Shown here one piece after another: positions 1 through 64,000 of a DNA stretch of 64,000 nt; position 1 is the first letter of the stretch, and each line of letters opens with the position of its first letter. Origin of the DNA: an uncultured bacterium (lineage in GTDB: Bacteria > Desulfobacterota > Deferrimicrobia > Deferrimicrobiales > Deferrimicrobiaceae); contig CAVUIA010000009.1 of NCBI GenBank assembly GCA_963741515.1, forward strand, positions 32,287 through 96,286, written 5' to 3'. The translations under genes and the position numbers were made by a program. The notes beneath the pieces are model-generated. The model was not told the origin of the DNA. It saw only the letters and a list, made by a program, of their open reading frames with translations, and ran no database searches.

Positions 1-246
1 GTCGCCGCGGGGGCGGTCGGCCGGTACGGCCTGTCCGCGGCCGAGCGGTTCCTGTCGTGGGAAACGTTCCCCGGGGCGCTGGCGCGGTTCACGGCAGGCG
101 CGGCCCTGGTCGGAGCGGTCTATTTCCTCGCCGCCTTCCTCCTGGGATGCCGCACAGTGCGGATGATCCACGGCAGGAAAGACCTGCTCCATCCGCCGTC
201 GGCCGATCCGGGCGCCGCCGGTCCGGGCCCGGAGCCTCCGCAATGA
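1..246 (+). CDS. 3' end of a membrane protein (partial; possibly flippase/MurJ-like C-terminus)
   Basis: Frame 1 is open from the window edge (VAAGAVGRYG...LVGAVYFLAAFLLG...) to TGA 244-246, overlapping the next ATG; hydrophobic helices. Confidence 0.5.
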   Translation, partial: VAAGAVGRYGLSAAERFLSWETFPGALARFTAGAALVGAVYFLAAFLLGCRTVRMIHGRKDLLHPPSADPGAAGPGPEPPQ

Positions 247-1130
247 TCACGCGGCTCACGGACAGGATCTGGATCGTCAAGGGCGGGAAAAACGGCCGCT
301 ACCCGTATTCCCACTCCCTCTATATCCGGGACGGCGGCGGGGTCCTGGTCGACGCCGGCTCGGACCCGGCGGAGATCGAGCGGCTGCGGGACGCGGAGGG
401 GATCTCCACGGTGGTGATGACCCATTACCACGAGGACCACTTCGCGTACCTTTCCCTGCTCCCGGACGCGGAAGTGTGGGCCTCCGCGGCCGACGCCCCG
501 GCCCTCGAATCGCTCGACACCCTGCTCGCCTTCCAGGCGGCGCTGGGAAACGAGTGGGAAACGCCGTACCGGAAGCTTCTATCGGAGAAGTTCCCCTTCG
601 CCCCCAGGAAGGTCGCCCGCCGGGTGACCGACGAGGAACACCTCCTCTTCGGGAAAACGAGGGCGGTCGCCGTGGTCGCCCCCGGCCACTCGCCGGGCCA
701 CCTGTGCCTCCATTTCCCCAACGAGGGGATCCTCTTCCTCGGGGACTACGACCTGACGGCGTTCGGCCCGTGGTACGGGGACGCGCCGTGCGGCATCGAG
801 GCTTTCCGCCGCTCCGCCCGCCGCCTGGCGGGGATCGGGGCGGATACGTGCGTGGTCTCCCACGAGGGGCCGGTCCACCGCGGACCGATCACGGGAAAGG
901 TGGAGGAGTACCTGGCGGCGATCGATCGGAGGGAAGACGCGTTGCGCGAGTTCCTCCGGGAGCCGAGGACGCGGGAGGAGATCATCGCCCGGCGGCTGAT
1001 CTACGGGCGGGAGAACGACTGGTGGTGGCTCGACTACGCGGAGTGGTCGCTCCTCTCGAAGCACCTCGAGGGGATGATCCTCCGCGGGGAGGCGGCCTGC
1101 GCGGACGGGTCCTTCCGGGCGGTCTCTTAA
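243..1130 (+). CDS. MBL-fold metallo-hydrolase
   Basis: LVDAG, THYHEDH, PGHSPGH, GD and SH metal-binding motifs; ATG 243 coupled to the upstream stop. Confidence 0.85.
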   Translation: MITRLTDRIWIVKGGKNGRYPYSHSLYIRDGGGVLVDAGSDPAEIERLRDAEGISTVVMTHYHEDHFAYLSLLPDAEVWASAADAPALESLDTLLAFQAALGNEWETPYRKLLSEKFPFAPRKVARRVTDEEHLLFGKTRAVAVVAPGHSPGHLCLHFPNEGILFLGDYDLTAFGPWYGDAPCGIEAFRRSARRLAGIGADTCVVSHEGPVHRGPITGKVEEYLAAIDRREDALREFLREPRTREEIIARRLIYGRENDWWWLDYAEWSLLSKHLEGMILRGEAACADGSFRAVS

Positions 1131-1134
1131 GGGA

Positions 1135-3156
1135 TCACGCGCGGTCGTAGTGCGAGAACTTCATCGTGTAGTTGCCCCGCCCCTGCGACAGCGACCGCAG
1201 CGCCGTCACGTACCCGAACATCTCCTTCAGCGGGACCGTCGCCGAGAGCAGGCTCGTGTCGAACCGGCGGTCGACCGAGGTGACCCTCCCGCGGCGGGCA
1301 TTGACGTCCCCGATGACGCCGCCCAGGAACTCCTCCGGGACGGAGATCTCGACCTCCATCAGCGGCTCCAGCAGGAACGGCTTCCCCTTCTCGTACGCCT
1401 CCTGGAACGCCTTCGCGGCCGCCACCTTCGCGACCATCTGGGAGGCGACGCCCGACTGGAAGGACATCCCGGTCAGGTCGATCGTGACGTCGTCCACGGG
1501 GTATCCGAGGGCGCCGAAGAACGCCCCCTCCCGCAAGCCCATCTCCACCCCGTCGGCCACGTCCTGCCCGAGGCTCAGCATGCGGTACCCGTCGAGGATC
1601 CGCACCCCGGAACCCCGCGGCGCGGGGGCGATGGAGACCGTGGTGGCCACCTTCACCGGCCGCTCGTTGATCTCCCGCTCGAAGAGGCTCTCCACGCTCG
1701 CCGCCGCGGTCAGCGTCTCCCGGTAGACCACCTCGGGGTTCCCCTTGCGGACCGTCATCCCGTACTCCCGCGCCAGCCGGTCGAGAACGACGTCGAGGTG
1801 GAGCTCCCCCATCCCCGAAAGGAGGATCTGCCCGGTGTCCGCGTCCTCGCGGAACGACAGGGTCGGGTCCTCGTCCGTCATCGCGGCGAGGAGCTCCTTC
1901 AGCCGGTCCATCTCCCGGACGGTCCTCGGCTCGACGACCACCGACACGACGGGCTTGCGGATCTCGATCGACTCGAAGACGATCGGCGCCGCCGGGTCGC
2001 ACAGCGTGTCCCCCGTCTTCGCCCTCTTGATCCCCCGGGCGCCCACGATGTCGCCCGCGCGGGCCTCCTCGACCGGCTCCTTCTTCCCCCCGTGCACCCG
2101 GAACAGGCGCGCCACCTTCTCCTTCTCGCCGGTGGCCGCGTTGAGGAGCGTCGCACCCTCCCCCGTCTTCCCGGAATAGACCCGCAGGTAGACCGTCCGC
2201 CGGCCGTCCTCCTGCATCACCTTGTACACGAGCGCCGAAAAGGGCGCCGTCGGCACCGGCTCGCGCACCGTGGGCACGCCCGACCGGGGATCGTCGCCCC
2301 GCGCGGGAAGGGCCTCCGCGGGGGACGGCAGGAAATGCACGATCCCGTCCATCGCCGGCTGCACCCCCTGGTTCCGGAGCGCGGAGCCGGCGTAGACGGG
2401 GAAGACCTTCCCCGCCAGCGTTCCCTTCCGGATCCCGGCGCGCAGGAGAGGAAGCGGGACGTCCTCCCCCGCCAGATACTTTTCCGCCGCCGCGTCGTCG
2501 CCGTCCGCCGCCGCCTCCAGCAGCCTCTCCCGGTACTTCGCCACCCGCGACGCCTCGTCGGCCGAAAGGGGCGTCCGCGCGACCGTCGTCCCCTGGTCCT
2601 GCCTGGAGAAGGTCACGCGTTCCATCGACAGCAGGTCGGCCACGCCGGCGAACGCCTCGCCGTCGTACAGCGGCACCGTCACGGGCACGCCCCGGGCGCC
2701 CAGTTTCTTGTCCATGTCGGCGATCACCCGGTCGTAGTCCGCCCCCGGCCGGTCGAGCTTGTTGACGAAGGCCAGCCTCGGGATCCCGTGCCGGGTCGCC
2801 TGCCGCCAGACGACCTCCGACTGCGGCTCCACCCCGCCCACCCCGCAGAAGACGGCGACCGCGCCGTCGAGGACCCGGAGGGACCGCTCCACCTCGATGG
2901 TGAAATCCACGTGCCCCGGCGTGTCGATCAGGTGGACCTCCGCCCCGAGCCAGGAGAAGTGGGTCACGGCGGAAGTGATGGTGATCCCCCGCTCCCGCTC
3001 CTGCGGGAGATAGTCCAGCTGCGTGTCCCCGTCGTGGACCTCGCCCATCCGGTGCGTGACGCCGGCGTAGAAGAGCAGGCGCTCGCTGAAGGTGGTCTTC
3101 CCCGCGTCGATGTGCGCGATGATCCCGATGTTCCGCAGGCGGTCCACGGCAACCAC
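1135..3156 (-). CDS. fusA: Elongation factor G paralog (EF-G2-like)
   Basis: RNIGIIAHIDAGKTT, RGITI, DTPGH, NKLD, SGMGELHL, LRSLSQGRG; not in an str operon; divergent domain IV. Confidence 0.9.
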   Translation of the reverse strand: MVAVDRLRNIGIIAHIDAGKTTFSERLLFYAGVTHRMGEVHDGDTQLDYLPQERERGITITSAVTHFSWLGAEVHLIDTPGHVDFTIEVERSLRVLDGAVAVFCGVGGVEPQSEVVWRQATRHGIPRLAFVNKLDRPGADYDRVIADMDKKLGARGVPVTVPLYDGEAFAGVADLLSMERVTFSRQDQGTTVARTPLSADEASRVAKYRERLLEAAADGDDAAAEKYLAGEDVPLPLLRAGIRKGTLAGKVFPVYAGSALRNQGVQPAMDGIVHFLPSPAEALPARGDDPRSGVPTVREPVPTAPFSALVYKVMQEDGRRTVYLRVYSGKTGEGATLLNAATGEKEKVARLFRVHGGKKEPVEEARAGDIVGARGIKRAKTGDTLCDPAAPIVFESIEIRKPVVSVVVEPRTVREMDRLKELLAAMTDEDPTLSFREDADTGQILLSGMGELHLDVVLDRLAREYGMTVRKGNPEVVYRETLTAAASVESLFEREINERPVKVATTVSIAPAPRGSGVRILDGYRMLSLGQDVADGVEMGLREGAFFGALGYPVDDVTIDLTGMSFQSGVASQMVAKVAAAKAFQEAYEKGKPFLLEPLMEVEISVPEEFLGGVIGDVNARRGRVTSVDRRFDTSLLSATVPLKEMFGYVTALRSLSQGRGNYTMKFSHYDRA

Positions 3157-3157
3157 G

Positions 3158-5477
3158 TCAGAAGTTCCCCCGGTAGAGATTGAAGGTGGAGGTCCCCGGG
3201 ATCGCCCGGTCGTCCAGCAGGGCCGACAGGACCGCCGCGACCTCCTCCGCGGCGAGCCCCTTGAGATCGGCGAAGAAGTCCCGGATCCCCGCCGCGCGCA
3301 TCTCGTGCAGCGACCCGGAAGCGGAGAACGGCTCCGGGGAATAGACCGCCGACCCGTGCTCGTCCGCCGCCACGATGAACCGCTCGCCGCGGGGGCTTTC
3401 CACCTCCCCGCCGCGCACCCCGGAGGCGGGCAGCAGGCGCGAGACCATCAGCGGTATGCGGCCGTAGGCCACCGCGATCCCCAGCCCGTAGAGGAACTTT
3501 CCCACGTCCCGAAGCCCCGCCATGGTGGCCTCCACCGGGAGGATCATCCGGGCCGCGCCCAGGTTCGACAGGGCGGCGAGCGCCGCCGTGTTGAAGGCGT
3601 AGAGGTAGTGATCGCTCACGAGGATCGACTGGCGGCGAAGCGGGGACGGCGCGAAAAAGCGGAAGTGCCCGACGTCCGGCAGGACCCACCGGGTGAGCCC
3701 CTTGCCCACCGCGTCCGTGACGGTCCGGCGGAGGAAAGCGGCGTCCGATTCGAGCAGCGGCGCGGACAGCCGGAAGTACGCCCCCGCCCTCGCGGCCTTG
3801 ATCACCGGGGAGGGGTCCCGCAACAGCGACCGGGTAACCTCTACCACGGGCACGATCTCCGGGACCTTCGGCAGATGCGGAAGCTGGTCGACCCGGCAGC
3901 TGGCGAAGATCACCGTGCCCGGCCCCTCGGGCCGGTTCCCGGAGACCCGCAGCGTGGGAAGGATCTCCAGCCGGAGACGCTTCCCCGCGAGGTGGAACTC
4001 CTTGTCGAAATTCCTGGCCGCCTGGAGGAACAGCGACCGCACGTCGCCCCAGGCGCAGGGCCCCCCGAGGTATTCCAGCCGCACTTCCGCGAGCGGCAGC
4101 TCCCCCTTGTACGCGGCGGTAAGCTGCCGTTCCCCGTCCTTCGGCGCCGACCCCGCGGGAGCCCCTTTCGGGCCGGAAACGCGGTACGAGTAATCCCGCT
4201 CCACGCTCCCGTACGACGCCTTTACCGCCACCTCCCCGGGGGAAACGGAAACGACGAACCGCGCGCCGTCGGGCCGGATCGCTTCCATCTCCCGGCGCGC
4301 GCGCCGCGTGAGCTCTGGACGCCCGCCGCCGGCCGTCCGGAACAGCAGGTCGCCCGGGGAGACGGAGAACGGGACCTTCAGGGAAAGCCCCCCCTCGTCC
4401 GCACGCATGTCGGGGGCGGCGGCGGAGAACCCCCGCCCCGACCCGTCCCCGGCGAACTGGATGCGGAGGCGGTCGCCGGGGGAAGGCGGCGACGCCCCGG
4501 GCACGAAGGCCCACCGGTCCTCGACCCGTTCCACGGTCCCCATGAGGTCGCCCACGTTGCCCGAACCGCCGCCCGCCGCCACCTCGCACAGGCCGGCCCC
4601 GCCGGTCACCCCGGGCGTCGCCGCCCGGCCGATGACCCCCGACAGGATCCGCATCCCCTCCTCGACGCCCTCCGCGGGCTTCCCGGCGCGGATCCCGTCG
4701 AGCGCGGCGCGGTACGCCGACACCACGCCGTGGACGTATTCCGGCCCGCGCATCCGCCCCTCGATCTTCAGGGCGGCGATCCCCAGCGGCACGATCTCCG
4801 GGAGGCGCGGCAGGAGCGACAGGTCCCGGGTGGAGAAGACGCGCGTCGGCCTCCCCTCCGCCGTGCCCGTACAGGCGGCGGCACGGCTGGACGCACTCGC
4901 CGCGGTTCCCGCTCTTCCCGCCGAGGAAGGAGGAGTAGAAGCATTTCCCCGAGTAGGAATAACACAGGGAGCCGTGCGCGAAGATCTCCACCCCGATGGG
5001 GGAGCGCGCCGCGATCCGGGCGACTTCGTCCATCCGCAGATGCCGCTCGAGGATGACCCGGGACGCCCCCATCCGGGCGAACGCCTCGGCGCTTTCCGCG
5101 GAGGCGCAGCCGGCCTGCGTGCTGACGTGAACGGGGATCTTCGGGAAGAATTCATGGAGGATCCGCAGCAGCCCCAGGTCGGCCACGATCAGCGCGTCCG
5201 GCGACAGCGGGGCCACCTGGTGGACCATCCCGATCGCCTCCGGGAGGTCGGCTTCCGTAAGCAGCGTGTTGAACGTGAGGTAGACCCGCACCCCGCGGGC
5301 CTTCGCGTGGGGAAGAATCCGGCACAGGTCGGAAAGCTGGAAGTTCTCCGCCCGCGCCCGCGCATTGAACTTCCCGAGCCCCAGGTAGACCGCGTCCGCG
5401 CCGGCGTCCACCGCCGCGAAGTACGCCTCCGGGAATCCGGCGGGCGCGAGAAGCTCCGGGAAATCGGGTCGCGCCAT
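3158..5477 (-). CDS. U32 peptidase-family protein (RlhA/TrhP-like RNA hydroxylation family), frameshifted near 4850
   Basis: PELLAPAG, GADAVYLG, HVSTQ, EIFAHGSLCYSYSGKC, NRGECVQPCR in one frame; LKIEGRMR in the next; start may extend to 5630. Confidence 0.85.
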
Positions 5478-5831
5478 CCGCGGCAGCGGCCCGCCCCGGG
5501 CCGGCGGCGGCCGTTTCGGGCCTTTCCGCGGCGCCTCAGGCGTCGGCGTCTCCGGCGTCTCCTTTCGGGGTTCCGGCCTCCGGGGACGGTATTTTCGGCG
5601 CGGGTCCTCAGGCCGGGGAGGCGGCTTCACCTCGCCGGGCCCTCTTCGGACGACGGAGGGTTTCCCCCCGGTCTTATCGGATGGGTGCGTCGGTTTTTTA
5701 TCGCGCGGCGTCTTGATCGGATTTTCCTTTTTCCCGTTTTCGTTTGAACAAATATTCTACATCCGTTAGACTGTCCGGAAAATAGCGATTTGAAAAGTGA
5801 ATCGCGCCATACCCCACGCCGGAGGGCATCG

Positions 5832-6380
5832 ATGACCTACATCCCGCTCGCCATCCTCGTCGCCATCGTCGCCTGGTTCGTGGCCGCCTACAACAAGCTC
5901 GTCCGACTCCGCAACCAGATCAAGAACGCGTGGCACCAGATCGACGTGCAGCTCAAGAGGCGCCACGACCTCATCCCCAACCTGGTCGAGGTCGTGAAGG
6001 ATTACATGACCTACGAGCAGGAAACGCTGACGAAGGTCATCGAGGCGCGCGGCGCGGCGGTGGCCGCAAAGGGGCCGGCGGCCCAGGCGAAGGCGGAAAA
6101 CATCCTTACCGAATCGCTCAAGAGCCTCTTCGCCGTCGTCGAGAACTACCCGGACCTCAAGGCGAACCAGAACGTGGCCGCCCTCCAGGAGGAGCTGACC
6201 GGGACCGAGAACAAGATCTCCTTCGCGCGCCAGTTCTTCAACGACTCCGTGATGAGCTACAACAACACGATCCAGGCGATCCCCAGCAACATCGTCGCCT
6301 CCCTGTTCAACTTCGTCCAGGAGACCTACTTCCAGGCGGAGGAGACGGACCGGGCGGTCCCCAAGGCCGACCTCCGGTAA
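5832..6380 (+). CDS. lemA: LemA family protein
   Basis: YNKLV..NAWHQIDVQLKRRHDLIPNLV, ENYPDLKAN; GGAGG RBS. Confidence 0.95.
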   Translation: MTYIPLAILVAIVAWFVAAYNKLVRLRNQIKNAWHQIDVQLKRRHDLIPNLVEVVKDYMTYEQETLTKVIEARGAAVAAKGPAAQAKAENILTESLKSLFAVVENYPDLKANQNVAALQEELTGTENKISFARQFFNDSVMSYNNTIQAIPSNIVASLFNFVQETYFQAEETDRAVPKADLR

Positions 6381-6496
6381 TTCGTGACCGGTATTCCGTC
6401 GGTGACCGCGTCCCGGATATCATCGATGCCGCTCCGCTTCCCGGGGTTTTCCCCGGGTTCTTGCATATCCCTCCGGGATCGTATTGCCCGAATCCT

Positions 6497-6710
6497 CCTG
6501 TGACGCCTGCAGGAATGGCCGCAGCGGTCGCCCCGAGCGCGAGCCCTCCCCTGAGGGGGCGTGTCTTCCGAGCGGAGGCAGGGAGGCCGGGAGCGAGGAA
6601 GACCCGCAGCCGAAGTGAACCATGGATGGTGAACGAGGCGTCCCCGAACGGGGAGGGTCTCGTGCGAGGGCCGCGACCGTTGCGGCTCATCCGCACGCGG
6701 CCATGACAGG
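6497..6710 (+). repeat. Structured branched-hairpin element, copy A (putative ncRNA or MITE/REPIN-like)
   Basis: Nested inverted repeats gccgcagcggtcgc/gcgaccgttgcggc, ccctcccc/ggggaggg, gtcttcc/ggaagac; GGA-loop arms; homologous to 16730-16933 and 16092-16367. Confidence 0.75.
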
Positions 6711-6743
6711 CCGTTGGGCAATGCGGATGCGGAGGGGATCATC

Positions 6744-7862
6744 GTGACGCCACCGGGAAAACCCTGCCCGAAGTGCGGCACCGCGAATCCGCAGGGCGCG
6801 GACTACTGCTACCTGTGCCAGCATCCGCTCGCCCCCGGGACGCCGGGTGCCGGCGCGCAGGCGCTCGTCGGGAACGGCGGCGGGGCGCCCCCCGGGAGCG
6901 CCCCCGGCACGGCCCTGCGCACCGCCCCGATGCTCCTGTTCACCGACGCGGCGCGGCACAACGTCCGGCTGTCGGCTCTCCTCTTCGGGCTGCTCCTCGC
7001 GTTCTTCCTCCTCCTCGGGGCCGTCATCGGCGAAACGCACGGCGACGTCGGGAGGGGCCTCGGCCTCGCCGCGGTCCTGTACGCCATCCTCGCGGGGACC
7101 GCGTATTTCAGCGGCTCCAGCATCGTCCTGTCGCTCCACGACGCGAAGGAGGCCGACCCGGAGCGGCACCGGCAGCTCCTGAACGTGGTCGAGGAAATGA
7201 GGATCGCCGCCGGCCTCCCGATGCCGAAGGTCTACGTGATGGCGTCCGCCGGGATGAACGCCTTCGCCGCGGGGAGGAACCCGACGGAAGCGGGCGTCGC
7301 GGTCACGCAGGGGCTCCTCGACCGGCTCAACCGCGAGGAGCTGCAGGGAGTGATCGCCCACGAGCTGGCGCACGTCAAGGGGCGGGACACCCTCTACTAC
7401 ATCTGCGCCGCCGTGCTCGTCGGCGCCATCGCCCTGCTGGCCGACATGTTCCTGCGGGGGACCTTCCTCGGGTTCGGGCGACGGGCGCGCGTGTCCGGCG
7501 GTTCCCGCGGGGGCGACGGGCGCGGCAACGCGGCGTACCTCATCCTGGGGATCGTCCTCGCCCTGCTCGCGCCGCTGGCGGCGAAGATCCTGCAGATGAG
7601 CATCTCGCGGCAGCGGGAGTACCACGCCGACGCCGCCGCCGCGGGATTCACGCGCAACCCGCTGGGGCTCGCCTCCGCCCTCTCGAAGATCGCCGCGGGA
7701 GGGGGGCAGGTCCCGGGGGAGAACCGGGGGACGCAGCACCTGTTCATCGTCAACCCGTTACGGGACTTCGGGCCGGACGCCTCGGCCCTGATGTCGACGC
7801 ACCCCCCCACGGAACACCGCATCCGGCGGCTGCGCGCCATGGCCGGATTCGCCGAGTTATGA
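6744..7862 (+). CDS. htpX: HtpX-like M48 zinc metalloprotease with N-terminal zinc ribbon
   Basis: CPKC..CYLC ribbon, NAFAAG, HELAH, SRQREYHADA, STHPP; follows lemA. Confidence 0.9.
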   Translation: MTPPGKPCPKCGTANPQGADYCYLCQHPLAPGTPGAGAQALVGNGGGAPPGSAPGTALRTAPMLLFTDAARHNVRLSALLFGLLLAFFLLLGAVIGETHGDVGRGLGLAAVLYAILAGTAYFSGSSIVLSLHDAKEADPERHRQLLNVVEEMRIAAGLPMPKVYVMASAGMNAFAAGRNPTEAGVAVTQGLLDRLNREELQGVIAHELAHVKGRDTLYYICAAVLVGAIALLADMFLRGTFLGFGRRARVSGGSRGGDGRGNAAYLILGIVLALLAPLAAKILQMSISRQREYHADAAAAGFTRNPLGLASALSKIAAGGGQVPGENRGTQHLFIVNPLRDFGPDASALMSTHPPTEHRIRRLRAMAGFAEL

Positions 7863-7898
7863 TAAAAGGATAGCCATCAAACGCGGAGGGCGTCATCC

Positions 7899-8379
7899 AT
7901 GCAATTCACCGATGAGGCGTTGAAGTACCTGAACCTTGGGATCTCGGGAGAGATCGCCGCGTACGTCTTCTACAAGAAAGCGGCCGTTATCCTGAAGGAC
8001 AAGGCGCTGCAGGAAGCGGTCCTGAAGATCGCCGCCGAGGAAAAGAACCACTTCCTGTCGCTCGAAGACGTCTACGACCGCAACGTCCGGTCCGAAATGT
8101 GGGCCCCGTACAAGGACATCCTGAACAAGCCGGGGCTGCCGGACATCGACGAGCTGGTCCAGGACACGCACAAGGATCTGCTCGCGAAGATCGCGGGGAT
8201 CTCCACGAAGCGGGACGTGCTCGAGATGGGGCTGTCGCTCGAGAAGGAAGCGGTCGCGCTGTACGGCGAGCGCCTCCGCGAAATCGAGCCACCCGGAAGT
8301 GAAGAAGGTGTTCGAGTTCCTGATCGGCATCGAGACCAGCCACGTCCAGATGTTCGAGAAGCAGCTGGCGGCGCTGTAA
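7899..8379 (+). CDS. Ferritin-like/rubrerythrin-family diiron protein, frameshifted near 8280
   Basis: EIAAYVFY, EEKNH, EKEAVALY, then ETSH in the shifted frame ending KQLAAL*. Confidence 0.75.
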
Positions 8380-8389
8380 GGGAAGGAAA

Positions 8390-8420
8390 CGGGGCGTCCC
8401 GGAAGATCCGGGGCGCCCCG
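8390..8420. terminator. GC-rich hairpin between convergent genes
   Basis: cggggcgtcccgga-aga-tccggggcgccccg. Confidence 0.5.
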
Positions 8421-8449
8421 CCGCGAAGCTCGAATCTTACGGAAGAACC

Positions 8450-9727
8450 CTAAAACGCGTAGCTGACGTCCAGTCCCGCCAGCCAGGCGTCTCCCGACCA
8501 CGTGCCGTTGAAGCCCGACAGCCCTGCCTGGTTGTTGACGGTGCGGTCCTGCTTGTCGATATACATGAACGCCCCGTCGATCGTCCACGGCCCGATCTTG
8601 TATCCCGCGCCGATCATGTAGTTCATCCGGTTCGAGTCGGGGAGCTCCGGGCCCATCGTTTCCGCGGGGACCGGGGTCGGGTCGTACACGATCCCGATGC
8701 GCAGCGCCAACGGGTCGGTCACCTGATACTGGGCGCCGAACCGGAGCGCGCAGACGTCCCTCCAATTCTTCGCCGCGTCCGTGTCGAACAGCGTGTTCTC
8801 TTCGCCCGACGACGCGATGTCGATCGGGAGGCTCGAGTAGCTGGACCAGAACGTCCAGTCCGCGTCCGCCTCGACCGTCAGCTTGCCCGCCGTGTACGCC
8901 ACGCCGAGGGCGAAGGTTGCGGGCATCCTCACGGTGGCCGATCCCTTCGTGTCGGAGGGGGCGTTCCCCAGCGCCGGAACGACGCCGTATAGCGCGCTCG
9001 TGTTGGTGATCGAGACGTCGCCGTCCTTGATGTCGAGCTCGAACCCGCTGCGGTAGTTTGCGCCGATCCGCAGGTTCTTCGTGGGCTTCAGGAGGATACC
9101 GAAGTTGTAGCCCCACGCGTCGCCGTCGCCGTCCAGCTCGAGGTTGTAGAGGTTACCCGCGCCCGGGAAATAGGGGGTCTTCCCGAGCTTCGCCGTGCCG
9201 TACATGTAGTCGATGCCGAAGCCGACGGAAAGCATCTCGTCGATCTCGAAGGCGACCGTCGGGTTGATCACGAACGTCCTCAGGTCGATCTTGGTGGCCT
9301 GGTTGCGGAAGATGCTGTCGCTCCAGCTGACGTACTGCTGCCCCAGCCCGAACGGCGTGAACATGCCGATGCCCCAGGAGATCCCGTTGCCGAGCGACGA
9401 GGTATAGTACGCGTTGGGAATTGCGAAGTGCAGGGTTTTCTGCGTTTCGGACGCCTGAGCCCCGCCCGTGAGCGGCGTGGTCCCTTCGAACTTCGCCCCG
9501 TCCTCATGAACGTAGGTCATGCCGAACATCACGTTCTGTCCCTTCAACTGCGTGATGCCCGCCGGGTTGAAGTAGATCGCGGACGGGTCGTCCGCCTGGG
9601 CGGTGAAGGCGAACCCCATGCCCATCGCCTTGACTCCCGCCTCCGGCAGGCGGAAACCCGCGGCCAACGCCGTGCTGGCCGTCAACATCAAGATCAGAAA
9701 CACCGGTAAGGCTTTACCCCACTTCAT
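8450..9727 (-). CDS. fadL: OmpP1/FadL family outer-membrane transporter
   Basis: Signal peptide, AGF.L.E.G..AMGMG.A..AQADDPSAIYFNPAG, C-terminal YAF. Confidence 0.9.
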   Translation of the reverse strand: MKWGKALPVFLILMLTASTALAAGFRLPEAGVKAMGMGFAFTAQADDPSAIYFNPAGITQLKGQNVMFGMTYVHEDGAKFEGTTPLTGGAQASETQKTLHFAIPNAYYTSSLGNGISWGIGMFTPFGLGQQYVSWSDSIFRNQATKIDLRTFVINPTVAFEIDEMLSVGFGIDYMYGTAKLGKTPYFPGAGNLYNLELDGDGDAWGYNFGILLKPTKNLRIGANYRSGFELDIKDGDVSITNTSALYGVVPALGNAPSDTKGSATVRMPATFALGVAYTAGKLTVEADADWTFWSSYSSLPIDIASSGEENTLFDTDAAKNWRDVCALRFGAQYQVTDPLALRIGIVYDPTPVPAETMGPELPDSNRMNYMIGAGYKIGPWTIDGAFMYIDKQDRTVNNQAGLSGFNGTWSGDAWLAGLDVSYAF

Positions 9728-9803
9728 GCGTCCCCTCCTTGGCAAGGCAGAAGTATGCCCCCGCGAATGGTTGTGTGGGCATAAGATAACGGATCGGAAA
9801 CGC

Positions 9804-11936
9804 CTATGCAACGGAATAAAACATCCAATGAATTGAATATGAGTCAGCTTTCCCGGCGGGCAGCGAAACGGGGAACAGGATCCTGATACATATGCCCTGA
9901 TGGATCTTCTCCGCACCCGCCTCGGAAAGAGACGCGGTTTCAACCGGGTGCCGGAGCACCGCGCAATCCCGGTCGAGAACGGCGCGGGCGGCCACGTTCC
10001 GCCAGCCGTCGACGACGCGGAAATCGCGCACCCCGTAAGACGCCCCCGTGGATGACAGGCCCCTCGGGTCGCCCAGCCCGTCGTAGTACCGTTCCACTCC
10101 CTCGCCCGAAAGCATGTTCAGGTTCCATTCGGAGCAGAGCGTCCCCGACACGGGTTCCCCGCCCCGGTTGCTCAGCCGGAAGGCCGCCATGAACCCTTCC
10201 TCCCACCCTCGAAGGACGAGGACCTTCTCCAGCAGGAGGTCGATCCCCTCCGCGGCCAGCGGGATCTCGAACTTCGCGAGAAGCCGCGTCCCCCGGCGGG
10301 AGCATTCGACCAGGGCTTCCTTCCCGGCCGTCACGCAGCGCGGCGGCGCCCCCGAGAGGATCGCTTCCGGGGAGTCCCCTTCCCCGTGGAACGCCTCGCG
10401 GAAGGAAGCGCGCTGCCACGGGTCCGCTCCCAGCGCCTCGAGGACCGACGGGTCCTTCAGCACCAGCACGTCGTGGATGCTCGCGGAGCCGTCGAACGAC
10501 CCTCCCGCGCGGCGGAACTTCTCGTGATACCCTTCCGCCCGGCGCGTCAGCACGTGGCCCAGCGCCACCCCCCTCGACGGCAGGGAGATCTCCGTCACCG
10601 CCCCGCCGTCGTGGGCGTGGGAGAAGAGGGTCATCCCCGCGGTCTTCAGCAGCAGCTCCGTCCCGCCGTCGCAGTCGAGGTCCGATTCCGTGACCTCGGC
10701 CCATCCCGCCTTCGCCCCGTGCAGGACCGCGTCCGCCAGGCTTTCCGCCCGGATCAGGTTCGACCAGGCCGCCTCGCGCAGGTGGTTCAGGTAGAGCCCC
10801 CCGAAGACGCCGTGCCAGTAAACGTCGTTGGCCTGGGCCCGGTACAGGAAATCCCTCGCCGCGCTCGCCCGCGAAGGGCTCACGCGCTCCGACGCCTCGA
10901 CCCGTTCGCTCACGTGGAGCATCCGCTTGTGCAGCTGGTTCGACTCGGCGTACTTCCGCAGGAAGTTCCGGTAAAACCCGCCCTGGACGAACGGCTTGAT
11001 CTCCGTGTTCCGGCCCGCGCGGAAATCGTGAAGCAGGTCGGCGAACCGGGCGGCCCGGTCCGGCGGCAGCGACCATTCGCCCATCTCGATGTAGGAGCAG
11101 GCGGGAAGGTAGACCGTCCCGCGGGGAGGCGCGGCGGCGGCGTATTCCCCGAAGGTCATCGTCGTGAACCGGTCCGCGCGGGAGACGATCCCCTCGAAGA
11201 AGCGGCGCAGCCACCCGGACTCGTACACATGTTTCCTCGTGCCGGGCCATACCCCGAACTTCTCCCCGTCGTCGGCGAAGATCGCGGCGGGGAACGGCAC
11301 GTCCCGGGACGTCATCCGCTCGATCTCCCACAACGTCTCGTCCACGCTCCCGAACGGGATGAGGTACCGCAGCCGCTCGCTCCCCGGGAAGACCCGCACG
11401 GCCGCGCCGTTGTGCTCGGTGATGTAGATCCCGTCGAGCTCTTCCGTGGACAGCCCCGCCCGTATGAAGTGGTAATCGTCGAGAGGGAGGTACCTCACGC
11501 CCGCCGCGGACAGGGTCGCGGGCAGTTCCGGCTCCCACACCCGCTCCGCCAGCCAGATCCCCTCGGGGGCCCTTCCGAACCGCCGCTCCAGGAGCCCGGA
11601 CAGCTCCCTGACCTGCCCAAGCCGGTCCCGTTCGGGTAGCAGCGCCAGCACCGGCTCGTACATCCCCCCGCCCAGGAGCTCCACCTGGCCGCGGGAAACG
11701 AGCTCCTTGAGGAGCGAGAAGGTCGCCGGCGCGTGCTCCTCGATCCACTGGAACAGCCACCCGGAGAAATGGATCGTCACCTTGATCGAAGGGAACTCCG
11801 ACAGCAGCTCCAGGAATGGAAGGTACGCGTCGCGCGTCGCGGTTTCCAGGACGGACTCGAAGTTCCCGACCGGCTGGTGGTTGTGGAAGCAGAGGAGAAG
11901 GGCGCGGCGGTTCGCGGACGACAGGGGGCCGTTCAT
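9804..11936 (-). CDS. GH57 alpha-amylase/4-alpha-glucanotransferase
   Basis: HNHQPVGNF, GIWLAERVWEP, DDGEKFG, QANDVYWHGVFGGLY. Confidence 0.9.
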   Translation of the reverse strand: MNGPLSSANRRALLLCFHNHQPVGNFESVLETATRDAYLPFLELLSEFPSIKVTIHFSGWLFQWIEEHAPATFSLLKELVSRGQVELLGGGMYEPVLALLPERDRLGQVRELSGLLERRFGRAPEGIWLAERVWEPELPATLSAAGVRYLPLDDYHFIRAGLSTEELDGIYITEHNGAAVRVFPGSERLRYLIPFGSVDETLWEIERMTSRDVPFPAAIFADDGEKFGVWPGTRKHVYESGWLRRFFEGIVSRADRFTTMTFGEYAAAAPPRGTVYLPACSYIEMGEWSLPPDRAARFADLLHDFRAGRNTEIKPFVQGGFYRNFLRKYAESNQLHKRMLHVSERVEASERVSPSRASAARDFLYRAQANDVYWHGVFGGLYLNHLREAAWSNLIRAESLADAVLHGAKAGWAEVTESDLDCDGGTELLLKTAGMTLFSHAHDGGAVTEISLPSRGVALGHVLTRRAEGYHEKFRRAGGSFDGSASIHDVLVLKDPSVLEALGADPWQRASFREAFHGEGDSPEAILSGAPPRCVTAGKEALVECSRRGTRLLAKFEIPLAAEGIDLLLEKVLVLRGWEEGFMAAFRLSNRGGEPVSGTLCSEWNLNMLSGEGVERYYDGLGDPRGLSSTGASYGVRDFRVVDGWRNVAARAVLDRDCAVLRHPVETASLSEAGAEKIHQGICIRILFPVSLPAGKADSYSIHWMFYSVA

Positions 11937-12346
11937 GGTTCGCCGTCCCCTTCCTGCGCGAATTCGGTCAGCACGCCGAAGGTGGACCCGGGGTCGAGGA
12001 ACCCGATCCGCATCCCGTGGATCCCGGCGCGGGGCGTTTCGTCGACGAGGCGGACCCCTTTCCCGGCGACGCGCGAAAGCGCCTCGGCCGCGTCGTCCAC
12101 CTGGAAGCAGACGTGGTGCAGCCCTTCCCCGTTCTTCTCCAGGAATTTCCCCACCGGAGTGTCGGGGGCGGTCGGCTCGATCAGCTCGATGCGGCTTTCC
12201 CCGACCCGGAAGACGGCGGCGCGGATCTTCCGTTCCGCCATCTCCACGGTCGACTCGTGCTCGAGCCCCAGGACGTCCCGGAAAAAGGGGACGGCCTCCT
12301 GAAGGCTGTTCACCGCAATGCCGATATGCTGGATCTTCCGGATCAT
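11933..12346 (-). CDS. mce: Methylmalonyl-CoA epimerase
   Basis: HIGIAV, IELIEP, GEGLHHVCF, GVLTE. Confidence 0.9.
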   Translation of the reverse strand: MIRKIQHIGIAVNSLQEAVPFFRDVLGLEHESTVEMAERKIRAAVFRVGESRIELIEPTAPDTPVGKFLEKNGEGLHHVCFQVDDAAEALSRVAGKGVRLVDETPRAGIHGMRIGFLDPGSTFGVLTEFAQEGDGEP

Positions 12347-12366
12347 CCCTCAAGACCCTCCGGACG

Positions 12367-13371
12367 CTACAGCTTGACGAGGAAAGGGAACAGGATTCGG
12401 TACGCGAAATACCCGGCGGCCGCGGAGGCGGGGATCGTCAGGATCCATGCCCACACGATCCGGATCCCCACGAGCCAGTTCACTTTCCTGCGGCCCTGGG
12501 ACAGCCCCACGCCGAGGATCGCGGACGTGATGACGTGGGTGGTGCTGATGGGGATCCCCATGACGGTCGCCGTCAGGATGACGACCGCGGAGGAGGTCTC
12601 CGCGCAGAAACCGTGGACCGGCTGCAGTTCCACGAAATCCTTCCCCACCGTCTTGATGATGCGCCACCCCCCCATCGCCGTGCCCGCGGCCATCGCCCCC
12701 GCGCAGGCCAGCATGACCCACATCGGGACGTGGAAGGTAGGGAGGGAGCCGTAGGTGAACAGCGCCAGGGAGACGATTCCCATCGATTTCTGGGCGTCGT
12801 TGGAGCCGTGCGAGAACGCCATGAACGCGGCGGACAAGACCTGGAGGTGCCGGAAGCCCCGGTTCAGCCGCGAAGGGTGATAGCGGCGGAAGGTCCAGTA
12901 GATAACGATCATGAGGAAGAAGGCGGCGATCGTCCCGGTCACCGGGGAAACGACGATGGCGATCAGGATCTTCGAGATCCCCGCCCACCGGAGCGGATCG
13001 ACCCCGCGCGCCGCCACCACCGCGCCGATGAGCCCCCCGATGATCGCGTGGGACGAGGATGCGGGGATGCCGTAATGCCAGGTGAGGAGGTCCCAGAAGA
13101 TCGCCCCCAGCAGCGCCGCCAGGACGATGATCTGGGACACGTAGGCCGGGTCGACGATCTCCTTGCCGATGGTCGTGGCGACGTGCGTCGAAATGAGGGC
13201 CCCGACGAAGTTCAGGACCGCCGCCATCCCGATGGCGGCCCGGATGGAGAGGGCGCGGGTGGAGATGCAGGTGGCGATGGCGTTCGCCGTGTCGTGGAAC
13301 CCGTTGATGAAGTCGAAGCCCAGGGCGGCCAGGATCACCAGCCCCAGCAGGATTTCCGGCGTATCAGGCAT
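12367..13371 (-). CDS. pit: Pit family inorganic phosphate transporter
   Basis: INGFHDTANAIAT, PASSSHA, HGSNDAQKSMG, PISTTH. Confidence 0.93.
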   Translation of the reverse strand: MPDTPEILLGLVILAALGFDFINGFHDTANAIATCISTRALSIRAAIGMAAVLNFVGALISTHVATTIGKEIVDPAYVSQIIVLAALLGAIFWDLLTWHYGIPASSSHAIIGGLIGAVVAARGVDPLRWAGISKILIAIVVSPVTGTIAAFFLMIVIYWTFRRYHPSRLNRGFRHLQVLSAAFMAFSHGSNDAQKSMGIVSLALFTYGSLPTFHVPMWVMLACAGAMAAGTAMGGWRIIKTVGKDFVELQPVHGFCAETSSAVVILTATVMGIPISTTHVITSAILGVGLSQGRRKVNWLVGIRIVWAWILTIPASAAAGYFAYRILFPFLVKL

Positions 13372-13987
13372 TCTTCAACGCCACGCTTTCCATCACGTTC
13401 GCGGCGTCTTCGCACCGGTCGGTCGCCAGCTCCAGCGTCTCGTAGATCTCCTTCCACTTGATGATGGCGATGGGGTCGGACTGGTTCTCGAACAGCTGGG
13501 CGATGGCGTCGCGGCAGACCCGGTCCGCCTCGTTCTCGAGGGAGTTCACCTCGACGCAGTGCTCGTACACGCGGTCCCTGCCCTTCGACAGCGGAAGGTG
13601 GCTGATCCCCTTCTGGAGCTCCTGCACGGCCTTGAGGATCAGGAACCCCAGCTCCTTGGCGTGGGGGGTCGACGCGGAGATCTTGTAGAGCAGGAGCCGC
13701 GTCGCGACGCCGTGGATCAGGTCGATCACGTCGTCGAGGGAGGACGCGAGGGCCAGGATGTCTTCCCGGTCGATCGGCGTGATGAAGGTGGTGTTGAGCT
13801 TCCGGACGATGTCGTGGGTGATGGCGTCGCCCTTGTGCTCCACCTCCTCGATCTTCCGGGCGCGCTCCGGGAGGTCGTCGAACTTGTCGAGGAGCTCCTT
13901 GAGCCGCTCCGCGCCCTCGACGATGTTGTCCCCCGCCTTCGAGAAGAGCGAAAAGAACTCCTCGTCTCTCGGTATGATCCGAAACAT
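13364..13987 (-). CDS. DUF47/PhoU-like Pit-associated regulator
   Basis: EHKGD..LNTTFITPIDREDI, ENEAD, IYETLE.ATDRCED; directly upstream of pit. Confidence 0.9.
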   Translation of the reverse strand: MFRIIPRDEEFFSLFSKAGDNIVEGAERLKELLDKFDDLPERARKIEEVEHKGDAITHDIVRKLNTTFITPIDREDILALASSLDDVIDLIHGVATRLLLYKISASTPHAKELGFLILKAVQELQKGISHLPLSKGRDRVYEHCVEVNSLENEADRVCRDAIAQLFENQSDPIAIIKWKEIYETLELATDRCEDAANVMESVALKNA

Positions 13988-15004
13988 CACCCCTCCCCCG
14001 CTATGCGTGCCAGCGCGTTTTCCGCGCCGGCAACCAGCTCTTCGAGAATCTCCCTTACGGGCTGAACCTTTTTGACGAAGGCCACGCTCTGGCCGGCCAT
14101 CAGCGACCCGTGCTCCACGTCCCCGTCGACCACCGCGCGCCGCAGCGCCCCGATCCAGAACTCCTCGAGCTTCACCATCGCCTCTTCGCGCGGAGATCGT
14201 CCCCGCCTTCAAATCGCTCAGCAGCGACAGCTGCAGGCGGTTGAAGTCCCGGGTCCCCTCGTTGACGATCGCCCGGACGGGGATCGTGGGGAGGGAAGGG
14301 TCGAACTGGGAAGTGGGCATGGCGTCCCGCGCGGCCGCCTTGACGAACGCTTCCTTGAACCGGGGGTGGGCCACGCACTCTTCGGCGGCGACGAACCGCG
14401 TCCCCAGCTGGACCCCCGAAGCCCCGAGGGACAGATAGTGCGCGATCATCTCCCCGGTCCCGATCCCGCCGGCGACGAAGACGGGAATCTCCGTGACGTT
14501 CAGCAGGAATTCCTGCGCGAGGACCGAGGTGGCCACCGGCCCGATGTGCCCGCCCGCCTCGTTCCCCTCGATCACCAGGGCGTCGATCCCCTGCTTGATC
14601 AGCCGCCTGGCAAGCGACAGGATCGGGGCGAAGCAGATCACCTTGAGCCCGGCGGCCTTCACCTCGGAGATGTCTTTCCCCGACGGGATGGTCCCCGCGA
14701 AGAAGACGAACGGGCATTTCTCACGGATCACCACCTCGATGTGGTCCTTGAACGCCGGGGCGACCGTGATGAGGTTGACGCCGAACGGTTTATCCGTCCT
14801 GGCCCGGGTATCCGCGATCTCCTTCGCGAGGAGTTCCGGCGGCATATTCCCGCCCGCGAGGACGCCGAACCCCCCCTCATTGGATATGGCGGACACGAGG
14901 GTGGACTCGGAAACCCAGGTCATCGCCCCGCACATGATCGCGTGTCGGGTCCCGAGGAAGTCGGTACCGCGCTTCCATGCCTTCGGCAGGCGCTTCAAAT
15001 CCAT
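13987..15004 (-). CDS. Nitronate monooxygenase/FabK-like flavoprotein, frameshifted near 14190
   Basis: KPFGVNL, EGNEAGGHIG, AGGIG, GVQLGTRF; GSLMAGQS in the second frame. Confidence 0.85.
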
Positions 15005-15126
15005 CGACACGCTCCGCGCGGGCTGTCTGGGGAACACTTTTTTATACCATACGACCGCCGGAAATTCCCCTCATTCCCCTTGGCGGCCGTTCGCGCGTTC
15101 TTCTGCTATCATTGGAAGTAACCGCC

Positions 15127-16096
15127 ATGGTCCGACAAAGCGAAATGTACGACATCACGGTCGTCGGCGCCGGCCCCGTTGGGCTTTATGCCACGTATTA
15201 CGCGGGGTTGCGGGAGTGCCGGACGAAGCTGATCGAGACCTACCCCCAGGTCGGCGGGCGGCTGATCTCGATGTACCCGGAAAAGGAGATCTTCGACGTC
15301 GCGGGGCACCGCAAGATCGTCGCCGCCGAACTCGTGCGCACGCTCTCCGCCCAGGCCATGCAGTACGATCCGACGGTCGTCCTCAACGAGCGGGTCGTGG
15401 ACTTGCGGATCCTCGGCGAGCGCGTTATCGAGCTCGACGACGCCCGAGGGGAGCCACTACACCCAGACCGTCATCATCGCCGCGGGCTGCGGGGCCTTCG
15501 TCCCGAGGAAGCTGGACGTCCCCGGCCTGATCGACTTCGAGGGGCACGGGATCTTCTATTTCCTCGGCTCCTTCGAGCCGCTGCGGGGGAAGAAGGTCCT
15601 GATCGTGGGCGGAGGGAACAGCGCGGTGGATTGGGCGCTGTCGCTCGACGGGATCGCGTCCGAGGTCACCCTCTGCCACCGGACGTACCGGTGGCAGGCC
15701 CACGAGGCGATGGTGCACCGCCTCCTCTCCTCGAACGTCCGCGTGAAATTCCCGTACTTCACCCTGAAGGATGTCCTGGGCGAGGACCGCGTTTCCGGCG
15801 CGGTCATCTGGAACGAGCGCAGCGGCCTCGAGGAGCGGATCGAGGTGGACGCGATCGTCCTCTCCATCGGGATGCTGACGAACATGGAGCCGTTCCGGCA
15901 GTGGGGGCTCAACATCGTCGGCAGCGGGATCGCCGTGGCCCCCGACATGTCCACCAACCTCCCCGGCGTGTACGCGGCGGGCGACATCGTGACGTACCCC
16001 GGCAAGGTCCTCCTCATCACCGCCGGCTCCGGCGAGGCGGCCACCGCGGTGAACGCGGCGAAGGAATACATCCTCTCGGGCGACCTCGGGCGGTAA
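15127..16096 (+). CDS. TrxB-fold ferredoxin-NADP+ reductase (YumC-like), frameshifted near 15450
   Basis: GAGPVGL, YPEKEIFDVAG, GGGNSAVDWA, GVYAAGDIVTYPGK. Confidence 0.85.
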
Positions 16097-16367
16097 CGGC
16101 GCAAGGGGCGCCCACCCCCTTCGAGAACCGCCCCTGATTCCGACCAATAGAGAGGTCTCCTGTTACGCGGCAGGGGTCCCTCGGAGCTACGGCTCCTCGA
16201 CCCTCCCTGGTCTCGTCGCCTGCGGCTGTTTCTCCCTCCGCCCTCCATGGCTCCCGGTTCGAAACAGACGCCGCTCCTCACGACCCCCCCCGCTTCACGG
16301 GAGACCTCTTCCATGTAAGCGTAGGAGCGGTTCTCTTCAGAACGAGCGCCCATTGCGCGCCGTTACC
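16092..16367 (-). repeat. Structured branched-hairpin element, copy C
   Basis: Inverted repeats ggtaacggcgc/gcgccgttacc, gagaaccgc/gcggttctc, agaggtctcc/ggagacctct; minus strand carries gccatggagggc and gaccagggagggtc arms joined by ccgca. Confidence 0.7.
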
Positions 16368-16400
16368 TGCCGGACGACCCTTGCGTCGACCCCCCAACCC

Positions 16401-16468
16401 CACAAGTCACCTCCACAGGCCACAGAGTCACAAGCCACCGCGACACAGGCCAACAGGACACAAGCCAC
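16401..16468. repeat. Short degenerate direct repeats CACAAG(C/T)CAC and CACAGGCCA
   Basis: cacaagtcac 16401, cacaagccac 16429 and 16459, each of the first two followed by cacaggcca. Confidence 0.7.
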
Positions 16469-16532
16469 GGGGAGAACTTCTCAACGAAAGGTACGTACGG
16501 AAAAGCTATCGATGTCAGGGTAGGCGGGTTCG

Positions 16533-16709
16533 GGGGACAGACTTCGATTTATCGATAAAGGGCGGAGGGGAAGTCTGTCCACCGCCCAGCACGGACACGA
16601 AAGCTAACGATATCGATAAAGGGCAGAGGGGAAGTCTGTCCCCCGCCCAGCACGGACACGACAGCTAACGATATCGATAACGGGAGGAAGGGGAAGAATG
16701 TCCCCCGCC
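16533..16709. repeat. 61-bp tandem repeat (about 2.6 copies) preceded by an inverted half-site
   Basis: atcgataa(a)ggg..ggggaagtctgtcc.ccgcccagcacggacacga.agctaacgat at 16551, 16612, 16673; ggggacagacttc is the inverted complement of gaagtctgtcccc. Confidence 0.85.
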
Positions 16710-16729
16710 AGGGAAGGTACGTCTGTCGA

Positions 16730-16933
16730 CGCCGTCGGCATCCCCAGCCGCAAGGGTCGCACCGAGCACGAATGCCTTCCCGCAGGGGGCGTGTTTTCCG
16801 AACGGAGCCAGGAGGGCGGGAGTGAGGAAAACCCGAAGCCGCAGCGAGCCAAGGAGGGCGAGCAAGGCGTCCCCGAGGGAAGGCATTCGTGCGAGGTCAG
16901 CGACCCTTGCGGTCAGCCGGGATGCCGGCGGCG
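16730..16933 (+). repeat. Structured branched-hairpin element, copy B
   Basis: cgccgtcggcatccc/gggatgccggcggcg, ccgcaagggtcgc/gcgacccttgcgg, gcacgaatgccttccc/gggaaggcattcgtgc, gttttcc/ggaaaac; GGA arms. Confidence 0.75.
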
Positions 16934-17641
16934 CCACGCCTCCCGCAGCGCCTGCGCCCGGTTGGAGAAGACGCCGACGGCGCCCGACTCGATCAGCCGG
17001 AAGGCGTCCGCGGGGTCGTCGACGGTGTAGGGCAGGAGCGGGAGCCCGGAAGCGAGGACATCCCGCAGCCGCACGGGCGTGAGCTGCCGGTGGTCGGGAT
17101 GGATCGACGAGAGGCCGTGCCGAATGCAGAACGCCAGGTCCGACGCCGACGGGCGGCGCGTCACCAGCCCGCACGGCACCGCGGGGAGAAGAGACCGGGC
17201 GGCAAGACACTCCTCCCTCAAGCCGGACGACAGCACCAGGGTCCCACCGTAGCCCGTTTCCGCGATCGTCCTCGCCGTCGCGGCGATGCCGCCGGGCGCC
17301 TTCGACTCGATGTTGAGCGGGACCGCGCCCCGAAGAAGGTCCAGGACCTCCGCGAGGGAGGGGATCGGCTCCCCGTTCTTCAGGCGGACCCGGCCCAGGC
17401 GCGCCCAGCGGGTGCGCGCCACGACGACGTTTTCCTTCGCCGTCCTCCCCGTGGCCTCGTCGTGGAAGACCGCCGGAACGCCGTCCGACGACAGCCGGAC
17501 ATCGAACTCGATCATGTCGGCCGCGTCGGCCGCCGCCAGGGCGAAGGCGGACGGGGAATTCTCGAGCGCCCGGTCCGACGCCCCGCGGTGGGCGACGAAG
17601 ACCGGGCGCCCCGCCGCCTCGATGGGCAAGGTGGAACGCAT
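16913..17641 (-). CDS. Glycerophosphodiester phosphodiesterase (GDPD)
   Basis: AHRGAS, ENS..AF, IEFDV, FHD, NIESK, YTVDD. Confidence 0.92.
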   Translation of the reverse strand: MRSTLPIEAAGRPVFVAHRGASDRALENSPSAFALAAADAADMIEFDVRLSSDGVPAVFHDEATGRTAKENVVVARTRWARLGRVRLKNGEPIPSLAEVLDLLRGAVPLNIESKAPGGIAATARTIAETGYGGTLVLSSGLREECLAARSLLPAVPCGLVTRRPSASDLAFCIRHGLSSIHPDHRQLTPVRLRDVLASGLPLLPYTVDDPADAFRLIESGAVGVFSNRAQALREAWRRRHPG

Positions 17642-17669
17642 GACGTAAAGTATCCTATAATCCTCCGTA

Positions 17670-18548
17670 ATGATCGATGTCATCTACAACCCGGTCGCGG
17701 GCCCCACGGCGGCGGGGCGGATCGAAAGGGTCCGCGCGTGCCTTGCGGCGAAGGCCGTCGATTTCCGGATCCTCCGGACGAAGGGGATCGGCGACGCCGA
17801 CATGATGGCCCGGGAAGCAGCGGCGAACGGGGCGACGGCGGTCGTGGTCGTCGGCGGCGACGGGACGATCCACGAGGCCGCCAACGGGCTGGCCGGCACG
17901 GGGACACCGCTTTTGATCGTCCCCGGAGGGACGGGGAACGTGTTCGCCAGGGAGCTCGACCTCCCCGACTCGGTGGAAGGGTGCCTCCACCTGTTGGACG
18001 AGGGGAAGACGATCTCCGTCCCCCTGGGGATGGCGAACGACCGGTATTTCGTCCTGCTGGGGTCCGCGGGCTTCGATGCCGAGGTCGTGGAACGGATGAA
18101 CCACCGGCAGAAGAACTACCTGGGGATCGCCGCCTACGTCCTTGTCGGCATCCGCCACTTCTTCCGGCCGCAGCCGCCGCTGTGGCTCGATCTTCCCGGA
18201 CGGGAACGGGTGGAGGCGCAGTCCGTGATCGTCGTCCGCGGAAAGAAGTACGGCGGAAACGTGACCATCGCACCCGCCGGGAACATCGAGGGGAACACCT
18301 TCCAGGCGGTCATCCTCACCCGCATGGGGAAATGGTCCATCGCCAAGTTCGTCTTCGACCTCCTGCTGGGAAGGCACACCCGCTCCCGCCATGTCACGAT
18401 CCGTGAAACCACGTCCGTCATGGTGCGCTCCAGCATCCCGTCCGCCGCGCAGGTGGACGGGGAATACCTCGGCCCCCTTCCCGTCCGGTTCACGATGAGC
18501 GACGTCTCCCTGCGGATCTTCGTGCCGAAGGAATTCCCATCGGTATAA
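17670..18548 (+). CDS. Diacylglycerol/lipid kinase family (YegS/DgkB-like)
   Basis: YNPVAG, VGGDGT, PGGTGNVFA, GFDA, QVDGE. Confidence 0.92.
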   Translation: MIDVIYNPVAGPTAAGRIERVRACLAAKAVDFRILRTKGIGDADMMAREAAANGATAVVVVGGDGTIHEAANGLAGTGTPLLIVPGGTGNVFARELDLPDSVEGCLHLLDEGKTISVPLGMANDRYFVLLGSAGFDAEVVERMNHRQKNYLGIAAYVLVGIRHFFRPQPPLWLDLPGRERVEAQSVIVVRGKKYGGNVTIAPAGNIEGNTFQAVILTRMGKWSIAKFVFDLLLGRHTRSRHVTIRETTSVMVRSSIPSAAQVDGEYLGPLPVRFTMSDVSLRIFVPKEFPSV

Positions 18549-18556
18549 GGGGAAGG

Positions 18557-20071
18557 ATGGAAAGGCGGGGCTTCCGAAAGTGCTTGGGCATCGGCCTCCT
18601 GGCCGCCGGCCTGGCGGCCGCGGCCGGGGGGCGTTGCCCGGCGGAAGAAGCGAAAGGGAAGTGGCTGGCGGGCGATTACCACACCCATACCCTGCTGAGC
18701 GACGGCGGCTGTCCGCTGGAAGAAGTCGCCTTCCACGCGTTTCTCAACAAGCTCGACTGGTTCGCCGTCACCGATCACGGAGGCGCCTCCCGCCGGGACC
18801 GGCACGGGAACCCCTTCCCGGTCCCGGTTCCCCGCTGGATCACGTTGCAGGACCAGTCTTTTCCGGCCGTCCGGAGCCTCCGGGAGGCCTTCCCTCAAAA
18901 GGAGATCCTCCTTGGATTCGAATGGAGCGTCCCGGGCCTGGAGCACGCAAGCGTCGTGATCGCGGCGGACGAGCCCGACGCCGTGAGCGCCTTCGAGTAC
19001 ATGTGCGACGCCGGCGATGCCGACACGAGCCGGGACCTTCCGAAATGGAACCGGACCCGCGCGGACGCCCTCAAGTGCGCCGCGTACCTGGAGGGAAGCT
19101 ACGGGGGGACGAGCTTCCTCCTGCCGAACCACCCTTCCCGTAAATTGAAATACAAGATCGCCGACCTGCGGGAGCTGAACGACGCGGCCCCCTCCGTGGT
19201 TTTCGGATTCGAGGGGATCCCTGGCGCCCAGAAGCATGCCGTCCGGGGAGGCTACAACCACGTCTCCCCGCACCGCTTCGACAACGACCGGTCCCGGACG
19301 CACGGCGGCGCGGACTACATGGCCGCGAAAGTCGGCGGGGCGTGGGACGCCCTTCTGGGCGAAGGACGCCGCTTCTTTCTTTTCGCGAACTCGGATTTCC
19401 ACGAAAAGGGCTTCCGGCCCGGGGAGTACTCCAGGTCCTACACCTTCGTAAAGGGGACCGGCCCCAGGGCCATCGTCGACGGAATGCGGTCCGGCAACTC
19501 CTTCGCCGTCCTCGGCGACCTGATCGACGCCCTCTCCTTCACGGCGTCCGCGGCCGGCGGCGCCGCGACCATGGGGGAGACGCTGCGGGTGAAGCGGGGC
19601 GACCGGGTGGAGATCTCCGTCGCGTTCCGTTCGCCGGAGTTCAACAACAACGGCGACGCCCCCCGGGTCGACCATATCGACCTGATCGCCGGGCGGGTCA
19701 AAGGAAAGGCAAAGCCCGGGACCCGCGCGTACCAACGCGACGTCAACCCGACCGCCCGGGTCGCCGCCCGGATCTCCGCGGGGGACCTGACGTGCGACAT
19801 GGGCTCCTGCCGGGCGAAGGTCGACGTTGGAACCGTCCACGAAGCGATGTACTTCCGCCTCCGCGGCACGAACCTGCCGCCCTCGACGCCGGGGGAAACG
19901 GACGAAGAGGGGAACCCGTTGTCCGACGACGAGGCGTGCGGAAAGGATCAGGCCCCCCCGAAATGCAACACGCGGGAGAAGGCGTACGGGGACCTGTGGT
20001 TCTACTCCAACCCGATCTTCGTGGAGATCACCGCGCGTGGAGACTTCCCGACCGAGGATTTTCCGCGATAA
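18557..20071 (+). CDS. Secreted PHP-fold phosphoesterase
   Basis: RR-containing signal peptide, GDYHTHT..SDG, TDH, GFEW, NHP, ANSDFH, YSNPIFV. Confidence 0.75.
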   Translation: MERRGFRKCLGIGLLAAGLAAAAGGRCPAEEAKGKWLAGDYHTHTLLSDGGCPLEEVAFHAFLNKLDWFAVTDHGGASRRDRHGNPFPVPVPRWITLQDQSFPAVRSLREAFPQKEILLGFEWSVPGLEHASVVIAADEPDAVSAFEYMCDAGDADTSRDLPKWNRTRADALKCAAYLEGSYGGTSFLLPNHPSRKLKYKIADLRELNDAAPSVVFGFEGIPGAQKHAVRGGYNHVSPHRFDNDRSRTHGGADYMAAKVGGAWDALLGEGRRFFLFANSDFHEKGFRPGEYSRSYTFVKGTGPRAIVDGMRSGNSFAVLGDLIDALSFTASAAGGAATMGETLRVKRGDRVEISVAFRSPEFNNNGDAPRVDHIDLIAGRVKGKAKPGTRAYQRDVNPTARVAARISAGDLTCDMGSCRAKVDVGTVHEAMYFRLRGTNLPPSTPGETDEEGNPLSDDEACGKDQAPPKCNTREKAYGDLWFYSNPIFVEITARGDFPTEDFPR

Positions 20072-20168
20072 GCGGACGGGCGGGTTGTCCGCTTCGAAAG
20101 GCCCTTGCGCCCCGCGAAGCTGAAGACCCGGGTGCGAAGGTCCCTCGAGCCGCTAACGGGCAGCCGGT

Positions 20169-21356
20169 TCATCCTGCCGCCCCCTCCTCCCCGGGCGTAA
20201 GGGCCGGCGATCCTCCCTCCGGGATGAGCCGGGACCCGCGGGCGATCCGCAACGTCCTCCCCCGCCATTCCACGTTCCTCGAAAAGAACGCCGAGAACCA
20301 CAGCCCGAAAGCCGCGAGGTCTCGCACCGGGCCCAGGAACGCCCAGCGGGCCGAGGAGCGGTCCCCCAGCTTCAGGAACAGGCCGAGGTCCATGGCCGCC
20401 TTCGCGGCGACGACCACGCAGGCGATCCGCAGGGAGGAAGGATCCGCTCCCGCCGCCGCGATCATCGGCAGGGTGAGCCCCACGGGGTTGGCCAGCAGCT
20501 CGGCGAAATAAGCCGGCCCCGCGATGGAAAACCGCATCCGGTTCCACCGGGCGTGCCGGGAAAGGAACTCGCGCACCGTGCGATACACGCTCACGGTGTC
20601 CACGGGAGAGGACGAAACGACGACTTTCTTCCCCGCCTTGTGGAACCGTTCGCCCAGAATGTAATCCTCGGCGAGATAATCCTTCACCCCGCGCAGTCCC
20701 CCGAGCGCCTCCAGGTCGGACCGCCGCATGAGCATCGACTTGCCGACAACGCAGGGAATGGAGAACATCCGGTCCAGGATGCACACGGAGGGGAGGAGGA
20801 ACGAGTTCAGGTGCTGGCTCTCCAGCCGCGCGCCCAGCGTTTTCGCGCCGACGCCGCGCACGAGGTGCGTGACCATCCCCACCACGGGATCCCGGAAATG
20901 CGACACGGCCTCCCGGAGATACCCAGCCTCCGGCGCCACGTTGCTGTCGCTGATCATCACGAAGGGGTATTTCGCCGCGGCGTAGCCCGGGAGCATGTTG
21001 CTCACCTTGGGGTTCAACCCCTCCTGGCAATCGGCGGCCACGATGGAGATGTCGCATCCGGGATGCATCTCCTTCACTTTCCGGGCGACCCGCCGCGCCG
21101 GGTCGCTCGACCCCTGTATGCAGAAGATGACCTCATACGCCGGGTAGTCCAGGCGGCAGAACGCCGAGAGGTTGTCCAGAAGCCGGTCGTCCACCCCCTT
21201 CAGCGGCTTCAGGATCGACACGGGCGGAAGATCCGCCCCGTCCCCCGCCTCAACCCGCGGCGTTTGGCGAAGCGCGTTCCACGCGAAACCGAAACGGAGA
21301 GCGCAGGCCGCGAGCGACGCGGCCGCGAGCAGCTCGAACGCCAGGACCATCATCAT
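20169..21356 (-). CDS. GT21 ceramide-glucosyltransferase/HpnI-like glycosyltransferase
   Basis: LKPLKG, NPKV, ISDSN, GKSM, LAEDY, RHARW; N- and C-terminal TM helices. Confidence 0.88.
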   Translation of the reverse strand: MMMVLAFELLAAASLAACALRFGFAWNALRQTPRVEAGDGADLPPVSILKPLKGVDDRLLDNLSAFCRLDYPAYEVIFCIQGSSDPARRVARKVKEMHPGCDISIVAADCQEGLNPKVSNMLPGYAAAKYPFVMISDSNVAPEAGYLREAVSHFRDPVVGMVTHLVRGVGAKTLGARLESQHLNSFLLPSVCILDRMFSIPCVVGKSMLMRRSDLEALGGLRGVKDYLAEDYILGERFHKAGKKVVVSSSPVDTVSVYRTVREFLSRHARWNRMRFSIAGPAYFAELLANPVGLTLPMIAAAGADPSSLRIACVVVAAKAAMDLGLFLKLGDRSSARWAFLGPVRDLAAFGLWFSAFFSRNVEWRGRTLRIARGSRLIPEGGSPALTPGEEGAAG

Positions 21357-21363
21357 CTCCCCC

Positions 21364-22074
21364 TTATCCTTTCGACGTCCCGTTCCGGAACATGGTGATC
21401 GCCACCCCCCGGTTGTCCCGGATGCACTCCTTCACCGATTCGAGGTCCTTTTCGCACGGAAGGAGGGTCTTCCAGGAATACAAGTGCTGCGCCTTGTGGA
21501 AGTCCCCGTTGGCGAGGATCGGATAGTTGCTCAGGCTCACGACGGAAAACAGGTCGTTCCGGTTCGCTACCTCCCAGGCGTCGAAATACGGTGCGTACTC
21601 TTCCCTGTGGTTCCAGAAATACAGGGTGTCGTGCATCTCGTGGTCCGTGTAATGGGGGTGGCACGCCACCACGACCGCGTCCTGCGAGCGCGCCTCGCGG
21701 AAGACATCGGGCCAGGGCAGGTCGGCGGAAACGTATTTCCCCAGCCCCAGGAGGAGGACGTGCGCGGAGTCGTCCCTGGAAAGGTAATCCTTCGTGACCT
21801 CCACCCCCGGTATGAGCAGCATGCCGTAACGCGCCATCGCGCGCCCGGCCTCATACCGGAGGGCTTCCATGTACAGCGGGAAGTTCTCCTCCGACACGGC
21901 CTTGTTCAGGCGGTTCGCCAGCGCCCCGATGGCGCTGTCCCTGTTGTAGACGTGGTCCGTGATCGCGATGACGTCGAACCCCGCCTGCCCGTAGATGTCG
22001 ACGGCATCCGGCAGATCCACCGACCCGTCCGACCACGTGGTGTGGATGTGGAAATCGCATAAAAGTGTTTTCAT
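21364..22074 (-). CDS. PHP domain phosphoesterase
   Basis: DFHIHT..SDG, AITDH, PGVE, HVL, CHPH, NGDFH. Confidence 0.85.
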   Translation of the reverse strand: MKTLLCDFHIHTTWSDGSVDLPDAVDIYGQAGFDVIAITDHVYNRDSAIGALANRLNKAVSEENFPLYMEALRYEAGRAMARYGMLLIPGVEVTKDYLSRDDSAHVLLLGLGKYVSADLPWPDVFREARSQDAVVVACHPHYTDHEMHDTLYFWNHREEYAPYFDAWEVANRNDLFSVVSLSNYPILANGDFHKAQHLYSWKTLLPCEKDLESVKECIRDNRGVAITMFRNGTSKG

Positions 22075-22108
22075 GGTCCGGAGGATAACCGCGCGGCGCT
22101 TCGAAGGG

Positions 22109-22136
22109 ATGAAATCGGCGTGAAAGGTGTGTTAAG
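22109..22136 (-). promoter_or_regulatory. Putative Pho box upstream of PHP-GT21
   Basis: Minus strand cttaac-N5-tttcac-N5-tttcat (11-bp period), TATCCT downstream; first repeat overlaps the GH1 stop codon. Confidence 0.55.
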
Positions 22137-23403
22137 TCTTGCGGGCCCAGCGCGCGAAATACGCGGCGGCCGCCGTCGGCCGGCGTTCCAGGGTGTCGAA
22201 ATCCACGTGGTAGAGACCGAACCGGGGCCGAAGCCCTTCCAGCCATTCGTAGTTGTCCATCAGGGACCACCAGAAGTACCCCCGGACGTCGATCCCTTCC
22301 CGGATCACCCTCCGGACCGCGCGCACGTGGTCCCTCATGTAGGCGATCTTCCGGGCGTCGTCCGTCTCGGCCGCCCCGTTCTCGGTGACGACGATCGGCA
22401 CCCCGGCCAGCGCGGCGTGCCGCAGGACGTCCTCGAACCCCTTCGGGTAGATCTCCCAGCCGGTCTCGGTGAGCCCCCGCCGGGCGCGATCCTCCCAGAA
22501 ATACTCCGGCCCTTTCAGGTTCCACGGGGAGAGGCGGAGGAACAGCCGGAAATAGTAATTCACACCGAGGAAATCGAGTTTGCCCTGCACGCCCACGGGG
22601 GTCTCCTCGTCCAGGAAAAACGGGACGCGTATGGAAAAGACCCCGGTCCGGAACGTCTCGATCAGCCCCATGTTGTAGATCGAGTGCGCGATCCCGGCGG
22701 CCCACCCGTCCAGCGCCGATTTTCCGGAGGCCGGCTGGAACGACACCATGTTGTGCGCCACGCCGACCGACACCGGCCCCTTCGCCTCGGCGTGGATCAT
22801 GTCGTACGCGGCCGCGTGCGCGCGGAATACGTTCGCATATGCGGCGAAGCCTTCCCGGGCGTTCTTCCTGCCAGGGGGCATCACCCCGCCGAGGTACCCC
22901 CCCGCGATGAAGACGTTCGGCTCGTTGAACGTGACGAACACCCGGACGGAGTCCCGCAGGCAGCGCACCGCGCGCCCGGCGAACCGGAGGAACTCCTCCG
23001 CCGTCGCCGGATCCTCCCAGCCGGAGCGTCCGACCAGCCAGGAAGGGTTGGTGAAATGATGCAGGGTGACCACGGGCTCGATCCCCGCCTCCCTCAGCCG
23101 GGAGGCGATCCTTACGTAGCGGTCCATCTCCTTGCGGTCCCAATCGCGCCGGCGGGGAACCACCCGGCTCCACTCCAGGGAGAAGCGGTACGCATTGACC
23201 CCGAGGTCCGAAAGGAGGTCGAGGTCCTTGTCCGTGCGCCATGCATGGCCGACCCCGTGGAGCCTCGCCTTCCGGTCCGCCTCGTCCCGCAGGTTCCACC
23301 GGGTCCAGTCGCACCGGGGCGATCCCTCCATCTGGAACGCGGAGGTCGCCACGCCCCACAGGAATCGTTCGGGCCCGGGAAATGAACTGGTCTCCCTTCG
23401 CAA
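22132..23403 (-). CDS. GH1 beta-glycosidase
   Basis: FLWGVATSAFQMEG, YRFSLEWSR, TLHHF, TFNEP, VTENG, WSLMDNYEW; TTG start inferred. Confidence 0.92.
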   Translation of the reverse strand: MRRETSSFPGPERFLWGVATSAFQMEGSPRCDWTRWNLRDEADRKARLHGVGHAWRTDKDLDLLSDLGVNAYRFSLEWSRVVPRRRDWDRKEMDRYVRIASRLREAGIEPVVTLHHFTNPSWLVGRSGWEDPATAEEFLRFAGRAVRCLRDSVRVFVTFNEPNVFIAGGYLGGVMPPGRKNAREGFAAYANVFRAHAAAYDMIHAEAKGPVSVGVAHNMVSFQPASGKSALDGWAAGIAHSIYNMGLIETFRTGVFSIRVPFFLDEETPVGVQGKLDFLGVNYYFRLFLRLSPWNLKGPEYFWEDRARRGLTETGWEIYPKGFEDVLRHAALAGVPIVVTENGAAETDDARKIAYMRDHVRAVRRVIREGIDVRGYFWWSLMDNYEWLEGLRPRFGLYHVDFDTLERRPTAAAAYFARWARKT

Positions 23404-23479
23404 CCCGTCTTCTCCCTTTCTTCGCCGGCCATCCACAGCGCCGGGGTTCCATCCTAACCGGCAAGGACGCCGTCCGCGC

Positions 23480-23496
23480 ATCAAGAACCGGTTAAG
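23480..23496 (-). promoter_or_regulatory. Putative Pho box upstream of GH1
   Basis: Minus strand cttaac-N5-cttgat. Confidence 0.5.
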
Positions 23497-23531
23497 AATC
23501 CGCCGGCCCGGGGGCTTTCCCCATGAACGAT

Positions 23532-23575
23532 CTTTACCCGATCGTAACCCGGTCTTCATCTCCCGCCGCTATCCT
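23532..23575 (+). promoter_or_regulatory. Putative Pho box and -10 upstream of olsB-like gene
   Basis: ctttac-N5-cgtaac-N5-cttcat, TATCCT starting 16 bp after the start of the last repeat. Confidence 0.55.
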
Positions 23576-23616
23576 CTTCACGACAGCAGGGGAAACCGCG
23601 CGAAGGAGGATACGCC

Positions 23617-24438
23617 ATGCAGGATTTCATCTCGCCCCCGGAAACCGCCCCCCGCCGGCGATTCGTCCCCCGGCACCATGTCGGGAACCCGCTCATACTG
23701 AGGGAGAACGGGCTGGAGCTTCGGCTGGCGACGAGCCCGTCGGAGACGACCGAAGCGCAGAGGCTGCGGTTCGACGTCTTCCACCAGGAGCTGCGGCTCG
23801 GCGGCCTGGTCGCATCCCGCGCCATCGGCCTGGACCAGGACGCGCACGACAGCCATTGCGACCACCTGCTCGTAGTCGACACCGACCGCGACTGCCTCGC
23901 CGGGACCTACCGGCTCCTCCCCTTCGACCGGGTCCCGTCGTTCGGATATTACTCGGAATCCGAGTTCGAGCTGGCGAACCTGAAGCGGTCGGGGCTCCGG
24001 CTTCTCGAGCTCGGCCGAAGCTGCGTGGCGCTCGAGTACCGCAACGGGAGCGTCATCCGCCTTCTGTTCCAGGGAATCGTGGAATACATGCGCCGCTGCA
24101 ACGCGAACGCGCTGATGGGATGCGCGAGCGTCTACGGGGTCGACGGGGAGGAGCTGTCCGCGATCCAGCGGATGCTGCTGCGGGATTTCCTGGTCGAGCC
24201 CGGGCTGCGGGTCACCCCCCGGCGGGGATTCGACGTTCCCCCGTTTCCCGTCGCGGAGAACGCGGACGAAAGCTCCACGCTCCGGAATCTCCCCCCGCTG
24301 TTCAAGGGGTATCTCCGCCTTGGCGCAAAGGTGTGCGGCCCCCCGGCGCACGACCGCCAGTTCGGGACGACCGACTTCCTCGTGCTGGCGAGGGCCGGGG
24401 AGATCTCCAGCCGGTTCGGCCGCAGGTTCCTCGCGTAA
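23617..24438 (+). CDS. olsB: OlsB-like GNAT amino-acid N-acyltransferase (ornithine lipid synthesis)
   Basis: AQRLRFDVF, D..D..CDHLLV, GTYRL, YYSESEF, ELGRSCV, PPLFKGYLRLGAKVCGPPA.D..F.T.D. Confidence 0.85.
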   Translation: MQDFISPPETAPRRRFVPRHHVGNPLILRENGLELRLATSPSETTEAQRLRFDVFHQELRLGGLVASRAIGLDQDAHDSHCDHLLVVDTDRDCLAGTYRLLPFDRVPSFGYYSESEFELANLKRSGLRLLELGRSCVALEYRNGSVIRLLFQGIVEYMRRCNANALMGCASVYGVDGEELSAIQRMLLRDFLVEPGLRVTPRRGFDVPPFPVAENADESSTLRNLPPLFKGYLRLGAKVCGPPAHDRQFGTTDFLVLARAGEISSRFGRRFLA

Positions 24439-24449
24439 TCTTGACGGAG

Positions 24450-25214
24450 ATGCGCCGGATCCTTCGCCTGGCAGCGTTTCTCGCCGTTTCCATCTTTCCG
24501 GCCTCCGCCCTCGCGGCCACCGCGTGGGCCGTGCCGCAGGGACGACGCGAAGGGTACCGCGCGAAATATTTCAGGGCCTGGTCGGTCGCCGTATGCCGGA
24601 TCCTCGGCATCCGGGTGGACGTCAGCGGCGAACCGCCGGAGTCCGGATGCGCGCTCGCCGCATCCAACCACCTCGGCTACGCCGACATCCCGGTCCTGGG
24701 AAGCGTTTTCCCGGGGACCTTCGTATCGAAAGCGGAGGTCGCCCGGTGGCCCGTGATCGGTTTCCTGGCGAGCGCCGCCGGAACCGTGTACGTCGACCGT
24801 GAAGACCGGGCGGCCGCCGGGAAGTTCGTGGAGGAAATAAGGCGCAGGATCGGGAACGGGGGCAACGTGCTGGTGTTCGCCGAAGGAACCTCCAGCCGGG
24901 GGGAAACGGTCCTCCCCTTCAAGTCCGCCCCCTTCGCGGCGGTGGCCGGCGACCCCGGGAAATCGGTGCTTCCGGTTCGCCTCGACGTCGTGGAGATCGA
25001 CGGAATGCCCGCCGTCGGCGCCCGCCGCGACGCGGTCTGCTGGCACGGGGACGCCGCTTTCGTCCCCCATTTTTTCAGGCTGCTGGCCCTTCGCAACATC
25101 CGGTACCGCATCGTCATCGGCGCGCCGATCCCTTGCGGCGGCACCGATCGGAAACGGCTTGCCCGGGCAAGCCGCGAACGGGTCGTCTCGCTCGGGCACC
25201 ATCCCTTGCCGTGA
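24450..25214 (+). CDS. PlsC/OlsA-like acyltransferase
   Basis: SNHLGYAD (HX4D), FVSKAEV..WP, FAEGT, LPFK; follows olsB. Confidence 0.88.
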   Translation: MRRILRLAAFLAVSIFPASALAATAWAVPQGRREGYRAKYFRAWSVAVCRILGIRVDVSGEPPESGCALAASNHLGYADIPVLGSVFPGTFVSKAEVARWPVIGFLASAAGTVYVDREDRAAAGKFVEEIRRRIGNGGNVLVFAEGTSSRGETVLPFKSAPFAAVAGDPGKSVLPVRLDVVEIDGMPAVGARRDAVCWHGDAAFVPHFFRLLALRNIRYRIVIGAPIPCGGTDRKRLARASRERVVSLGHHPLP

Positions 25215-25300
25215 CAACCGGGGAGAAAGGGCAGGAAACTGTTCCTTCCATTTCGCCGCCCACTATAATGGAACTCCAGGAACGCTCCGCGGAGGCGCCA

Positions 25301-25990
25301 TTGTCGAAGACCATCCTCGTGGTGGAAGACGAGAAGGAGATCCGGGACCTCCTCGCCCACTGCCTCCACAAGGAAGGCTTCGCCCCCATCCTGGCTCCCG
25401 ACGGGGAAACCGCCATCGCGAAGGCGAGGAAGGAAAAGCCCGACCTGGTCCTCCTCGACATCCTTCTGCCGAAGGCCGACGGGCTGGAGGTGCTGCGCGC
25501 CATCCGGTCGAGCCCCGGCATCGAGGGGACGCCGGTCGTCATGCTGACCGCGAAGGGGGACGAGACCGATCGGGTCGTCGGCCTGGAGCTGGGGGCCGAC
25601 GACTACATCACCAAACCTTTCAGCCCGAGGGAGGTGGTCGCGCGGATCAAGGCGGTCTTCCGGCGCAGCCACCCCGGGGGCCGCGATGCGGAGGCGGCCA
25701 CGCTCGTGCACGGCGATCTCCACATGGACGTGGGGCGCCACGAAGTCCGTTTCCGGGGCGATGCCGTCTCCCTCACCACGAAGGAATTCCGGATCCTCCA
25801 GGCGCTCCTCTCCTCCTCGGGGCGCGTCCTTTCCCGCGAGGCGATCCTCCGGAAGGCCTGGGGGGAGGACACCCACGTGATCGACCGGACGGTGGACGTC
25901 CACATCGCGAAGCTCCGCCAGAAGATCCCGCTCCTCGCCCACGCCATCGAAACCGTGAAGGACATCGGGTACAAGCTCCGGGAAGGGTGA
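25301..25990 (+). CDS. phoB: PhoB/PhoP-like OmpR-family response regulator
   Basis: ILVVEDE, LLDILLP, GADDYITKPF, RTVDVHIAKLRQK; GGAGG before TTG; pst context. Confidence 0.85.
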   Translation: MSKTILVVEDEKEIRDLLAHCLHKEGFAPILAPDGETAIAKARKEKPDLVLLDILLPKADGLEVLRAIRSSPGIEGTPVVMLTAKGDETDRVVGLELGADDYITKPFSPREVVARIKAVFRRSHPGGRDAEAATLVHGDLHMDVGRHEVRFRGDAVSLTTKEFRILQALLSSSGRVLSREAILRKAWGEDTHVIDRTVDVHIAKLRQKIPLLAHAIETVKDIGYKLREG

Positions 25991-25996
25991 CGGACC

Positions 25997-27787
25997 ATGG
26001 CCAGACGCCTCTCCATCGCCTCCAAGTTCTTCCTCACCCACCTGGCGGTCGCCGGGATCGCGCTGCTGATCGCGGGAACCGTCGCTTTCTTCAGCGTGCG
26101 CGGCATCGTCATGAAGGACGCCGACGAGACCCTCTTCATCAATGCGACACTGGTCGTGGAAACGTTCCGCCCCCTCCTCGCGGCGCATCCGCTGGACCTG
26201 AAAGAAATCGCGCGGGAGGGAGATCACATCGGGAAGATCTCCGGGACCCGCCTCACCGTCGTGCTCCCGGACGGCACCGTCGTGGCCGACTCCACCGTCG
26301 GGGCGGAAGGGCTGACGGGAATGGATAACCACGAGAGCCACCCGGAGATCCGGGAGGCGCTGTCGGGAGTGCCGGGATTCTCGCATCGCCGGAGCATCAC
26401 CGTCCGGGAAGAGATGCGGTACGCCGCGCTGCCGATCGAATTGGAAGGCACCGTCATCGGGGCCGCCCGGACGGCCATCCCCGTCCCGATCCTGGACGGA
26501 CGCCTCCGGCGGATCATGGCCGTCATCTACGGCACGGGGCTCGCGGCGCTGCTGCTCATCCTGGGCGGGGCGGCCCTGCTGGCCCGGAGGATCACCGGCC
26601 CGCTGGCGCAGATGAAGGCGGCCGCCCAGGAGATGGGAGCCGGCAACCTGTCGCGGCCCCTGCAGATCCGGACGGGAGACGAAGTCGAGGACGTGGCGAA
26701 CGCGATGAACCGGATGGCGTCGCAGCTCTCGGATACGATCCGCCAGCTCGACGCGGAAAAGACGCGCCTGATGACGCTCCTCGCGAACCTCTCCGACGGC
26801 GTGATCGTCGTCGCGCCGGACCGGACCGTGCGGATGATGAACCGTGCGGCGGGAAAGGTCCTCGGCGCGTCGGAGACGATGGCGGAAGGCCGCCCCTACG
26901 CGGAGGCGATCCGCCTGCCGCAGATCCTCTCCTTCATCGACGCATGGGCAAGGGGAGAGGAAGCGAAACCGGGGGACATCACGGTCCCGTCGCGCGAAGG
27001 GGACCGGACGGTCCGGCTCTCCGCCACCATGGTCCGGTACCGGGGCGAAACCGGGGCGGACGTGCTCATCACGCTCCGGGACATCACCGAGGAACGCAGG
27101 CTTTCCCAGATCAAGAGCGACTTCGTCTCCAACGCCTCCCACGAACTGCGGACCCCCCTGACGAACATCCGCGGGTACCTCGAGGCATTCCAGGACGGGC
27201 TCCGGCAGGGGGAAACGCCGGACCCGGCGTTCCTCGACACCGTCCATGCCAACGCCCTCCGGATGGAGCAGCTCCTCGACGACCTGCTCCAGCTGTCGCG
27301 GGCCGAATCCGGGGCGGCGCCCCTCGTAATGGAGGAAATCTCCATTTCCTCCTTCTTCTCCAGGATCGAAGACCAGCACCGTTTGCCCGCCAGGCAGGCG
27401 GGGAAGACGCTGGAGACGGTCCCGGGCGACGGGACCTTCCGCGCCGACATCCGGACCCTTTCGCTCGCCGTCTCGAACCTGGTGGACAACGCGATCAAGT
27501 ACGGGAAGGAAGGCGGCCGCATCACGGTTTCCGGAAAGATCGACGGGGAATCCTGCGTGATCGAGGTGGCGGACGACGGACCGGGGATCCCCGCGGAACA
27601 CCTGCCCCGGCTCTTCGAACGATTCTACCGGGTGGACAAGGGGCGCTCCCGCGAACTGGGCGGCACCGGCCTCGGGCTGTCCATCGTCCGGCATGTCGTC
27701 GAATCGCATGGAGGAAGCATCAACGTAAAGAGCCGTCTCGGGGAGGGAACGCGGTTCACCCTCCGGGTTCCGGCGAAAACCCCATGA
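25997..27787 (+). CDS. phoR: PhoR-like sensor histidine kinase (HAMP-PAS-HisKA-HATPase)
   Basis: DFVSNASHELRTPL, NLVDNAIKY, FERFYRVDKGRSRELGGTGLGL. Confidence 0.9.
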   Translation: MARRLSIASKFFLTHLAVAGIALLIAGTVAFFSVRGIVMKDADETLFINATLVVETFRPLLAAHPLDLKEIAREGDHIGKISGTRLTVVLPDGTVVADSTVGAEGLTGMDNHESHPEIREALSGVPGFSHRRSITVREEMRYAALPIELEGTVIGAARTAIPVPILDGRLRRIMAVIYGTGLAALLLILGGAALLARRITGPLAQMKAAAQEMGAGNLSRPLQIRTGDEVEDVANAMNRMASQLSDTIRQLDAEKTRLMTLLANLSDGVIVVAPDRTVRMMNRAAGKVLGASETMAEGRPYAEAIRLPQILSFIDAWARGEEAKPGDITVPSREGDRTVRLSATMVRYRGETGADVLITLRDITEERRLSQIKSDFVSNASHELRTPLTNIRGYLEAFQDGLRQGETPDPAFLDTVHANALRMEQLLDDLLQLSRAESGAAPLVMEEISISSFFSRIEDQHRLPARQAGKTLETVPGDGTFRADIRTLSLAVSNLVDNAIKYGKEGGRITVSGKIDGESCVIEVADDGPGIPAEHLPRLFERFYRVDKGRSRELGGTGLGLSIVRHVVESHGGSINVKSRLGEGTRFTLRVPAKTP

Positions 27788-28293
27788 AGCTGTACCTTGT
27801 CCGTCACGCCGAGGCGATCGAACGCCCGGGCACGCTGCCGGACGCGCAGAGGTACCTGACCGCGAAAGGGCGCCTGGCGTTCCGGGAGATCGCCCGCCGG
27901 GTCCGCGACGCCGGGGCGGCCCCCGACATCATCTTCTCGAGCCCCCTGCTGCGCGCCGTCCAGACCGCGGAGATCCTCTCGGAACGGCTGAAGCACCGGG
28001 GCGACATCGTGGTGGCGCGGGAGCTGGCGCCCGGGTTCGACCACGAAGCGCTCCGTTCCCTCCTCGCCGGGGAGGAAGGCATCCGGGAAGCGGCGTTCGT
28101 CGGGCACGAGCCCGACCTGGGGATCCTGTCCGCCTGCCTGCTTTCGCCCGCGGTGGCGTATTTCCCGTTCCGGAAGGGGGCCGTGGCCGCGCTGGAAACG
28201 GGAAAAGACGTTTCGAAGGGAAGCGCCCGCTTCCTCTGGAGGGTGGACGGCAAGGGGATGGTCACCGAGCTCACCGACGCGTCGGAAGGGTAA
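27784..28293 (+). CDS. sixA: SixA-like phosphohistidine phosphatase
   Basis: LYLVRHA, LT.KG, SSPLLRAVQTA, VGHEP. Confidence 0.85.
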   Translation: MKLYLVRHAEAIERPGTLPDAQRYLTAKGRLAFREIARRVRDAGAAPDIIFSSPLLRAVQTAEILSERLKHRGDIVVARELAPGFDHEALRSLLAGEEGIREAAFVGHEPDLGILSACLLSPAVAYFPFRKGAVAALETGKDVSKGSARFLWRVDGKGMVTELTDASEG

Positions 28294-29228
28294 CTTTGTC
28301 CGGGGCTGATGCCCTACCCTCGCGCGCGATCAGCGCCCGGCGCGCCCGGGCCAGCTCCTTCTTCCCGGCTTCCCCGACCTCGGGATACGACAGGTCCAGC
28401 CGCCCGAGCGCGTCCACGACGACCGCCGCCACGACGAGGCGCGTGAACCACTTGTTGTCCGCCGGGACCACGTACCAGGGCGCCTCCCGGGAGGCCGTGC
28501 GGCGGATGGCGTCCTCGTAGGCCTCCATGTACTTGTCCCAGTACCCCCGCTCGGTCACGTCGGCCGTGGAAAACTTCCAGTTCTTTTCGGGCAGGTCGAG
28601 CCGCTCCATGAAGCGGGCCTTCTGCTCCTTCCGCGACACGTTCAGGAAGAACTTGAGCACCGTCGTCCCCTGCCGCGACAGGTACTGCTCGAACGCCGCG
28701 ATGTCCTTCAGCCGCTCCTCCCAGATGTCCTTCGTCACGAGACCCTCGGGGATCCTCTGCCGCTCCAGGATCTCCCGGTGCACGCGCACGACGAGCACCT
28801 CCTCGTAGTACGACCGGTTGAAGACGCCGATGCGGCCGCGCTCCGGAAGGCGGGAATGGTATCGCCACATGAAGTCGTGATCGAGCTCCTCCATCGACGG
28901 CTGCTTGAACGAGAACACCTGGCACCCCTGCGGGTTCACGCCCGACATGACGTGCCGGATGACCCCGTCCTTCCCGGCGGCGTCCATCGCCTGGAAAAGG
29001 AGGAGCACCGAATGCCGGTCCTGCGCGTAGAGCTTGTTCTGCTCCTCGGCAAGCCACTGGACACCCTTGGACAGCAGTCTCCCTGGCGAGCGGTTTCCGG
29101 TCGGATTTCAGGCCGGCCGTGTCCCCCGGGTCGAAGTCCTCGAGACGGAATTTTTCCCCTTGGGCCACCCGGTACGGCTCAATGAACTTGCCCACTTTCT
29201 TGAATATTTTTTCTTTTCCCTTTCCCAT
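28271..29228 (-). CDS. ppk2: Polyphosphate kinase 2 family protein, frameshifted near 29075
   Basis: QAMDAAGKDG, FKQPS..ELDHD, FNRSYYE, KNWKFS, APWYVVPADNKW. Confidence 0.9.
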
Positions 29229-29256
29229 GGCGGCCGTCCTCCGATCCGGTTTCCCT

Positions 29257-29301
29257 AAAAAACAAACCGGGGCGAAAGATCGCTCTTCCGCCCCGGGTTT
29301 C
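29257..29301 (-). terminator. Intrinsic terminator of the cytochrome c3 gene
   Basis: Minus strand ccggggcggaaga..tctttcgccccgg followed by tttgtttttt. Confidence 0.7.
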
Positions 29302-29337
29302 ACGCTGGCGGCCGTTTTGCCGCCGCGGCTCAAGCCG

Positions 29338-29682
29338 TTATTTCTTCTGGTGGCAGTCGTCGCACTTGGTGGGGCCCTTGGCCATCTTCGTGTGGCAATC
29401 CTTGCACTGCTTGTGGAACGCCTCTTTCAGGGAAAGCTTCTTGCCTTCGGTCTTGTCGGCGTGGCACTTGGCGCAATTCTGCTCCTTCCCCGCCGCGTCC
29501 GCGTGGTGGCAGGCCTTGCAGTCCTTCGCCAACGCCGCGTGCGCCTTGTGGTCGAACGCGACCGGTCCCTTGACCTTCTGGATCTCCTTGATCACCATCT
29601 TGTCGGGAGGCGCGGCGACAGCTACGCCAATCCCGAAGACCAAGGCGACGGCCAACGCCGTCAGAACCGCGATTTTTCTCAT
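29338..29682 (-). CDS. Periplasmic tetraheme cytochrome c3 (class III)
   Basis: Signal peptide, FDHKAH, four CxxCH (CKACHH, CAKCH, CKDCH, CDDCH). Confidence 0.9.
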   Translation of the reverse strand: MRKIAVLTALAVALVFGIGVAVAAPPDKMVIKEIQKVKGPVAFDHKAHAALAKDCKACHHADAAGKEQNCAKCHADKTEGKKLSLKEAFHKQCKDCHTKMAKGPTKCDDCHQKK

Positions 29683-29768
29683 ACGGTCACCTCCTTCGAG
29701 TGGTTATCGAATAACAATAATAATAACGGCTTTCCGGACAATCAACCAATACTTCCATCCCGCGAAAT

Positions 29769-29807
29769 CTTAACACCGGCTTAATTTAGAACTCACGCCG
29801 TCTTGAT
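29769..29807 (+). promoter_or_regulatory. Putative Pho box upstream of pstS1
   Basis: cttaac, cttaat, actcac, cttgat at 29769, 29780, 29791, 29802 (11-bp period). Confidence 0.7.
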
Positions 29808-29874
29808 ATAAGAGAATCATGCTTCCATCAGACGCCCGAGAGGCGAATTGTATTCAATATGGAGGTGTTTGAAG

Positions 29875-30927
29875 ATGCGAAGAGTTGCCGGATTCCTTGC
29901 GGGGGCCGTGATCCTCCTGGCCCTGTCGTTCGTCATTGTCCCCGGCGCGTCGGCCGAGCTGGCGATCAACGGAGCGGGAGCGACGTTCCCGTACCCCCTC
30001 TACTCCAAGTGGTTCTACGAATATTCCAACGCGAACCCCGGGGTGAAGTTCAACTACCAGTCGATCGGCTCCGGCGGCGGGATCAAGCAGATCACGGCGG
30101 GGACCGTCGACTTCGGCGCCTCCGACGCCCCGATGACGGAAGAGGAGCTCGGCAAGCTCCCCGGCCCGATCCTCCACCTCCCGACGGCGATCGGCGCCGT
30201 CTCGGTGGTCTACAACATCCAGGGCGTGGGCTCCGGCCTCAAGCTCACCCAGGACGTCCTCGCCGAGATCTTCCTCGGGAAGATCACGCGGTGGAACGAC
30301 CCGAAGATCTTCGACCTGAACAAGGACCTGAAGCTCCCCACCGTCGACATCGTCGTCGCCCACCGCTCCGACGGGTCGGGCACGACCGACATCTTCACGA
30401 ACTACCTGTCGGCGGTGAACGCCGAATGGAAGGCCAAGGTCGGCCGCGGCAAGTCCGTCAAATGGCCCGTGGGGCTGGGCGGCAAGGGGAACGAGGGCGT
30501 GGCGGGGGTGGTGCAGCAGACCCCGGGCGCCGTCGGGTACGTCGAGCTGGCCTACGCCAAGCAGAACAAGATGTCCGTGGCTTCCGTCCGGAACCGGGAA
30601 GGGCAGTTCGTCTCCCCCACGATCGAGGCGACCTCCTCGGCGGCGGCCGGCGCGGCGAAAACGATGCCCGCCGACTTCCGCGTGTCCATCGTCGACGCCC
30701 CGGGGAAGGAATCGTACCCGATCGCCGGGCTGACCTGGCTGCTGGTGTACAAGGAGCAGAAGGACGAGGCGAAGGGCAAGGCGCTGGTCCAGTTCCTGAA
30801 GTGGGCGATCCGGGACGGGCAGAAGATGGAGGCGGCGCTCGATTACGCCCCGCTGCCGAAACCCGTGGTGGACATGATGGACAAGACGCTGCGGCAGATC
30901 ACGCATAAGGGGAAATCGCTGTATTGA
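29875..30927 (+). CDS. pstS: Phosphate ABC transporter substrate-binding protein
   Basis: GAGATFPYPLY, YQSIGSGGG, HRSDGSGTT, GKGNEGV. Confidence 0.95.
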   Translation: MRRVAGFLAGAVILLALSFVIVPGASAELAINGAGATFPYPLYSKWFYEYSNANPGVKFNYQSIGSGGGIKQITAGTVDFGASDAPMTEEELGKLPGPILHLPTAIGAVSVVYNIQGVGSGLKLTQDVLAEIFLGKITRWNDPKIFDLNKDLKLPTVDIVVAHRSDGSGTTDIFTNYLSAVNAEWKAKVGRGKSVKWPVGLGGKGNEGVAGVVQQTPGAVGYVELAYAKQNKMSVASVRNREGQFVSPTIEATSSAAAGAAKTMPADFRVSIVDAPGKESYPIAGLTWLLVYKEQKDEAKGKALVQFLKWAIRDGQKMEAALDYAPLPKPVVDMMDKTLRQITHKGKSLY

Positions 30928-30976
30928 TATCCCGTCGGCCTTCTTCCATAGGCCGGGGCAACTGGAATAAGATCAG

Positions 30977-31004
30977 GAGGGGGAGGGGCAACCTCCCCCT
31001 CTTT
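30977..31004 (+). terminator. Hairpin between pstS and pstC (terminator or mRNA stabiliser)
   Basis: gagggggagg-ggcaa-cctccccctc-ttt. Confidence 0.55.
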
Positions 31005-31056
31005 CCGTCCCATCTCCTCATGCCCGGAACGCGCCCGGAGGAAAGACGAACACCGG

Positions 31057-31995
31057 ATGGCCCCGCCGACCGGAAGGAACCCCAAGGACCGGATCTTCGA
31101 AGGGCTTTCCGCCTTCTTCGCCTTCGCGGTGCTGGCGCTCGCCGTGCTGCTCTTCCTGGTGATGCTCCGCGAGTCCCTGCCGGCGATCCGCAAGTTCGGG
31201 GCGGCGTTCCTCCTTTCGCGGGAATGGGACCCGGTCGACGAGAAGTTCGGGGCGCTCCCTTTCCTGTACGGGACCGTGGTTACCTCCTTCCTCGCGATCC
31301 TGATGGCCGTCCCTTTAAGCGTGGGGGCGGCCATCTTCATCAACGATTTCGCCCCGCCCTGGCTGAAGAAACCGGTCTCCCTCCTCGCGGAGCTGCTGGC
31401 GGCGATCCCCAGCGTCATCTACGGCCTGTGGGGAATCTTCGTCCTGGTTCCGGTGCTGCGTGACGGTTTCATGAAGCCGGTGGCGAAATATCTCGGCTGG
31501 ATCCCCCTGTTCAAGGGGCCCGTCTACGGGCCGAGCCTGCTGGCGGCGGGGGTTCTTCTGGCCATCATGATCGTCCCGTTCATCCTGTCGGTCAGCCGGG
31601 AGGTGCTGGCCACGATCCCCGCGCGGCAGAAGGAGGCGGTCCTCTCGTTGGGCGGCACCCGCTGGGAGATGCTCAGGATCGTCATCGGACAGCACTGCAT
31701 CCCCGGGATCTTCGGCGCGACGGTTCTCGGATTGGGACGAGCCCTCGGCGAGACGATGGCGGTCACGATGGTCATCGGGAACCGGCCCGAAATCTTCCTC
31801 TCCCTGTTCCAGCAGGGATACTCCATGGCGGCGGTGATCGCCAACGAGTTCGCGGAGGCCGCCGACCTGCAGCTTTCGTCGCTCATCCTGGTCGGGCTGC
31901 TGCTGTTCCTCGTGACGTTCGTGGTCAACCTCGCGTCGAAGTGGATGCCTCGAGAAGATGGTCAAGAGCGCCTCCGGGGGGATGTGACCCGATGA
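31057..31995 (+). CDS. pstC: Phosphate ABC permease PstC (last codons possibly frameshifted)
   Basis: [30 protein letters not shown]. Confidence 0.93.
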
Positions 31996-32828
31996 AGACG
32001 ATCGGTTTCCGCCGGAAGGCGGTCGACACGGGGATGCGGTGGGTCTTCTACCTCTGCGCCTTCCTGGTCATCCTGCCGCTGTTCCTGATCTTCTTCGACC
32101 TGGTGGCCAAGGGCGCCAAGGAGCTCAGGTGGAGCCTGCTGACCGACCTCCCCCGCCCCGTGGGGGAGACGGGGGGCGGCATCGCCAACGGGATCCTCGG
32201 CTCCTTCGTCGTCACCCTCCTCACGATGGCCTGGTCCGTTCCGATGGCGGTGATGTGCGGGATCTACCTGGCGGAGTACGGCCGGGGGAAATTCGCCTCC
32301 GCCGTCCGCTTCGCCGTGGATTCGCTGACGGGGGTGCCCTCCATCATCATGGGCATCTTCGGCTACATCCTCGTCGTCCTCCCGATGAAGCGGTTCTCCG
32401 CGTGGGCGGGCGCGGCGGCGCTCACCATGATCTTCGTCCCCATCGTCGCGCGGACGACCGAGGACATGCTGCGCACCGTGCCGAGGTCGGTCCGGGAGGC
32501 GGCCCTGGCGCTGGGGATCGAACGGTGGAAGACGACGCTGTACATCGTGGTCCGCACCGCCTGGGCGGGGATCCTCACCGGGATCCTGCTGGCCATGGCG
32601 CGCATCGTCGGGGAAACGGCCCCCCTCCTGTTCACCGTCCTGGGGAACCAGTTCTGGCAGATGCACCTCGACCAGCCGATGGCGGCCATGCCGCTCCAGG
32701 TGTTCTCCTATGCCATATCCCCCTATTCGGACTGGCACGACAAGGCCTGGGCCGCCGCCCTCGTCCTCATCACGCTGGTCCTGATGATCAACATCGGCGC
32801 CCGGTTCCTGACCCGGGAAAGGAAATAG
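31992..32828 (+). CDS. pstA: Phosphate ABC permease PstA
   Basis: [22 protein letters not shown]. Confidence 0.93.
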
Positions 32829-32836
32829 GAGGCTGG

Positions 32837-33598
32837 ATGGACAACGTTTTCGAGATCCGGGACCTGTGCGGCTGGTTCGGCGACAACCAGGTCCTGAAGA
32901 ACATCCGCATGGATATCGGGCGGTTCTCCGTAACCTCGGTCATGGGGCCGTCGGGGTGCGGGAAGAGCACGTTCATCCGGTGCCTGAACCGCATGCACGA
33001 CATGACCCCCAGCTTCCGCATGACCGGCGAGATCCTGCTGGAAGGCCGGAACATCATCTCCGACCAGGTCGATCCGGTGAACCTCCGCCGGAGAGTGGGA
33101 ATGGTGTTCCAGCAGCCGAACCCGTTCCCGCGGATGTCCGTGTTCGACAACGTGGCCGTCGGGCTGCGGCTGAACAGCAGGAAGATCCCCAGGGGCGAGC
33201 TCGCCGACGTCGTGGAGAAGTCGCTCAACATGGCGGCCCTCTGGAACGAGGTGAAGGACAAGCTGGACAGCCCCGGGGTGTCCTTATCCGGCGGGCAGCA
33301 GCAGCGGCTCTGCATCGCCCGCGCTTTGGCCGTAGAGCCGGAAGTCCTGCTGATGGACGAGCCGTGCTCGGCCCTCGACCCGGTCTCCACGGCGAAGATC
33401 GAGGAGCTCATCGAGGACCTGAGCGAGAAATACACGATCGTCGTGGTGACCCACAACATGCAGCAGGCGGCCCGGATCTCCGACAACGTCGCCTTTTTCC
33501 TCCTCGGGGAACTGATCGAGATGGACAAGAGCGGTAAAATGTTCACGAATCCTTCGGACAAGCGGACCGAGGAATACATCACCGGAAGGTTCGGATGA
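32837..33598 (+). CDS. pstB: Phosphate ABC ATPase PstB
   Basis: [35 protein letters not shown]. Confidence 0.95.
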
Positions 33599-33625
33599 TC
33601 CTGTCCGGGAAGGGGTGACCAGGGA

Positions 33626-34321
33626 ATGGGAAAGAGGACATCGGAGCATTTCACGGAGCAGCTGGCGGGGCTGAAGGAGCTGGTCCTGCGGATGGGCGGG
33701 CTGGCGGAAGCGATGACGCGGCGGGTCGTCCAGGCGCTGGTGCAGAGGGACAAGGACCTGTTGCCCGAAGTCCAGTCGATGGAGAAGCAGGTCAACCAGC
33801 TCCACATCGAGATCGACGAGGCATGCCTCGAGATCATCGCCTTGCGGCAGCCCGCGGCCGCCGACCTGCGGTTCATCGCCGCGGCGATGAAGATCAACAC
33901 GGACATGGAGCGGATCGGCGACCAGGCGATCAACATCCTCGAGGCCGCCGAGGATCTGCTCACCGTCCCCCCCCTCAAGCCGCTGATCGACATCCCCCGG
34001 ATGGCCGAGATCGCCCAGGAGATGCTGAAGGACGCGCTGGACGCCTTCGTGAACGGCGACGACGAACTGGCGCAGAAGACGATCCTGCGGGACGACGTCG
34101 TGGACGAGCTCAAGGACCAGGTGTTCCGGGAGCTGCTCACCTACATGGCCGCGGACCCCTCCACCATCCCCCGGGCGATGGACCTGATCCTGGTCTCCCG
34201 CCACCTGGAGCGGATCGCGGACCACGCCACGAACATCTGCGAGGACGTCATCTTCATGGTGAAGGGAAAAGACATCCGGCACCAGGGATCGCAGGAAGGG
34301 AAGACCGGCCCGCGATCTTGA
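33626..34321 (+). CDS. phoU: Phosphate signalling protein PhoU
   Basis: [26 protein letters not shown]. Confidence 0.95.
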
Positions 34322-34371
34322 CGCCAACTTAACGCCGGCATCACTCCGTCTTCGGATACGGCCGGTATTCT
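34317..34371 (+). promoter_or_regulatory. Putative Pho box and -10 upstream of pstS2
   Basis: cttgac, cttaac, catcac, cttcgg at 34317, 34328, 34339, 34350; TATTCT at 34366. Confidence 0.65.
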
Positions 34372-34424
34372 CGATCTCCAATCCCTCTGGAACGCATTTC
34401 CAAAGGAAAAGGAGGATCGAGAGG

Positions 34425-35439
34425 ATGAAGAACTGCATTCGGCGGGGGTTCCGTGTCGCATTGACCGTGCTGGCGATTTCCTGGGCGATTCCGGCAACGG
34501 CGCAGAACCTGGTCAAGATCGACGGCTCCTCCACGGTGTTCCCGATCACCGAGGCGGTGGCGGAGGAATTCCAGAAGGCCGAAAAGGGCGCGGTGAAGGT
34601 CACGGTCGGGATCTCCGGGACCGGCGGCGGGTTCAAGAAGTTCTGCGCGGGTGAAACCGACATCAGCGACGCCTCCCGCCCCATCAAGGAATCGGAGGTC
34701 AAGCTCTGCGGGGAGAAGGGAATCCAGTACATCGAGCTTCCCGTCGCCTACGACGGCCTCGCCGTCATGGTCAACCCGAAGAACGACTGGGTCGATTTCA
34801 TGACCGTCGCCGAACTCAAGAAGATCTGGGAACCGGCGGCCCAGGGCAAGATCATGAAGTGGAACGACGTGCGCCCCTCCTGGCCGGACAAGCCGATCCG
34901 GCTCTACGGGCCCGGGACCGACTCCGGGACGTTCGACTACTTCACCGAGGCGATCAACGGCAAGGAGAAGGCCAGCCGCACGGACTTCACGGCGAGCGAG
35001 GACGACAACATCCTGGTCCAGGGGATCGCTTCGGACGCTCGGCGGCCTCGGGTACTTCGGCGTGGCGTATTATGAGAACAACAAGGACAAGCTCAAGCTG
35101 GTCGCCGTCGACGACGGCAAGGACGGCAACGGCAAGGGCCCGCAGGCCCCGACGTACGAGAACGTCGTGAAGGGGACCTATCAGCCGCTCGCCCGCCCGA
35201 TCTTCATTTACGTGAACAAGAAGTCGGCGGACAAGCCCGAGGTCCAGCGCTTCGTGAAGTTCTACATGCAGCACGGCGGCAAGCTCTCCAAGGAAGTCGG
35301 GTACGTGTCGCTCCCGAAAGAGGCGTACGATCTCGGTCAGGTCCGGTTCGATAAGCGGATGACCGGGTCGGTCTTCGGGGGGCACGGCTCCCAGATCGGG
35401 GTCAAGATCGAGGACCTGCTGAAGAAAGAGGGGAAGTAG
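34425..35439 (+). CDS. pstS: Second PstS (different subfamily), frameshifted near 35040
   Basis: [33 protein letters not shown]; YQPLARP in the next frame. Confidence 0.92.
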
Positions 35440-35486
35440 GGCGGAATCCATGCCCCGCAGCTTCTCGCAAAAGAGCAAGGGAACGG

Positions 35487-36344
35487 ATGGTCGAGGGGGC
35501 GCTCCTGGCGAGCGCCCTCTTTTCCGTCCTCACCACGGCGGGCATCATCGCCGTCCTGATGTTCGAGACGTATGAGTTCTTCCAGGAAGTCCCCATTGTG
35601 GAATTCCTCACCTCGACCCAGTGGACGCCCCTTTTCGAAGACAAGAATTTCGGGATCCTGCCGCTGTTCTGCGGCACCTTCCTGACCACGGGGATCGCGA
35701 TGGCCACCGCCGTCCCCGTGGGGCTGATCAGCGCCATTTACCTGAGCGAATACGCCTCCCCGGGGTTGCGAAGCGTCGTGAAGCCCGTGCTGGAGCTCCT
35801 GGCGGCCGTACCGACGGTGGTGTACGGCTACTTCGCCCTCCTGTTCGTCACTCCCCTGCTGCGGAACGTCTTCCCGGAGATCTCCGGGTTCAACGCGTTG
35901 TCCGCGGGGCTGGTCATGGGGGTCATGATCGTCCCCACCATCTCCTCCTTGAGCGAGGACGCGATGCACGCCGTCCCGATGGGGCTCCGGGAAGGCGCCC
36001 TCTCGGTCGGCTCCACCCGGTTCCAGATGGCGACGCGGGTCGTCCTTCCCGCCGCCCTGTCCGGGGTGGCGGCCGCCTCCATCCTCGGCGTGTCGCGGGC
36101 CGTGGGGGAAACGATGATCGTGGCGATCGCCGCGGGGATGCAGCCCCAGTTCACGCTCAATCCGTTCGAGCCGATCCAGGCGGTGACGGCCTACATCGTC
36201 CAGGTCAGCCTCGGCGACACCCCGACCGGGACGATCGAATACAAGACGATCTTCGCCGCCGGGATGACGCTGTTCCTCGTCACCCTCGTCCTGAACGTTG
36301 CCAGCCACCTTCTCAAGCGGAAATTCCGCGAAGAATACGACTGA
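35487..36344 (+). CDS. pstC: Second PstC (true start probably 35450 with an indel)
   Basis: ELLAAVPTVVYGYF, SRAVGETMIV. Confidence 0.92.
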   Translation: MVEGALLASALFSVLTTAGIIAVLMFETYEFFQEVPIVEFLTSTQWTPLFEDKNFGILPLFCGTFLTTGIAMATAVPVGLISAIYLSEYASPGLRSVVKPVLELLAAVPTVVYGYFALLFVTPLLRNVFPEISGFNALSAGLVMGVMIVPTISSLSEDAMHAVPMGLREGALSVGSTRFQMATRVVLPAALSGVAAASILGVSRAVGETMIVAIAAGMQPQFTLNPFEPIQAVTAYIVQVSLGDTPTGTIEYKTIFAAGMTLFLVTLVLNVASHLLKRKFREEYD

Positions 36345-36357
36345 TCCGGGGGTCCCC

Positions 36358-37263
36358 TTGGGCGCGTTCGACAGGAAATCTCTGGACAGGTTCAAGGACA
36401 GGGCCTTCGCCGTGGCGGGGTTGGCCACGACCCTGCTGGGCCTGGGGGTCCTCGCGGTTTTGCTGGCCGACGTCCTGATGGACGGCGCGGGGCGGCTCTC
36501 CTGGCAGTTCCTGACGAGCTTCCCGTCGCGGAAGCCCGCCGACGCCGGTTTCCTCTCCGCCATCGTGGGGTCCCTTTGGGTCGTCGCGACGACGGTCTGC
36601 GTGGCCGTCCCCCTCGGCATCGCCGCGGCCGTCTACCTCGAGGAGTACAGCGAGAAGAACTGGCTCTACCATCTTCTCGAGATCAACATCGCCAACCTGG
36701 CGGGCGTCCCGTCGATCATCTACGGGCTGCTCGGGCTGGGCCTCTTCGTCCGATGCTTCTCCCTGGGGAGAAGCATCCTCGCGGGAGGGATGACGCTCGC
36801 TCTCCTTCTGCTGCCGATGATCATCATGGCCACCCGGGAGGCGCTCCGGGCCATTCCGATGTCGATCCGGGAAGGGGCCTATGCCCTCGGGGCGACCAAG
36901 TGGCAGGCCATCCGCGGCCAGGTCCTCCCCGCGGCCTGGGGCGGGGTCATGACGGGAATCATCCTTTCCGTTTCCAGGGCCATGGGAGAGACGGCCCCGC
37001 TCATCACGATCGGCGCGCTGACCTACATCGCCTTCCTCCCCCAGGTACCGCTGACCGGGGAGTTCCCGTTCGTGACGCTGAAAGGCTTCATGGACCCGTT
37101 CACGGCGATGCCGATCCAGATCTTCAACTGGGTATCGAGGCCCCAGAAGGCCTTCCTCGAGAACGCGGCGGCGGGCATCCTCATACTGCTGTTCATCACC
37201 CTGTTCATCAACGGAGCGGCGATATGGCTACGGCACAGGCACCAGCGGAAGATCCGGTGGTGA
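36358..37263 (+). CDS. pstA: Second PstA
   Basis: [24 protein letters not shown]. Confidence 0.92.
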
Positions 37264-37265
37264 GC

Positions 37266-38044
37266 ATGGAGGCGGCGCCCATGGACGAACCGGAAGCGGC
37301 GTTCCGGATCGAAGACCTTTCGGTGTTCTACGGGGAAAAACGGGCCGTCGGGAACGTTTCCCTGTCGGTCCCCTCGCGGTCCACCACCGCCCTGATCGGG
37401 CCGTCCGGCTGCGGGAAGAGCACCCTACTGCGGTGCCTGAACCGCATGAACGACCTCGTCCCCTCCTTCCGGATGAAGGGCAGGATCGTGTACGGGCGGC
37501 AGGACCTCTACGGCAAAGGCGTGGACGTCACCGACATCCGCCGCAAGATCGGCATGGTCTTCCAGAAGCCGAACCCGTTCCCGAAAAGCATCTACGAAAA
37601 CATCGCCTTCGGACTGCGGATCCAGGGGATCGGGGCGCGCTCCGTGATCGACGGTACGGTCGAGGCGTGCCTCCGGAAGGCGGCCCTGTGGGACGAGGTG
37701 AAGGACAACCTCGAGCATTCCGCGCTCGCCCTTTCCGGGGGCAGCAGCAGCGCCTGTGCATCGCCAGGGCCCTCGCGGTGCAGCCCGAGGTGATCCTCAT
37801 GGACGAGCCGTGCTCCGCCCTCGACCCGATCTCCACCGGCAAGATCGAGGACCTGTCGTTCGATCTCCGAAAGGAGTACACGGTCGTCATAGTGACCCAC
37901 AACATGCAGCAGGCGGCCCGGATTTCCGAGCGCACCGCCTTCTTCATGCTCGGAGAGGTGGTCGAGTACGACCTGACGAAGAAGATCTTCACCAACCCGT
38001 CCCGCAAGCTGACCGAGGACTACGTGACCGGGCGGTTCGGGTGA
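37266..38044 (+). CDS. pstB: Second PstB, frameshifted in a G-run near 37740
   Basis: [21 protein letters not shown] then [16 protein letters not shown]. Confidence 0.92.
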
Positions 38045-38078
38045 TCCGGGCAGCGGCCGAGGGCCGCCGGGAGGAAAG

Positions 38079-38744
38079 ATGACGCGGGACGCATACGTTC
38101 GGGAGCTTCAATCCCTCGAGGAGAAGTTCCAGCTGCTGGGCCGCATGGTGAGCGCGGCGATCCGCTCCTCCGTGGACTCCCTGAAGCGCCGGGACCCGGA
38201 GGCCTCCCGGGAGATCATCCGGAACGACCTGGAGATCAACCGGAAGCGCTTCGAGATCGAGGAACATTGCTTCGATCTCATCGCGACGCAGCAGCCGACG
38301 GCCGTGGACCTTCGCACCATCGGGTCGATCCTCATCATGTCCACAGACCTGGAACGGATGGGCGATCATGCCGAGGGTATCGCCAAGATCACCCTGTTGC
38401 TGGAAGGGAAACGTCTGGTCAAGCCCCTCATCGATATCCCCCGCATGGCGGAGAAGGTGCTCTCGATGCTCGACCGGACGCTCCAGGCGTTCGCCTCACG
38501 GGACGCCGATACGGCCAGGGCCATCTGCGTTGAGGACGACGAGGTCGACGCCCTGCACTACCAGGTCTACCGGGAGCTCCTGCTCCTGATGATCGAGAAC
38601 CCCCAGGTCATCGAAGGCGCCACCTACCTGCTGTGGGTCTCGCACAACATCGAGCGGATCGCGGACCGGGCGACGAACATCGCCGAGCGCGTCGTTTTCG
38701 TCGCGACGGGGAAGATGGAAGAGCTGAACGTTTCCAAGGGCTGA
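38079..38744 (+). CDS. phoU: Second PhoU
   Basis: QQPTAVDLR, LERMGDH, IERIADRATNIAE. Confidence 0.93.
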   Translation: MTRDAYVRELQSLEEKFQLLGRMVSAAIRSSVDSLKRRDPEASREIIRNDLEINRKRFEIEEHCFDLIATQQPTAVDLRTIGSILIMSTDLERMGDHAEGIAKITLLLEGKRLVKPLIDIPRMAEKVLSMLDRTLQAFASRDADTARAICVEDDEVDALHYQVYRELLLLMIENPQVIEGATYLLWVSHNIERIADRATNIAERVVFVATGKMEELNVSKG

Positions 38745-38829
38745 TCGCGCCCGCAACGGGAAGGCGGGGCTTGGACTGGGACCGGAGAACGGCGATAATG
38801 GGATAAACACTCGGCAACAGGAGCCCGGA

Positions 38830-40368
38830 ATGGCCCGGATCGCCGCCATCGACATCGGTTCCAACGCGATCCGGTTCTACGTGGTCGAGACCGGCGGCGA
38901 GCAGCCGTACCGGGTCGTCGAGAACCTCCGGGAGCCGATCCGCCTGGGCGGCGACGTCTTCCTGACGGGGAAAATCCGGGAGGAGAACCTCCGGAAGGCC
39001 GAGGCCGCCTTCCGGAAGTTCCGCCTGCTCCTGAAGTCCCACGGGGTCCAGACCGTCCGGGCGGTCGCCACTTCCGCCACGCGGGAGGCCTCCAACGCCG
39101 AACTCCTCCTGAGCCGGCTGGAGCGCGCCTCCGGCATCCGCATCGAGATCATCGACGGGGAAGAGGAAGCCCGCCTGATCACCCTCGCCGTCGGGAAGAA
39201 GATCCCTCTCGGGAAGAAGAGCGCCGTCATCGTGGACCTCGGGGGAGGCTCGGTGGAGATCACCTTCGTCGAGAACGGGCGGATCACCCTGGCCGACTCG
39301 CACAACTTCGGCGCGGTGCGCCTTCTGGAAATGCTCTCCTCCGCCGAGGACGGCGCGCGCGGCGCCGGGCAGCTGCTGAACGAGTACATGGACCTCATCG
39401 GGGTGAAGCTTTCCCGCTGGAAGAACGGGAAGAGGGCCGCCCTGTTCATCGCCACCGGTGGGAACATCGAGGCGGTGGCCGCGATCCCCGACGTCGGCGC
39501 GGAGCCGCACCCCGACTACCCGGGCGCCCTGCGCATCCGGTCGGGGCAGCTCCGGCGCCTCATGGAGCAGCTCTCCGGGATGTCGCTGAAAAGCCGCATG
39601 GAGCGGTTCGGCCTGCGGGAAGACCGGGCCGACGTCATCCTCCCGGCCTGCTTCGTCTATCACCGGATCGCCGAGCTGAACGGCTCCGAGGAGATCATCG
39701 TCCCCCGGGTGAGCCTCAAGGACGGCATCGTCCAGGGGATCCTCGAGCGGGAAAAAGGGGTCGAGCACCTCCTGGACCTGCGGGAACAGGTGTGCGTGTC
39801 GTGCCGGGGGCTGGCCGCGCGGTACCGGCTGGACCCGAAGCATTCGGAAAAGGCCGCCGAGCTGGCGCTCCACCTCTACGACGCGACGGAATCGATCCAC
39901 GGGTTCGGCAAGCAGGAACGGATCTACCTGGAGGCGGCGGCGCTGCTGCACGACATCGGCTACTTCATCGGCATGCGGGGGCATCACAAGCACAGCCACT
40001 ACATCCTCGCCAACACCGAGATCGTGGGCCTCTCCCCCTCGGAGCGGCTCGTCGTCGCGGGGATCGCCCGGTACCACCGGAAATCCGTCCCCGCCATGAA
40101 CCATCCCGAGTTCGAGGCGCTCCCCAAGCGCGACCGCGACGTCGTCCGCTCCCTCTCGGCCATGCTGCGGGTCGCCGAGGCCCTCGACAGGGAGTACACG
40201 GGGGCGATCCGGGTGCTCGAGTGCCGCCTGGAGAACGAGACCCTTCTCCTGCGGGCGGCCTGCAGGAAATCGTGCGCGCTGGAAGACGCGAACATACGGA
40301 ACGCGACGTCGGTTTTCGGGGAACATTTCGGGATCGACGTCCGGCTGACCATCGAACCGGAAGGGTGA
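38830..40368 (+). CDS. ppx: Ppx/GppA exopolyphosphatase with HD domain
   Basis: AAIDIGSNAIR, ATSATREA, EEEARL, DLGGGSVE, LLHDIG, HHKHS. Confidence 0.93.
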   Translation: MARIAAIDIGSNAIRFYVVETGGEQPYRVVENLREPIRLGGDVFLTGKIREENLRKAEAAFRKFRLLLKSHGVQTVRAVATSATREASNAELLLSRLERASGIRIEIIDGEEEARLITLAVGKKIPLGKKSAVIVDLGGGSVEITFVENGRITLADSHNFGAVRLLEMLSSAEDGARGAGQLLNEYMDLIGVKLSRWKNGKRAALFIATGGNIEAVAAIPDVGAEPHPDYPGALRIRSGQLRRLMEQLSGMSLKSRMERFGLREDRADVILPACFVYHRIAELNGSEEIIVPRVSLKDGIVQGILEREKGVEHLLDLREQVCVSCRGLAARYRLDPKHSEKAAELALHLYDATESIHGFGKQERIYLEAAALLHDIGYFIGMRGHHKHSHYILANTEIVGLSPSERLVVAGIARYHRKSVPAMNHPEFEALPKRDRDVVRSLSAMLRVAEALDREYTGAIRVLECRLENETLLLRAACRKSCALEDANIRNATSVFGEHFGIDVRLTIEPEG

Positions 40369-41072
40369 TGAAGATGACGACGCAACCGCTGCGGAACGAC
40401 ACGCCGGGGAAACTGATCGCCGTCGAGGGGCTCGACGGCTCCGGCAAATCCACGCAGGTCTACCTCATCAAGCGGTGGCTGCAGCTCTCGGGGTACAAGG
40501 TCTTCTTCACGGAGTGGAACTCCTCCGCGATCGTCCGGGAGGCCACCAAAAAGGGGAAGAAGCGGAACCTCCTCACCCCGACGACGTTCTCCCTCATCCA
40601 CTGCACCGACTTCGCGGACCGGTACGAGCGGAACATCCTGCCGATGCTCAAGGCGGGGTTCATCGTCCTGGCCGACCGGTACAAGTTCACCGCCCTGGCG
40701 CGGGACACCGTGAGGGGATGCCCCATGGAATGGGTCGACCAGCTCTACAGCTTCGCGTTCCAGCCCGACATCACCTTCTACTTCTCCCTGCCGCTGCGCA
40801 CCGCGCTCGACCGGATCCTCACGGGGCGCCCGGAGCTCAAGTACCACGAGGCGGGCATGGACCTGGGGCTGTCCCCCGACCCGGTGGAGAGCTTCAAGCT
40901 CTTCCAGGGAAGGATCCGCAAGGCGTACGAGGGGCTCGCGCGGAAGCACCGCTTCACGCGGATCGACTCCGCCCGCCCCGTCGAGGCGATCCAGGAGGAG
41001 GTGCGGACCATCCTGAGGGACCGCATCGACCTGGCCCGGTACAAGGCCGTTTCCAGGGGGGCCGCCCGATGA
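40368..41072 (+). CDS. Thymidylate-kinase-like P-loop protein 1
   Basis: GKLIAVEGLDGSGKSTQ, DFADR, IVLADRY, EAGMD. Confidence 0.85.
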   Translation: MKMTTQPLRNDTPGKLIAVEGLDGSGKSTQVYLIKRWLQLSGYKVFFTEWNSSAIVREATKKGKKRNLLTPTTFSLIHCTDFADRYERNILPMLKAGFIVLADRYKFTALARDTVRGCPMEWVDQLYSFAFQPDITFYFSLPLRTALDRILTGRPELKYHEAGMDLGLSPDPVESFKLFQGRIRKAYEGLARKHRFTRIDSARPVEAIQEEVRTILRDRIDLARYKAVSRGAAR

Positions 41073-41773
41073 CCCGCTCAAAGAACTTCTCCTTCTTCGG
41101 CCAGGGGATCCCGGGAGTGAACGTTTCCGACCTCAAGGGGAAGCTCATCGTCCTGGAGGGGCCCGACGGCTCCGGGAGGAGCACGCAGATCGGGCTGCTC
41201 ACCGACTGGCTGGAGCGCCGGGGGCACGCGGTGGAGCACGCCGGGCTCAAACGGTCCACCCTGGTTTCCGCCGAACTGGCGAAGGCCAAGGAAGGGAACG
41301 TCCTCTCCCCCCGGACGTTGTCGCTCTTCTACGCCACCGACTTCGCCGACCAGCTGGAGAACCGGATCATCCCGGCGCTGCGGGCGGGGTTCATCGTGCT
41401 GGCCGACCGGTACATCTACACCCTGATGGCGCGCGACATCGTCCGGGGCGCGGACCTCGCCTGGCTGCAGTCCGTCTACAGCATCGCCCTCGTCCCCGAC
41501 CTCGTGCTGTACCTGCGCGTGTCGCCCCAGAAGCTGATCGAGCGGTTCATCTATCCCGGGCGGACGCTGGATTACTGGGAGTCGGGGATGGACATCGGAT
41601 ACAGCCGCTCCTGGTACGACTCGTTCATCCGGTACCAGACGGACCTGCACCGTGCGTTCCGGCGCCTGCAGGGGATCTACGGATTCGTCGCCGTGAACGG
41701 CGCGAGGACGCCGCGTTTCGTCAACCGGGAACTCAAGACCCGCATCGAATCCATCCTCGGCAAAAGCCCTTGA
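41069..41773 (+). CDS. Thymidylate-kinase-like P-loop protein 2 (Walker A K to R)
   Basis: GKLIVLEGPDGSGRSTQ, DFADQ, IVLADRY, ESGMD. Confidence 0.85.
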   Translation: MTRSKNFSFFGQGIPGVNVSDLKGKLIVLEGPDGSGRSTQIGLLTDWLERRGHAVEHAGLKRSTLVSAELAKAKEGNVLSPRTLSLFYATDFADQLENRIIPALRAGFIVLADRYIYTLMARDIVRGADLAWLQSVYSIALVPDLVLYLRVSPQKLIERFIYPGRTLDYWESGMDIGYSRSWYDSFIRYQTDLHRAFRRLQGIYGFVAVNGARTPRFVNRELKTRIESILGKSP

Positions 41774-41786
41774 GGAGAACGAATCC

Positions 41787-42128
41787 ATGGCAACCGTGAA
41801 AAAAACACCCACCCCGCAAAAGAAAAACATCCTGGCCGCCCTCGGGCGCAAACCGTCCCGGAAGGTGGCCCGGGAGATGCTGCTCCTCGAAACGCGCCGC
41901 CTCCGCGCGGTCTTCACCGAGATCGCGGAACGGTACCTGGAGGAGACGGAAGGCCGGATCGCGGCGGCGATCTCGGGAATCGAAGCGAAAAACCTGCCGG
42001 AACCCAAGGTCAGGAAATTGCTCGAGACCGTACAGGCATTGGACGTCAAGGTCCGGAAGGGACGCAGGAAAGACCTGGCCCGCATCGAAAAGGTGACGGA
42101 AATTCTCCTCAAGGCGCTCGAGGAGTAG
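41787..42128 (+). CDS. Small basic helical hypothetical protein
   Basis: 113-aa ORF with GAGGAG RBS between the kinase pair and CHAD. Confidence 0.7.
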   Translation: MATVKKTPTPQKKNILAALGRKPSRKVAREMLLLETRRLRAVFTEIAERYLEETEGRIAAAISGIEAKNLPEPKVRKLLETVQALDVKVRKGRRKDLARIEKVTEILLKALEE

Positions 42129-42136
42129 GAGCCGGC

Positions 42137-42988
42137 GTGGACGCCGCCTCCTTCCTGGCCGGATCCGGAAAGGAGCGGATCGGCCGGTTCCGCGCCCGGC
42201 TGAAGCGCGCCGCCGGGAACCCCGCCTCGGAAGAGGCCGTCCACGATCTCCGGGTTTCCATCCGGAGGCTTCTCGCCTGGATCGCCGCGTGGGAAGGGCT
42301 GCTCGGCCCGGACCCCGGGCTGGAGCGGGCGCGTTCCTCCCTGGAAAAGCTCATGTCCCCCCTGGGAAAGCTGCGCGACGCCCACGTGAAGCGCGACTGG
42401 ATCCGGAACCTCCTCCCCGAAGGGGACGCGCCGTCGTACCAGTACGCCGTCCTCGTGGCGAGCGACGTCCTGCGCCGCGAACGAGCCTGCCGCCGGCTGC
42501 TCCGGGAGCGATGGCCGGCGAGGATACGGATCGGGATCCCGGCAAACCGCGCCGCGGCGGGAGCCGGGGACGACGTTGGGGCGGCGGCGCGCCGGCTGCT
42601 CGCCGGATCGGCCCGGGAAGTGACGCGGCTCCGGCACGACGCCCTGGATCCCGCGAACCCGGCGGCCCTCCACCGGATGCGCCTGGCCTTCAAGCGGCAC
42701 CGGTACCTTCGGGAGGTGTTCGCTCCCCTCTTTCCGGACGCCGGCGGGACCGTCGTGAAACGCCACCAGGACTTCCAGACCCTCCTCGGGACGATCCACG
42801 ACTGCGACGTGATCCTGGCGGAATCGCGCTCCTTCATGAAGGGGATCCCCGGGCGGCGCGGCGGCGAATCCTCCGTGGAAACCGTTTTTTCGCGGCTGCG
42901 GGAAGAGCGGTTCCTGGAATTCCGACGGGTCGCGGGGACGGCCCGGGGGCTGGACGGGATTCTCCATGCCGGATTGCGAACAAGATGA
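42137..42988 (+). CDS. CHAD domain (polyphosphate-binding) protein
   Basis: VHDLRVSIRR, LGKLRD, LHRMRLAFKRHRY, QTLLGTIHD. Confidence 0.88.
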   Translation: MDAASFLAGSGKERIGRFRARLKRAAGNPASEEAVHDLRVSIRRLLAWIAAWEGLLGPDPGLERARSSLEKLMSPLGKLRDAHVKRDWIRNLLPEGDAPSYQYAVLVASDVLRRERACRRLLRERWPARIRIGIPANRAAAGAGDDVGAAARRLLAGSAREVTRLRHDALDPANPAALHRMRLAFKRHRYLREVFAPLFPDAGGTVVKRHQDFQTLLGTIHDCDVILAESRSFMKGIPGRRGGESSVETVFSRLREERFLEFRRVAGTARGLDGILHAGLRTR

Positions 42989-43025
42989 TAGATTCGACTG
43001 CGACATTCGGACAGGAGGGTCACCC

Positions 43026-44030
43026 ATGAGATACCTGGTCCTGGGGAGCGGGCCGGCCGGAATCGCGGCCGCCAAGGAGGCGCGCCGGCACGACAAGGGC
43101 GCCGAAATCGTCATCGCCACGGAGGAGCACGCCGCCCCGTACCTGCGGCCCGCCCTGCCCGACCTGGTTTCGGGCGAACGGGAGCCTTCCGGCATGGCCA
43201 ACCCGCAGGCGAAGGACCTCGCGGAGTCGGGGATCCGGATCCTCCACGGGAAGCGGGCCCGTCGGGTCGACGCGGAGAAGAACAGCGTCGCCTTCACCGA
43301 CGGCTCCGGGGAGACGTACAACTTCCTCTGCATCGCCACGGGGGGGCGGCCCATCATGCCTCCGGCGCTCATGGCGACGCCGGGCGCGATCCTGGTCCTC
43401 AACTCCCTGGGCGACGCCCGGCGGCTGCGGGAACGGGCGATGCGTTCCGACGTCGCCGTGGTCTTCGGCCCCGGCTACCTCGGCATCGAGGCGGCCCGGG
43501 CGCTGCGGATGGCCGGCAGCCAGGTGACCTGGATCAGCCCCGGGCCGCCCCGGCTGGGAAACCCGATCCCGGCGGACGTCGAGGCGCGGGTGATCGGCAG
43601 CCTCCGCTCGAAGGGCGTGAAGACGATGGAAGGCGTCGGGATCGCCGACGTGATCGACGTCGACGGCAGGGACTGCGACGTCGTGACGACGGCGGGCGAG
43701 ACGATCCGCTGCTCGCTGGTCGTGGCGGCCACCGAGCGGACCCCGGACATCGGCTTCCTCGAGGGAAGCGGGGTGAACACGGGCACGGGGGTGCTCGTTA
43801 CCGAATATCTCGGGACCAACATCTCCAACATCTTCGCCGCGGGCGACTGCGCCGAGGTGTACGACATCAACCGCCGCGAGAGCCGGATCAATTTCGGGTG
43901 GCGCAGCGCGATCAAGCAGGGACAGCTCGCCGGCGGGAACATGGCCGGCGGGGAAGGCGTCTTCATCAAGAACTCCGAGGACTACTTCGGGCTGCTCTTC
44001 GGCGCCTCGCTGCTGGAACGCATCAAGTGA
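43026..44030 (+). CDS. FAD-dependent pyridine nucleotide oxidoreductase (rubredoxin-reductase-like)
   Basis: GSGPAG, YLRP, IATGG, GPGYLGIE, IFAAGDCA. Confidence 0.85.
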   Translation: MRYLVLGSGPAGIAAAKEARRHDKGAEIVIATEEHAAPYLRPALPDLVSGEREPSGMANPQAKDLAESGIRILHGKRARRVDAEKNSVAFTDGSGETYNFLCIATGGRPIMPPALMATPGAILVLNSLGDARRLRERAMRSDVAVVFGPGYLGIEAARALRMAGSQVTWISPGPPRLGNPIPADVEARVIGSLRSKGVKTMEGVGIADVIDVDGRDCDVVTTAGETIRCSLVVAATERTPDIGFLEGSGVNTGTGVLVTEYLGTNISNIFAAGDCAEVYDINRRESRINFGWRSAIKQGQLAGGNMAGGEGVFIKNSEDYFGLLFGASLLERIK

Positions 44031-44051
44031 CCGCTATGGGATAATGCAGGT

Positions 44052-44231
44052 ATGGACAAGAACCGATGCATGATCTGCGCGAAACCGGGCGCCTTCCAGG
44101 GAGGGATCTGCGACCCGTGCAAGGCGAAGATCCGCGGCGAAGCGCTCGAGCAGCAGGAACAGGTCAAAAAGGACGCCGACCGTTCCCTCCACAAGGAAGG
44201 AACGGCCGGCGAAAGCAAACACCGGGGGTGA
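44052..44231 (+). CDS. 59-aa CxxC-CxxC microprotein (below the ORF-track cutoff)
   Basis: MDKNRCMICAKPGAFQGGICDPCKAKIRGEALEQQEQVKKDADRSLHKEG...; GATAAT upstream; fills the gap. Confidence 0.6.
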   Translation: MDKNRCMICAKPGAFQGGICDPCKAKIRGEALEQQEQVKKDADRSLHKEGTAGESKHRG

Positions 44232-44236
44232 CGGTC

Positions 44237-45448
44237 TTAAGCCGCCGCGCCCCCGACGGCCTCCGCGTATTTCTTCCCGAACTCGAAGCAGGTCTGCAGG
44301 TCCGCCTCGGTGGGCGTCATCTTGAACTTGATCGGCTCGGGGAAGATCTTGATCCGCATCGCGCCCATGATGTCCGTTACGATCTTGGTCGCCTCCCCGC
44401 TCCAGCCGAAGGAGCCGAACGCGGACGAGGTGAGCCCCTTCACGTTCAGGCACGACCAGGTAGCCGAGCATGGCTGTAGATCGGGTGCGGCAGGTTGCTG
44501 TTGAGCGTCGGCGCGCCGATCAGGAAGCCGATCGACTCGTCGAGCTCGTCGAGGATCTTGTGGATCGAGACGTCCGCGCCGTCGAGCAGCACCGGCTTGC
44601 AGCCGGCGGCGGCCACCCCTTCGGCCACCTTCTTCGCCATCATGGTGGTGTTGCCGTAGGCGGAGACGTAGATGATCGCCACCTTCTTTTCGGTCTTGCG
44701 CTTTTCCAGCGGAACGGCTGCGCGCTCCCGCCAGATGGACATGACCTCCCTCCACGACTTCCGGAGCACCGGCCCGTGGGACGGCGCGACCATCGCGATC
44801 GGGAGGTCCTTGATCCGCTCGCACGCCTGGAGGACCGGCTCCTTGAACGGCCGGAAGATCATGCTGTTGTAAACGATCAAGGCGTTTTTCAGCTTGTCCG
44901 ACGGCTCGATCTCGTCGTCGAAGATCTTCCCGGTCGCGAAGTGGCGCCCGAGGAAGTCGCACGTGAAGAGGACCTTGTCCTCCACCGCGTAGGTGAACAT
45001 GGTGTCGGGCCAGTGGAGGAACGGCTGGACCATGAACCGGAGCGTCTTGCCTCCGAGGGAGATCTCCTCGTTGTCGTTGACGACATGCGCATTGTACGGA
45101 CCGTTCACGATGTTGTCGATGAACGTCTTGGCGGAACGGGTCAGGTAGACCGGGACCTTCGGGTTGCGCTTCAGAAAGTCCACGATCCCGCCGGCGTGGT
45201 CGGGTTCCGAGTGGTTGACGACCAGGTACGTCGACCTTCTCGACGGCGACGATCTCCTCGATGCTTTTCATCCACTCGTCGGTGAAGCCCCGCTTGACGC
45301 AGTCGATGAGGGCGGTCTTCTCCGTCCCCTTGACGAGGTAGGAGTTGTACGTCGTCCCGGACTCGGTCGGGATGACGATGTCGAACACGGTCAGGCCGGG
45401 GTCGTTGACCCCGACGTAGTAGATGTCCTTCGCAAGTGTCGTGGCCAC
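44237..45448 (-). CDS. fprA: FprA flavodiiron protein, frameshifts near 45230 and 44470
   Basis: FDIVIPTESGTTYNSYL, NHSEPDH, LHWPD, FTCDF, PSHGP, SAYGNT, FGSFGWSG. Confidence 0.9.
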   Translation of the reverse strand: MATTLAKDIYYVGVNDPGLTVFDIVIPTESGTTYNSYLVKGTEKTALIDCVKRGFTDEWMKSIEEIVAVEKVDVPGRQPLGTRPRRRDRGLSEAQPEGPGLPDPFRQDVHRQHRERSVQCACRQRQRGDLPRRQDAPVHGPAVPPLARHHVHLRGGGQGPLHVRLPRAPLRDREDLRRRDRAVGQAEKRLDRLQQHDLPAVQGAGPPGVRADQGPPDRDGRAVPRAGAPEVVEGGHVHLAGARSRSAGKAQDRKEGGDHLRLRLRQHHHDGEEGGRRGGRRRLQAGAARRRGRLDPQDPRRARRVDRLPDRRADAQQQPAAPDLQPCSATWSCLNVKGLTSSAFGSFGWSGEATKIVTDIMGAMRIKIFPEPIKFKMTPTEADLQTCFEFGKKYAEAVGGAAA

Positions 45449-45609
45449 TACTTTTCCTCCTCGAACTCTTCCTTGCCGACGCCGCACTTCGGGCAGATCC
45501 AGTCGGCCGGGACCTTCTCCCAGGGGGTGCCCGCCGGCACGCCGTGTTCGGGGTCGCCCTTCGCGGGGTCGTAGATCCAACCGCAGACATTGCACCTGTA
45601 AGTTTTCAT
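45448..45609 (-). CDS. Rubredoxin
   Basis: [20 protein letters not shown]. Confidence 0.95.
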
Positions 45610-45659
45610 CGACTCGCTCCTTTCAGGAGTGGCTTGGTTAGGACACCGGGTTATCCGCG

Positions 45660-45821
45660 CTACTTCACTTCCTCGAATTCTTCCTTGCCCACGCCGCAGA
45701 GCGGGCAGCACCAGTCGGCCGGAACCTTTTCCCAGGGGGTGCCCGGCGGCACGCCGTTGTTCGGGTCGCCCTTCGCGGGGTCGTAGACGTAGCCGCAGAC
45801 ATTACACCTGTACTGTTTCAT
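45660..45821 (-). CDS. Rubredoxin
   Basis: [20 protein letters not shown]. Confidence 0.95.
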
Positions 45822-45854
45822 CGGGACGCTCCTCTCCGGCAAAATTGATTATTG

Positions 45855-46554
45855 TTAAATGCTAACTTTGGATGCCGCGAATTGCAACACGGTGCGAACA
45901 ATTTGAGGCACGGTGCGGATCCCGCGCTTTTTTTTCGCACGGAGCCGCTCCCACTGCGCTTCCGGGAAGCCCGGCGGAGGGAGGACAAGGCCCGGGCGGA
46001 CGACCCCGACGCGGATCCCCGGGGGCAGGGTCCCCGCCAGCCCTTCCGCGTACGCCTCGAGGCGCGATCTTCGAGAGGCAGTACGGAAGGTACGACGGCC
46101 AGAGCTCCCCGGCCATCGCGTCCCCGATGAAGCAGATCCCCGCCCCTTCCGGGCCCCGGGCCATCAAGGGAAGCAGCGCCCGGGTCAGCAGCGACGGCCC
46201 GCGGAGGTTCACGGCGAACACCGCGTCCCATTCGGCGGGGGTCACGGTTTCCAGCGGCGTCCGGGGAAAGACGGCCGCGTTGTGGACCAGCAGGTCCAGC
46301 CGGCCGTATTCCGCCGCCAGCCGGGCCGCGAACCGGGCAAAAGTCGCCGGGCGGGACAGGTCGAGGCGGAACGCCTTCCCGCCGAGCCCCGCGGCGAGCG
46401 TTCCGGCCTCCCGCCGGGAAGTCCGGTACGTGAGGACGACGACATAACCGGCCCGCCCGAGGGCGGCGGCGATCTCCGCGCCGATCCTCCGGCCCCCGCC
46501 CGTGACCAGGGCGACCTTTTTCCCGCCGGAAGCGTCCTGAACCCGGTTTTTCAT
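45855..46554 (-). CDS. SDR oxidoreductase, pteridine reductase/FolM-like, frameshifted near 46060
   Basis: [20 protein letters not shown]; continues [12 protein letters not shown] in the shifted frame. Confidence 0.8.
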
Positions 46555-46608
46555 CGGGGGCCCCCGTTCAGTGGTATCTTTTTTATATCATCAGCGACGG
46601 AGGAAGGA

Positions 46609-47163
46609 TTGGAGAGCGCGGGCGGCACGTTCCTGGAGATCCCGTTCATCGCGGCGGACGTGGAAACGACCGGCCTCTCGGCGGCCGCGGGGCACCGGGT
46701 GTGCGAGATCGCCTTCCTCCGCTTCCTCCGCGGGTCGGTGATCGACTCCTTCGTCTCCCTGGTGAACCCGCTGCGGCCCATCGACCCGGGCGCAAGCGCG
46801 GTCAACGGCATCTCCGACGAGATGGTGGCGGGCGCGCCGCCCTTCGCCGACCTCTTCCCCGGGATCCTCGAGTTCCTCGGCGACGACCCGCTGGTGTTCC
46901 ACAACGCCCCGTTCGACCTCTCGTTCCTGCGCGCCGAGGCCCGCCTGGCGGGAGGCAGGTGGCCGGGGAACCGCGTGGTGGACACGCTGGAGATGGCCCG
47001 CCGCACGGGCCGGTTCCGCTCCAATTCCCTGCCTTCCATCTGCCGGGAGCTCGGCATCGGCTCCGGCTTCCACCGGGCGGAGGCCGACGCCTGGGCGGCC
47101 GGCAAGCTGCTCCTGCACCTTGCCCCGGCGGGTATTACCGCGAGACTTTCCTCTTCCGGGTGA
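46609..47163 (+). CDS. DEDDh 3'-5' exonuclease (DnaQ-like)
   Basis: DVETTG, HNAPFD, DTL, HRAEADA. Confidence 0.88.
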
Positions 47164-48269
47164 CCGAGGCGGCGTCCACCTTCCGGCGGTACGCCCGCGT
47201 CAGCTCCCCGAGCATCCCTTCCCGGCGGTCGTAGAGGCGCTTCAACGGGCGCTTGCCCACCCGGTCGAACGCACAGGCGCACAGCAGCGGCAGCGCGATC
47301 GTGGTGTCGACGTAGCAGACCACCGTATCGGGCAGCTTGTCCGGGTCGACCTTCCCCCAGGAGACCGCCTCCGACGGGCGTGGCGCCGGACAGGCCTCCG
47401 GTGTCGGGGCGCGCGTCGGTGATCTGCAGGAAGTAGTCGTGCCCCTTCTCGTCGATGCCCGAGCACCTCCTGGATCTGCGGCTCGGTCTGGAGCATGAAG
47501 TTCTTCGGCGAGCCGCCGCCCAGGATCCAGACCGCGCTCTTCCCCCGGTTCCTCTTCGCGTCGTAGACGATCGACGCCGTCTCGTTCACGTCGAGCGCCG
47601 ACGTCGATCTTCACGCCTTTGCCGTCCAGGCGCATCGCCGCGATGTTCATGCCGATGGACGAGTCCCCGGGCGACGAGGTGTAGACGGGCACGCCGCACC
47701 GCCACGCCGCCGCCAGCAGGCTCACCTCGCCGGCCCGCAGCGCCCGCTCCCGCTCGCCATGTACTTCCCGCAGGCGGTAGTGGAACTCGGCCGTCCCCAT
47801 CTCGGCCTGGAACTCCGGCAGGTCGAGCACCTGGCGGAAGAAGGCGTCGGTGTCGAGAAGCACGTCGTAGTCGAAGAGGACGTCGTAGATCCGGACGACC
47901 CCCTCGTCGCGCAGGAGCCGGTCGTCGAGGAACGGGGAGCCCCGCGTGCAGGGAGAGCCCCAGGCCGAAGTGCGCGTCGTGGTACAGGTTCGCCCCGGTG
48001 GACACGATCCAGTCGACGAACCCCGCCTTGAGCAGCGGCACGAGGCAGGACACGCCCAGCCCCGCCGGCGTGAGCGCCCCGGTCAGCGACAGCCCCACCG
48101 TGGAATCCGGCGCGAGCATCCGCTCCGAAAGAAGCCGCGCTCCTTCCCGAAGCCTCCCCGCGTTGTAGGCGAGGAACGACTTTTCCACCAGGTCGGAAGC
48201 GGTCATCCCTTTTCCGACGGGCGGGGGAAGGATGCGCGCGCCGCCCAGAAATCTCGATCGTTTCGCCAT
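47135..48269 (-). CDS. Deoxyhypusine-synthase-like protein, several frameshifts
   Basis: [44 protein letters not shown] spread over three frames. Confidence 0.85.
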
Positions 48270-48438
48270 GGGGATCGCCTCCGGAACCGGGAAGATGCGG
48301 GAATTATACCATCCCGGCAAAGCGAGTCCCCATCCCCGGGGAAAGCCGGGCGTCCCGGTGTCTTGCTTTGCGGTTGGGGCATCCCGAATCTGCGTTACAA
48401 TAAAACATTGTTTAAATATCTTTTAAGGGAGGTTGCAG

Positions 48439-48891
48439 ATGGTAAGGAATCTTATCGCCGCGTTCGCTGTGCTGTTGATTTCGGTTCCATGCTTCGCCGC
48501 AGAGGCCGTGACCTACGAAAAGGACATCAAGGGGATCGTCGCCAAGCGGTGCTTCGCCTGCCATGGCCCGCAAGCGCCTTCGATGGACGAGTTCAAAAAG
48601 GACGAGGAAGGGTACAAGAAGAAGATGAAGGGGCCGAAATACGACAGCTACAAGGAGCTGCTCGTGGTGGTCAAGGGATCGGATGCCGGCGCCCTGATGA
48701 GACGGCTGGACGACGGCAAGAACACCAAGGACGGAAAGCCGGGCAACATGTACGCCTACCTCGGGAGCACCGACGCGGAGAGAGCGGCGAACCTCGAGAC
48801 GTTCAAGAAATGGGTCGGCAGCTGGACCCTGAAGAGGAAGAAGGAGCTGAGCGCCGAGGAGCTGGATGCGATCAAGGCACCCGAGAAATAG
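48439..48891 (+). CDS. Periplasmic monoheme cytochrome c
   Basis: Signal peptide, CFACH, distal Met (PGNM). Confidence 0.8.
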   Translation: MVRNLIAAFAVLLISVPCFAAEAVTYEKDIKGIVAKRCFACHGPQAPSMDEFKKDEEGYKKKMKGPKYDSYKELLVVVKGSDAGALMRRLDDGKNTKDGKPGNMYAYLGSTDAERAANLETFKKWVGSWTLKRKKELSAEELDAIKAPEK

Positions 48892-48918
48892 TTCCGCCGC
48901 TTAAGTTATAATCCTCGG

Positions 48919-50530
48919 GTGACCGACCCCCGTTCATCCGAGAAAGCGGAGATCGCGGCCATCCACGAGGTGGCCAAGATCCTCACCTCGACGCAGAACC
49001 TGGAGCGTGCGCTCGGCATCGCCCTGCGCACGCTCCAGACCTTCCTGGGTTTCGACCGCGCCGCCATCTTCCGCCCCGACGAGACGACCCGCGAGATCCG
49101 CATGACGGTGGCGGCCGGGTATACGGCGGAGCAGCGGGACCGCGCGCGGTACGTCTGGGGCGAGGGGATCGTCGGGAAGACGATGAAGACGGGCAGCCCG
49201 ATCGCCCTCCCGGACGTCCGGAAGGAGCCCACGTTCCTCGACAAGTCCCGGGCCCACGGCAAATCGCAAGGCCCCCCGCTTTCCTACATCTCCGTCCCCA
49301 TCCGCATCGGCTCGGAAACGCTGGGAGTGATCGCCGCCGAGCGGAGCGGCCCCGCGGGCTCCCGGACGCTGGAAAGCGACGCGCGCACGCTGACCGTGGT
49401 CGGCTGCCTCATCGGGCAGTCGTTGAAGCTCCACAAGGCGATCGAGCGGCTCCAGGACGAGTTCCGGCGCCAGCGGCAGGAGTTCGAGAAGACGATCCGC
49501 AAGACGTACCGGATCGAGAGCATCATCGGCCAGAGCAAGCGGATGCAGGAGGTCTTCGCCGCGGTGACCAGCGTCGCCTCCTCCCGCGCCACCGTGCTGC
49601 TGCGGGGAGAGAGCGGGACGGGGAAGGAGATGATCGCCCGCGCGATCCACCAGGGGGGACCGCGGGCCGAGCGGCCGTTCATCGCCGTCAACTGCGCCGC
49701 CCTGCCGGAGACGCTCCTCGAATCCGAGCTGTTCGGCCACAAGCGCGGCGCCTTCACGGGGGCGGTCGACGAGCGCAAGGGGCGCTTCGAGGAGGCCAAC
49801 GGCGGGACGATCTTCCTCGACGAGATCGGCGACATCCCCCCGCCGACGCAGGTGAAGCTGCTGCGGGTGCTGCAGGAGCGCCGGTTCGAGCGGCTCGGCG
49901 AGAACCGGTCCGTCGCGGCGGACGTGCGGATCATCGCCGCCACCAACGCCGACCTCGAGAAGATGGTGGCCGCGGGCACCTTCCGGGAAGACCTCTACTA
50001 CCGGCTGAACGTGATCCCGATCTTCCTGCCGCCGCTGCGGGACCGCCGGGAGGACATCCCCGCGCTGACGGATCATTTCCTCGAGCGGTTCAACCGGGAG
50101 CACGGGAAGAGCGTGGCCTTCTCCCGGGGAGCGCTCGACCTGCTGCTCGAGTACCGGTGGACCGGAAACGTGCGCGAGCTGGAAAACCTCGTGGAGCGCG
50201 CGGTGGTCATGGCGAAGGCGCAGGTGATCCAGGCGCAGGACCTTCCCCGGGGAATCCGGCTGCCCTCCGCCCCCCCGGAGACGCTCCCCTCCCGGCCCGC
50301 AACCGTTCCCCGCGGCGCCGTCCGCCGACGCGGGCCCCTCTTATGCCGCCCCCTCCCCGGGACAGCGCGCCCGCGGCGAGTACCTGAAGGATCTGGAGCG
50401 CGACGAGCTGCGCCGCGCCCTCGAAGGAACGGGATGGGTGATCGCCCGCGCCGCGAAAGTCCTGGGCTGGACGCCCCGCCAGGTCGCGTACAAGATGAAG
50501 AAGTTCGGCCTGTCCTCCCCCTGGAAATAG
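48919..50530 (+). CDS. NifA-like GAF-AAA+-HTH sigma54 activator, frameshift near 50300-50380
   Basis: GAF domain (GEGIVG), GESGTGKE, GAFTGA, GNVRELEN; HTH ARAAKVLGWTPRQVAYK in the shifted frame. Confidence 0.88.
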
Positions 50531-50540
50531 CGCCTGTTTT

Positions 50541-50556
50541 TGTAGATAAATCTACA
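50541..50556. promoter_or_regulatory. NifA-type upstream activator sequence
   Basis: TGT-agataaatct-ACA inside the palindrome ttgtagat-aa-atctacaa. Confidence 0.75.
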
Positions 50557-50667
50557 ATTTTGCTCTAGCCGCCGGTCCCCTCCCGGGAGCACCCTCCCCG
50601 GCGCTCTCGCCGCTTTTCCTTTCTCCCATCGCGCGGTTTCCAGTCCTTCCGGCCGCCGTTCCGCGCA

Positions 50668-50683
50668 TGGCACGGCGGATGCT
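50668..50683 (+). promoter_or_regulatory. Sigma54 -24/-12 promoter
   Basis: TGGCACGgcggATGCT, exact GG-N10-GC spacing. Confidence 0.8.
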
Positions 50684-50730
50684 CCTGTCTCTCCCGACGC
50701 AACCAGTCACCAGCCAAGGGGGAGAAAGCC

Positions 50731-51528
50731 ATGTTGAGCGAAAAGAAAGCCAGGGGATTCCGGAAGGCGGCGGGCGTTTTCATTACGGCGATCGGGCTGT
50801 GCGGGTTCGGCGCGTCCATCGCGGCCGCCACCCCGTCCACCCAGGTCTGGATCCCGTCCACGGACATCCAGCCGTACAGGACGATCCACCTGAACGTCGA
50901 TACCTACCTCCGCGACGGGTCCAACGACGACGGCAGCCGTACGGCGCCCCTCGTGGTCATCGGACCGACCGTCGGGATCCTTCCCTATCAGAAGATCCAG
51001 GCGGAGATCGGCTTCGACTTCATGTCCGGCGGCGGGCCCGCGGACAACCACCCGCTCTACTTCCACGCGAAGCTGGGCACGCCGGAGGATTCCCTGTTCA
51101 AGCTCTCCCCGGCCTTCGCTGTCGGCGGCTACAACTTCGGCACGAAGAACGGCGACGCGCGGCAGGGGGAGCTCGCGACGAACCAGGACGTCTTCTACGG
51201 CCTCGTGGCCAAGACGCTCCCGGTGATCGGCCGCCTCTCCGCCGGGTACTACGTCGGGAACCGGAAGGTCCTGATCGACCAGAACGGCGAATCCGACGAG
51301 AAAGGGCTGCTGCTGTCGTGGGACCGGGTCATGACCGAGGTCTCCGACAAGCTGTGGCTGTCGGTCGATTACCAGGGCGGCGACTCCGCCCTCGGGGCCT
51401 TGAGCTTCGGCGCCTCCTGGGCCTTCGCGAAGAACGTCAGCGTGCTGCTGGGCTACGACATCTACAACGAGGAGCGGACCGGCGGGCAGAACACCGTCAC
51501 CCTGCAGGTCGACATCAACTTCCCGTGA
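50731..51528 (+). CDS. Exported protein, probable outer-membrane beta-barrel
   Basis: Signal peptide, alternating amphipathic strands, C-terminal LQVDINFP. Confidence 0.7.
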   Translation: MLSEKKARGFRKAAGVFITAIGLCGFGASIAAATPSTQVWIPSTDIQPYRTIHLNVDTYLRDGSNDDGSRTAPLVVIGPTVGILPYQKIQAEIGFDFMSGGGPADNHPLYFHAKLGTPEDSLFKLSPAFAVGGYNFGTKNGDARQGELATNQDVFYGLVAKTLPVIGRLSAGYYVGNRKVLIDQNGESDEKGLLLSWDRVMTEVSDKLWLSVDYQGGDSALGALSFGASWAFAKNVSVLLGYDIYNEERTGGQNTVTLQVDINFP

Positions 51529-51594
51529 CAAAGCGCAGCGCGGCCCGCACGGACGGCAACGGGATGACCAACGGACGATAAAAGGAGAAGCGCC

Positions 51595-53058
51595 ATGGAA
51601 AGACACTTTCGGATACGGATGACGTGGATCATGGGGCTGGCGGCGCTCTTCCTCGCGGCCGGCGCGGTCCTGCCCGCCCTCGCGGCGGAAGGGGCGGCGG
51701 CCGCTGGCGACGCGCCCCCGGCCTTCACCAAGGAAATGGCGGACGCCATCGCCAGCCAGAAGATCGCCATGGACACCCTCTGGGTGATGCTCACGGCGTT
51801 CCTCGTCTTCTTCATGAACCTGGGCTTCGCCCTCGTGGAGTCCGGCTTCTGCCGTGCGAAGAACACCGTGAACATCCTCTTCAAGAACTTCGTCGTGTTC
51901 GCGGTGTCCTCCATCGCGTTCCTGTTCCTCGGGTTCGGCCTCATGTTCGGCGACGGCAACCCGATCATGGGCTTGAGCGGGCTGTTCTTCGCGTCGGGCG
52001 TCGACAACAGCCCCGCGATGGGAGACGCCTACAAAGGCGTGTACCACGCCCTCAACTGGACGGGCGTGCCGTTCTGGGCGAAGTTCTTCTTCCAGCTCGT
52101 GTTCGCCGGGACCGCCGCGACGATCGTGTCCGGCGCCGTCGCCGAGCGGATCAAGTTCAAGTCGTTCCTCCTCTTCACGATCTTCCTGGTGGGGGTCATC
52201 TACCCCATCGGCGGGCACCTGATCTGGGGCGGCGGCTGGCTCGCCTCCAAGGGCTTCCTCGACTTCGCCGGGTCGACGGTGGTGCACTCCATCGGCGGCT
52301 GGGCGGCCCTGGCGGGAATCATCGTGCTCGGCCCCCGCATGGGCAAATTCGGCCCGGGCGGCAAGGTGAACGCCATCCCCGGCCACAACATGACCTCGGC
52401 CGCCATCGGCGTGCTCGTCCTCTGGTTCGGCTGGTTCGGGTTCAACCCCGGCTCCACGATGGCCGCGGACGGCCCCTCCATCGCCCACGTGGCCACCACC
52501 ACGAACGTCGCGGCGGCGGCGGCGACCATCAGCTCCATGATCGCGGCCTGGCTGATCCTCGGGAAGCCCGACTTCGGCATGACACTGAACGGCTGCCTCG
52601 CGGGGCTCGTCGCGATCACCGCGCCGTGCGCCTTCGTCAGCGTCGCCAGCTCCCTGGTCATCGGCATCATCGCCGGCGTCCTGGTGGTCCTGGCGGTCTT
52701 CTTCTTCGACCGGATCCGGATCGACGACCCGGTCGGCGCCACCGCCGTCCACCTGGCCAACGGCGTGTTCGGGACCATCGCGCTGGGCCTCTTCGCCGAC
52801 CCCACCGTCTGCCCGGCGGCGGCCGTGGCCAAGAAAGGGCTCCTCATGGGAGGCGGCATGGCGCAGCTCGGGCCGCAGCTCATCGGCGTCGCTCTGATCG
52901 CCGTCTCGGTGTTCGTCCTGTCGCTGGGCTTCTGGTACGTGACCAAGGCGGTCACCGGCGGGATCCGCGTGAGCGAGGAAGAGGAGATCGAGGGGCTGGA
53001 TTACCACGAGCACGGCAACTCGGCCTACCCGAACTTCCAACTCGTGGAACGGAGGTAA
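51595..53058 (+). CDS. amtB: Ammonium transporter
   Basis: FFQLVFA, SGAVAER, DFAGSTVVH, WFGWFGFNPGS, DDPVGATAVH. Confidence 0.96.
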   Translation: MERHFRIRMTWIMGLAALFLAAGAVLPALAAEGAAAAGDAPPAFTKEMADAIASQKIAMDTLWVMLTAFLVFFMNLGFALVESGFCRAKNTVNILFKNFVVFAVSSIAFLFLGFGLMFGDGNPIMGLSGLFFASGVDNSPAMGDAYKGVYHALNWTGVPFWAKFFFQLVFAGTAATIVSGAVAERIKFKSFLLFTIFLVGVIYPIGGHLIWGGGWLASKGFLDFAGSTVVHSIGGWAALAGIIVLGPRMGKFGPGGKVNAIPGHNMTSAAIGVLVLWFGWFGFNPGSTMAADGPSIAHVATTTNVAAAAATISSMIAAWLILGKPDFGMTLNGCLAGLVAITAPCAFVSVASSLVIGIIAGVLVVLAVFFFDRIRIDDPVGATAVHLANGVFGTIALGLFADPTVCPAAAVAKKGLLMGGGMAQLGPQLIGVALIAVSVFVLSLGFWYVTKAVTGGIRVSEEEEIEGLDYHEHGNSAYPNFQLVERR

Positions 53059-53403
<345 letters not shown>

Positions 53404-53505
53404 CGCGGCTTCTTCCGGGGGTTTGCGGGATGCGATACCCTCCCGCCCCGCATCCCCCCGGAAGGATGCCGTCCCGGCTTTTCCCTGTTGCCGTATACTA
53501 CGGGG

Positions 53506-54279
53506 ATGGATCCGAAGGGGCCCGTCTCCGTTTCCCTTTTCTTCACCTGCACGGCCGACGCGTTCGCCCCCGGCGTGTGCTTCGCGGCGACGGAGGTGCT
53601 CGAGCGGTTCGGCGCCAGGGTCAACGCGCCGATGTCCCAGACCTGCTGCGGCCAGCCGGCGTTCCACACCGGGAACCGGAAAGAGGCCCGGACCCTGGCC
53701 CGGAAGCTCCTCCGGTCCTTCCCCGACGACGGGTACATCGTCACCCCGTCCGGCGCCTGCGCGACGATGGTCCAGGACGGCTTCCCCGTCCTCTTCCGCG
53801 ACGAACCGCGGACGCTGGCGCTCGCCCGCTCCTTCGCGGAGCGCACCTACGAGCTTTCCCGCTTCCTGGTCGACGTCCTCGGGGTGACCGACCCGAAATC
53901 CCCCTTCGCCGGCAAGGCGACGTACCACGATTCGTGCCGCCTGCCGAAGGGGACGGGGGCGGGGGCGGCCGATCCGCCCCGGACGCTGCTGCGCGCCATC
54001 CCCGGGCTGCGGCTCGTCGAAATGGAGGCGGCGGACCGGTGCTGCGGCTTCGGCGGCGTCTTCTCCGTCCGCCACCCGCAGATCTCCTGCGCGATGACGG
54101 AGCGGAAGATCGACCGGATCCTGGCCACCGGCGCCGAATACGTCATCTCGGCGGACACGGGATGCCTTCTGAACATCGGGGGGATGATCTCCCGGTACGG
54201 GTACCCGGTGAAGACGCTCCACCTGGCCGAGGTCCTGGCGGGCGGACCCCGGGACGCCGAGGATGAGGAGGAACCCTGA
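53506..54279 (+). CDS. lutA: LutA/LldE-like CCG-domain Fe-S protein
   Basis: QTCCGQPA, PSGAC, YHDSC, CCGFGG, GCLLNI. Confidence 0.85.
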   Translation: MDPKGPVSVSLFFTCTADAFAPGVCFAATEVLERFGARVNAPMSQTCCGQPAFHTGNRKEARTLARKLLRSFPDDGYIVTPSGACATMVQDGFPVLFRDEPRTLALARSFAERTYELSRFLVDVLGVTDPKSPFAGKATYHDSCRLPKGTGAGAADPPRTLLRAIPGLRLVEMEAADRCCGFGGVFSVRHPQISCAMTERKIDRILATGAEYVISADTGCLLNIGGMISRYGYPVKTLHLAEVLAGGPRDAEDEEEP

Positions 54280-55693
54280 TGGAGCCCGACTCCCTGGCGT
54301 TCGCGCGGAACGCGCAGAGGGCCCTCTCCGACAAGGCGCTGCAGGCGGCCCTCGCGAACGCGATCGGCCGTTCCGCCGCGCGCCGCGCCGCCGCCGTCGC
54401 CTCCTTTCCCGGGTTCGAGGCGACCCGGGAGCGGGCCTCCGGGATCCGGCGCGAGACCCTCGCGCATCTCGACGCGCACCTCGCGCGGTTCATCGACGAG
54501 GCGGAAAAGCGGGGCGCCGTCGTCCACGTGGCGAGGGACGCCGCGCAGGCGCGCGGGATCGCCGTCGGAATCGCGAAGGCCGAGGGGATCGCCCTGGCCG
54601 TCCGGTCGAAGTCCACGGCCGCGGAGGAGATCTCCCTCCACGACGCCCTGCGGGAGGCGGGGGTCGAGGTGGCGGAAACGGACCTGGGAAGTTACGTCGC
54701 CCGCCTCGCCGGGGAGCCGCCGTCCCACATCCTGTCCTCCGCCTTCCACATGACGCGGGAAGGGATCTCCCGCGTCTTCGAACGAAAACTCGGCGAGCCC
54801 GCGTCCGACGACGTCCAGGAGCTGGCGGCGGTCGCGCGGAAGCGCCTCGAAGGACAGCTTTCCCTTCCGCCGGGATGGGCGTGTCCGGGGCGAACTTCCT
54901 GGTCGCCGACACGGGATCGGTCGTCCTGGTCTCGAACGACGGGAACGCCCGGGCGGGTGCGCTGCTGCCGCGCGTCCACCTGGCCGTGGCGGGGATCGAA
55001 AAGGTCGTCCCGCGGATGGCCGACCTGCCGGTCTTCCTGCGGCTGCTGTCGCGCAGCGCCACGGGGCAGACCCTCCCCTCGTACGTGTCCGTCCTCACCG
55101 GTCCCCGGAGGGAGGGCGACGCGGAAGGGCCGGAGCGGCTGCACATCCTGCTGATCGACTGCGGACGGAGCGCCATCCTCGAAGGGAAGTACCGCGACGC
55201 GCTCAAGTGCATCCGGTGCGGCGCCTGCCTCGACGCCTGCCCCGTGTACGGCTGCGTGGGCGGCCGCCCTTACGGGTGGGTGTACCCCGGCCCCATCGGC
55301 TCGGTCCTGACGCCTCTCCTGGCCGGCCTGGCCGATTCCGCTCCCTTGCCCGGCGCAAGCACGCTCTGCGGCGCGTGCGAGGACGCGTGCCCGGTGAAGG
55401 TCCCGCTGCCCGCCTTCCTGCTGGAGCTCCGGGCGGACACGAGGGACCAGGGGTTGAAGACCCCCGGCGAGATCGCGGCGGCCAAGGGGTACGCGTCGAT
55501 CATGAAGCGGGCGGGCATCCTCGAAGCGCTGGAGCGGCTCGTCGGGGAGCTCTCCCGTCTCATCAGCAAGGGAAATCCCATGAGCGGGATGCCGTATCCT
55601 TTCGCCGGCTGGACGGAACGACGCGACTTCCCCGCCGTCGCGAGGCGGCCGTTCCGGAAGATGTGGAAGATCCGCAGGGGGACGCGCGAATGA
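54279..55693 (+). CDS. lutB: LutB/LldF-like Fe-S protein, frameshifted near 54860
   Basis: KS..EE, ETDLG, SGANF, RSATGQ, CIRCGACLDACPVY, CGACEDACPV. Confidence 0.88.
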
Positions 55694-56341
55694 CGACCGG
55701 CGACGAACGGACACCTCCTGTTCCTCCGCCTGCGGGCCGCCGCGGAGCGAAGCCCCTGCGCCCCGGCGCCGCCGGCCGGCGAAGACCTCGCCGTTCCCGC
55801 CGGAGGGGAGGACCGGATCGCCCGTTTCGGCGACGCGTTCGCCGCGGCCGGCGGCCTGCTGTTTCCCGGACCGGCGGAATCGGTGCTGCACGACCTGGGA
55901 GAGGTTCTGCGCGAGGCCGGCGTGACCGTCCTCTTCTCCCCGGAAGGGGACGCGGACGCCCGCGGGGTCGCGGAAGCGCTGGCGCCCTTCGGCCCGTTCA
56001 CGCTGGCGTCGTGCGCCGGGGCCCGGGAAGGCGACGTCGCGGCGGCGACCACCGCGGGCTTCCGGACGGCGGAGGCGGGGATCGCGGAGACGGGGACCGT
56101 GATCGAGACCAGCGCCGAGGGGAGGACCCATCTGCCGGGGCTGCTCTCCGACGTGCACGTCTCCCTGCTGAAAACCTCTGCCGTGTTCGAAAGCCTGGAG
56201 GATGCGCTGGCGCGCTTCGGCGCCGACCCGCCGCGGAACGTCACCTTCTGCTCGGGCCCCGCCCGGACCGCCGACATCGAGCAGACCTTCACGACGGGCG
56301 TCTACGGGCCGAAGAAAGCGATCGTGCTGCTCCTGGATTGA
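55690..56341 (+). CDS. lutC: LutC/LUD-domain protein, frameshifted near the 5' end
   Basis: AETGT, SGPARTADIE, GVYGP. Confidence 0.82.
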
Positions 56342-56362
56342 GCGGCTTTTAACCGGCATTTC

Positions 56363-57295
56363 TCACCAGCCCATGTATCGGAGGAGGAACAGCCACCCGG
56401 TGATCGTCACCGCGGAGGCGGCGGTGGAAGTGATGACGATGGTCCCCGCCAGGTCCGTGTCCCCCGACAGCTGGGACGCCATCACGTAGGTGACCACCGC
56501 CGTGGGGCAGCCGAGCATGATCATCCCGACCTGCAGGTCCTGTCCCGACACTCCCATCCACCGGAAGAACGCCAGCCCCAGCGCATTCAGGACCACGAGC
56601 TTCAGGAAAGCGGCGAGGGAAGCGGGCGCGAACCCCTTGCGCGCCCTGTCGATGGAGAAGGAGCCGCCGAGGCACAGGAGCGACAGCGGGAGCGTCGCGG
56701 GGGACAGCAGCTGCAGCGTCCGCCGCGCGATGGTGGGGACCGGCAGCTTGAGCAGGCTCCAGGCGATGCCGAACATGCAGGCGAGGATGGCCGGGTTGGT
56801 CACCAATTGGCGCACGATCCGGCGCGCCATGTCGAATCCCTTCCCCTTCTCCATGCCGTGGGGGATAATCAGCGCCATGACGGAGAGCGCGTTCAGGAAA
56901 GGCACGCCGAAACCGAGGAAGATCCCCGCCTTGCTGAGCCCGCTCTGCCCCAGCACGTTGAAGACGATCGGCAGCCCCACATAGGCGAAGTTCGCGCGGA
57001 TCGTCCCCTGGAGGAAGGACCCGCGCTCGGAAGGGCCCAGGTTCCGGGACAGGGCGAAGGCGATCGCGAGGGTCACCAGGATGGCGGCGTACCCCCCGAC
57101 CACCAGCGGCCCGCTGAACGCCTCGCGGAACTCGGTGGCGCTGATCTCGTGGAACAGCAGGGAGGGGAGGAGGATGTAGTACACGAGGGAGTTCGCGGAA
57201 TCGATGAAACTCTCTTTCAGGAAGCCGTACCGCCGCAGGGCCGCGCCGAGCCCGATCAGCAGGAATACGGGAATGACGGAAAGCAGGATATCCAC
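56363..57295 (-). CDS. AEC family transporter
   Basis: About 10 TM helices, PSLLF, NFAYVGLP, NPAI, PTAV. Confidence 0.85.
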   Translation of the reverse strand: MDILLSVIPVFLLIGLGAALRRYGFLKESFIDSANSLVYYILLPSLLFHEISATEFREAFSGPLVVGGYAAILVTLAIAFALSRNLGPSERGSFLQGTIRANFAYVGLPIVFNVLGQSGLSKAGIFLGFGVPFLNALSVMALIIPHGMEKGKGFDMARRIVRQLVTNPAILACMFGIAWSLLKLPVPTIARRTLQLLSPATLPLSLLCLGGSFSIDRARKGFAPASLAAFLKLVVLNALGLAFFRWMGVSGQDLQVGMIMLGCPTAVVTYVMASQLSGDTDLAGTIVITSTAASAVTITGWLFLLRYMGW

Positions 57296-57316
57296 GGACG
57301 GCCCCTCTCCAAGGCG

Positions 57317-57352
57317 AAAACGGGCGGCCCCTTCCCTTTCCGGGGCCGCCCG
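57317..57352 (-). terminator. Intrinsic terminator
   Basis: Minus strand cgggcggcccc..ggggccgcccg followed by tttt. Confidence 0.6.
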
Positions 57353-57412
57353 CGCGTTACCGAACGCCCCCGGACCGGGCGGCGGGGCCGCCGGCGGCCG
57401 GTCGGGCGACGA

Positions 57413-57771
57413 TCACTTCTTCCCGTGCGCCGCTACGAGGAAATCGAGGATCTTCCTGGCCTCGGCGTCGGAGATCCAGCCGGCCTTCTTCTCCTGCATT
57501 TCCTTCACGATCCCGGCCCAGTTCTCCCTCGTCTCCTTGCGGTCCGCCGCGCGCGCGAGGTCGTGGCACACGCCGCACTTCTGCTCGAAGAGGACCTTCC
57601 CCTCCGCAACCGACGCGTCCGCCGCGGGGGCGGGCGCGGCGCCGCCGGGGAAGCCGCCGTCCCGGAGGACGTCGCGCTTTCAGGCCTGGGCGCCTCGGCC
57701 TTCGAACAGCCGAGCGCCGGAAGGAGCATCACGAGGGCGAGGGCAAGGAACACCATCGAGCGGTCTCGCAT
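57413..57771 (-). CDS. Small lipoprotein cytochrome c, frameshifted near 57630
   Basis: Lipobox ALGC; FEQKCGVCH..W..IVKEM..ISDAEA in the shifted frame. Confidence 0.7.
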
Positions 57772-57891
57772 CGCCTGCTTCCTCCCGTTGTGATGAATGC
57801 CCATCTTACTCCGCGCCCCGGGTCGGCTCAATCATTTCCTGTTGATCCGCAAACGGGTAGTATCTGTTGAGGTCGTTTCGGGAGGCTCGTG

Positions 57892-58638
57892 ATGGTTCGC
57901 TTCGAAAACATCGGGGTGGTCCGGCGGAACCCGGAGGGGAAGGACGTGGCGGTCCTCGACGGGATCTCCTTCGAGGCCCGGCAGGGAGAGGCCACCGTCA
58001 TCGTCGGCCCGTCGGGCGGCGGCAAAAGCTCCCTGATCCGGCTGATCAACCGGCTCGAGGACCCTTCGTCCGGCCGCATCCTCCTCGGCGGGGAGGACGT
58101 CTCGAAGATCGACCCGCTCGCCCTCCGCCGGAGGGTCGGGATGGTGCAGCAAAAAGCCTTCATGTTCGAGGGGACGGTCCTCCACAACCTGCAGCGCCCC
58201 TTTCTCTACCGCAGCGCGCCGCTCCCGCAGGCCGGAAGCGAGGAGGTCGTCCGCGCCCTGGCCTTGAGCCGCCTCCCCGCGGAACTGCTGGAACGGGACG
58301 CCCGGACCCTCTCGGGCGGCGAACAGCAGCGGGTCAGCCTGGCCCGGGTCCTGATCGGCCGGCCGGAAGTTCTGCTGCTCGACGAACCGACCAGCGCCCT
58401 GGACCGCCCCACCTCCGACCGCCTGGCGTCGACCTTCCACGACATCTGCCGCTCCGAACAGCTGGCCGTCGTCATGGTGACGCACGACCTTCGGCTGTCC
58501 GAACGGGTCGCCGACCGCCTCATCTACCTGGAAGGGGGAAAGATCCTGGAGGAAGGGCCGGGGCCGTCGATGATGGAGCGGCCGCGCACCGGGGAGTTCA
58601 AGCGTTTCCTGGAGGGAACGGAAAAGGAAGAGGAGTGA
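57892..58638 (+). CDS. ABC ATPase (FetA-like)
   Basis: GPSGGGKS, LSGGEQQR, DEPTSALD; next to a UPF0014 permease. Confidence 0.85.
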   Translation: MVRFENIGVVRRNPEGKDVAVLDGISFEARQGEATVIVGPSGGGKSSLIRLINRLEDPSSGRILLGGEDVSKIDPLALRRRVGMVQQKAFMFEGTVLHNLQRPFLYRSAPLPQAGSEEVVRALALSRLPAELLERDARTLSGGEQQRVSLARVLIGRPEVLLLDEPTSALDRPTSDRLASTFHDICRSEQLAVVMVTHDLRLSERVADRLIYLEGGKILEEGPGPSMMERPRTGEFKRFLEGTEKEEE

Positions 58639-58643
58639 TCCCC

Positions 58644-59441
58644 GTGGAAAAACAGGACATCGTCCCCCTGGAGCTGATCCACCTCGCCTACGCTTACGGC
58701 CTGATCCTGCTCACGGTGGCGCTCTCCCGCCTGCGGGGGATCGGGCAGGGAAAGCAGCTGCTCTGGGCCTCGCTCCGCATGGTGTTCCAGCTGCTCGCGG
58801 TCGGGTACCTGCTGCACCTGGTCTTCGCCGTCCGCTCCCCGCTCCTGGTGCTGCTCATCCTGCTGACCATGGCCGGATTCTCGCTGCAGGTCATGGGGGC
58901 GCGCATCAAGAGGAAGATGCCCCACTTCTACCGCGTGGCGGGAAGCTCCATCCTCATCGGGTGCGCCGGCATCACCTTCTATTTCTGCTCCCTGGTCGTC
59001 GAATACACCCCGTGGTACGACCCGCGCTACCTGATCCCGCTGGCGGGGATGATCATCGGCAATTCCATGAACGGCGCCAGCCTGGCCGCGGAGCGGCTCT
59101 CCGCCGAGATGCACGACCGTCGCGAGGAGATCGAGAGCGCCATCTGCCTGGGGGCCACCGGAAGGCAGGCGGCCGACCCGGCGTTACGGACCGCCTACCG
59201 CGCCTCCCTGATCCCGACCATGAACACGATGGCCGCCACCGGCATCGTCGCCCTGCCCGGCATGATGACCGGCCAGATCCTCTCCGGCACGGAGCCGATG
59301 ATCGCGGTGCGCTACCAGATCGCCATCATGTGCGCCATCACCGGCGCCGTGGCGATCACGTCCTTCCTTCTCCTGCTCCAGGGATACCGCTACTACTTCA
59401 CCGCGGCCCACCAGCTGAAGGAGACCGGCGGTTTCAGATAA
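58644..59441 (+). CDS. fetB: FetB/UPF0014 ABC permease
   Basis: QLLAVGY, PRYLIPLAGMIIGNSM, GIVALPGMMTGQILSG, AVRYQI. Confidence 0.85.
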   Translation: MEKQDIVPLELIHLAYAYGLILLTVALSRLRGIGQGKQLLWASLRMVFQLLAVGYLLHLVFAVRSPLLVLLILLTMAGFSLQVMGARIKRKMPHFYRVAGSSILIGCAGITFYFCSLVVEYTPWYDPRYLIPLAGMIIGNSMNGASLAAERLSAEMHDRREEIESAICLGATGRQAADPALRTAYRASLIPTMNTMAATGIVALPGMMTGQILSGTEPMIAVRYQIAIMCAITGAVAITSFLLLLQGYRYYFTAAHQLKETGGFR

Positions 59442-59480
59442 GCGGCCGGCGGTTTCGGTGAGCCGCCGGATTCCTGTATA

Positions 59481-59687
59481 ATGGCCCGCATGATCCGCGT
59501 GCGCCTTCCCCAGAAGAAAAAGGAGCTGGAGGTCCCCGGGCCTCGCCGCGTGATGGACATCCTCGCCGACGCGGGGGTGCGCCCCGCCACCGTGATCGTC
59601 ACGCAGGGGAAGAAGCTCCTCACCAAGGACCAACGCGTGGAGGACGGGGAGACGGTCGACGTCATCTCCGTCGTCTCCGGGGGCTGA
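59481..59687 (+). CDS. Ubiquitin-like sulfur carrier (ThiS/TtuB-like)
   Basis: 68 aa ending VSGG; directly upstream of ttuA. Confidence 0.85.
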   Translation: MARMIRVRLPQKKKELEVPGPRRVMDILADAGVRPATVIVTQGKKLLTKDQRVEDGETVDVISVVSGG

Positions 59688-59694
59688 TCCGTCC

Positions 59695-60739
59695 ATGAAG
59701 TGCAAGCGCTGCCGGAAGGCCGCGGCCGCGATCGAGCTGCCGAGCCACCACTCCGCCTTCTGCCCCGAATGCTTCTTCCTCTTCTTCAAGCGGCAGGTCC
59801 GGGAAGGGATCCGGAAGTACCGCCTCCTTTCGCCCCGGGACCGGGTGCTGGTGTGCGTCTCCGGCGGCAAGGACAGCCTCGTGCTCTGGGACGTCCTCAT
59901 GGAGATGGGGTACGAGACGGAAGGGCTCTACATCGACCTCGGGATCGAGGGGTACTCGGACCGCTCCCGGGAGAAGGTGCTCGACTTCGCGCGGGAGAAG
60001 GGGAAGCGGCCGATCGTCATCGAGCTCGCGAAGGAGGGGATCCCGATCCCGGAGGCGGCGCGATGCATACGGATGCAGGAATGCGCCATCTGCGGGACCG
60101 TGAAGCGGTACTTCTTCAACCGGGTCGCGGCGGAAGGGAAGTTCGACGTCGTGGCGACCGGCCACAACCTGGATGACGAGTGCGCGCGCCTGCTGGGGAA
60201 CCTCCTCCACTGGCAGCGGGACCACCTGTCCCGTCAGCACCCGTTCCTTCCGGAAGCGGGCGAGGGGCTGGTGAGGAAGGTGAAGCCGCTGTGGCGGGTG
60301 TCCGAGCTCGAGACGGCGGCGTACGGGTTCCTCAAGGGGATCGACTACGTGACCGAGGAGTGCCCGATGAGCGTGCACGCGACCTCCCTGGTATACAAGG
60401 AGGCGCTGTCGCTGATCGAGGAGAGCATGCCCGGGTCGCGGATCGTCTTCTACCAGGGCTTCCTCGATGACACGAACCCGCTGCGGCGGGAGGCGGGAGG
60501 CGAGGCGGCGGGCGCCTCGCCCGGGCGGAACTGCGTCGGGGACCGCGGACACGCCGCTTTTGCCGGGCGCGCCGGGTCCGGTGCCGCGTTCCGGGGGCGA
60601 AGAGGCGGCGGGCGATGGAACGCCCAAGCCCTGCGCGGCGTGCGGCGCTCCCACGTACGCCGAGACATGCTCTTACTGCCGGCTGAAGGAACTCGTCCGG
60701 AAGCGGCGGGAGGAACGCGCCAAGGAGGCAACCGGATGA
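59695..60739 (+). CDS. ttuA: TtuA/Ncs6-family tRNA thiolase, frameshifted in the linker near 60530-60600
   Basis: N-terminal Zn finger, SGGKDS PP-loop, CAIC, TGHNLDD, ECP; C-terminal CAAC..CSYC in the shifted frame. Confidence 0.8.
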
Positions 60740-61755
60740 CGGAAGGCGAAATCGCAAGCGAAGGAGGCGGAGCGGGCGGGCGCATCCGCAGGGGGCCGTT
60801 CCAGGAGGGGGAGGACGTGCTGATCATCTCCCCCAAGCAGGAGGAGCACCTGATCACGCTGGCGCCGGGCAAGACCTACGGAACCCACAAGGGAAACCTC
60901 CTGCACGACGACCTGATCGGGAAAGAGGACGGCTGCCGCGCCTGGACGGCGATGGGGGACGAGTACCGCGCCTTCCGGCCCACCTATATCCAGTTCATCA
61001 TGAACCAGAAGCGGCACGCCCAGATCATCTACCCGAAGGACACGGGCCCGATCCTCATGTGGGCGGACGTGTTCCCCGGGGCGACCGTGATCGAGGCGGG
61101 GATCGGCTGGGGGGCCCTGACGATCAAGCTGCTGGAAGCGGTGGGGCCTGCGGGCCGGGTGATCTCTTACGAGGTGCGGGAGGACTTCGCGGTGAGCGGG
61201 GCGAAAACCGTGCGCCGGTACCTCGGCGAATGCCCGAGCCACGAGGTCAAGGTCCGGGACATCTACCAGGGGATCGACGAGCGCGGGGTCGACCGGATCG
61301 TGCTCGACCTGCCCGAGCCGTGGCAGGCGGTTTCCCATGTGCGGGAGGCGCTCCTCCCCGGCGGGATCCTGCTGTCCTACCTCCCCTCCACGATCCAGGT
61401 GAAGCAGCTGTGCGACCGGCTCGCCGAGGAGGGCGGCTTCTCGGACCCCGAAACCTTCGAGGTGATCCAGCGCCCCTGGCACGTGAAGGGGAATTCCGTC
61501 CGCCCGGTCCAGTGGATGTTCTCGCACTCCGCGTTTCTGGTGGTGGGGAAACCGCAAAACCGGGACGTTGATGAGTTCTTCCGCAAAACAGGGACAGACA
61601 TGAATCGAGTCCTCTGTATTGCGGATTCAGCTACAGTCAGGAATTCAGCAGGTACCTGGCCGAGTTTTCCTTCATTCCGATCCAGCGGGCCAGTTGCGCG
61701 ATCGGGATCTCCATCTCGTATCTGCACTTTTTCAACACCGCTTTCCGCACCTTGA
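60736..61755 (+). CDS. trmI: tRNA m1A58 methyltransferase (homology ends near 61550; frame reads on through a repeat)
   Basis: QIIYPKD, EAGIGWGALT, SYEVREDF, LDLPEPW, HSAFL. Confidence 0.9.
   Translation: MTEGEIASEGGGAGGRIRRGPFQEGEDVLIISPKQEEHLITLAPGKTYGTHKGNLLHDDLIGKEDGCRAWTAMGDEYRAFRPTYIQFIMNQKRHAQIIYPKDTGPILMWADVFPGATVIEAGIGWGALTIKLLEAVGPAGRVISYEVREDFAVSGAKTVRRYLGECPSHEVKVRDIYQGIDERGVDRIVLDLPEPWQAVSHVREALLPGGILLSYLPSTIQVKQLCDRLAEEGGFSDPETFEVIQRPWHVKGNSVRPVQWMFSHSAFLVVGKPQNRDVDEFFRKTGTDMNRVLCIADSATVRNSAGTWPSFPSFRSSGPVARSGSPSRICTFSTPLSAP
61551..61605 (+). repeat. RAYT-associated repeat, copy 1
   Basis: accgcaaaaccgggacgttgatgagttcttccgcaaaacagggacagacatgaa. Confidence 0.85.
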
Positions 61756-62495
61756 CCACCGTGTAATCCCTGTCCCTGGAGAATACACGCTCCACGGAAA
61801 CCCCGTGCCATGCCGCTATGCGATTCAGGTGATCGGAAAATATCTGGTGGGGCCCCGTCACATCCGTCGGCAGGACTTCCCCGGATTCCGCCTGCCCGCA
61901 GACATCCCCCCGGGCGAGATCTTCGGCAGCTCCTTCGGGCGCGGCTTCCATGAATTCGCGATAGGTGCGAATCCATTCCGATCCCTCGGATGACCCGTGG
62001 AATTCCTCCCGCAGAAGTCCGGTATCCTGCCATTCGGGGGGTCCTCCCCGAACGATCCGCCTGTGACCCGTCCAGGGATAATCCGCCAAGGCATCGACCG
62101 AGGGTACGATTCCCGAACGCAGCGGATTGAGATGAATGTACCGCACGACCGTCCGGCAATACCCGACGTTCGACACGACCGGCGATTTATACCGGTTCTG
62201 GAACAGATGGCCGACCCGCTTGTGCCGCTCGATTGAAATAGCGTGAATACCCCGTCAGCAGGCAGTGCATGAACGACGGGAGACAACCTCTATCGCTTTG
62301 AACCAGCATGTGAAAATGGTTCGGCATGAGAGTCCACGCAGAGCACCGCACATCCCATTTCGCCAGGTTGACGCCCACCCTGCCGAGAAAATTGTCCCGA
62401 TCGAAATCATCGAGGTAGATATCGCGTTTTTCGATCCCGCGAGCATATACATGGTGCACCGCCCCCGGGAAATCGATCCGTGGTCCTCTTGGCAT
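61637..62495 (-). mobile_element. REP-associated tyrosine transposase (RAYT, Y1/HUH), frameshifted near 62230
   Basis: MPR.PR...PG..HHVYARG, LMPNHFH, GHLFQNRY, YIHLNP, YPWT; C-terminal HTH; lower GC. Confidence 0.88.
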
Positions 62496-62585
62496 GCCCG
62501 AAATCTATTCAAACAACGGACCAACCGAACAGGAAACACCCGGGGAGGATGCGGGCCGGAAAACGATGAACCGGAAAGGGGGAAA

Positions 62586-63635
62586 TTACGACGGCGCGAT
62601 GCCGCCGCGGAAAAGGTGACGATGCCTCATGTGTGTCCCGCTTCTGCGGGAGAACTCATCAACGTCCCGGTTTTGTGGTCGGTTTTGCGGTCGGTTTTCC
62701 CGGAACCACTCGAACGTTTTCTTCAGGCCTTCCTGGAAGGAAACCCGGGGATTATACCGGAGGAGGTCCCGTGCCCGGGAGATGTCCGCCAGCGAATCCC
62801 GCACGTCACCCGGACGCTGGTCCTCGAACTTCGGGAAAATCCTTTTCCCGGCCTCCGTATAGACGATTTCGAGGATATCCAGGAGGGATATCCGCTCCCC
62901 GCAGGCGATGTTGAACACCTTGCCGCATGCCTCCTTCGGGGCCGAGCACCCGGCGATGTTCGCCTGCACCACGTTGTCGATATAGGTGAAGTCGCGGGTC
63001 TGGAGACCGTCGCTGTAAACGACGGGCGGCTCTCCACGCAGGACGGAGGTGATGAACCGGGGGATGACCGCGGCATACGTCGACATGGGATCCTGTCGCG
63101 GGCCGAACACATTGAAATAGCGCAGCGATATGGTTTCCAGGCCGTGGATCTCGTAAAAAATGCGCATGTAATGCTCACCGGCCAGTTTCTGCGCCGCATA
63201 GGGGGATTTCGGGTTGGTGGCCATCGTCTCGCGCTTGGGCAACTCCGCGGTGTCGCCGTATGCGGAGGATGACGCGGCGAACAGGACGCGCCGGACACCG
63301 GCATCCCGGGCGGCGACCAGCAGGTTCACCGTCCCGGATACGTTGATCTCATTGGAGAGGACGGGGTCCGCAACGGAGCGCGGCACCGAGGGAAGCGCCC
63401 CTTGGTGAAGGATATAATTGATGCCTTTCACGGAGTTCCGCACAGTCTCGAGATTTCGGAGATCCCCCTCGACCAACTCGAACCTGTCCCCGTGCGTTTC
63501 GGAGAGCCCCGCGAGGTTTTCCCGTTTCCCGGTGAGGAAATTGTCCAGAACGCGAACCGTGTGACCTTCGATCAACAAGGCCCTGGTCAGGTTCGACCCG
63601 ATGAACCCCGCCCCGCCCGTTACCAGGTATCGCAT
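62586..63635 (-). CDS. NAD-dependent nucleotide-sugar epimerase (WbpP-like)
   Basis: TGGAGFIGS, ALPSVPRS, SPYAAQK, RYFNVFGPRQ, RDFTY. Confidence 0.92.
   Translation of the reverse strand: MRYLVTGGAGFIGSNLTRALLIEGHTVRVLDNFLTGKRENLAGLSETHGDRFELVEGDLRNLETVRNSVKGINYILHQGALPSVPRSVADPVLSNEINVSGTVNLLVAARDAGVRRVLFAASSSAYGDTAELPKRETMATNPKSPYAAQKLAGEHYMRIFYEIHGLETISLRYFNVFGPRQDPMSTYAAVIPRFITSVLRGEPPVVYSDGLQTRDFTYIDNVVQANIAGCSAPKEACGKVFNIACGERISLLDILEIVYTEAGKRIFPKFEDQRPGDVRDSLADISRARDLLRYNPRVSFQEGLKKTFEWFRENRPQNRPQNRDVDEFSRRSGTHMRHRHLFRGGIAPS
62627..62698 (-). repeat. RAYT-associated repeat, copy 2
   Basis: tcatgtgtgtcccgcttctgcgggagaactcatcaacgtcccggttttg plus ggttttg(t/c)ggtc reiterations; inverted relative to copy 1. 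Confidence 0.88.
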
Positions 63636-63650
63636 TCGTTCCTCGTAAAT

Positions 63651-63711
63651 TTCATGTGTGTCCCGCTTCTGCGGGAGAACTCATCAACGTCCCGGTTTTG
63701 CGGTTTGCGGT
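63651..63711 (-). repeat. RAYT-associated repeat, copy 3
   Basis: Core identical to copy 2 (tcatgtgtgtcccg..aacgtcccggttttg); intergenic in the sugar operon. Confidence 0.88.
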
Positions 63712-64000
63712 CTACAGCTTCACGATCTTCTTGCCGTTGCATCCCTTCAGGGCGTTGCGGGTGTCGACGACCACCTTCGCCTCGCGGGCGACCATCTTGT
63801 AGTCGAACGCGGTGTGGTCCGTCACCACGAGGACGCAATCGGCCTTCCGCAGAGTGGCGGCGGAAAACGGCGACGCCTTGAGGTCGATCACGCCGTCCCG
63901 GACCGTCGGAACGTACGGATCGCAGTATGACAGGACCGCGCCCTTCTTCTGAAGGAGGTGCAGGATATCGAGCGCGGGGGACTCCCGCACGTCGCTGATG
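63712..64000 (-). CDS. Nucleotide-sugar 6-dehydrogenase C-terminus (WbpA/WecC-like, partial)
   Basis: DVRESPA, DPYV, VTDH, DTRNA. Confidence 0.88.
   Translation of the reverse strand, partial: ISDVRESPALDILHLLQKKGAVLSYCDPYVPTVRDGVIDLKASPFSAATLRKADCVLVVTDHTAFDYKMVAREAKVVVDTRNALKGCNGKKIVKL

Follow-up and report, generated by a model that had tools for sequence, protein, structure and literature searches.

The 64,000-nt stretch of DNA analysed here (the window) carries three copies of a branched hairpin that belongs to a dispersed repeat of about 169 nt. We favor the reading, to which we give a probability of roughly 55%, that this element is a distant counterpart of the TwoAYGGAY motif that most likely acts as an RNA titrating or recruiting the regulator CsrA and that has multiplied in the manner of a non-autonomous mobile element. 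The reading is built on the observed structure of the element, its covariation, the strand that folds, the conserved loops, the number of copies, its genomic habits and its occurrence alongside csrA and fliW. From these features we infer that the element would be transcribed, bound by CsrA and spread in this way.

A branched hairpin dispersed through the genome

In each copy of the element, a long basal stem that contains tandem G·A pairs opens at a three-way junction into two arms, both capped by C-ANGGAN-G loops. The sequence-only reading had described three such hairpins, and we recovered all of them at their reported positions with the arm caps and stems it had quoted. The core of copy A lies at 6517-6686 on the + strand (174 bits with covariance model R1; contig C9:38803-38972), with arm loops at 6577-6588 (ggc-agggag-gcc) and 6619-6630 (acc-atggat-ggt). 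It sits between two co-directional genes identified with Pfam, one for LemA (5790-6380) and one for an M48 peptidase (start at about 6714-6746), so read-through would transcribe this copy in the folding sense. Copy B has its core at 16746-16912 on the + strand (172.8 bits; C9:49032-49199) and its loops at 16807-16817 (gcc-aggag-ggc) and 16848-16859 (gcc-aaggag-ggc). The core of copy C occupies 16146-16314 on the - strand (109 bits; C9:48432-48601) and was also found through blastn subfamily matches. It represents a C subtype with about seven copies in the genome, and its arm loops, in + strand reading, are gccctccatggc at 16240-16251 and gaccctccctggtc at 16199-16212.

Copies B and C stand back to back against the stop codons of two convergent genes, as had been noted. 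One is the taa (16094-16096, + strand) of a pyridine nucleotide-disulphide oxidoreductase gene, and the other is the stop codon (16913-16915, - strand; tca on the + strand) of a glycerophosphodiester phosphodiesterase (GDPD) gene at 16913-17683, which directly follows the last base of the copy B core. The oxidoreductase gene has an apparent frameshift upstream of its stop codon. The wider ranges given in the sequence-only reading comprise the conserved cores and locus-specific outer stems. For copy C, the range 16092-16367 (- strand) encloses the core in diverged arms that derive from an older family member. This outer shell begins 2 bases ahead of the oxidoreductase stop codon, the two flanks of the core base-pair, and the outer arms resemble those of the A and B type. 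The left flank of copy B (16730-16745, + strand) is an inverted copy of the last GDPD coding bases (16916-16933) and lengthens the closing stem past the conserved element (complementarity score 25, control 99th percentile 18). We folded the wider ranges of all three copies, and none of 200 shuffles was as good in any case (copy A, 6497-6710, z = -7.0; copy B, 16730-16933, z = -11.7; copy C, 16092-16367, -166.7 kcal/mol, z = -9.6).

That these hairpins form a family was confirmed in the 2.8-Mb genome, where nhmmer gave 67 matches (39 full-length and 28 partial) and covariance model R1 gave 53. An inverted repeat forms the two ends of the element (CCGCAAGGGGCGC…GCGCCCCTTGCGG). Of 33 intergenic full copies in this genome, 26 have their 3′ side against the stop codon of a convergent gene, 14 of these at a distance of 12 nt or less, and partial copies show the same placement in 21 of 27 cases; copies from other genera follow the rule only weakly (30 of 50). 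Because those 26 copies point into the 3′ end of the convergent gene, the message of that gene would carry the reverse complement and not the folding strand. Neighboring copies within 2 kb of each other are divergent in 10 of 15 pairs, tandem in five and convergent in none. Judged by eye, there is no replication-strand bias, as orientations alternate without a switch point along the 1.14-Mb contig.

The element is commonly part of a larger unit. In this genus, the usual order is a conserved module of about 75 nt (module M), a short-repeat array and then the element. At copy C, module M (…CCTGACATCGATAGCTTTTCCGTACGTACCTTTCG…GAGAAGTTCTC…) lies at 16457-16531 on the - strand, and a GTGGCYTGTG-type array (CACARGCCAC on the + strand) follows at 16398-16469 on the - strand, 5′ of the element, with TRF periods of 7 and 15 at 16413-16468. 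Module M has 46 copies in the genome; 38 have a same-strand element downstream within 700 nt, and the module is found 36-229 nt upstream of 26 of the 39 full elements. Per 150 nt, this genome has 2.02 occurrences of the array motif upstream of its element copies, 0.06 downstream and 0.04 in random intergenic DNA, and no such arrays were detected upstream of 57 element copies from other genera. Another dispersed module of this intergenic mosaic, located upstream of module M at many loci, is a 61-nt repeat that forms 2.6 tandem units at 16550-16709 (90% matches, score 262). In each unit, GGGGACAGACTTC…GAAGTCTGTCCCC forms a hairpin around an ATCGAT-rich loop.

A sigma-70 scan of 16050-16960 returned no promoter-like sites. 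Sigma-28-type sites of this genome read TAAAG-N16-CCGATAA, with 10 intergenic matches, eight of them 9-161 nt before genes that include flagellin. We considered module M as a sigma-28 promoter, and its GAAAG-N15-TCGATAG deviates at the best-kept letters and in spacing, so we do not claim a promoter. Of 24 sequencing runs, two were RNA, each with 5% of the sampled words, and these covered conserved coding parts only, with nothing in 16097-17232; they are uninformative on transcription.

Pairing, folding strand and loops

The stems of the element change in sequence and keep their pairing. Among 35 copies of this genome, double changes occur at 31 of 45 predicted pairs, which bears out the compensatory mutations first noticed in the three window copies. 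In 67 copies from six genera, aligned by fitting them to the structure of the model, double changes are seen at 43 of the 45 pairs. Paired cells make up 92.1% of this model-fitted alignment, compared with 65.3% in shuffles and 36-44% in slid controls, and none of 500 shuffles reached the observed value.

The proposed strand bias was likewise found. G·T pairs outnumber A·C pairs by 91 to 24 in relatives and more weakly in this genome (37 to 28), which indicates that the GGA strand is the folded strand. Mismatches in relatives are purine-purine in 172 cases and pyrimidine-pyrimidine in 28, and RNAalifold scored the forward strand at -37.7 and its reverse complement at -17.7. The bias is no proof of RNA, since single-stranded DNA that folds can likewise accommodate G·T and G·A pairs. 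In the basal stem (CCGAGC…GCGAGG), 5′-GA-3′ stands opposite 5′-GA-3′ in nearly all copies, and similar GA/GA steps adjoin the arm stems.

The RNA-binding regulator CsrA/RsmA recognizes a hexaloop A-N-G-G-A-N with a closing C-G pair, and one CsrA dimer tolerates spaced GGA sites and can hold two. Both arm loops of the element nearly always read CA[G/U/A]GGA[U/G/C]G in the 35 copies of this genome and the 67 related copies. Arm-2 loops lacking GGA were found once in each set (CATGCGATG in this genome, CATGAATG in relatives), and some arm-1 rows contain insertions that leave GGA in place. Each of the element's twin arms displays a C-ANGGAN-G loop, and the two loops are separated by about 40-50 nt, as they could be in a CsrA decoy or target. 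A genome-wide count of 4-bp hairpins with ANGGAN loops (503, compared with 178-489 for control loops) is uninformative because the 3-bp tip stems of the element mostly fall short of four pairs.

In the mechanism we propose, the GGA strand would fold into the branched form described above, with tandem G·A pairs of the sheared type in its basal stem, and any transcribed copy would present a single CsrA dimer with two sites simultaneously. The roughly 40 copies acting jointly, or single copies acting in cis on neighboring messages, would titrate or recruit CsrA in flagellated bacteria in which this regulator is partnered by FliW. The element itself would have spread like a non-autonomous mobile element, in this genus inserting immediately after stop codons and into older hairpins at their tips.

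Relation to TwoAYGGAY and other repeat families

The sequence-only reading could not assign the hairpins to a named family. No Rfam model detects the copies, yet a closest named relative exists in TwoAYGGAY (RF01731). An Rfam scan of the window at the gathering threshold gave no match, and RF01731 run on 16000-17000 and on the 111-nt apex of copy B gave nothing at E values up to 10. Searching the whole genome with RF01731 produced four matches of 17.4 bits, none at the copies and all below the gathering score of 43 bits. The same model gave no matches in 41 relatives, which is a weak negative as control genomes were also silent. Lax Rfam matches to mir-9279 (24 bits) and to isrD and others (about 10 bits) were rejected as chance. 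A 40-letter degenerate pattern had no match in a contig collection that may leave out the records of this genome.

The TwoAYGGAY motif comes from the work of Weinberg et al. 2010 (PMC2864571). According to its main text, a later report presents an extended, multi-copy form in Pseudomonadota as a proposed Csr/Rsm binder (10.64898/2026.09.22.753630). A twin-arm architecture like that of TwoAYGGAY is present in all full copies of our element, with loops of the broader form A-N-GGA-N, and both have tandem G·A pairs in their stems, as the section on such motifs has it (PMC4333381). The element also shares features with the extended form as the main text describes it: an elongated basal stem, tens of copies per genome with big differences between relatives, a predominance of divergent orientation among neighboring copies (68.4% in Pseudomonas, compared with 10 of 15 pairs in this genome), 5′-side arrays of short G/C/T-rich repeats in fixed orientation (here in this genome only) and association with other palindromic repeats (10.64898/2026.09.22.753630).

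There are also differences. At the second loop position, G or A frequently takes the place of Y. Strict AYGGAY, with Y at both positions, accounts for none of 35 arm-1 and six of 35 arm-2 loops in this genome and for about 15 of 67 arm-1 and 30 of 67 arm-2 loops in relatives, the remaining loops deviating at position 2 (G or A) or at position 6 (G). The arms are longer and contain internal purine-rich loops, the host lineage is another one (Candidatus Deferrimicrobiaceae/Deltaproteobacteria), and the host CsrA is FliW-paired in a flagellar locus. Placement against stop codons and the conserved 75-nt upstream module further set the element apart in this genus. Our comparison, made for the extended forms with their main-text description, suggests that the element is a distant variant resembling TwoAYGGAY.

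We compared the element to other known systems. The sRNA genes of CsrB, CsrC and RsmX/Y/Z exist in one or a few copies, have known promoters and terminators and contain numerous GGA sites apiece, whereas the element has two sites per copy in tens of dispersed copies; Rfam scans found no similarity to these decoys in sequence or model. The likeness lies in the GGA of the hairpin loops and in a presumed competition with messages for CsrA/RsmA dimers, following what is said there of these decoy RNAs of Gammaproteobacteria (PMC4333381). REP, REPIN and BIME sequences resemble the element as dispersed extragenic palindromes that often lie behind genes and between convergent genes, nest, form mosaics with short modules and make no target duplication. 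REPs, however, are simple hairpins of 20-40 nt without conserved branched tips and normally occur with a RAYT gene; for our element a Y1-type gene does not track its presence, and this genome has only a 22.3-bit Y1-type fragment. Integron attC sites were set aside by eye, as the element ends are unlike the RYYYAAC/GTTRRRY cores.

Co-occurrence with csrA-fliW and alternative readings

The element was found in 28 of 70 genomes of the family Candidatus Deferrimicrobiaceae, and csrA and fliW were found together in the same 16 of these 70. At least five element matches occur in 15 of the 16 csrA-fliW genomes and in three of the 54 others, 41 of which have none. Copy number swings widely between close relatives, from 0 to at least 40 inside one genus; it reaches about 40 with csrA-fliW and can fall to zero in congeners that have lost the pair. 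Near-complete genomes without csrA, such as G019 (100% complete, 10 contigs), G043 (1 contig) and G052 (6 contigs), contain 0-2 copies, and csrA-bearing congeners of csrA-less genomes contain 37-40. Exceptions are G020 (13 copies, 96% complete) and G051 (10 copies, 94% complete), in which no csrA was found, and G002, which has csrA and 0-1 copies. CsrA-bearing genomes outside the family gave no match to the element model. On an RpoB tree of 44 genomes, seven independent pairs differ in csrA, and the element differs in the same direction in four to six of them, in the opposite direction in none and not at all in one to three. The corresponding tree-controlled sign test is borderline (median p 0.0625, range 0.03-0.125) and uses a single-gene tree with many unresolved forks.

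The host CsrA is FliW-partnered and encoded in the flagellar locus. In this assembly csrA is split by a frameshift, which is likely an assembly error because rpoB and a gene of the window are split too. The flagellin leader contains the same 8-mers as the element loops, together with a sigma-28-type promoter, a CGGGC-AGGGAC-GCCCG hairpin and the Shine-Dalgarno region CAGGGAGG. Because csrA travels with fliW and flagellar genes, CsrA is not singled out as the partner, and co-occurrence cannot separate it from another flagellum-linked factor. The co-occurrence with csrA is what is new about the element. The earlier proposal of a dispersed CsrA-binding module is strengthened by near-invariant C-ANGGAN-G loops, constraint on the GGA strand and a copy number that tracks csrA-fliW in 70 genomes.

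The other earlier proposal, a non-autonomous mobile element recognized by an HUH enzyme, survives only loosely. Many copies, copy-number swings and nesting agree with mobility, and the HUH/RAYT part fails: the one Y1-type match in this genome, a fragment of 20.8-22.3 bits, lies below the cut-off of 23, and among 25 genomes compared, Y1/RAYT-type genes above cut-off occur in four of nine element-rich and 10 of 16 element-poor or element-free genomes. One could suppose that the element is nothing but a selfish mobile hairpin of the REPIN, MITE or attC-like kind, whose recombinase recognizes a folded single DNA strand including its loops. Its likeness to CsrA sites and its link to csrA would then be by-products of shared ancestry or of an enzyme travelling with flagellar genes. 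High and widely varying copy number (0 to at least 40 within one genus) fits this idea, as do paired flanks in 15 of 35 copies (about two expected) from nesting inside older copies and other palindromes, a 415-nt relative that has only the terminal arms in common, and the tight, oriented placement behind stop codons in this genome; the strand bias fits folded DNA equally with RNA. No flanking direct repeat was present at any of 35 copies, and none exceeded the control 95th percentile, which also agrees with a selfish hairpin, though terminal inverted repeats without target-site duplication do not make a MITE. We nevertheless consider it unlikely, because no partner enzyme was found, the exact CsrA-type hexaloop is kept across six genera while the stems drift, and the csrA-fliW association recurs in several independent contrasts.

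The REP/BIME elements of enterobacteria serve as terminators or messenger stabilizers. A similar 3′-end role for the neighboring gene, possibly with the C-rich array as a Rho entry site, would suit the stop-codon placement in this genome (26 of 33 full and 21 of 27 partial copies), the C-rich, G-poor array beyond the hairpin on that gene's strand and the other long hairpins at the same place in orthologous intergenic regions of other species, but is improbable: the pairing-constrained strand is antisense to the gene, a terminator needs neither two conserved GGA loops nor tandem G·A pairs, the stem has no following U-tract, the placement rule is weak in other genera (30 of 50), where the arrays are not found, and the csrA link is left unexplained.

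For the preferred reading, in which a TwoAYGGAY-like RNA titrates or recruits CsrA, this lineage provides a natural experiment, with close relatives that have or lack csrA-fliW and carry about 40 copies or none. TwoAYGGAY elements occur widely and in large numbers, and their putative binding of CsrA has so far been proposed from loop sequence alone. Our results supply comparative evidence for a functional tie of the element to csrA-fliW. More tentatively, and with a modest chance of being right, the mobile, self-multiplying RNA module may serve, dispersed as it is, to sequester or recruit a flagellum-linked CsrA that is partnered by FliW, or may depend on that CsrA, in a lineage distant from the Gammaproteobacteria, the group with known Csr decoy RNAs. 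In that case, the entire TwoAYGGAY class would be CsrA-coupled mobile RNA that links regulation and mobility. We know of no RNA antagonist for FliW-type CsrA systems, and if CsrA binds the element, RNA decoys would be extended to these systems.

A dispersed family of structured twin-loop elements

The sequence-only reading described three hairpins of shared architecture in the window. We found them at 6497-6710 (+ strand, copy A), 16730-16933 (+ strand, copy B), and 16092-16367 (- strand, copy C), with the arm caps and stem variants that it reported. Energy calculations folded each copy into a long imperfect stem with two arms at its tip, giving -133.5 kcal/mol for A (z -7.0), -141.3 kcal/mol for B (z -11.7), and -166.7 kcal/mol for C (z -9.6); none of 200 shuffles per copy folded as well. 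Mean column identity in the three-way alignment is 65%. B and C form one divergent pair, 430 bp apart.

The proposal that these hairpins belong to a dispersed family was borne out. Iterated nhmmer searches (E <= 0.001) of the genome assembly (2.79 Mb, 65% G+C, 11 contigs) returned 67 matches, 39 of them full-length (model start <= 14, end >= 158) and 28 partial. Four of the 39 full copies were set aside before alignment: two interrupted by long insertions, one whose tip is deleted, and one of very divergent sequence. The covariance model made from the 35 aligned copies, R1, gave 53 matches in the genome. The conserved core of the element spans ~169 nt, from CCGCAAGGGGCGC to GCGCCCCTTGCGG, and the longer closing stems noted from the sequence are locus-specific extensions beyond it. 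Two subtypes were apparent, an A/B type that forms the majority and a C type with about 7 copies.

RNAalifold predicted 45 pairs from the 35 copies, 31 of which show compensatory double changes. Inside the outer stem comes a second stem, interrupted by a tandem 5'-GA/5'-GA mismatch (CCGAGC…GCGAGG). Next is a short helix rich in G, which closes a three-way junction that carries the two arms. Fitting 52 loci from related genomes to the model, with overlapping and near-identical same-genus loci omitted, yielded 67 copies from six genera. Standard pairs occupy 92.1% of cells in these copies, compared to 65.3 ± 0.6% in column shuffles (0 of 500 reached the observed value) and 36-44% in a slid-partner control. 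Double changes occur in 43 of the 45 pairs, and the covariation score is 0.574 versus 0.147, a margin that is still very large for an alignment fitted to the model and composed of mutually related copies. Pairing is thus kept while the stems change sequence, as first suggested from three copies.

The relatives' stems contain 91 G·T or T·G pairs versus 24 A·C or C·A, and their mismatches are purine-purine in 172 cases versus pyrimidine-pyrimidine in 28. The wobble bias is weaker inside the genome itself (37 versus 28). The strand with GGA in both arm loops has a consensus energy of -37.7, and its complement one of -17.7. Because wobbles, mismatches, and energy all favor the GGA strand, the constrained strand is the one chosen in the sequence-only reading. 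Such a bias is as compatible with a folded single strand of DNA as with an RNA.

In almost all copies the tip of each arm reads C-A-N-G-G-A-N-G, the CsrA/RsmA hexaloop consensus. The commonest loop forms are CAGGGAGG, CAGGGATG, CATGGATG, and CATGGACG. GGA is absent from the arm-2 loop in one of the 35 copies of this genome (CATGCGATG) and one of the 67 from relatives (CATGAATG); some arm-1 rows carry insertions and retain GGA.

Genomic setting

Gene positions were assigned with a home-made gene caller, whose calls for five window genes were compared with Pfam. Of 33 intergenic full copies, 26 have a convergent gene whose 3' end is opposite the 3' side of the folding strand, and in 14 of these the stop codon is no more than 12 nt away; 21 of 27 partial copies are placed likewise. 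In other genera 30 of 50 copies are so placed, a proportion that does not differ clearly from chance. Many of the partial copies represent right arms that remain where a new unit replaced an older copy's tip. Flanks pair with each other in 15 of 35 copies (~2 expected), and direct flanking repeats were found in none of the 35. The left flank of B (16730-16745) repeats, in inverted orientation, the end of the coding sequence of the adjoining glycerophosphodiester phosphodiesterase gene (16916-16933; 15 of 17 letters), and two paralogous genes (C5:9000 and C2:10441) likewise have an inverted copy of their 3' coding end on the far side of an element.

Fifteen pairs of neighboring copies have their members within 2 kb; 10 are divergent, 5 tandem, and none convergent. 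The density of short GGCYYTGKG-type repeats, per 150 nt, is 2.02 on the 5' side of the element, 0.06 on the 3' side, and 0.04 in random intergenic DNA. In other genera, 57 copies showed no such arrays upstream. Farther upstream than the array is a conserved ~75-nt stretch, module M, which weakly resembles a sigma-28 site. An element follows on the same strand in 38 of the 46 M copies in the genome, and M lies 36-229 nt upstream of 26 of the 39 full elements. A 61-nt tandem repeat (window 16550-16709; 2.6 units), whose units are GGGGACAGACTTC…GAAGTCTGTCCCC hairpins around a loop rich in ATCGAT, lies 5' of module M at many loci of the element in the genome and is also present in another species' orthologous region.

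A ~415-nt long hairpin has only the two terminal arms of the twin-loop element (left, ~35 nt; right, ~55 nt) in common with it; the hairpin's ~330-nt interior differs. It occurs at C2:1126432-1126845 and 1127161-1127595 (locus L135), with four further copies on contigs C1 and C2, and has no Rfam match. In other species the orthologous intergenic region is occupied by an A/B-type copy, by part of this 415-nt relative, or by unrelated long hairpins. At loci L057 and L063, which represent this region, two species have an unrelated long hairpin of ~95 nt between the same convergent genes, in opposite orientation in the two and with an insertion in one.

The alternative offered from the sequence was a non-autonomous mobile element read by structure, to be checked for co-occurrence with RAYT/TnpA genes; the presence of a Y1/RAYT-type gene did not follow that of the element. 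Weak Y1_Tnp matches (29-42 bits) were found in 13 of 24 related genomes, in single-copy frames of 300-430 aa. The window itself contains a 102-aa open frame (62187-62495, - strand) with an IS200-like/RAYT-like Y1_Tnp match of 22.3 bits, just below the cut-off.

Known RNA classes and the distribution of csrA

No Rfam family matches the element at gathering or lax thresholds. The element is like TwoAYGGAY in architecture and habit, although the model for that class (RF01731) does not detect its copies: four matches of 17.4 bits in the whole genome all lie away from the element, and 41 relatives gave none, a weak negative in that control genomes gave none in the same search either. TwoAYGGAY is described as matching a CsrA-binding motif strongly in both loops and as having a stem with two tandem G·A pairs, and CsrA-binding sRNAs were proposed (PMC4333381). 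According to a preprint, TwoAYGGAY elements of Pseudomonadota have a lengthened basal stem, number 11-23 per genome in the median (up to 202), form doublets that are 68.4% divergent (median 249 bp), carry oriented 5'-side arrays of 5-6-nt GMTBT(T) repeats, and are associated with arrays of REPs; both sponging of Csr/Rsm and mobile-like expansion are suggested there, and neither is settled (10.64898/2026.09.22.753630). Divergent doublets and 5' short-repeat arrays are common to these and to the element of this genome, which is best classed with TwoAYGGAY, as a distant and unmodelled variant.

The closest public relatives are titled Candidatus Deferrimicrobium and Candidatus Deferrimicrobiaceae, and the name has been linked to candidate phylum MBNT15. 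R1 matched 14 of 24 other family genomes; the 16 genomes searched in the same class and phylum but outside this family gave no match. csrA (PF02599) and fliW (PF02623) are present in the same 16 of 70 family genomes. Elements were counted in the 70 at E <= 1e-4, with no more than 40 candidates scored in each, and the 16 csrA-positive genomes gave at least 40, 12, 36, 9, 0, 16, 7, at least 40, 39, 37, 39, 5, 18, 12, 5, and 15. Among the 54 csrA-less genomes, 41 had no match, 10 had 1-4, and three had more (G051, 10; G020, 13; G077, 57% complete, 18); the well-assembled G019, G043, G052, G010, and G073 had 0-2. The element co-occurs with csrA, with at least 5 matches in 15 of 16 csrA-positive versus 3 of 54 csrA-less genomes.

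We placed csrA on an RpoB tree that covers an outgroup and 44 of the 70 genomes: all genus g2 genomes in which rpoB was matched, and 17 genomes representing other genera. G017 gave no rpoB match, and this genome was omitted because its rpoB lies in five pieces (contig C1). csrA changed at least 8 times. In seven independent pairs that differ in csrA, the element (at least 5 copies) differed in the same way in 4-6, in the opposite way in none, and not at all in 1-3 (median p 0.0625, range 0.031-0.125). The association is consistent in direction and low in power, and the co-occurrence data cannot separate a role of csrA from fliW and flagellar genes. csrA of this genome is in two pieces (contig C4), and a pyridine nucleotide-disulphide oxidoreductase gene in the window (14977-16137 and 15605-16096, + strand) is split over two frames, one with the N-terminal NAD-binding part and the other with the C-terminal Pyr_redox_2 part. 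Since this gene, rpoB, and csrA are all split, the assembly probably carries indel errors.

A flagellin leader and a proposed role of the element

CsrA controls the flagellin message in Bacillus and Campylobacter. At locus L202 (C4:68794-68980), the flagellin gene of this genome has a textbook sigma-28-type promoter, TAAAG-N16-CCGATAA; other TAAA-N15-17-CGATAA sites lie 9-86 nt before genes in seven cases and 519 nt from the nearest gene in one. Its leader contains a CGGGC-AGGGAC-GCCCG hairpin (AGGGAC hexaloop) 12 nt before a CAGGGAGG Shine-Dalgarno region, and leader 8-mers are identical to loop 8-mers of the element. The hairpin and the Shine-Dalgarno region look like a candidate pair of CsrA sites, and these features fit a CsrA-controlled flagellin message.

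The RNA runs were without cover of the intergenic region. The element is real and well structured. Its most likely mode of action is that of a transcribed twin-loop RNA that would hold one CsrA dimer and would be carried by a mobile-like repeat unit, with binding, transcription, and means of spread all putative.
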